Positions 1-32,000 of a DNA stretch of 32,000 nt are shown here, piece after piece. The DNA lies in NCBI RefSeq assembly GCF_000423105.1, contig NZ_KE383978.1:502790-534789 (forward strand), in the 5' to 3' direction. The notes below the pieces were generated by a model. The model was not told where the DNA came from and ran no database searches. It saw only the letters and a list, made by a program, of their open reading frames with translations. The position numbers and the translations under genes were made by a program. The stretch comes from Halalkalibacillus halophilus DSM 18494. Lineage in GTDB: Bacteria > Bacillota > Bacilli > Bacillales > Alkalibacillaceae. Every line of letters starts with the position of its first letter. Within the stretch, counting starts at the first letter, position 1.

Positions 1-2
1 TA

Positions 3-224
3 ATGGTAGAGAAGTCGTTAGATTCAGTTAAAAGTAAGGTAGACATTTCTAATGTCAATGAAGCATCCGCAGACCTTGAAAAAGCACTGGAATCAACAGT
101 AGTTGCCTATGAAACAGAGGAGCTCCACACCATTCAATCGACTATTACTCAAACCTTACGTCCAAGCTTAGAAAACTGGCGAGATGAAATTAAAAGTATT
201 TACGATGCACATACAAAACATTAA
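3..224 (+). CDS. 3' end of an unidentified protein (possibly truncated by the window edge)
   Basis: Open frame ends at TAA 222-224 and is followed by a strong intrinsic terminator at 243-279. I recognise no family from the 73 aa. It is not a flagellin C-terminus. Confidence 0.35.
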   Translation: MVEKSLDSVKSKVDISNVNEASADLEKALESTVVAYETEELHTIQSTITQTLRPSLENWRDEIKSIYDAHTKH

Positions 225-242
225 TACCTTGTTTTAGATAAT

Positions 243-279
243 CACTTTTCAGGAATACTACCTGGAAAGTGAGTTTTTT
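243..279 (+). terminator. Rho-independent terminator of the upstream gene
   Basis: 11-bp stem CACTTTTCAGG (243-253) / CCTGGAAAGTG (261-271) with one G:U pair and a 7-nt loop, then the T-run TTTTTT at 274-279. Confidence 0.8.
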
Positions 280-294
280 ATGAGGAGGTTTTCT

Positions 295-1551
295 ATGGAT
301 TCTAAGAATGTCATGCCTAAAGAAGGTGGGATCGACCATAGTTTGAAACTGTTAAGTGAAGGTTATCAGTTTATTACGAATCGTCGTTATCGCTTCCAAG
401 AGAATGTTTTCGAGACTCGTTTATTAGGTGGAAAAGCATATTGTTTAACTGGTAGTGAGGCGGCGGAATTATTTTATAATGAATCGAAGTTTAAACGAGA
501 GGGAGCCGCGCCAAAGCCGGTCGAAAAGACGTTATTTGGGGAAGGTGGTGTGCAAGCGCTTGATGATGCTGAGCATAAACATCGCAAAGCCCTATTTATG
601 GAAGTCATGTCTCGTGAGGACCTCAAGACCATAAGGAATTTAATGAATCAATACCTAAAACAAGCTGCTACTGAATGGAGTCAGTATGAAGAAGTAGTTT
701 TATATGATGAGACCAAAAAGGTGATTACTCAAGTTGCTTGTGATTGGGTTGGTATCCCTTTAGATGCTAATGATTTGGATCATAAAACGGAAATGATTAG
801 TGATTTATTTGAGAAACCAGCTGAAATTGGCCTAACGCACTTTAGAGGGTGGAGATCTCGTTCTAAGTTAGAAGAATGGGTGATAGAATATGTAAAAGCT
901 ATTCGCAAAGGTGAATTTGAAGTTGATTCTAATAAACCTTTGTATAAATTCACTTGGCACCGAGATTCAAATAATGAGTTATTAGATGAAGATGTAGTAG
1001 CTGTTGAAGTGTTAAATCTTATTCGCCCAACGGTAGCGGTGTCTATCTGGACACAATTTGTTATGCTCGGATTACACGAACATCCGGAAGAAGCCGAAAA
1101 GCTTAAGTCAAGAGACGAGAGTAACCTAAGGTCTTTTATACAAGAAGTAAGAAGATATTATCCGTTCTTTCCTTTTACTGCTGCGGTAACGAGACAAACA
1201 TTTACATGGAAAGGATATACGTTTGAAGAAGGGACGCTGACGTTACTTGACCTCTATGGGACGAATCATCACCCAGACGATTGGGAAAATCCAGACCGGT
1301 TCAGCCCTACCAGATTTGAAAACTGGAAGGAGAGTCCGTTTAGTTTCATTCCACAAGGTGGTGGCGATTACTACAAAGGTCATCGCTGTGCAGGTGAATG
1401 GATCACCATTGAGATACTAAAAGAATTTACTGATTTCATGGTTAGTGAAATAGACTACACACTTCCTGAACAAGATTTATCGTTTAAATTGAATGAGATC
1501 CCAACATTACCGGAAAGTCGAGTAAAAATTACTAATGTAAAGATAAAATAA
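295..1551 (+). CDS. cypC: Cytochrome P450 CYP152 family, fatty-acid peroxygenase (P450 BSbeta / CypC-like)
   Basis: Alignable end to end with my recollection of B. subtilis P450BSbeta. It has the I-helix Arg-Pro signature (LNLIRPTVAV) and the Cys-ligand loop FIPQGGGDYYKGHRCAGEW. The start is moved to ATG 295 because GAGGAGG at 283-289 lies 5 nt upstream, whereas the track start at 280 sits directly against the terminator T-run. Confidence 0.9.
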   Translation: MDSKNVMPKEGGIDHSLKLLSEGYQFITNRRYRFQENVFETRLLGGKAYCLTGSEAAELFYNESKFKREGAAPKPVEKTLFGEGGVQALDDAEHKHRKALFMEVMSREDLKTIRNLMNQYLKQAATEWSQYEEVVLYDETKKVITQVACDWVGIPLDANDLDHKTEMISDLFEKPAEIGLTHFRGWRSRSKLEEWVIEYVKAIRKGEFEVDSNKPLYKFTWHRDSNNELLDEDVVAVEVLNLIRPTVAVSIWTQFVMLGLHEHPEEAEKLKSRDESNLRSFIQEVRRYYPFFPFTAAVTRQTFTWKGYTFEEGTLTLLDLYGTNHHPDDWENPDRFSPTRFENWKESPFSFIPQGGGDYYKGHRCAGEWITIEILKEFTDFMVSEIDYTLPEQDLSFKLNEIPTLPESRVKITNVKIK

Positions 1552-1557
1552 GTGATT

Positions 1558-1585
1558 AGAGGTCTGAATATAGGCCTCTTTTTTG
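1558..1585 (+). terminator. Rho-independent terminator after the P450 gene
   Basis: Stem AGAGGTC (1558-1564) / GGCCTCT (1573-1579) with one G:U pair and an 8-nt loop, followed by TTTTT. Confidence 0.7.
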
Positions 1586-1613
1586 TATGAACAATCTTTT
1601 ATTTTTGTTTTAC

Positions 1614-1640
1614 TAAACGAATATGCGAGTTTTCCGATAT
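1614..1640 (+). promoter_or_regulatory. Sigma-D (sigma-28) type promoter for flaG-fliD-fliS-fliT
   Basis: TAAA (1614-1617), a 15-nt spacer, then tCCGATAT (1633-1640), against the consensus TAAA-N15-GCCGATAT. It lies ~35 nt upstream of the flaG start. The homologous B. subtilis operon is sigma-D dependent. Confidence 0.7.
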
Positions 1641-1674
1641 AATAGATAGAACTGAATAGAAGGAGTTGTTTTAA

Positions 1675-2049
1675 TTGATGAATATAACTAGTGTATTATC
1701 AAACTCTCAACTCCTGCAGCGGTCGGAATCATCTGAAGTAACTACATCGAAGCAAGACGAGACGAAACCGAAATTGCAGGCGGTGCAAGACGAGACAGGA
1801 CAAATAAACCAATCAAATGAACTATCAAAAGAACAAGCGATGAATTTGGTGGAAGAGATAAATGTAGTACTCGAACCAGCCAATACATCGGTGAAATTTG
1901 AATTTCATGAAAAACTGGAAAGATATTATATTTCTGTTATCGATCGTGATTCAGAGGAGATTGTCAAAGAGATTCCTCCAGAAAAATTATTAGATGTTCA
2001 TGCAGCAATGGCTGAATACATGGGTTTTATAGTAGATGAAAAGATTTAA
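1675..2049 (+). CDS. flaG: Flagellar protein FlaG
   Basis: The C-terminal FlaG-family block VKFEFHEKLERYYISVIDRDSEEIVKEIPPEKLLD is present. AGGAG lies at 1661-1665. The start could be TTG 1675 or the adjacent ATG 1678. Synteny with fliD, fliS and fliT supports the call. Confidence 0.85.
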   Translation: MMNITSVLSNSQLLQRSESSEVTTSKQDETKPKLQAVQDETGQINQSNELSKEQAMNLVEEINVVLEPANTSVKFEFHEKLERYYISVIDRDSEEIVKEIPPEKLLDVHAAMAEYMGFIVDEKI

Positions 2050-2070
2050 ACACGAAGGTGGTGTAGGAAT

Positions 2071-3564
2071 ATGATTTCTAACCAAATGAGAATGACTGGT
2101 TTTGCTTCCGGAATGGAGATTGACCAGATTGTAAAAGATTTAATGAGAGCAGAGCGTCAACCATTAGAGAAAATGGAACAAGATCAGCGGTTTACGGAAT
2201 TAAAGCGTGATGCTTACCGTGAAGCAAATACAAAGATGTCAGAACTAGACAATATGTTTTTAGATATGCGTATGTCTACTTCTTATCAATCAAGTTCTGT
2301 CGATTCAACGAATCCTGGTGCTGTATCTGCTAGTGCGCCAAGTAATGCGGAAGAATCATATTACTCAGTAGGTGTGGAGCAACTTGCGAACAAAGCTGTA
2401 AATGCTAGTGATGGCAGAGCTTTTGATGCGGAGTTTAATGCTGATGAAGCTTCAGCAGAATTAGAAGGACAGACTGTGGAATTTTCCTATTTCAATGAAA
2501 ATGGCGAGCAACAAGATGTTTCATTTGAAGTGGCCAGTGGGGAATCATTAAATGATGTCTTTGACCGTATTTCGGAGGAATCCAATGGCGCGGTTAGTGG
2601 ATTTTACGATGCGAACTCCGGACGAGTATTTATTGAACGTACGGAGTCAGGTAGCTTCAATGAAAACGGACCTGAGATTATGTTTGCTGATGACTCCATT
2701 TTTGCGAATCAATTCCAACTAAATCAAGATAATGAGGTTGGCGGAGATAATGCCTTATTTACATACAACGGAATTCAAATGGAATCTCGTTCTAATGAGT
2801 ATGAAATCGACGGTGTGAACTTCCAATTTAATAATACGACTGGTGATTCTCCAGCTGTTGTTTCCGTCCAACATGATGTGGATGATTCTGTTGATAAAAT
2901 TATGGAATTCGTAGAGAAGTACAATGAAGTAATTGAACATTTAAACGATAAAACGAACGAAGAACGCTTTCGTGATTATCCTCCATTAACTCAGGAGCAA
3001 CGTAATGCGATGTCTGATAATGAAATTGAGCTTTGGGAAGAACGGTCGCAAAGTGGTCTGCTACGTCGTGATGGGATCATTAATAATGGGTTATCATCAA
3101 TGCGTAGTTCTTGGTATCAACAAGTAGATAATACTGCTGGTGACTTCCGTTCGGTCATTGATGTAGGAATCACAACTTCTTCTAACTGGCGTGATGGCGG
3201 AAAATTAGAAGTGGATGAAGATAAGTTACGAACGGCACTTCAGGACGATTCTGAAGGAGTATTTCGAATATTTTCTAATAATGTGGAAGGCGAATCACGT
3301 GGTGTCATTAACCGCGTAGAAGATGCTTTAAGTAACACGATGGATCGAATTACAGATCGTGCAGGTAATGAGCTTCGTACGGAGCATCAATATACGATGG
3401 GGCGAGAGTTAATTAGCATGTCTGATCGAATGGAAAACTTTGAACGTCGTATGCAACAAGTAGAAAGTCGTTATTGGGATCAATTTAATCGAATGGAACG
3501 TGCGATTCAGGAAATGAATAATCAATCGATGCAAATGCAACAACAGCTCGGTCAAATGGGTTAG
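2071..3564 (+). CDS. fliD: Flagellar filament cap protein FliD (hook-associated protein 2)
   Basis: 497 aa, with an N-terminus MRMTGFASGMEIDQIVKDLMRAERQPL typical of FliD. RBS GAAGGTGG at 2054-2061. Synteny supports the call. Confidence 0.93.
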   Translation: MISNQMRMTGFASGMEIDQIVKDLMRAERQPLEKMEQDQRFTELKRDAYREANTKMSELDNMFLDMRMSTSYQSSSVDSTNPGAVSASAPSNAEESYYSVGVEQLANKAVNASDGRAFDAEFNADEASAELEGQTVEFSYFNENGEQQDVSFEVASGESLNDVFDRISEESNGAVSGFYDANSGRVFIERTESGSFNENGPEIMFADDSIFANQFQLNQDNEVGGDNALFTYNGIQMESRSNEYEIDGVNFQFNNTTGDSPAVVSVQHDVDDSVDKIMEFVEKYNEVIEHLNDKTNEERFRDYPPLTQEQRNAMSDNEIELWEERSQSGLLRRDGIINNGLSSMRSSWYQQVDNTAGDFRSVIDVGITTSSNWRDGGKLEVDEDKLRTALQDDSEGVFRIFSNNVEGESRGVINRVEDALSNTMDRITDRAGNELRTEHQYTMGRELISMSDRMENFERRMQQVESRYWDQFNRMERAIQEMNNQSMQMQQQLGQMG

Positions 3565-3594
3565 ATCTATAAGCTTTAAAGGAGTGTTTTAGAA

Positions 3595-3993
3595 ATGGCA
3601 TATGGACAAGCATATCAAGCGTATCAAGAGAATTCGATTTCTACTGCTTCACCAGAGCAGTTAACATTACAGCTTTATAATGGTTGCATTAAATTCATTA
3701 AATTGAGTAAACGTGCAATCGAAAATGAAAGTATAGAAGAGAAAAACATAAATATTCAAAAGGCACAAAACATTATTTCAGAGTTAAGAGCAACACTGAA
3801 TATGGATTATGATATTTCGCATCAATTAATGCCTTTGTATGAGTATATTAATCATCGTTTAACTCAAGCAAATTTCAAAAGTGATGTAAGTATGTTAAAT
3901 GAAGCTCAACAAATGGTCGAACAATTTCGTGATACATGGAAAGAAGTCATGAAGGCAAATCGAGTGCAGTCGCAAAAAGCTGGAGTGCAGTAG
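3595..3993 (+). CDS. fliS: Flagellin-specific export chaperone FliS
   Basis: 132 aa with an FliS-like sequence (YQENSISTASPEQLTLQLYNG...). RBS AAAGGAG at 3578-3584. It sits directly after fliD. Confidence 0.92.
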   Translation: MAYGQAYQAYQENSISTASPEQLTLQLYNGCIKFIKLSKRAIENESIEEKNINIQKAQNIISELRATLNMDYDISHQLMPLYEYINHRLTQANFKSDVSMLNEAQQMVEQFRDTWKEVMKANRVQSQKAGVQ

Positions 3994-3994
3994 C

Positions 3995-4345
3995 ATGTCT
4001 GAAGTTAAGGCGCTATTTACGCTGACGAAACAAATGCGTAATCGTTTCTCTAATACGGAAAATGAGGAGCGAGAAACGTTAATTGCTGACTTTGAAGATT
4101 TTGTTAGTAAACGAGAGAAATTATTAAAGCAAATCGAAGGTCCACTTTCAGATGATGAAAAAGAACTCACTGAAGAGGTTATAGCGATTGATGCTCAATT
4201 ACAAAAACAAGTCGATCAATATTTAAATGGATTCCAACAAGACTTTCAATCATTTAAAAAGAAACAAACATCAAATAAAAAGTATATTAATCCATACCAA
4301 AATTTACATGGACGAGATGGTAGCTTTATTGATAAACGAAATTAA
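3995..4345 (+). CDS. fliT: Flagellar export chaperone FliT
   Basis: The ATG is 1 nt after the fliS stop, suggesting translational coupling. The C-terminal KYINPYQNLHGRDGSFIDKRN resembles the B. subtilis FliT C-terminus as I recall it. Size and position match. Confidence 0.75.
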   Translation: MSEVKALFTLTKQMRNRFSNTENEERETLIADFEDFVSKREKLLKQIEGPLSDDEKELTEEVIAIDAQLQKQVDQYLNGFQQDFQSFKKKQTSNKKYINPYQNLHGRDGSFIDKRN

Positions 4346-4370
4346 ACGTAGCTTTTGGCTGCGTTTTTTA
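4346..4370 (+). terminator. Rho-independent terminator of the flaG operon
   Basis: Stem ACGTAGC / GCTGCGT with one G:U pair and a TTTTG loop, then TTTTT. Confidence 0.7.
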
Positions 4371-4545
4371 TTTTGTGGTTAAAATAGTATACTCTGTGCA
4401 AACTAAACTTTCATGCACTTGCATAGGCTTATATAGAACCTTAAAAAAGATGGATTATTCTCCATACTAGGAAAATACTTCATCCCTTGGGCCACTTGTT
4501 TCGAGCTGCGAATGATTTCGACAAAATATTCTAACTTTTTTATTG

Positions 4546-4571
4546 GTTTAGGCAGGAATAGAGAAGGGTAA
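4546..4571 (+). promoter_or_regulatory. Sigma-B type promoter upstream of hpf
   Basis: GTTTAG (4546-4551), a 14-nt spacer, then GGGTAA (4566-4571), against the consensus GTTTAA-N12-15-GGGTAT. B. subtilis yvyD/hpf is known to be sigma-B controlled. Confidence 0.55.
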
Positions 4572-4579
4572 TGTTGAAT
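4554..4579 (+). promoter_or_regulatory. Sigma-H type promoter upstream of hpf, overlapping the sigma-B motif
   Basis: AGGAATA (4554-4560), a 12-nt spacer, then GttGAAT (4573-4579). This fits RnAGGAWWW-N11-12-RnnGAAT. B. subtilis yvyD has dual sigma-B/sigma-H control. Confidence 0.45.
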
Positions 4580-4612
4580 ATAGGTTGCATAAGCTGAAAG
4601 GAGGAATTGCAT

Positions 4613-5167
4613 ATGATTTACAACATTAGAGGAGAAAACATCGAGGTCACTGATCCAATTCGTGAATATGTAGAGAAGAAAATAGGGAAGTTGGAGCGTT
4701 ATTTTGATACTCCCCCTTCTTCCGAGGTACATGTCAACTTAAGTGTCCACAATGCGGAACAAAAAATTGAAGTGACCATTCCTATGACCAACTTATTACT
4801 CCGCGCTGAAGAGAGTCACAGCGATCTATATGCAGCGACAGATTTGGTTCTTAATAAATTAGAGCGACAAATCCGCAAGCATAAAACAAAAGTTAACCGC
4901 AAATTCCGTCAACAAGGAGCTCCAAAGTATGTTTTTGCTGAAATGGAAAAGGAAGCTGCTAACGGAAAACAGTTAGAAGATGAAGGTATCGACATTGTTA
5001 AGAAAAAACGTTTCGATTTGAAGCCAATGGATGAAGAAGAAGCAGTTCTACAAATGGATATGCTAGGTCACGAGTTCTATGTATTTGAGAATTCAGAATC
5101 TGGTGACACCAATGTCGTTTATAAACGTAAAGATGGAAAATATGGACTTATTGAACCAAATGCATAA
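4613..5167 (+). CDS. hpf: Ribosome hibernation promoting factor, long form (HPF/YvyD)
   Basis: MIYNIRGENIEVTDPIREYVEKKIGKLERYF matches the YvyD N-terminus. GGAGG at 4600-4604 lies 8 nt before ATG 4613. The track start TTG 4607 is too close to the RBS. Confidence 0.93.
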   Translation: MIYNIRGENIEVTDPIREYVEKKIGKLERYFDTPPSSEVHVNLSVHNAEQKIEVTIPMTNLLLRAEESHSDLYAATDLVLNKLERQIRKHKTKVNRKFRQQGAPKYVFAEMEKEAANGKQLEDEGIDIVKKKRFDLKPMDEEEAVLQMDMLGHEFYVFENSESGDTNVVYKRKDGKYGLIEPNA

Positions 5168-5174
5168 ATGAACG

Positions 5175-5206
5175 AAACCTCCGCTACATGTAGTGGAGGT
5201 TTTTTA
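5175..5206 (+). terminator. Rho-independent terminator after hpf
   Basis: ~11-bp stem AAACCTCCGCTA / TAGTGGAGGTTT with one G:U pair and a CATG loop, then a T-run at 5200-5205. Confidence 0.85.
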
Positions 5207-5324
5207 TGTAAAAATAAAAAATTTTATAGTAGTTTATTACGATTTAAAATATCTAATTTGATTGATTGGAACAAAAAAAGTAAAGTACATAGAGTAACAG
5301 AAAAGTCATTGTTTTTAAGGGGGA

Positions 5325-5353
5325 TTCCCATGGTTTAAAAGCTATGCTATAAC
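5325..5353 (+). promoter_or_regulatory. Candidate sigma-A promoter (extended -10) for the small ORF
   Basis: TTCCCA (5325-5330), a 17-nt spacer, then TATAAC (5348-5353), with TG at 5345-5346. Confidence 0.35.
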
Positions 5354-5386
5354 TAATATAACCAAGTCATGAAGGGGGAATACGAG

Positions 5387-5590
5387 ATGATTGAATCAAA
5401 AGAAATATGCCTCAGTTGTAATCGTTTAGAAACGGAAATCAAACGACAAAGCGAAGTGATTTCTCAGTTAATGCGAATTGTTGCTTCTACAAATGAGCGG
5501 GTTACCTTAGTGGAACAACAACTTTCTCATCGAACCCACGACTTTTCCTTATCCTATCCCATGACTTCCTCAAGTCGAGTTAATGATTAA
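5387..5590 (+). CDS. Hypothetical small protein (67 aa, CxxC near the N-terminus)
   Basis: AAGGGGG at 5372-5378 lies 8 nt before ATG 5387. It has its own candidate promoter and a downstream terminator at 5616-5655. I recognise no family. Confidence 0.45.
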   Translation: MIESKEICLSCNRLETEIKRQSEVISQLMRIVASTNERVTLVEQQLSHRTHDFSLSYPMTSSSRVND

Positions 5591-5615
5591 CTCCCTTGAT
5601 GATCTTGGCTTTTGG

Positions 5616-5655
5616 CCAGTTGCTTTTCCATAGAGAGGCGACTGGTTCTTTTTTT
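5616..5655 (+). terminator. Rho-independent terminator after the small ORF
   Basis: 8-bp stem CCAGTTGC / GCGACTGG with one G:U pair and a 14-nt loop, then TTCTTTTTTT. Confidence 0.6.
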
Positions 5656-5763
5656 AACATGTTCGACAATCTTTGTACTTTTCGTATAGTTGTCATCCTT
5701 TAATTGGTAGTGTTATGATTATAAATGGACGATTGTAATGATAAAGATATGAGGTGCAAATTC

Positions 5764-8286
5764 ATGAGTAAGTTGTTAACAAAAATTTTCGGAGACGGAA
5801 ATGAAAAACAATTAAAGAAACTACGCAAAATTGCAGACCAAATAGAAGAAAAAGAGTCTGAGATCCAGTTGCTTTCTGATTATGATCTTCAGGCGAAAAC
5901 AGAACAATTTAAAAAACGTTATCAAGATGGCGAAAAACTTGATGACATGTTAGTAGAAGCATATGCAGTCGTACGTGAATCAGCGAAGCGTGTGTTGGGC
6001 ATGCGTCCGTTCTACGTACAGCTGATAGGTGCAATCGCTTTACATAATGGCGATATTGCAGAGATGAAAACAGGTGAAGGTAAAACGTTAGCTTCAACGA
6101 TGCCTGCTTATTTAAATGCATTATCTGGTAAAGGTGTACACATTATTACGGTAAACGATTATCTTGCAAAACGTGACTCCGATGAGATGGGTGAATTGTA
6201 TGATTGGCTTGGTTTAACGGTTGGCCTTAATACAAACGACCTTACGAAAGAAGAGAAGCGAGAAGCATATGCGTGTGATATTACTTATGGTACCAATAAC
6301 GAGTTTGGTTTTGATTATTTACGCGATAATATGGTGCTTTATAAAGAGAAAATGGTTCAACGTCCATTACCTTTTGCGATTGTCGATGAGGTCGACTCGA
6401 TTCTTATTGATGAAGCGCGTACACCATTAATTATCTCCGGGTCTCAAAAAAGATCACAGTCTAATTATGTACAAGCGAATGGCTTCGTAGAAGGTCTTCA
6501 ACTAGAAGAAGATTATACGTACGATGAAAAAACTCGTAATGTCCAGCTTACAGAACAGGGTATTACAAAAGCAGAGAACTATTTTAATATTGAAAACTTA
6601 TACGACTTAGGTAATGTTTCGTTAACGCACCATGTGAATCAGGCTTTAAAAGCACATGTTGTGATGCAACGTGATATGGATTACGTAGTGGAAGAAGATG
6701 GTGTCGTTATTGTAGACCAATTTACTGGTCGTTTGATGAAAGGCCGTCGCTATAGTGATGGGCTTCATCAGGCAATTGAGGCAAAAGAAGGATTACAGAT
6801 TCAAAAAGAAAGCATGACATTAGCTACTATTACATTCCAGAACTTCTTCCGTATGTACGATAAGTTATCTGGTATGACTGGTACAGCGAAAACAGAAGAA
6901 GAAGAATTCCGTAATATCTATAATATGAATGTTGTTTCCATTCCTACGAACCAAGATGTCATTCGAGAAGACCGTGCGGATTTAATTTATAAGTCTGTAG
7001 AGGGTAAATTCAAATCTATGGTTCAAGATATAAAAGATAGAAATGAAAAAGGGCAGCCTATTTTAGTCGGTACCGTTGCCGTAGAAACGTCAGAAATTAT
7101 TTCACAGTTACTTAAGAAAGCTGGCGTCAAGCACAATGTACTAAACGCAAAGAATCACTTCAGTGAAGCAGAGATCATTCTGAACGCTGGTCAAAAAGGT
7201 GCTGTTACGATTGCGACGAATATGGCAGGTCGTGGTACAGATATCAAACTTGGCGATGGTGTCAAAGAAGTTGGCGGTCTTGCAGTAATTGGTACAGAGC
7301 GTCACGAGTCTCGTCGTATTGATAATCAGTTACGTGGTCGTGCTGGTCGTCAAGGTGACCCTGGTGTGTCGCAATTTTACCTTTCCATGGAAGATGAGTT
7401 AATGCGCCGCTTCGGTTCAGACAATATGCGTAATATGATGGATCGTTTTGGTCTTGATGATGATCAACCAATTGAAAGTAAAATGGTTTCACGTGCCGTA
7501 GAATCTGCACAGAAACGAGTAGAAGGAAACAACTTTGATGCTCGTAAACAAATTCTTTCTTACGATGATGTACTTCGTCAGCAGCGTGATATTATATATG
7601 CTCAGCGTTATCAAGTACTTGATTCCGATCACTTACGAGAAATCATCGAGGGCATGATTCAATCAACTGTTCAAAGGCAAGTAGAAGCGTATACACAGGA
7701 AGAGGAAGAAGAGAAGTGGGATCTAGAACCTCTCGTCCAATTCCTGCATGCCAATATTTTAGAACAAGATGAAATTTCTCATGGTGATTTAGAAGGTAAA
7801 GAACCAGATGAAATGGTCGATTATATTATGGCTATTGTGAAGCGTAAGTACGACGAACGGGAACAAGAGCTTACAGAAGAACAAATGCGTGAGTTCGAAA
7901 AAGTAATCTTATTACGTACCGTTGACTCTAAGTGGATGGATCATATTGACCAAATGGATCAGCTACGCCAAGGAATTCATTTAAGAGCTTACGGTCAAAC
8001 AGATCCACTGCAAGAGTATCAAATGGAAGGTTTCACGATGTTTGAAGAAATGATTGCGAACGTCGAGCAAGAAGTTGCGAAGTACGCAATGAAAGCTCAA
8101 ATTCGAGAAAACCTTCAGCGTGTCGAAGTAGCAACTGGTACGAAAGCTGTTGCTGGTGGTCAGTCGCAAAAAGAAGAGAAGAAAAAGAATCAACCATATG
8201 TAAAGAAAAAAGAAGTAGGAAGAAATGAACCTTGTCCGTGTGGTAGTGGGAAGAAATACAAGAATTGCCACGGGAGTGCTGAATAA
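5764..8286 (+). CDS. secA: Preprotein translocase ATPase SecA
   Basis: Near-continuous similarity to B. subtilis SecA, including [28 protein letters not shown] and [13 protein letters not shown], plus the C-terminal zinc motif [14 protein letters not shown]. The start is re-called to ATG 5764 ([10 protein letters not shown]), with GAGGTG at 5751-5756. Confidence 0.97.
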
Positions 8287-8300
8287 AAAAATCACAAGAG

Positions 8301-8337
8301 CTCCTGGCTGATCGACTTCAGTCGGGAGTTTTATTTT
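8301..8337 (+). terminator. Rho-independent terminator after secA
   Basis: 11-bp stem CTCCTGGCTGA / TCAGTCGGGAG with two G:U pairs, then TTTTATTTT. Confidence 0.7.
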
Positions 8338-8453
8338 CACGTTTACACCATTTTGTCTCACAAAACTTTCATTAATAAATAAGATTATCCGTTTTTAATT
8401 GTTTGAACAGTGGTACAATATGGGTAAAGATAATTATAGCTGAGGTGAGTATA

Positions 8454-9558
8454 TTGGATTTATCAGATATCAGAAACGAGCTCGATCAGTTACAGGAGCG
8501 ACTCAATAGCTTTAGGGGGTCTCTTTGACATCACTGGTTATAAACGCCGGATTGGTGAGCTTGAAGTAGAAATGACAGAGCCAGAATTTTGGAACAATCC
8601 AGAAGCTGCTCAAAAGGTAATCAACGAGGCTAATGGGTTAAAACAGCTAGTCAATCACTTTGAGAATAATGAAGAAGAATTAGGTAACTTAGAGGTTTCC
8701 TATGAATTAGTAAAAGAAGAAAATGATTCAGAGTTACTCGAAGATTTGAAGGAACAATTATTAACAGTAAAAAAAGCGATTAATGATTTTGAATTAAATA
8801 TTTTACTTAGTGAACCCTATGATAAGAACAATGCAATTATTGAAATTCACCCTGGTGCAGGTGGTACAGAATCCCAAGATTGGGCGGAAATGCTGCTTAG
8901 AATGTATCAACGTTATGCAGATAAAAAAGGTTTCAAAGTAGAAACGCTTGATTATTTACCTGGTGATGATGCTGGAGTGAAGAGTGTCACCTTACTGATT
9001 CAAGGTTATAACGCTTATGGGTATTTAAAAGCTGAGAAGGGAGTACATCGATTAGTAAGAATTTCTCCATTTGATTCTTCTGGCAGAAGACACACTTCTT
9101 TTGCTTCCTTAGACGTTATGCCCGAATTTACAGATGATGTAGAAATCGATGTAAAAACAGAAGACTTAAAAATTGATACGTATCGTGCCAGTGGAGCAGG
9201 TGGACAGCATGTTAATACAACTGATTCAGCTGTTAGAATCACACATACCCCAACGAATACAATTGTTACCTGTCAATCTGAGCGATCGCAGATTAAAAAC
9301 CGCGAGCAAGCAATGAAAATGTTGAAATCGAAGTTGTATCAGAGGGAAATTGAAAGAAAACAGCAAGAGTTAGACGAGATCCGTGGTGAACAAAGTGAAA
9401 TTGGTTGGGGTAGTCAAATTCGGTCTTACGTTTTCCATCCATATAACATGGTAAAAGATCATCGTACTAATGTAGAAAACGGGAACACACAGGCTGTCAT
9501 GGATGGAAGCTTAGATTTATTCATTAATGCCTATTTACGATCCAAAGTGGATGGATAA
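8454..9558 (+). CDS. prfB: Peptide chain release factor 2, made by a programmed +1 frameshift (frame 0 is 8454-8525, T8526 is skipped, +1 frame is 8527-9558)
   Basis: TTG 8454 (RBS GAGGTGA at 8442-8448) encodes [24 protein letters not shown] and then meets an in-frame TGA. The +1 frame continues into the track ORF, which carries the SPF and GGQ motifs ([20 protein letters not shown]). The track ORF at 8572 lacks the N-terminus. Confidence 0.93.
8514..8529 (+). promoter_or_regulatory. RF2 autoregulatory +1 frameshift site
   Basis: AGGGGG TCT CTT TGA C. An internal Shine-Dalgarno-like AGGGGG lies 3 nt before the slippery CTT and the in-frame TGA-C. This is the canonical prfB recoding signal. 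Confidence 0.9.
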
Positions 9559-9612
9559 ATTTTGGACGTTTAGGAAAAAACATAAATATAAAATATGTCA
9601 GGAGGCAAGTAT

Positions 9613-9939
9613 ATGAATAAAAAATTATTACTAGCTATTATTGGATTAATCCTTATCGTTGCATTAGCTGCATGTGGTGGGGATGATGAAGGTTCTGGTG
9701 ATGGTGATTCAGGCGAGACTGCGCAAGGTGAAGAGCTGTTTCAACAAAACTGTGCACAATGTCATGGTGGTGACCTTGAAGGCGCTGCTGGACCATCGTT
9801 AGAAAATGTAGGTGCAACATATGAGCAAGATGGGATCGTACAAATCATTCAAGAAGGAACCGGCGCAATGGCTCCAATTGATGATGTAAATGAGGAAGAA
9901 GCAAATGAAATAGCAGAATGGGTACTTACTCAGGAATAA
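9613..9939 (+). CDS. cccB: Membrane-anchored (lipoprotein) cytochrome c551
   Basis: Signal peptide with the lipobox LAAC, an acidic linker and the heme motif CAQCH. AGGAGG at 9600-9605 lies 7 nt before ATG 9613. Position matches B. subtilis cccB. Confidence 0.88.
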   Translation: MNKKLLLAIIGLILIVALAACGGDDEGSGDGDSGETAQGEELFQQNCAQCHGGDLEGAAGPSLENVGATYEQDGIVQIIQEGTGAMAPIDDVNEEEANEIAEWVLTQE

Positions 9940-9951
9940 AGTATATTCTTC

Positions 9952-9982
9952 AAAGCTCAGCAGAATTGCTGAGCTTTTTTGT
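9952..9982 (+). terminator. Rho-independent terminator after cccB
   Basis: Perfect 11-bp stem AAAGCTCAGCA / TGCTGAGCTTT with a GAAT loop and a T-run. Confidence 0.9.
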
Positions 9983-9997
9983 TGAAAAAAAGGTCTA

Positions 9998-10026
9998 CCA
10001 TAGAATACGGTTCTATGGAATTTTTT
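9998..10026. terminator. Second (tandem, possibly bidirectional) terminator hairpin
   Basis: Perfect 8-bp stem CCATAGAA / TTCTATGG with a 5-nt loop. It is flanked by an upstream A-run (9985-9991) and a downstream TTTTTT (10021-10026). Confidence 0.6.
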
Positions 10027-10040
10027 GGGCTCAAAAGATT

Positions 10041-10089
10041 TCTGGATATAAAATAACTTTTGTGGATAAGCCATGGCTTTTCTGGATAA
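10041..10089. promoter_or_regulatory. Cluster of three DnaA-box-like 9-mers, all in the same orientation with 20-bp phasing
   Basis: TGTGGATAA at 10061-10069 is the exact reverse complement of the TTATCCACA consensus. TCTGGATAA at 10081-10089 matches 8/9 and TCTGGATAT at 10041-10049 matches 7/9. The palindrome AAGCCATGGCTT lies between boxes 2 and 3. Confidence 0.4.
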
Positions 10090-10404
10090 CGAACTACCTA
10101 CTCTTTTGTTTGGGAAAATTTAGGTGGCAACATGCATATTCGACTAAAGTCGACATCTTAAAGGAAGGTAAATCTATATTTTAGTTACATAGTTGTAGGG
10201 ATATAGGTAAGAGGGGTTGCAATTTGAAAAGAAAATGTAATATAAATTTGGAAGAAATATATGTTGAAGGATGTTATAATATGCTTATCGCAATTTATCA
10301 AAAAACTTTTAAAGCAGACAAAATACTAGTAGATATGATAATATATTAAAATAAATAGAAAATTCTAAAAATAAAACGAACATTTGGGGGAACGGGTGTA
10401 GCAT

Positions 10405-11091
10405 ATGATCGAGATGAAAAATGTACATAAAGTTTACAAGAACGGTGTGACCGCTCTGAACGGAGTCGATACATTTATAGATGCAGGAGAGTTCGTTTAT
10501 GTGGTCGGGCCAAGTGGGGCTGGTAAGACATCATTTATAAAAATGATGTACCGCGAAGAATCACCAACTAAGGGAAATGTATACATAAATAGCGTGGATG
10601 TAGCGAGTATTAAAGAAAGAAAAGTACCTCTATTAAGAAGAAGTGTAGGTGTGATCTTTCAGGACTTTAAACTGTTATCAAAGTTAACGGTTTATGAAAA
10701 TGTAGCTTTTGCTTTAGAGGTTATAGAAGAGAACCCTAAAAAAATCCGCAAACGTGTAATGGAAGTGTTAGATCGCGTTGGATTAAAGCATAAAGCTAGG
10801 TTTATACCAGATCAGTTATCAGGTGGAGAACAGCAAAGGGTTGCAATAGCTAGAGCCATTGCAAACAATCCTAAAATTGTTATTGCTGATGAGCCTACAG
10901 GTAACTTAGATCCTGAAACTTCTTGGGAGATTATGCGATTATTTGAAGAAATTAGTGCGTCAGGAACAACCCTTGTAATGGCAACGCATAGCCAAGATAT
11001 CGTTAATAAAATGCGTAAGCGAGTAATCGCTATGGAAAATGGAAAAATTGTGAGAGATGAGCATCGAGGGGAATATGGCTATGAAGTTTAG
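10405..11091 (+). CDS. ftsE: Cell-division ABC transporter ATP-binding protein FtsE
   Basis: MIEMKNVHKVYKNG matches the B. subtilis FtsE N-terminus. It has Walker A GPSGAGKTS, the signature LSGGEQQR and Walker B VIADEPTG. Confidence 0.95.
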   Translation: MIEMKNVHKVYKNGVTALNGVDTFIDAGEFVYVVGPSGAGKTSFIKMMYREESPTKGNVYINSVDVASIKERKVPLLRRSVGVIFQDFKLLSKLTVYENVAFALEVIEENPKKIRKRVMEVLDRVGLKHKARFIPDQLSGGEQQRVAIARAIANNPKIVIADEPTGNLDPETSWEIMRLFEEISASGTTLVMATHSQDIVNKMRKRVIAMENGKIVRDEHRGEYGYEV

Positions 11092-11974
11092 TACATTTAG
11101 AAGGCATATACGAGAAGGTACAAAAAACATCGTTAGGAATAGCTGGATGACAGTAGCTTCAGTAGGTGCAGTTACTACTACTCTAGTATTAGTTGCAGCT
11201 TTTCTAATTCTAATCTTAAACTTAAATCAAGTGGTAGATAATATTGAAAATGATGTTGAAGTAAGAGTTTATATTGACTTACAAGCTGAAGAAGAAGAAA
11301 TAGAAGAGCTTGGAGATCAAATAGCAGGACTGAATAATGTAGAAAGTTTTTATTTCCAATCAAAAGAAGAAGAACTAGAAATGTTAATTGAAGACTTAGG
11401 TGAAGACGGCGAGGCCTGGGAGTTATTTGAACAGGACAACCCTTTAAATAATGTTTATGTAGTAAACACGGAGCGAGCTGAAGATTTATCAGGAGTTGCT
11501 TCGCGAATTGAGACTTTTGAGAATATTGAGGATGTAAGTTATCGCAGTGATGTGGTCGATCGTCTATTAGATTTCAACCAGTACGCCAGAATCATCGGTG
11601 GGGTGTTTGTAGCAGCTTTACTATTTACAGCTATATTCTTAATCTCAAACACTATTAAGATGACGATCACTGCACGTAGTACAGAGATTTCGATTATGAA
11701 GTTAGTTGGTGCGAAAAACAACTTCATACGTTGGCCATTCTTTGTAGAAGGAACATTAACGGGTGTATTAGGAACGATTATCCCAATCGGATTAGTATTA
11801 GGTGGGTATCATTATCTGTACACCAACTTGAACGACCGAATCGACTTCCCATTCATTGAATTATTACCTTGGGATCCATTTGCGTGGCAACTATCACTTA
11901 TGCTTCTAGGAATTGGCGCATTTATCGGCATTTGGGGAAGTGTTATGAGTGTACGTAAATTCTTAAAAGTGTAA
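11081..11974 (+). CDS. ftsX: Cell-division ABC transporter permease-like protein FtsX
   Basis: ATG 11081 overlaps the ftsE stop, and GAGGGG lies at 11066-11071. The topology is FtsX-like: TM1, a large extracellular loop, then three C-terminal TMs. Synteny supports the call. Confidence 0.92.
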   Translation: MKFSTFRRHIREGTKNIVRNSWMTVASVGAVTTTLVLVAAFLILILNLNQVVDNIENDVEVRVYIDLQAEEEEIEELGDQIAGLNNVESFYFQSKEEELEMLIEDLGEDGEAWELFEQDNPLNNVYVVNTERAEDLSGVASRIETFENIEDVSYRSDVVDRLLDFNQYARIIGGVFVAALLFTAIFLISNTIKMTITARSTEISIMKLVGAKNNFIRWPFFVEGTLTGVLGTIIPIGLVLGGYHYLYTNLNDRIDFPFIELLPWDPFAWQLSLMLLGIGAFIGIWGSVMSVRKFLKV

Positions 11975-12024
11975 TGGTAACGTTTGTAAGACGGATAGAT
12001 ATAGAATAAGGAGGACAATTAGAT

Positions 12025-13722
12025 ATGTTGAAAAAGTTCATACCTGTTTTCCTATTTTTCATTGTAGCGGTTGGAGCTTTTACTCTATCAGGAAATGATA
12101 GGGTAGAGGCAAACCAATCAATTGATGAAATTGATGGAGAAATGCAGGAAGTAGAGAAAGAAAAAGAAAGTATTAATTCTGACCTAGGTGAATTAGAAAA
12201 CAGATTAAATCGTATTAAGTCCCAGCAAAATGATACAAAGGAAGAAATCGACGGTTTAAACTACGAGATTGAAGAAAATGAAATTGAAGTAGAACAAAAG
12301 CAACTAGAAATTTCTAAAACGGAAAATGAAATTAGACAACTAGAAACGGAAATTAAACAGTTAGAAGCAGAGATTGTCGAACTAGAAGAAGAAATTAAAG
12401 AACTAGAGAATGAGATTGAAAGACTAGAAAATCGCATAGTCGAACTAGAAGAAGAAATAGTAATTACAGAAGATAGAATTGAACAACGTGAAGACTTACT
12501 TAGAGAACGTTTAAGAACCCTTCAAAAAAATGGTGGGTCCGTTAAATACTTAGAAGTTATAGTTGGTTCAAAGGATTTCGGTGATTTCATTACAAGAGCT
12601 TCAGCGGTTAGCAAAGTTATGGATCAAGACCAAAACATAATTCATGAGCATTTTGCAGATATGCAGTACTTAGAAGAGACGAAAGTGGAAGTCGAAGAAA
12701 CAAAAGTAGAAGTTGAAGAATCAAAAGTAGCTGTAGAAAATAATAAAGATCAAGTTGCACAAAACAAAACACAAGTAGAATCTAATAAGGTAGAAACAGA
12801 AGACAAACGTTCTACTTTAGTTACTCAAAAAGAAGATTTAGAAACAGCGATTGCTAGTTTAGAAGGAACTCGTGAAGAGGAAGAAGTTGCCTTAGCAAGT
12901 TTAGAAGGCGATGAAGAAGAAGTTCATGAAATCCAACTTTCACTTGAAGAGGAAGAAGAATTATTAAGTCAACGTGAAGGTGTATTAGAACAAGCGAAAC
13001 AACAAGCAATCGAAGAAGAGCGTAAGCGTCAAGAAGAATTAGAAAGACAAAGACAAGCTGAGCTTGAAGAACAGCGTCAGCGAGAGCAAGAAGAAAGAGA
13101 AAGAAGAGAACGTGAAGAACGAGAAGCGAATAATTCATCAAATAGTGGTTCTTCCAATAGCGGAAACGCTGGTAATTCATCAAATGGAGGATCATCTAAT
13201 AGCGGAAACTCTGGTAGTTCCTCAAACGGAGGATCATCCAATAGCGGTGGGTCGGAACAAGCATCACCAGCTCCAGCGCCTGCACCACCTAAATTCTTGA
13301 CACCATCATCTGGTTACATATCTTCACACTTTAATCCAAATCGTATGGATCCTGTGTATGGGGTAGTTAGACCACATAATGGTACAGATATTGCGGCACC
13401 TAGAGGAACAAGTGTTAAATCTTCAGCTTCAGGTGTAGTCTATCGAGTCACTTCAAACTGTTCAGAAGGTAATAAATCTTGTGGCGGTGGCTTCGGTAAT
13501 GTTGTATTCGTAACGCATTTTGTTGATGGCCGTCAGTATGACACGGTATATGCTCACTTACAATCTGTAAATGTAGCACAAGGCCAGTCTGTTTCTCAAG
13601 GACAACAAATAGGTACGATTGGTTCGACGGGTGCTTCCAGTGGGCCGCACTTGCACTTTGAACTTCACCCTGGTGGTTATCGTAACCCTGTAAATCCAAT
13701 GGGTTACATTAGCGCACCTTAA
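12025..13722 (+). CDS. Secreted coiled-coil peptidoglycan metalloendopeptidase, peptidase M23 family (candidate FtsEX-controlled hydrolase)
   Basis: AAGGAGG lies at 12008-12014. The protein has a signal peptide, ~350 aa of heptad-rich E/K/L/Q coiled coil, an S/N/G plus PAPAPAPP linker and a C-terminal M23 domain with HxxxD (PHNGTDIA) and HxH (GPHLHFELH). No terminator separates it from ftsX. Confidence 0.88.
   Translation: MLKKFIPVFLFFIVAVGAFTLSGNDRVEANQSIDEIDGEMQEVEKEKESINSDLGELENRLNRIKSQQNDTKEEIDGLNYEIEENEIEVEQKQLEISKTENEIRQLETEIKQLEAEIVELEEEIKELENEIERLENRIVELEEEIVITEDRIEQREDLLRERLRTLQKNGGSVKYLEVIVGSKDFGDFITRASAVSKVMDQDQNIIHEHFADMQYLEETKVEVEETKVEVEESKVAVENNKDQVAQNKTQVESNKVETEDKRSTLVTQKEDLETAIASLEGTREEEEVALASLEGDEEEVHEIQLSLEEEEELLSQREGVLEQAKQQAIEEERKRQEELERQRQAELEEQRQREQEERERREREEREANNSSNSGSSNSGNAGNSSNGGSSNSGNSGSSSNGGSSNSGGSEQASPAPAPAPPKFLTPSSGYISSHFNPNRMDPVYGVVRPHNGTDIAAPRGTSVKSSASGVVYRVTSNCSEGNKSCGGGFGNVVFVTHFVDGRQYDTVYAHLQSVNVAQGQSVSQGQQIGTIGSTGASSGPHLHFELHPGGYRNPVNPMGYISAP
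12673..12798 (+). repeat. Six tandem 21-nt (heptad) repeats inside the M23 gene
   Basis: In-frame units EETKVEV / EETKVEV / EESKVAV / ENNKDQV / AQNKTQV / ESNKVET. Confidence 0.8.
13132..13257 (+). repeat. Three tandem 42-nt repeats encoding the Ser/Asn/Gly linker of the M23 protein
   Basis: NSSNSGSSNSGNAG / NSSNGGSSNSGNSG / SSSNGGSSNSGGSE. The DNA units start at 13132, 13174 and 13216. Confidence 0.8.
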
Positions 13723-13768
13723 GAGGTATCTGTTTTAGTTTACGATAGGTATAGAATATAGTACGATT

Positions 13769-13800
13769 AGAGCATTACACATCCATGTGTAATGCTCTTT
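13769..13800 (+). terminator. Strong hairpin after the M23 gene (probable terminator with a weak U-tract)
   Basis: Perfect 13-bp stem AGAGCATTACACA / TGTGTAATGCTCT, followed only by TT before C. Confidence 0.5.
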
Positions 13801-13920
13801 CACAATAATCGGAATAGAATTAAAAACATAGTGAATAAAGGTTTGGGAGAGACTTTGTTTACATAAGTTAAACAGGAGGAAGCGAACACAAATAAAGAAG
13901 GTTTGCTGAGGTGAAGTGGA

Positions 13921-15438
13921 ATGAATTTAAATAAAAATATTTTTATAGCATTGGTGGTAGCTGCATTTATTGTTGGCGGTGTTCTAACTGCTGCAGTGAT
14001 GAGTTGGGCTTCTGAAGACGAAGTCCAAAATGAACAAGTTGAAGAGGAACAACAGGAAGAAGAAGTTGAGGAAGAAGACGAAGAATCATCGGAAACAGAG
14101 GAAGAATCAAATGACTCTGACTCCAATGATGACCAAGACCAATCAGCGCAGTACGAACGTATTGAACGCGCGTTACAGCTGATTGAAGAAAATTATATTT
14201 CTGAAGTTTCGGAGGATGAATTACTAGAAGGTGCCATCGAAGGAATGGTCAGCTCATTAGATGATCCATTCAGTGAATACATGGACCCGGAAACAACAGA
14301 GCAATTCAATTCTCAGTTAGAATCTTCTTTTGAAGGTATTGGTGCAGAAGTCACGCAAAGAGATGGTCATGTAACAATTATTGCACCACTAAAAGACTCA
14401 CCTGCAGAGGATTCGGGTGTTCGACCGAATGACCGAATATTAGAAGTAGATGGCGAATCATTGGATGGGTATACCGTCAATGAAGCTGTTGCTCTAATTC
14501 GCGGGGAAAAGGGTACCGATGTGACTTTATTAATCGATCGACCAGGTGAAGAGGATCCGTTTGAAGTAGTTATTACTCGTGATACAATTCCTCTAACAAC
14601 CGTATATGCGGAAGTGGAAATGCAAGGAGATCGCCCTGTTGGTGTGATGGAAATTCGCTCCTTTGGTGAAGGGACTTCTCAAGAATTTGAAGAGGAACTA
14701 ACACGTTTAGAGGAAGAAGAGAACATTGAAGGCTTAGTCATTGATGTTAGAGGTAATCCAGGTGGGTTATTCACATCTGTAGAGGAGATTTTATCAAACT
14801 TTATGGATGGAGATGAGCCTTATGTGCAAACAGCTCGCCATGACATTGAACCAGAGCCATATTATGTTGATGGGGACGGACCAAAAGACTATCCAGTTTC
14901 CGTACTAATAAATGAAGGTAGCGCGAGTGCATCAGAGATCTTAGCTGCTGCATTAAAAGAGGTTCGTGGCTATGATATTGTTGGTCAAACAACATTTGGA
15001 AAAGGAACAGTTCAACAAACTTTGCCATTAGGTGATGGAATGTTGAAAGTGACTATACTAAATTGGTTGTCTCCAGAAGGTAATCAAATTGATGAGGTCG
15101 GTGTTGATCCAACAATTGAAGTACGACAACCAGAATATTATTATTTAACGTTAATTCAATCGGATGAAGAACTTGCCTTCGATATGAATAATAGCGAAGT
15201 AGAGAAGCTACAGTTGATGTTAGATGGCTTAGGATATGATACAAATCGTTCAGATGGCTATTTCGATGAAACGACGGAAGCGGCAGTTGAAAGCTTTCAA
15301 CAAGATGAAGGCTTAGATGTTACAGGAACAGTGAACGAGGAAACAGAAAATCGTCTAGAAGAATTAATCTTGGAATTTATCCAAGACCCAGAAAATGACG
15401 AACAACTTCAAGCTGCATTGGATGCTCTATTTGAATAA
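13921..15438 (+). CDS. ctpB: Carboxy-terminal processing protease (peptidase S41) with a PDZ domain and a C-terminal peptidoglycan-binding domain
   Basis: It has the catalytic-Ser motif GSASASEILAAALKE and the Lys motif TFGKGTVQ, a PDZ segment (GVRPNDRILEVDGESL) and a PG_binding_1-like tail (LQLMLDGLGYDTNRSDGYFDETTEAAVESFQ). GAGGTGA lies at 13909-13915. Position matches B. subtilis ctpB. The ctpA versus ctpB assignment rests on synteny only. Confidence 0.85.
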   Translation: MNLNKNIFIALVVAAFIVGGVLTAAVMSWASEDEVQNEQVEEEQQEEEVEEEDEESSETEEESNDSDSNDDQDQSAQYERIERALQLIEENYISEVSEDELLEGAIEGMVSSLDDPFSEYMDPETTEQFNSQLESSFEGIGAEVTQRDGHVTIIAPLKDSPAEDSGVRPNDRILEVDGESLDGYTVNEAVALIRGEKGTDVTLLIDRPGEEDPFEVVITRDTIPLTTVYAEVEMQGDRPVGVMEIRSFGEGTSQEFEEELTRLEEEENIEGLVIDVRGNPGGLFTSVEEILSNFMDGDEPYVQTARHDIEPEPYYVDGDGPKDYPVSVLINEGSASASEILAAALKEVRGYDIVGQTTFGKGTVQQTLPLGDGMLKVTILNWLSPEGNQIDEVGVDPTIEVRQPEYYYLTLIQSDEELAFDMNNSEVEKLQLMLDGLGYDTNRSDGYFDETTEAAVESFQQDEGLDVTGTVNEETENRLEELILEFIQDPENDEQLQAALDALFE

Positions 15439-15447
15439 ACAATGATT

Positions 15448-15482
15448 AAATAGATGACTCGAAGGAGGGTCATCTATTTTTT
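15448..15482 (+). terminator. Rho-independent terminator after ctpB
   Basis: Stem AAATAGATGAC / GTCATCTATTT, then a T-run to 15482. Confidence 0.8.
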
Positions 15483-15568
15483 CCACTCCTTTTGACAGAA
15501 TATGCAGAAATCGCAGTAGACTATTCAGAAAATAATTTCTTACCTAGATAATATCGGAGGTTAAAAGT

Positions 15569-16786
15569 ATGTGGATCGATTGGCTAATTGAATTAGGATT
15601 TGGTGTTTTATGGATGTTTACGCAACCACTACTTTATTTAGCAGTCGCCTTGTCGTTTTGGACGAGTTATAAGCGGGTGAAAGCAGATCGGAGAGAATTT
15701 GGACATCGTGTCTATCCATACCATGCTGAATGGCACGGGACATGGAAATGGGGTATGTTGTTCGGACTCCTTCTATCCATAGGTTTAATTATAGTTGGGG
15801 TAATGTTCACGCTTGAGTTTTTATTGCTATGGTCACTTGTAACGATTATACTGGCATTTTTCAACCGTTTGTCATTACTATCCCCTGCCTATAGCTTAGG
15901 TTTAACCATTGCAATTATATGGATGACAGACTGGTTTAATTGGGTTGTCATCAATCAAGCAATTACAGATTCTCTGCTAGAGGTTTCTTTGTTAGCTGCT
16001 AGTTACCTATTAGTAGGATTATTGGTAGCTGAAATTACTTTAGTATATACAACTAAACGTAATCAAACCTTTCCTGCTTTGCATAAAGGGGACCGTGGGA
16101 AATTCATTGGCCTGCATTATGCGAAGCGTTTAATGTTTATTCCTATCTTTATTCCTATTTCAGGTGGTGCGGCAACGTTAGAGGCTTATTTTGCCTGGTG
16201 GCCAATCTTTTCTCCTGAAGGAAGCAGTTTTAGCTTTATCTTGTTTCCATATCTGATCGGCTTTTCGCAGTATTTCAAAGGAATTTATGCAGACCTGGGT
16301 ACGAAAAAGCTTGGTCATTCCTTGCTTGTTTTCTTTGTTTTAACAGCTGGATTAGGGGTCGGGTTATATTTTGAACCTGTTTTAGTTATTGGTTTCATCG
16401 GGTTCGTTGTTATTGGACGTTTCGTGGTGTACTTTCTTACACGTTCCGCCGACAAAGAGAAAAGACCGATTTTTGCTCCGCAAGCAAAAGGAATTATTAT
16501 TGTCGGTGTCACGCCAGGCTCACCAGCAGATGACATGGGGTTAATTGTCGGTGAACAAGTGGAGAAAGTCCATGGGATTCCGGTAAGTAATGAACACGAA
16601 TTTTATGATGTGATGACGGAAAACCGAACATACTGTAAGTTGTCGATTCGAGATTTAAGTGGAGAAATCCGGTTTGTACAGCGGGCATTATATGAAAATG
16701 AACATCATGAGTTGGGGATTATTTTCGTGAAAGAAACTCCTCGGTTTACGTTGCAGTCTGAAAAACAAAATATAAGTGAACAATAA
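15569..16786 (+). CDS. minJ: Polytopic membrane protein with a C-terminal PDZ domain, MinJ-like division-site topological determinant
   Basis: GGAGG at 15556-15560 lies 8 nt before the ATG. It has multiple TM helices and a C-terminal PDZ (IIIVGVTPGSPADDMGLIVGEQVEKVHGIPV). The N-terminus resembles B. subtilis MinJ/YvjD, and its position between ctpB and uvrB matches. Confidence 0.75.
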   Translation: MWIDWLIELGFGVLWMFTQPLLYLAVALSFWTSYKRVKADRREFGHRVYPYHAEWHGTWKWGMLFGLLLSIGLIIVGVMFTLEFLLLWSLVTIILAFFNRLSLLSPAYSLGLTIAIIWMTDWFNWVVINQAITDSLLEVSLLAASYLLVGLLVAEITLVYTTKRNQTFPALHKGDRGKFIGLHYAKRLMFIPIFIPISGGAATLEAYFAWWPIFSPEGSSFSFILFPYLIGFSQYFKGIYADLGTKKLGHSLLVFFVLTAGLGVGLYFEPVLVIGFIGFVVIGRFVVYFLTRSADKEKRPIFAPQAKGIIIVGVTPGSPADDMGLIVGEQVEKVHGIPVSNEHEFYDVMTENRTYCKLSIRDLSGEIRFVQRALYENEHHELGIIFVKETPRFTLQSEKQNISEQ

Positions 16787-16790
16787 ATTG

Positions 16791-16820
16791 GGAGAAGCGG
16801 ATGCTTCTTTCAATTTTTTT
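16791..16820 (+). terminator. Probable terminator after minJ
   Basis: 6-bp stem AGAAGC / GCTTCT (extendable by G:U pairs) with a GGAT loop, followed by TTCAATTTTTTT. Confidence 0.45.
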
Positions 16821-16976
16821 ATAAGTCATGTGCTTGAAAATTGGTTTGACTCTTTTTTAGAAGTTGGACTAGTTTGACAGGAAAAGCTGGCCCTTATCCT
16901 TTGCATTCTGCTTAAATAGAAAATATTCTTTATAAGTAGGTGTTTTTTAAAATTTTATAGTAAAAAAACACAGAAT

Positions 16977-16990
16977 AGAATATTTGTTCG
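16977..16990. promoter_or_regulatory. LexA (Cheo/SOS) box upstream of uvrB
   Basis: AGAATATTTGTTCG against the Bacillus consensus CGAACRNRYGTTYG. The right half is perfect. The left half is GAAT, as in the B. subtilis recA box. It lies ~50 nt upstream of the uvrB start. Confidence 0.5.
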
Positions 16991-17038
16991 TGTTTTTATG
17001 TTAAAATAAATTTAGAATATATATTTGGGGATGATGAA

Positions 17039-19021
17039 TTGGATCAAGGACATAAATTTCAATTACATTCAGAGTATGAACCACAAGGAGACCAGCCAAA
17101 AGCAATTAAAGAGCTGGTGAATGGGATAAAGAATAATCAAACACATCAAACGTTACTTGGGGCAACGGGTACAGGTAAAACGTTTACTGTATCTAATGTA
17201 GTAGAGGAAATTAACCGCCCTACATTGATCATAGCTCATAATAAAACGCTCGCAGGACAACTTTATAGTGAGTTTAAAGAGTTTTTTCCAAACAATGCAG
17301 TAGAGTACTTCGTTAGTTACTATGATTATTATCAACCAGAGGCCTACGTTCCTTCTTCTGATACATTTATTGAAAAGGATGCCAGTATTAATGATGAGAT
17401 TGATAAATTACGACACTCCGCGACTTCTTCTTTATTTGAGCGGGATGATGTATTAATCGTAGCAAGTGTGTCTTGTATTTATGGTTTAGGTTCGCCTGAA
17501 GAGTACGGGGAGTTGGTCTTATCTCTTCGTACAGGAATGGAAAAAGATCGTGATCAGCTATTGCGTAATTTGGTTGATATCCAGTATGCGAGAAACGATA
17601 TTGATTTTCAGCGTGGTACTTTCCGTGTTCGTGGGGATTCTGTTGAAATTATCCCTGCTTCACGTGAAGGTCATTGTTTACGCATCGAGTTTTTTGGTGA
17701 TGAAATTGATCGGATCCGTGAAGTGGATGCATTGACTGGAGAAATCTTGGGTGATCGTGAACACGTAGCAATTTTCCCTGCATCTCACTTCGTAACACGT
17801 GAGCAAAAGATGAAAAAAGCAATAAAAAATATCGAAAAAGAACTTCAAGAGCAGCTTGAGAAGTTTCGCTCTGAAGATAAATTGCTAGAGGCACAACGTT
17901 TAGAACAACGTACAAATTATGACTTGGAAATGATGAATGAGATGGGCTTTTGTTCAGGTATTGAAAATTACTCCAGACACTTAACTTTGCGTGAACCTGG
18001 ATCGACACCTTATACGTTATTAGACTATTTTCCTGACGATTCCTTGATTGTCATCGATGAGTCTCATGTTACATTACCTCAAATTCGTGGTATGTATAAT
18101 GGAGACCAAGCTCGTAAACAAACATTAGTTGACCATGGATTTCGTTTGCCATCAGCGCTAGACAACCGTCCATTAAAATTCGATGAGTTTGAAAAGCATA
18201 TCGATAATATTTTGTTTGTTTCGGCCACTCCAGGTCCTTATGAGCTAGAACACACACCGAAAATGACAGAACAAATCATTCGTCCGACTGGTTTGTTGGA
18301 TCCGGAAATCGAAGTTCGCCCAATCAAAGGGCAGATTGATGATTTAATTGGCGAGATCAATAAGCGTATTGATTTGGATGAACGTGTATTAGTAACGACA
18401 CTTACAATTAAGATGTCAGAGGATTTAACGAATTATTTACAAGAGATGGGCATTAAAGTCGCCTATTTACACTCGGAAATTAAAACTTTAGAGAGAATTG
18501 AGATTATTCGCGACTTACGTTTAGGGAAGTATGATGTTTTAGTCGGTATTAACTTATTGCGTGAAGGTTTAGATCTTCCAGAGGTTTCCTTAGTTGCGAT
18601 TTTAGATGCGGATAAAGAAGGTTTCCTACGTTCGGAACGTTCATTGATTCAAACAACTGGACGAGCTGCTCGTAATGAAAAGGGCCGCGTCATTATGTAT
18701 GCAGATAAGATTACGAATTCAATGGAAGTAGCTATTGATGAAACGTATCGTCGCCGAGAGAAGCAAATGGCTTACAATGAAAAGCATGGTATAACCCCTA
18801 CAACAATCAAGAAAGAAATTCGAGATGTTATTCGAGCGACGTATGATAGTGAGGATGACGAGCAAGATCCGAAGAAACGATACGAGAAGTTGACTCGTGA
18901 ACAAAAAGCAGAATTAATTGATCAATTAGAAACTGAAATGAAGCAAGCTGCAAAAGATCTTGATTTCGAGAAAGCAATGGAATTAAGAGATGCAATGCTT
19001 GAGCTAAAGGCAGAAAGGTGA
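17039..19021 (+). CDS. uvrB: Excinuclease ABC subunit B
   Basis: Very high similarity to B. subtilis UvrB across its length ([23 protein letters not shown], and the C-terminal UVR domain [15 protein letters not shown]). It has a TTG start with GGGGA 7 nt upstream, and the nearby ATGs are out of frame. Confidence 0.97.
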
Positions 19022-19030
19022 AGGTAGTTC

Positions 19031-21895
19031 ATGAAATCAATTACAATACAAGGCGCACGTGCGCATAATTTAAAGGATATCGATGTTTCGATTCCTAAAA
19101 ATAAATTAGTAGTAATGACTGGATTATCTGGTTCCGGTAAATCTTCTTTAGCGTTTGATACGATCTATGCAGAAGGGCAAAGACGTTATGTGGAATCCTT
19201 GTCTGCATATGCAAGGCAATTTTTAGGTCAAATGGATAAACCAGATGTCGATGCAATTGAAGGTTTATCACCTGCCATTTCAATCGATCAAAAAACAACA
19301 AGTAAAAACCCTCGATCAACAGTAGGAACCGTGACGGAGATTTATGATTATTTAAGACTGTTATTTGCTCGTGTTGGTCGTCCCATTTGTCCAATTCATG
19401 GTGAGGAGATTGCTTCTCAAACGGTGGAACAGATGGTGGATTTAATTTTGGACTTAGAAGAACGTACCAAGCTTCAAGTTCTAGCACCCGTCGTTTCGGG
19501 CCGTAAAGGAGAACACCTGAAAGTTTTAGAAGACTTGAAAAAAGAAGGTTATGTTCGTCTGCGTGTGAATGGCGAAATGCGTGAGATCTCTGAAGATATT
19601 GAACTTCATAAAAATAAAAAACACTCCATTGAAGTAGTGGTGGACCGGATTGTAGTAAAAGAGGGAGTAGAGGGGCGTTTAAGCGACTCTCTAGAAACTG
19701 CCTTGAAATTAAGTGGTGGCCAAGTGATGGTTGATGTCATTGATGGCGAAGAGATGTTGTTTAACGAAAATCACGCTTGTCCGAAGTGTGGATTTACGAT
19801 CTCTGAACTAGAGCCTCGTTTGTTTTCCTTTAACAGTCCATTTGGAGCGTGTAAAACTTGTGATGGACTTGGTTCAAAGTTAAAAGTCGATGAAGATCTA
19901 GTTATTCCTGATTGGGATCTTTCTTTGAATGAACATGCGATTGTCCCTTGGCAACCGATTTCATCTCAATATTACCCACAGTTATTACAAAGTGTATGTA
20001 AACATTACGATATTGATATGGACCAACCTGTAAAAGATATACCAAAAGATAAAATGAAGAAAATTTTGCATGGTAGTGGCAAAGAAAAGATTTTATTTAA
20101 ATATGTGAATGAGCGTGAACAGAAGAAGCGAGAGAATTATATTTACTTTGAAGGTGTATTAAATAATATTTCTCGTCGCTATCATGAAACTGCGTCAAGC
20201 TTTATTCGAGAGCAAATGGAAAAGTATATGGCACATTCCCAGTGTGTGGATTGTGAAGGGTATCGTTTAACGGAAGAAGCACTTGCAGTGAAAGTAAATG
20301 ATGTGCATATTGGAAAAGTAACGGAGCTTTCTGTTTCATATGCACGTGATTGGATTAAAGAAGTAACTTTAAATGAAAAAGAAGCGAAAATTGCCAAGAT
20401 GATTATTAAAGAAATCGATGATCGACTTACTTTTCTTGTGAATGTCGGCTTGGATTATTTAACATTATCTCGTGCAGCAGGTACTTTATCAGGTGGAGAG
20501 GCGCAACGTATACGTTTAGCAACTCAAATTGGCTCTGCTTTGACGGGTGTTTTATATGTGCTAGATGAGCCTTCGATCGGATTACACCAGCGGGATAATG
20601 ACCGTTTAATTCAGACGTTGAAACGAATGAGGGACTTAGATAATACATTAATAGTAGTGGAGCATGATGAGGACACCATGCTTGCTGCTGATTGGTTAGT
20701 TGACATCGGTCCAGGAGCAGGTGCCCAAGGTGGAGAAATTGTTGCTAGTGGTACACCTGAAGAGGTAATGCAAGAGCAGAAATCTTTAACAGGACAGTAT
20801 CTTAAAGGGGATAAATTTATCCCACTTCCTACTAAAAGGCGTAAAGTGGATAAAAAGCGTCAACTGAAGATTAAACAAGCAGAAGAGCATAATCTTAAAG
20901 ATGTAGAAGTTTCGATTCCGCTTGGATTAATGTCTGTCGTAACAGGAGTTTCAGGTTCTGGAAAAAGTACATTAATCAATGAAATTTTATATAAGTCCTT
21001 ATCTCAGAAATTACACAGAGGGAAAACGAAACCTGGAAAGCACAAGTCAATTGAAGGGATCAACCACTTAGATAAAGTTATTGAGATTGACCAATCTCCT
21101 ATTGGTAGAACCCCCCGGTCGAATCCAGCGACTTATACAAGTGTATTTGATGATATTCGAGATGTATTTGCCCAGACAAGTGAAGCAAAAATGCGTGGTT
21201 ATAAAAAGGGACGCTTTAGTTTTAATGTGAAGGGCGGCCGTTGTGAAGCTTGTAGAGGGGACGGAATTATTAAGATCGAGATGCACTTTTTACCAGATGT
21301 ATACGTACCATGTGAAGTTTGTCATGGAAAACGGTATAATCGAGAGACGCTAGAAGTGAAGTATAAAGGTAAAAATATTGCTGAGGTTCTGGAACTTCGA
21401 ATTGAAGATGCCCTTGATTTCTTTGAAAACCATCCGAAAATCAGCCGTAAATTACAAACGATGCAAGATGTTGGTCTAGGCTATATCCGGTTAGGTCAAC
21501 CGGCTACTACTTTATCGGGTGGCGAAGCACAAAGAGTAAAGTTAGCAAGTGAGCTGCACAGAAGATCCAATGGTAAATCACTATATATTTTAGATGAACC
21601 TACTACAGGTCTTCATGTAGATGACATTGCGAGGTTGTTAAAAGTCTTACAACGTTTGGTTGAAAATGGCGATACGGTATTAATTATCGAGCATAATTTG
21701 GACGTGATTAAAACGGCAGATTATTTAATTGATTTAGGACCTGAGGGTGGAGAAGGTGGCGGAGAAATTATTGCTACTGGTACACCCGAACGTGTGGCAG
21801 AAACGAGTGGTTCTTACACCGGTCAATATTTACAACCTGTACTAGAACGAGATCGAATGCGAATGGAAGCGATGACTGTGAAAACTACTTCATAG
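19031..21895 (+). CDS. uvrA: Excinuclease ABC subunit A
   Basis: 954 aa with two ABC ATPase modules ([18 protein letters not shown], 2x LSGGEAQR) and zinc-finger Cys clusters. The start lies 9 nt after the uvrB stop. Confidence 0.97.
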
Positions 21896-21910
21896 GTGAG
21901 GAGGCAAAGG

Positions 21911-22261
21911 ATGAAAACAATTGAACCAGGGATTGTCCAAGAATATATTGACCGCTATGCTGACAAGTTTGTTTACATTCATTTAGAAACGACAAACGGT
22001 GCGTATGCGAAACATTTTGATAAAAATGCTCATAATGTGGGGGCATATATTAGAAACGCACAAATCAAATATGAACGTGGAAAAATTGTAACCACCGATG
22101 AAGCATATCGTGTAGGTTTGAAAACTAGTGGGTGGATCTATGCTGAAGGCTTAACCGATTATGAGATTACAGAAGAAGGGCAACTTCTTTTAGCTGGCCA
22201 CGATCCAGAGGGTAGATTAATGGTAGCCTTAGAAATTAGCGAAAAACCTTTTGATATGTAG
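21911..22261 (+). CDS. yojF: YojF-like protein (DUF1806)
   Basis: ~116 aa, directly upstream of a BshB2-type deacetylase as in the B. subtilis yojF-bshB2 pair. GAGGAGG at 21898-21904 lies 6 nt before ATG 21911. The track GTG start at 21896 abuts the uvrA stop. Confidence 0.65.
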   Translation: MKTIEPGIVQEYIDRYADKFVYIHLETTNGAYAKHFDKNAHNVGAYIRNAQIKYERGKIVTTDEAYRVGLKTSGWIYAEGLTDYEITEEGQLLLAGHDPEGRLMVALEISEKPFDM

Positions 22262-22273
22262 GGGGAATAAAAG

Positions 22274-22963
22274 ATGGATTTTAAAGATCATAAGCATGTA
22301 GTTATCATATACCCACACCCAGATGATGAAAGTTTTGGGGCTTCTGGGACGACCGTTCGTTTTCGGGAAGCTGGAGTTCCTGTGACTTATTTATGCGGGA
22401 CGTTAGGAGAAATGGGAAGAAATATGGGTAGCCCGTTTTTTGCTACTCGTGAATCCTTACCAGAGATCAGAAAGCAGGAATTATTAGATGCTTGTGCTGT
22501 TTTGGATATGAACGTGGAAATGTTAGGTTATCGTGATAAAACAATAGAGTTTGAATCACGTAAATTAGTAGCAGAAAGATTGAAAGATTATATAGAAGAT
22601 CTTGGTGCAACGCTAGTTATAACATTTTATCCTCCATTTGCGGTCCACCCAGACCATAACGCAATGGGAGCTGCCGCATTTGAAGCTGTTAAAATGATAG
22701 ATTCAGATATTCGACCAGAATTATGGGCGACAGCTATTACGAATGATCGCCAAGAGACACTCGGAGAACCAGATGTGATTATTGATACGGAAGAAGTTTT
22801 TGAAAAGAAATTAGAAGCGATTAAAGCTCACCGATCTCAAGCAGAAGGAATGCTCAGTAAAATGCGTGAGAGCTCTGATTTCGTTGGAGAATATGATAGT
22901 GCCTTGCAACGCCTTCAATATGAAAGCTTCTATCGAATTGATGTAGACCGAGTACATTACTAA
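22274..22963 (+). CDS. bshB2: PIG-L/LmbE family deacetylase, bacillithiol biosynthesis deacetylase BshB2-like
   Basis: It has the N-terminal motif VIIYPHPDDESFGASGT and a later HPDH motif. Its size (229 aa) and pairing with yojF fit. GGGGGA lies 7 nt before the ATG. Confidence 0.8.
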   Translation: MDFKDHKHVVIIYPHPDDESFGASGTTVRFREAGVPVTYLCGTLGEMGRNMGSPFFATRESLPEIRKQELLDACAVLDMNVEMLGYRDKTIEFESRKLVAERLKDYIEDLGATLVITFYPPFAVHPDHNAMGAAAFEAVKMIDSDIRPELWATAITNDRQETLGEPDVIIDTEEVFEKKLEAIKAHRSQAEGMLSKMRESSDFVGEYDSALQRLQYESFYRIDVDRVHY

Positions 22964-22977
22964 TAAATATTTTATAG

Positions 22978-23015
22978 GATCCCTCCGCCTTGAGTCGGAG
23001 GGATTATTTTTATTT
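22978..23015 (+). terminator. Rho-independent terminator after bshB2
   Basis: 9-bp GC-rich stem ATCCCTCCG / CGGAGGGAT with an 8-nt loop, then TATTTTTATTT. Confidence 0.85.
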
Positions 23016-23104
23016 ATCCGACGGGTGATGGAATACAGAGGTTTGAAAATAGAATATAATAGGAATTAGTGTTAGAGAGTTTAATTAACTGGAGGGATCA
23101 AGCG

Positions 23105-24196
23105 ATGAGTGAAGAAAGAATGAAAATATTAAGCTTGCTAGAAGAAGGTCATATTACTGCTGAGGAAGCAGATAAATTACTACACGCTTTAGATCAACAA
23201 CATACGAAAAGTGATTCATCAACAGAATCAACGAATAAGAACTATGAAACAGAACAAGATTCACAAGATAGTTCGACAAGTTTTACAAAGGAGCTAAAGA
23301 ATTTCACAGAAGGTGTCTTTCATTTTATTGATGATACTTTTCAACGTGTAAAGGAAGGTCCATTTGAATTTAATTTTTCACATATGCACGTGAAACGAAC
23401 TTTTACCTATGACGGTAGGAATGTGGAAAATTTGAATATAGACGTCGCGAACAGTATGATTACATTTCTTCCGACAACAGAACAAGAGATTAAGGTTCAA
23501 TGCAAAGGGAAAGTCTATAAAGAATCGGATCAGCAACGAGCAGAAGAGGTTTTTGATGAATCTGTACGCGTCAGTGTGAATGAAAACACGCTTCAAATCG
23601 AGCAGGACAGAAAGCAGGTTTCCGTACAATTAACGATTTATTTACCAAAGAAAGTATATGAGAATGCATATATTAAAACAATTAACGGATCCATTCAGAC
23701 GAACGATCTACACATGAACCAGGCACGCGTTGCGACTGTAAATGGAAGTGTTACAATTTCTGGTTATGAAGGTGACGCACTTTATGTGGATACGAAACAC
23801 GGGTCGGTTCGTTTGGAGGATGCTGTAATCGGGAAAAGTAAGGTAGATACTTCTACAGGGTCTATTTTCTTTGATGGAAGTGTAGAGCAGTTGAACATGA
23901 ATGTGACAACAGGAAGTATTCGCACATATATTAGAAATGCGGATGCAAGACATGCCGACTTACATGCAACAACTGGGTCGATCCAACTGTATGTTCCTAA
24001 CCAAACACCGATCAATGGAACAGCGAATACGACCGTAAGTAATGTGAAGGTCGACCTACCCTTTGCAACGGTCACTCAACTGGATGATCAGTTTATGAAA
24101 AAGTTGGTTCAATTCCACTACAAAGAAGAGGGGAAAGAAACTTTTGATGTTGATTTATCAACAAAAACAGGAAGTATTCGAATTTATACTATTTAA
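23105..24196 (+). CDS. yvlB: YvlB/LiaX-family protein (N-terminal helical domain plus C-terminal DUF4097 beta-strand repeats)
   Basis: It has the N-terminal MSEERMKILSLLEEGHITAEEADKLLHAL motif and a C-terminal series of repeats of the form xGS(I/V)x (NGSIQT, NGSVTI, HGSVRL, TGSIFF, TGSIRT, TGSIQL, TGSIRI). GGAGGG at 23091-23096 lies 8 nt before ATG 23105. Position matches B. subtilis yvlB. Confidence 0.7.
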   Translation: MSEERMKILSLLEEGHITAEEADKLLHALDQQHTKSDSSTESTNKNYETEQDSQDSSTSFTKELKNFTEGVFHFIDDTFQRVKEGPFEFNFSHMHVKRTFTYDGRNVENLNIDVANSMITFLPTTEQEIKVQCKGKVYKESDQQRAEEVFDESVRVSVNENTLQIEQDRKQVSVQLTIYLPKKVYENAYIKTINGSIQTNDLHMNQARVATVNGSVTISGYEGDALYVDTKHGSVRLEDAVIGKSKVDTSTGSIFFDGSVEQLNMNVTTGSIRTYIRNADARHADLHATTGSIQLYVPNQTPINGTANTTVSNVKVDLPFATVTQLDDQFMKKLVQFHYKEEGKETFDVDLSTKTGSIRIYTI

Positions 24197-24216
24197 TAAA
24201 GTAAAGGAGAAAGATT

Positions 24217-24573
24217 ATGCTTAAGAATTGGATTGTATCGATAGTAGTTAATGCGATCGCTCTTTATGCGGTAGCGGTATTATTAAATGCCATTGAAATT
24301 GATGGCTTTGCGATGGCATTATTAGCAGGTTTAATTTTATCAATATTAAATGTCATTGTTCGACCGATATTAGTAGTACTCACCTTGCCGATTACGATGA
24401 TTACGCTCGGGTTATTTTTATTCGTAGTCAATGCGATTACGTTATTACTAACAGCTTGGATGATGGGAAGCTCCTTCGTAATTGACGGCTTCGGCTGGGC
24501 AATTTTAGCTGCGATTATTATAACTATACTAAATACGTTACTAGAAAGTTTATTTAAAAATGTAGTAAGCTAA
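24217..24573 (+). CDS. yvlD: Small four-TM membrane protein, YvlD family (DUF360 / phage-holin-4_2-like)
   Basis: 118 aa and highly hydrophobic, with a conserved VRPIL segment. AAAGGAG lies 7 nt before the ATG. It follows yvlB as in B. subtilis. Confidence 0.7.
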   Translation: MLKNWIVSIVVNAIALYAVAVLLNAIEIDGFAMALLAGLILSILNVIVRPILVVLTLPITMITLGLFLFVVNAITLLLTAWMMGSSFVIDGFGWAILAAIIITILNTLLESLFKNVVS

Positions 24574-24587
24574 TAGATTAGATTAGG

Positions 24588-24620
24588 AAACGATTTCTGC
24601 TGTGCAGAGATCGTTTTTTC
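24588..24620 (+). terminator. Rho-independent terminator after yvlD
   Basis: 13-bp stem AAACGATTTCTGC / GCAGAGATCGTTT with one G:U pair and a TGT loop, then a T-run. Confidence 0.85.
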
Positions 24621-24660
24621 ATTTGATGGAAGGTGGTTTCAGGAGAAGCTGGAGGGCGCG

Positions 24661-24797
24661 GTTGCCGGCGAACGGAAGTAGGAATCGGGTGGGGGGCAGT
24701 TGGATGCCGGCATAAGAACTCCCTAATCAGGTGTGAAAAGTTACATGCCGGCATCCAACCCAATTTGCCGGCAAAGATAGTCGGATGCCGGCAAACG
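24661..24797. repeat. Array of five TGCCGGC(A/G) palindromic motifs in a GC-rich non-coding island
   Basis: GCCGGC cores sit at 24664, 24706, 24747, 24767 and 24787, giving spacings of 42, 41, 20 and 20 bp. TTGGATGCCGGCAT (24700-24713) and ATGCCGGCATCCAA (24745-24758) form a perfect 14-bp inverted repeat. TTTGCCGGCAAA (24764-24775) is a perfect 12-bp palindrome. Confidence 0.85.
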
Positions 24798-24879
24798 AGC
24801 CTCATTTTCAAATCCACCAACTTATAAAATGTTAATAAAGTTGTAAAATAGAATTGATTTTCCTAGTTCGTATCAGATG

Positions 24880-24906
24880 TTGGTTATGGTAAAGTTATGG
24901 TATAGT
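24880..24906 (+). promoter_or_regulatory. Candidate extended -10 sigma-A promoter for the hprK operon
   Basis: TGgTATAGT (TG at 24898-24899, TATAGT at 24901-24906). The nearby TTGGTT (24880-24885) has only a 15-nt spacer. Confidence 0.3.
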
Positions 24907-24944
24907 TGTTGCTGTATATAATGTTTTACATAGGAGGGGAGCGG

Positions 24945-25880
24945 ATGGTTAAAGTCCGTACGCAAGATTTAATAAAGCGTTTTGATTTGGAATTAGTTGC
25001 CGGCGTCGATGGAGTTCATCATGAAATTGTGACGAGTGATATCTCACGACCAGGTATGGAGATGGCTGGTTATTTTACGCATTATCCAAAAGAGCGACTA
25101 CAATTGATGGGTCGCACGGAACTTTCATTTCTGTATGATTTAACAGAAGAAGAAGTGAAGGACCGGATGACGAATTTATGTACAGATGTAACACCTGGTA
25201 TTGTGATTACTAGAGGGATGGAAGTACCTCCTTCTTTAATCGAAGCTGCTAATGAAGCAGGCGTACCTGTTATGCGCTCCCCGTACAAGACAACCCGCGT
25301 CATCAGTAGATTAACTACTTTCTTAGAATCAAAATTCGCACCGACCACAGCCGTTCATGGTGTGTTAGTGGACGTGTATGGGATTGGTGTACTGATTACA
25401 GGCGCAAGTGGTATCGGTAAAAGTGAAACGGCGCTTGAACTTGTAAAGCGTGGTCACCGACTTGTAGCGGATGATAATGTGGAAATTAAACAAGAAGATT
25501 ATGATACGTTAATTGGGAATCCTCCAAATTTAATTGAGTATTTACTTGAAATTCGTGGGCTAGGAATCATCAATGTCATGACGTTATTTGGAGCGGGAGC
25601 AGTAAGAAACTTTAAGCGGATTTCCTTAGTTGCTCATTTAGAAACTTGGGAGGCGGATAAACAATACGATCGTTTAGGTTTAGATGAGGACACGATGAAA
25701 ATAATGGATGTGAACTTACCGAAAGCTATCATTCCCGTACGTCCAGGGCGTAACTTATCCGTTATCATTGAGGTTGCCGCAATGAATTTCCGATTGAAAA
25801 AAATGGGGATTAATACAGCGGAGGAATTTTCAGAGCGATTAAATAAGGTAATGGATGTCAATCAAGATGATGTCGATTAG
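24945..25880 (+). CDS. hprK: HPr kinase/phosphorylase
   Basis: [20 protein letters not shown] aligns with the B. subtilis HprK N-terminus. It has the Walker [26 protein letters not shown] and the [11 protein letters not shown] motif. AGGAGG at 24932-24937 lies 7 nt before ATG 24945. Confidence 0.96.
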
Positions 25881-25891
25881 GAGGAAAGTGT

Positions 25892-26767
25892 ATGTATTGT
25901 GAGTATGAAGCGTATGATCGGGTGTTCCTTCAATTAGGTCCACTACCGGTTTATTGGTATGGATTTTTAATTATGCTTGGCGCATTGATTGCCTTAGTAG
26001 TTGCTACGCGTGAGGGAAAACGACTAGGATTACATAAGGATTTTTATATAGATTTACTAGTATTTGCAATTCCAGCAGCCATTGTAGGTGCGAGGCTCTA
26101 TTATGTTCTATTTGAATTGGACAGGTATGATTCGTTAATTGACATCATCGACATTCGAGAAGGTGGACTGGCCATACATGGGGCGTTAATAGCTTCTGTA
26201 ACTGTTGCTTATTTTTATGGAAAGATCAAAGGTGTATCCTTCTGGAAAATTGCTGATATAGCTGCTCCGAGTTTACTTATTGGTCAAATGCTTGGGCGCT
26301 GGGGTAACTTCATGAACCAAGAAGCATATGGAGGACCGATTTCAGAATCAGCTTATAACAATTTTCTTCAATTTGTACCGAATTGGATTATGCAAAATAT
26401 GTGTGTGGATGGTGTGCTTCACCACCCGACCTTCTTATATGAATCACTATGGAATTTAATAGGAATCGCCGTTTTATTGTACTTACGTTATAAAGTGAAT
26501 CCAAGGCGAGGAGTTCTATTTTTAAGTTATGTCATTTGGTATTCCTTTGGACGATTCTTTATCGAAGGGTTACGAACGGATAGCCTTTATATTGTAGGTG
26601 ATTTACGAGTAGCTCAATTGATTTCGGTATTGCTAATTGCTGGTGCGATCTTCTTAATATGGTATCGTAAAAAGCAAGGATTAGCAGAAGAATTATATGA
26701 TGGAACATCGCTTAAGAAGCCAAATAATAAGAAAAAGTCATCTAATAAAAATAAGAAAAAGAAATAA
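25892..26767 (+). CDS. lgt: Prolipoprotein diacylglyceryl transferase
   Basis: It has the Lgt signature GRWGNFMNQEAYG, an N-terminal LGPLPVYWYG and multiple TMs. AGGAGG lies 7 nt before the ATG. The C-terminal tail is Lys-rich. Confidence 0.95.
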   Translation: MYCEYEAYDRVFLQLGPLPVYWYGFLIMLGALIALVVATREGKRLGLHKDFYIDLLVFAIPAAIVGARLYYVLFELDRYDSLIDIIDIREGGLAIHGALIASVTVAYFYGKIKGVSFWKIADIAAPSLLIGQMLGRWGNFMNQEAYGGPISESAYNNFLQFVPNWIMQNMCVDGVLHHPTFLYESLWNLIGIAVLLYLRYKVNPRRGVLFLSYVIWYSFGRFFIEGLRTDSLYIVGDLRVAQLISVLLIAGAIFLIWYRKKQGLAEELYDGTSLKKPNNKKKSSNKNKKKK

Positions 26768-26780
26768 AGGAGTTTGACCA

Positions 26781-27725
26781 TTGGGAGCAACGTTTAAAAA
26801 AGGACTTCAAAGCGGTCTTTCAGTTACTTGGGCGTTAGGAAAAATTATTTTTCCAATTACCGTCCTTGTGATGTTGCTCCGGTACACACCACTTTTTCCA
26901 ATTGTAATTGGTTGGTTAGAGCCGGTAATGCGCTTGTTTGGACTACCTGGGGAAGCAGCTGTTCCAATTGTTTTAGGTAACTTACTTAATTTATACGCAG
27001 GTATTGGGGCAATAGTCAGCTTTGATTTTACAGTAAAAGAAGTGTTTATTCTCGCAATAATGCTTTCTTTTTCACACAATATTATAATAGAATCAGCGGT
27101 CGCTTCGAAAGTTGGCGTAAACTTCTGGATTATTGCAGGAGTACGTATGTCACTTGCAGCTATATCGGCGATTGTGATTAATTTAGTATGGCAAGGCGGA
27201 AGTGAACAAGCTCAATATGGGCTGATTTCTAATGAAACTGATCCATCTGGATGGGCAGAAATTGTACTGACTGCTTTTCAAACGGCATTTATGAGTATTG
27301 TTCAGCTAGCTGCAATTGTCATTCCTTTGATGATTGTCATGCAGTGGATGCGAGATCAAAAATGGTTAGACTGGTTGTCGGATAAATTAGCGCCAATGAC
27401 AAAGATTATTGGTGTAGAGAAGAATGCATCGATGACACTTGTAGCTGGGTTAACGATCGGGTTAGCATATGGGGCAGGTCTAATGATTCAAGCTATGCAA
27501 GAAGATGGTGTGTCGAAAAAAGACATGTATCTCGTTTTAATCTTTCTAGTTACTTGTCACGCAGTAGTGGAAGACACTTTAATATTCATTCCGCTTGGCA
27601 TTCCGGTATGGCCACTTCTCGCCATTCGCTTGGTAACAGCAATACTCTTAACGATGCTTGTAGCTTATGTTTGGAAACAAGTGGAGAAAAATAAACAAGT
27701 AGAACAAAAGGATGTGCATTCATGA
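26781..27725 (+). CDS. yvoD: Nucleoside-recognition (Gate) domain membrane protein, YvoD-like
   Basis: 314-aa polytopic membrane protein in the same position as B. subtilis yvoD, between lgt and ppaX. It has a TTG start with AAGGAG 8 nt upstream. Confidence 0.7.
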   Translation: MGATFKKGLQSGLSVTWALGKIIFPITVLVMLLRYTPLFPIVIGWLEPVMRLFGLPGEAAVPIVLGNLLNLYAGIGAIVSFDFTVKEVFILAIMLSFSHNIIIESAVASKVGVNFWIIAGVRMSLAAISAIVINLVWQGGSEQAQYGLISNETDPSGWAEIVLTAFQTAFMSIVQLAAIVIPLMIVMQWMRDQKWLDWLSDKLAPMTKIIGVEKNASMTLVAGLTIGLAYGAGLMIQAMQEDGVSKKDMYLVLIFLVTCHAVVEDTLIFIPLGIPVWPLLAIRLVTAILLTMLVAYVWKQVEKNKQVEQKDVHS

Positions 27726-28360
27726 CTATAAAAGCAATTTTATTTGATTTGGACGGAACATTGATCGATTCCAATCAATTAATCATCGAGTCTTTCCGAC
27801 ACACATTAGAGCAATTTACAGAAAAAAACTATACAGACGAAGAACTTCAAACGTTTATCGGTCCACCGCTACAAGACAGCCTTGAAAAAATTCGCCCGGA
27901 TCAAGTGGATGAAATGATGCAAACGTACAGAAAGCACAACTTAGAAAATCATGATCATTTTGTCAAAGCTTTTGACGGGGTATTTGAAACGATTCAAGAT
28001 CTGCATCAAAAAGGAATCCCGATGGCCATTGTCACGACGAAACGGAGAAATACAGCAATAAGAGGCTTGGAGTTAACGAATTTGAATCAGTTCTTCGATG
28101 TGGTGATTGGTCTAGATGATGTGACCCATGCCAAACCAGATCCTGAACCAATCGAGAAAGGCTTAGAAGCTCTTGGAGTGTCCAAAGAAGGGACAATTAT
28201 GATCGGGGATAATTCACATGATATAGATGCTGGTAAAAATGCAGGAACATTAACAGCAGGTGTAGAATGGTCTGCAAAAGGTGCCGACTTTATGAAATCA
28301 TTGCAACCAGATTATCTACTAAAACATATTACTGATTTGATTGATTTAGTAGAGGAGTGA
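27722..28360 (+). CDS. ppaX: HAD-family pyrophosphatase PpaX (P-Ser-HPr phosphatase HprP)
   Basis: It has HAD motif I ([11 protein letters not shown]) and motifs II-IV ([18 protein letters not shown]). ATGA overlaps the yvoD stop. Synteny supports the call. Confidence 0.88.
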
Positions 28361-28364
28361 TCGT

Positions 28365-28868
28365 ATGCGCCAAACGAAGCGCTATTACGTAAAGGATTCC
28401 AACTCACTGTGGCAAATTTATAAAACAGTTCCGTTTTTAAAGGTGATGAAAAACTTTATCTTTATTCAAATCGGGAGATATATGCCCTTTTTAGGTATAA
28501 AGAATAGAATTTATATGACATTTTTACGGATGGATGTTGGAAAAGAAGCGGCATTCGCCTTAATGGTCATGCCGGATGTGATGTTTCCAGAAAAAATCAC
28601 TGTTGGTAATAATGCGATCATTGGGTACAACACAACAATTCTTGCACATGAATACTTAAAAGATGAGTACCGAATTGGTGAAGTCATAATTGAAGACGAT
28701 GTGATGATTGGTGCAAATACGACAATTTTACCTGGTGTAACAATTGGCAAAGGAGCGATTGTTTCAGCAGCAACACTTGTACATGCGGATGTTCCAGCAG
28801 GTGCTTTTGTTGGCGGAAACCCGATGCAAGTCATCTATACGAGAGAAGAAATGAATACACGAACATAA
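28365..28868 (+). CDS. yvoF: Hexapeptide-repeat (LbH) acetyltransferase, YvoF-like
   Basis: It has left-handed beta-helix hexapeptide repeats ([39 protein letters not shown]). GAGGAG lies 7 nt before the ATG. Position matches B. subtilis yvoF. Confidence 0.8.
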
Positions 28869-28889
28869 ATCAGATGAATGACAGCTAAG

Positions 28890-30510
<1,621 letters not shown>

Positions 30511-30537
30511 GTAGTGACGGAAAGGAAGAAGGGGTTA

Positions 30538-32000
30538 ATGATGCAAACATTTTCAAACAAACAGAGAGAACAAGAGAAAGATAAATTATCTCAAACTTAT
30601 GATTTAATCGTTATTGGTGGAGGGATTACCGGAGCTGGAATAGCACTTGATGCAGCTACTCGGGGCTATCAAACGTTACTGTTAGATATGCAAGATTTCG
30701 CAGCTGGGACGTCAAGTAGATCTACAAAACTTGTTCACGGTGGATTAAGATATTTAAAAAACTTTGAAGTGAGAATGGTTGCTGAAGTTGGAAAAGAACG
30801 AGCGATTGTATACGAAAATGGGCCTCATATTACAAGGCCGGAATGGATGATGCTTCCATTTTATGATTCAGGGACTTTTGGGCCAATCTCTACAAGTATC
30901 GGACTGCGCGTTTATGATTTTTTAGCAGGTGTCAAAAAGCAAGAACGTCGCTACATGCTTTCCAAAGAAAAAACTATCGAACAGGAGCCACTCCTTAAAG
31001 AAGAAGGCTTAAAAGGAAGCGGCTATTACGTGGAGTATAAAACAGATGATGCTAGATTAACAATTGAAGTGTTAAAGAAAGCAGTAGAAAAAGGGGCGGA
31101 CGCATTTAACTATATGAAGGTCAGTCAATTTTTATATAATAATGGAAAGGTGATGGGGGTCAAAGCGGAAGATCAAATTACTGGAGAAAGTTATGATGTC
31201 TATAGCCAAACAGTAATTAATGCTGCGGGTCCGTGGGTCGATGAGTTAAGGGACAAGGATCGTTCTAAAAAAGGAAAGGAACTCTACCATACCAAAGGGG
31301 TCCATCTCGTATTTGATGGTAAGAAATTTCCACTACGACAGGCAGTCTATTTTGACTCTCCAGATAAACGGATGATTTTCGCGATTCCAAGAGATGGAAA
31401 AACGTATGTTGGAACGACGGATACCCATTACATTGATGATTTAAAAAGCCCGACGATTACGAAAGAAGACCGTCAGTATATCATAGATGCTATTGCTTTT
31501 ATGTTCCCTAAAGTAGAAATAACAGAGGAAGATATAGAATCCACTTGGTCTGGTGTTAGACCACTTATTTATGAAGAAGGAAAGGATCCTTCAGAAATTT
31601 CACGTAAAGATGAGATTTTAATTTCCGATTCAGGGCTGATGTCTATGGCTGGTGGAAAGTTAACGGGGTACCGAAAAATGGCACAACAAGTAGTCGACCT
31701 TGTTGCGAAAGAATTAAAAACTATAGGATATCCTGTTGTAAAGTCTGACACGAAATACTTGGCTTTAGCTGGTGGAGAGGTTGGAGGTTCTTCTGGTTTT
31801 GCAAAATTCACTCAAGATATGCTTCAAATTAGTGAAGAACTTCCTGTTTCCAAAAAACAGTTACTACGTTGGATCAATCGTTATGGGTTAAATACGAAAC
31901 AAATTCTTGCTTATATTCGAGAGAAAGGGGAAGAAGAGTCAATTTCCAATGAACTGTATGGTGAATTGATGTATGCGTTAGAATATGAATCGGTTTATCG
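30538..32000 (+). CDS. glpD: Aerobic glycerol-3-phosphate dehydrogenase (FAD-dependent), 3'-truncated by the window end
   Basis: This ORF is not in the track because it has no stop within the window. My own translation from ATG 30538/30541 stays open to position 32000. It gives MMQTFSNKQ...YDLIVIGGGITGAGIALDAATRGYQTLLLDMQDFAAGTSSRSTKLVHGGLRYL, which has the GlpD FAD-binding fold. An RBS AAAGGAAGAAGGGG lies upstream. Confidence 0.92.
   Translation, partial: MMQTFSNKQREQEKDKLSQTYDLIVIGGGITGAGIALDAATRGYQTLLLDMQDFAAGTSSRSTKLVHGGLRYLKNFEVRMVAEVGKERAIVYENGPHITRPEWMMLPFYDSGTFGPISTSIGLRVYDFLAGVKKQERRYMLSKEKTIEQEPLLKEEGLKGSGYYVEYKTDDARLTIEVLKKAVEKGADAFNYMKVSQFLYNNGKVMGVKAEDQITGESYDVYSQTVINAAGPWVDELRDKDRSKKGKELYHTKGVHLVFDGKKFPLRQAVYFDSPDKRMIFAIPRDGKTYVGTTDTHYIDDLKSPTITKEDRQYIIDAIAFMFPKVEITEEDIESTWSGVRPLIYEEGKDPSEISRKDEILISDSGLMSMAGGKLTGYRKMAQQVVDLVAKELKTIGYPVVKSDTKYLALAGGEVGGSSGFAKFTQDMLQISEELPVSKKQLLRWINRYGLNTKQILAYIREKGEEESISNELYGELMYALEYESVY

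Follow-up and report, generated by a model that had tools for sequence, protein, structure and literature searches.

We analysed a 32-kb stretch of DNA from Halalkalibacillus halophilus (hereafter, the window), in which the spacer between yvlD and hprK contains a GC-rich island with repeated palindromes (Table 1). The spacer starts at an intrinsic terminator of yvlD, as proposed in an initial annotation of this DNA; the fold of 24580-24625 reached −20.1 kcal/mol (z −6.1), with a hairpin at 24585-24613, a stem at 24591-24600/24604-24613 and then UUUUUU, the U-run extending to 24619. The relatives compared have a terminator at the equivalent position. The length of about 370 bp formerly given for this region fits the 371 bp between the yvlD stop and the start of hprK, but only about 325 bp separate the end of the terminator from the hprK start. 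The product of hprK is 100% identical to the HPr kinase/phosphatase of H. halophilus.

Alignment with relatives points to a putative sigma-A promoter for hprK: TTATGGTATAGTTG aligns with TTATGATATAGTTA in H. sediminis and Aquisalibacillus elongatus, and with TTGTGATATAGTT in A. haloalkaliphilus and A. aidingensis. This extended −10 box is common to the six species compared, in degenerate form in Alkalibacillus sp. S2W. The island ends about 80 bp upstream of it, and the palindromic sites extend from about −123 to −246 relative to the inferred hprK start. We also considered a sigma-54 promoter with an upstream activator array, whose spacing is fitted by TGGTAT-N5-TTGCT (24898-24913); however, TGGTAT is homologous to TGATAT in the relatives, and we therefore assign it to the extended −10 box.

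Table 1. Features of the yvlD-hprK spacer of H. halophilus (positions in the window; a dot marks features given no strand)
Feature	Position	Strand	Remarks
ORF	24578-24820	−	No plausible Shine-Dalgarno, no protein homologue
yvlD intrinsic terminator	24585-24619	+	GC-cored hairpin, then T-run; left boundary of the island spacer
ORF	24633-24827	+	No plausible Shine-Dalgarno, no protein homologue
Degenerate tandem array, four ~41-nt units (island proper)	24659-24822	.	From unit alignment and lag-41 self-identity
Unit u1	24659-24700		
Unit u2	24701-24741		
Unit u3	24742-24781		
Unit u4	24782-24822		
Site 1, TGCCGGCG	24663-24670	.	Context CGGTTGCCGGCGAACG; versus site 5, 88% identity over 16 nt and 87% complementary over 15 nt
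Half-unit B motif, AATCGGGTGGG	24683-24693	+	Lattice position 1, flanked by sites 1 and 2; aligns with 24725-24735
Site 2, TGCCGGCA	24705-24712	.	In left arm of the perfect 15-nt inverted repeat
Half-unit B motif, AATCAGGTGTG	24725-24735	+	Lattice position 3; 42 nt after the first B, 9/11 positions equal
Site 3, TGCCGGCA	24746-24753	.	In right arm of the perfect 15-nt inverted repeat
Site 4, perfect 12-nt palindrome TTTGCCGGCAAA	24764-24775	.	Half-unit B lattice position of unit 3
Site 5, TGCCGGCA	24786-24793	.	Context CGGATGCCGGCAAACG
Putative hprK sigma-A promoter, extended −10 TGgTATAGT	24898-24906	+	About 38 nt before ATG; from alignment with relatives
hprK RBS GGAGGGGAG and ATG at 24945	24932-24947	+	

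With a G+C content of 0.575, in agreement with the earlier estimate of about 57%, positions 24641-24800 rank first among all 160-bp windows in the 32 kb (mean 0.384). The five TGCCGGC(A/G) sites span 24663-24793, and our recount returned the GCCGGC cores where the initial annotation had placed them, at 24664, 24706, 24747, 24767 and 24787, spaced 42, 41, 20 and 20 nt; the core is embedded once in TGCCGGCG and four times in TGCCGGCA, and A/T occupies position ±5 in 10/10 half-sites. TGCCGGCR gave 10 strand-matches as compared with 0.52 expected from shuffles, bearing out the claimed non-randomness, and site 4 is, as stated before, a perfect 12-bp palindrome. The island is real and non-random. 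Outside it, the 32-kb window contains a single GCCGGC, within hprK at 24999, and neither a second copy of the island nor an additional TGCCGGCA was found within the 38 kb of H. halophilus examined, which contain one such locus. The G+C content of the island, well above that of the local DNA, would also suit an imported element. GCCGGC is the NaeI site, and a cluster of restriction sites was discarded, there being no avoidance elsewhere (1 site seen against 1.2 expected); resemblance to a Noc/ParB-type site, ATTTCCCGGGAAAT, was limited to site 4.

The two ORFs that overlap the island had been read as non-coding, and this reading was upheld: both are present, have no RBS and carry the motif in different frames, and their translations retrieved zero homologues among 1.8-5.8 billion proteins. 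These results support that the repeat is a feature of the DNA or RNA and is not coding. A CRISPR array, with repeats of at least 23 nt, unique spacers and cas genes, was likewise rejected, as the conserved core measures only 8-12 nt and the window has no cas domains. GTTGGAT/ATCCAAC fit the GTTRRRY/RYYYAAC cores of integron attC sites, but in the wrong order and context.

Sites 2 and 3 lie in a perfect inverted repeat whose 31-nt loop had been correctly described, although its arms are 15 nt long (24699-24713 and 24745-24759) and not 14. The corresponding hairpin (24695-24763) reached −32.1 kcal/mol on the plus strand and −35.2 kcal/mol on the minus strand (z −5.8 and −6.4), sites 4 and 5 pair into another of −16 to −18 kcal/mol, and 24655-24803 folds as nested hairpins (−65.9 kcal/mol, z −4.6). 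The fold of the complete block, 24621-24838, is also better than those of shuffled controls (z −3.4 and −4.8 for the plus and minus strands). A GC-rich island in an AT-rich genome is often the sign of an RNA gene, and this, together with the fold and with a central hairpin of z about −6, would favour a structured sRNA gene or a cis-acting RNA whose helices come from the palindromes, the latter as either the 5' leader of hprK or a 3' element belonging to yvlD. We nevertheless consider such an RNA very unlikely. Good folding follows automatically from repeated palindromes, and there is no covariation support, because no relative has a homologue. Covariance models from Rfam gave no match at the gathering threshold in the window and only noise in the island even at E up to 10, the best overlapping match being IsrM (16 bits, gathering score 376), which agrees with the earlier failure to recognise a known Rfam motif. 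The leader or sRNA put forward initially is further disfavoured by the extended −10 at 24898-24906, downstream of the island, which hence falls outside the leader, and by the lack of a promoter-like site before the island on either strand and of a terminator after it.

Beyond the palindromes, the island has an internal organization that, like the arrays of other species described below, is absent from the initial annotation. Four units of ~41 nt could be aligned, matching one another at 20-27 of ~41 positions; YRSWTGCCGGCR opens every unit and AGT closes the first three. Direct-repeat families D1-D3 are spaced 41, 40, 42 and 20 nt, and self-identity at lag 41 (0.373) is the maximum over lags 10-69, at around the 95th percentile of shuffled maxima. 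The five sites fall on a 20.5-nt lattice (R = 0.99), a regularity matched by only 2 of 20,000 random site sets, and the four units amount to eight lattice positions. The otherwise vacant lattice positions, 24683 and 24725, are filled by a second motif, AATCRGGTGKG, and we therefore describe the island as a degenerate tandem array of ~41-nt units rather than as five scattered palindromes. Because TRF does not call it a tandem repeat, the units show weak similarity outside the ~10-nt cores and the lag-41 value is only near the 95th percentile, this description owes most to the lattice and to the pair of B motifs. The previous claim that all sites face the same side of the DNA holds only as an approximation, because on a 10.5-bp helix the phases drift by ~100 degrees across the five sites (0, 0, −34, −69 and −103 degrees).

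To place the island in a wider context, we compared the same spacer in relatives. In the congeneric H. sediminis the island is absent and the spacer measures 181 bp, with 28% G+C, about 190 bp shorter than in H. halophilus; it is too diverged from the latter to fix the island junctions. GCCGGC occurs in the spacer of none of five relatives (0/5), and local alignments of the island with the relatives' spacers were at chance level. Three relatives contain tandem arrays that are unrelated in sequence to the island: a 42-nt array of about nine copies in A. aidingensis, a 42/21-nt array in A. haloalkaliphilus, and five 21-nt units with the core ATCCGTCAGTAAA in Aquisalibacillus elongatus. Exact 8-mers recur in the spacers of the six species almost only at lags of 20-21, 40-42, 60-63 and 81-84, those of H. 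halophilus being 40, 81, 20, 41 and 61. A protein search with the ORF of the A. aidingensis array returned only one spurious plant match, and we therefore regard this array as locus-specific. In A. haloalkaliphilus, the 12-mer TTATCAGCGCTC, from a 20-nt repeat family, builds arrays at two loci situated 10 kb apart on opposite strands (7 matches versus 0.05 expected). The comparisons show that terminator-to-promoter spacers of Halalkalibacillus, Alkalibacillus and Aquisalibacillus repeatedly hold arrays of 20-21 or 40-42 nt, with sequences specific to each array.

The spacer of Alkalibacillus sp. S2W instead contains a GC-rich element, unrelated to the island and with 15-nt terminal inverted repeats, that has a homologue in opposite orientation in the same spacer of Aquisalibacillus elongatus, indicating that the yvlD-hprK spacer accepts small mobile elements. 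Could the island itself be a small dispersed element, mobile or spread by copy-paste (a MITE, a REP/REPIN or an ERIC-like imperfect palindrome), inserted in this spacer and with further copies in the genome? Besides the precedent of S2W, this possibility is favoured by the foreign composition of the island (57.5% against 38% G+C), by its folding as nested inverted repeats with sites 1/5 as the outer and 2/3 as the inner pair, by its absence from H. sediminis, with the shorter spacer, and by the occurrence of one 20-nt repeat family at two loci of A. haloalkaliphilus. However, the gapped inverted repeat that had been proposed to bound the island is not better than chance (best score 10 against 7.3 ± 1.5 in shuffles, p ~0.08), and we found no convincing target-site duplication, as a direct repeat, at the island edges. 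The single copy in the 38 kb searched counts weakly against mobility. A Pfam search detected no transposase in 20 ORFs of the window, nor among the Pfam families precomputed for uvrB, uvrA and the hprK-to-crh genes of a Logan contig, and the window has no RAYT gene; this evidence is also weak, as the gene could sit elsewhere in the genome. Logan contigs end inside the island (24687 and 24721), but these ends do not signal a repeat, because the same run also breaks inside uvrA (~19269), indicating a fragmented assembly.

Database scans pointed in the same direction, again weakly, given that coverage of H. halophilus itself was limited to 38 kb. The island showed no similarity to plasmids or phages. 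The arms of the central hairpin gave 54 matches in metagenomes, all unrelated (coding repeats or chance), and a BLAST of the island against these was empty, whereas 50 matches in viral contigs were all high-GC noise. Three TGCCGGCA separated by gaps of 8-38 nt produced at least 119 matches in a genome collection; those listed, which stop short of Halalkalibacillus, were chance occurrences in high-GC genomes. Of the options in the initial annotation, a MITE or REP-like insertion comes nearest to our findings, but without a significant terminal inverted repeat, a convincing target-site duplication or a second copy in 38 kb; overall, a mobile origin appears doubtful.

Another possibility is that the sites are bound by a dimeric protein recognising WTGCCGGCAW and acting cooperatively, upstream of hprK, on approximately one side of the helix, with possible looping to GTTGCCGGCG inside hprK (24997-25006). 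The survival of five perfect 8-bp palindromic cores, with A/T at ±5 in all ten half-sites, and a spacing of two helical turns agree with this idea. So does the sole other GCCGGC in 38 kb: situated in the 5' part of hprK, 212 bp downstream, it has a 10-mer in common with site 1 and is the only GCC-GGC among the 42 Ala-Gly dipeptides in the window. This internal site is nonetheless explained by chance, because a single synonymous change separates it from the GCC GGT/GGA of relatives. Moreover, the five relatives, one of them congeneric, share nothing of the array at the orthologous promoter (0/5); the sites, at about −123 to −246, are far upstream of usual operators, while the promoter itself is conserved; and the phase drifts about 100 degrees over the array. 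The diversity of cores among the relatives' arrays of equal period also speaks against a single sequence-specific protein for the whole class. With H. sediminis lacking the island, other relatives having a different sequence and no regulator gene in the window, the initially proposed operator array for hprK is quite improbable, and control of hprK by the island is unlikely.

Taken together, we favour, with a probability of around one half, that the island is a non-coding, lineage-specific and partly decayed tandem-repeat array in the stretch that separates the terminator of yvlD from the hprK promoter. Its units all begin with WTGCCGGCAW, a GC-rich palindrome of 10 nt. We take it as the local counterpart of the 20-21- or 40-42-nt arrays that recur in spacers of the three genera; since most of the relatives' arrays are non-palindromic and many are not GC-rich, this placement relies on period and position. 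Replication slippage or unequal exchange would generate such arrays in situ and alter their copy number, and a second locus might occasionally be seeded. The units would diverge with time while the palindromic cores stay perfect, perhaps through mutual templating (hairpin or quasi-palindrome correction), through a binding or structural need, or both. Five perfect cores in otherwise diverged units are unexpected under neutral decay and point to constraint, which might include protein binding. The island probably lies outside the hprK leader, and hprK expression would not require it, given that the promoter sequence is the same in relatives that lack the island. Its likeliest physical effect would be on yvlD read-through transcripts or on single-stranded DNA, with the nested hairpins (about −66 kcal/mol) possibly serving as a structural barrier or insulator.

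The tandem array of H. halophilus might also belong to something larger. With R = 0.99 at 20.5 nt, its repeats follow a lattice of 20-21 nt between a terminator and a promoter, in the same position as the arrays of three relatives. It is conceivable, but unlikely, that all these arrays form an undescribed class of intergenic repeats, found across the clade and quantised at ~21 nt, or two helical turns. Either a dedicated process or a function sensitive to phase would then hold the array-specific cores on a fixed lattice; such a function could be a protein lattice, or the curvature of DNA ahead of promoters. One A-tract per 21 nt is present in many units of the relatives. In this unlikely case, the GC-rich palindromic cores would be a happenstance of H. 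halophilus. It would follow that a period common to at least ten arrays of unrelated sequence reflects a mechanism and not a coincidence.

By itself, the island is of modest significance; it is a species-specific repeat, and its annotation as a gene, riboswitch or CRISPR should be avoided. If the 21-nt quantum extended genome-wide, it would suggest that the intergenic DNA of these halophilic Bacillaceae is shaped by a specific mutational mechanism or by selection, for instance for helical phasing ahead of promoters. The 21/42-nt arrays would also be convenient loci for strain typing.

Among known systems, REP/BIME/REPIN families have been described mainly in Proteobacteria. Like them, the island has short, GC-rich palindromic units and inverted pairs, with sites 2/3 forming a 61-nt REPIN-like hairpin, and is extragenic, just after a terminator; in contrast to them, it has no RAYT gene in the window, no conserved 5' tetranucleotide and one copy in 38 kb. 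Plasmid iterons are comparable in that five repeats lie on a ~21-bp lattice beside AT-rich DNA, but the island has no rep gene, no plasmid similarity and a chromosomal housekeeping setting, and its repeats are palindromic and not direct. Minisatellite or VNTR-type repeats, including those called "false-CRISPR" (PMC5294841), similarly consist of head-to-tail units of ~20-40 nt in non-coding spacers, and relatives carry clean arrays of the same period in the same place. The units of the island are, however, too diverged for TRF, and only the 10-nt palindromic core is kept, which is unexpected for a neutral minisatellite.

In a literature search on the motif, the genus and 21-bp arrays, the only relevant papers concerned the STAR elements (Staphylococcus aureus repeat; Cramton et al. 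2000, as cited in PMC3532100 and PMC5294841). These are GC-rich 14-bp repeats with the consensus T(G/A/T)TGTTG(G/T)GGCCC(C/A) and spacers of at least 40 bp, which occupy intergenic loci including one upstream of hprK (PMC3532100). Like the island, they are short, unusually GC-rich intergenic repeats of an AT-rich Firmicute that recur at about 40-nt intervals (42, 41 and 20 + 20 nt for the island cores) with locus-specific intervening sequence; their repeat number varies and their loci are not conserved between species. One classic STAR locus, directly upstream of hprK and downstream of uvrA, is in the same neighbourhood as the island. The window lacks the STAR consensus even when 2 mismatches are allowed, and the STAR core is unrelated to WTGCCGGCAW. 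STAR motifs are direct repeats present at multiple loci, whereas the core of the island is a palindrome, reading in both orientations, known from one locus in 38 kb of H. halophilus; the island further differs in its extra half-period of 20 nt, in having no "start signature" and in its taxon. The island resembles STAR elements but is not a member of the STAR family, and the spacer upstream of hprK draws repeat elements both in this clade and in Staphylococcus.

The block between yvlD and hprK holds five copies of GCCGGC, one embedded in TGCCGGCG and four in TGCCGGCA, exactly where the initial annotation had placed them, and the octamer TGCCGGCR reaches 10 strand-matches compared with 0.52 expected from dinucleotide shuffles, in line with the non-random clustering proposed there. 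Elsewhere in the window, GCCGGC occurs only once, at 24999, inside hprK. The G+C content of 24641-24800, previously counted as about 57%, is 57.5%, the highest of all 160-bp windows in the 32 kb (mean 38.4%). The inverted repeat of sites 2 and 3, first described as 14 bp, is perfect over 15 nt, and site 4 is indeed a perfect 12-bp palindrome. The five sites fit a 20.5-nt lattice (R = 0.99, equalled by 2/20000 random site sets), of which they take positions 0, 2, 4, 5 and 6; the suggested regular phasing is thus borne out, but a common helix face only approximately, as the phases drift on a 10.5-bp helix (0, 0, -34, -69 and -103 degrees).

A second motif fills lattice positions 1 and 3 with two copies, exactly 42 nt apart and identical at 9/11 positions, and joins the five sites, so that the island can be divided into four units, 42, 41, 40 and 41 nt long. 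All four begin with YRSWTGCCGGCR, and AGT closes units 1-3. Identity between units is 20-27 of ~41 positions, and the top self-similarity lag is 41, which reaches only the ~95th percentile of shuffled maxima, the signal beyond the cores being weak; TRF gave no call for the island. A or T adjoins TGCC in 10/10 half-sites, so conservation extends over a 10-nt palindromic core, WTGCCGGCAW.

We interpret the island, with a probability of about 0.5, as a tandem array specific to its lineage and partly decayed, of a kind recurrent in the terminator-to-promoter spacers of this clade. The array would have originated by local duplication or slippage, its palindromic cores could be maintained by hairpin-templated correction and/or binding, and its structure might passively affect read-through transcripts. 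The chief difficulty for this reading is that five cores are perfectly conserved while the units have diverged, which implies some constraint from a protein, structure or repair bias.

Coordinates of the island, neighboring features and related repeats in the window and in contigs of relatives
Feature	Source	Position	Length	Details
Island	Window	24659-24822		Four units
GCCGGC starts, sites 1-5	Window	24664, 24706, 24747, 24767, 24787
Inverted repeat, sites 2/3	Window	24699-24713, 24745-24759		31 nt between
Site 4 palindrome	Window	24764-24775		TTTGCCGGCAAA
Second motif	Window	24683, 24725		AATCGGGTGGG, AATCAGGTGTG
U-run of yvlD terminator	Window	ends 24619
Extended -10 box of hprK	Window	24898-24906
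Tandem repeat GTTATGGTAAA	Window	24883-24913	11-nt unit	2.3 copies
yvlD-hprK spacer	H. sediminis		181 bp	28% G+C, without island
yvlD-hprK spacer	Alkalibacillus sp. S2W		406 bp	~145-bp GC-rich element, 15-nt terminal inverted repeats
yvlD-hprK spacer	A. aidingensis		657 bp	42-nt (2 x 21) array, about 9 copies
yvlD-hprK spacer	A. haloalkaliphilus		274 bp	42/21-nt array
yvlD-hprK spacer	Aquisalibacillus elongatus		464 bp	Homologue of S2W element, opposite orientation; five 21-nt units, core ATCCGTCAGTAAA
GC-rich element	Alkalibacillus sp. S2W (L122)	9732-9876	~145 bp	Strand opposite to L231
GC-rich element	Aquisalibacillus elongatus (L231)	about 9615-9745	~145 bp	Strand opposite to L122
Arrays	L178	9398-9793
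Arrays	A. haloalkaliphilus (L179)	1937-2113, 9757-9879, 11841-11917
Array	L122	2025-2074		By eye on to about 2150
Arrays	L231	9821-9925, 13989-14101, 19596-19777
Array	H. sediminis (L121)	19697-19779
TTATCAGCGCTC arrays	L179	2041-2112 (+), 11842-11913 (-)		Contig ends inside second array
Block after trxB	L180, L231, L121	9640-9775, 19440-19565, 19515-19640	~120 nt	Conserved in three species

The terminator of yvlD is, as annotated, a strong hairpin followed by a U-run (-20.1 kcal/mol, z -6.1); the ~370 bp initially given as the distance from this terminator to the hprK start applies instead to that from the yvlD stop. In all six species, a TGnGATATAGT- or TGgTATAGT-type extended -10 box precedes the hprK start codon by about 40-90 nt, in degenerate form in Alkalibacillus sp. 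S2W. The island lies between the terminator and this putative promoter; some 80 bp separate its edge from the -10 downstream, and its sites fall at roughly -123 to -246, which places it outside the hprK leader, contrary to one of the first proposals. No sigma-70-like promoter was found upstream of the island on either strand. A sigma-54-like spacing, TGGTAT-N5-TTGCT at 24898-24913, aligns with TGATAT of the relatives and was read as the sigma-A extended -10, which a short tandem repeat overlaps.

Both strands of the island fold into nested hairpins (-65.9 kcal/mol, z -4.6 for 24655-24803; -32 to -35 kcal/mol for the central hairpin). Since the cores are mutually complementary, such folding is automatic from repeated palindromes and provides no evidence for an RNA. 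No Rfam family scored at gathering threshold, and relaxing E to 10 brought up noise alone, as the initial annotation anticipated, and an RNA gene or leader is very improbable. The two ORFs were rightly considered non-coding, as neither has a Shine-Dalgarno sequence or a homologue, whether 5.8 billion proteins were searched by word index or 1.84 billion representatives scanned in full with HMMER.

Five relatives keep the gene order uvrB-uvrA-DUF1806-PIG-L-yvlB-yvlD-hprK-lgt, and despite this the yvlD-hprK spacer is hypervariable. Comparison of this locus, as initially recommended, was the most revealing analysis and indicated that the island is absent from all five: their spacers contain no detectable similarity to its sequence, and no GCCGGC. 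A protein-binding lattice acting on hprK, the operator array suggested at first, could supply the constraint on the cores, but it lacks comparative support among these spacers and we regard it as improbable.

The GC-rich element shared by two genera in this spacer lies in opposite orientations in them; it carries terminal inverted repeats of 15 nt (GTTGTTGAATTATGA / TCACAATTCAACAAC) and conserved blocks GACTCCWGCAGGAACAGCACGAG and AGCCGTGCCTGCGGAAAGCG, has no Rfam match, and looks like a MITE family. That the island is likewise a dispersed MITE/REPIN-like element seems unlikely. It is the only one in the 38 kb of H. halophilus examined (the window plus 5.9 kb from Logan contigs), with no other TGCCGGCA; it shows no similarity to plasmids or phages, and the weak gapped inverted repeat thought to bound it does not exceed chance expectation (p about 0.08). 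The window covers a conserved set of housekeeping genes (fliD/fliS, hpf, secA, prfB, ftsEX, a PcsB-like hydrolase, ctpB, uvrBA, DUF1806, a PIG-L protein, yvlB/yvlD-like, hprK, lgt, yvoD, ppaX, yvoF and glpK), without regulator, transposase, RAYT, cas or restriction genes, and the HprK encoded there matches the Halalkalibacillus halophilus protein at 100% identity.

Two Logan contigs of H. halophilus (L001, L123) end within the island, at 24687 and 24721, and lack the intervening 33 nt (24688-24720, a G-run plus the left hairpin arm); the Logan assembly of Aquisalibacillus elongatus likewise breaks in this spacer (start of L232). These breaks are uninformative as a sign of repetition, the same H. 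halophilus run also breaking inside uvrA, ordinary coding DNA. Within hprK, GTTGCCGGCG (24997-25006, codons 18-21) has a 10-mer in common with site 1, and its GCC-GGC is the sole one among 42 Ala-Gly dipeptides in the window genes; judging from the counterpart codons of relatives, GCC GGT/GGA or GCT GGA, this is probably chance.

The decayed-array reading draws on a survey of five relatives, about 105 kb in all (~140 kb when the source window is included). They contain further arrays, upstream of uvrB and before glpK as well as following lgt and trxB, with periods, without exception, of 20, 21, 40, 41 or 42 nt. The 42-nt period comprises two related 21-nt halves. In an unbiased count, limited to repeats within spacers, exact 8-mers from the six species recur almost only at lags of 20-21, 40-42, 60-63 and 81-84; the lone strong exception comes from an H. 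sediminis spacer, with 23 counts at lag 66. The lags of the window (40, 81, 20, 41 and 61), in a tally pooled over its spacers, match the spacings of the island sites. Consensus units show no significant similarity between arrays, indicating that the clade has the period in common, and not the sequence. The 12-mer TTATCAGCGCTC (7 matches vs 0.05 expected) is a dispersed short-repeat family in A. haloalkaliphilus, with arrays of 20-nt period at two loci that lie 10 kb from each other, on opposite strands, so the seeding of new loci is possible for some, at least, of these repeats. Many array units contain one A-tract per 21 nt, and that this would yield phased curvature is only an idea. This clade-wide 21/42-nt quantum is the part deserving follow-up.

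The PcsB-like M23 peptidase gene (12025-13722) also contains 21- and 42-nt repeats, at 12322-13247; we excluded them from the intergenic class as coding, with 7 or 14 codons in a coiled-coil region. The block just after trxB has the layout GCTGTAACACG...GGTACAAT...TTGACCCCCTTTATT...CACAGGTAG-loop-CTACCTGTGTTTTT, ends in a terminator-like hairpin, and had no Rfam match at gathering thresholds (L121 and L231 scanned); an unannotated small gene, a leader or an RNA could be what it represents.

By analogy of architecture, the closest described counterparts of the island are the STAR elements of staphylococci, made up of GC-rich repeats of 14 bp that locus-specific spacers of at least 40 bp separate, intergenic in an AT-rich Firmicute, with a well-studied locus upstream of hprK (PMC3532100; PMC5294841). 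The island is outside that family: the STAR consensus is absent, the island core is palindromic whereas STAR repeats are direct, and the island was seen at one locus in the 38 kb of H. halophilus DNA. It differs from a plain minisatellite in that the core alone is conserved, and from REP/REPIN sequences in its single copy within those 38 kb and the lack of a RAYT gene in the window. We rate the island as a variant of the already known intergenic short-repeat arrays.
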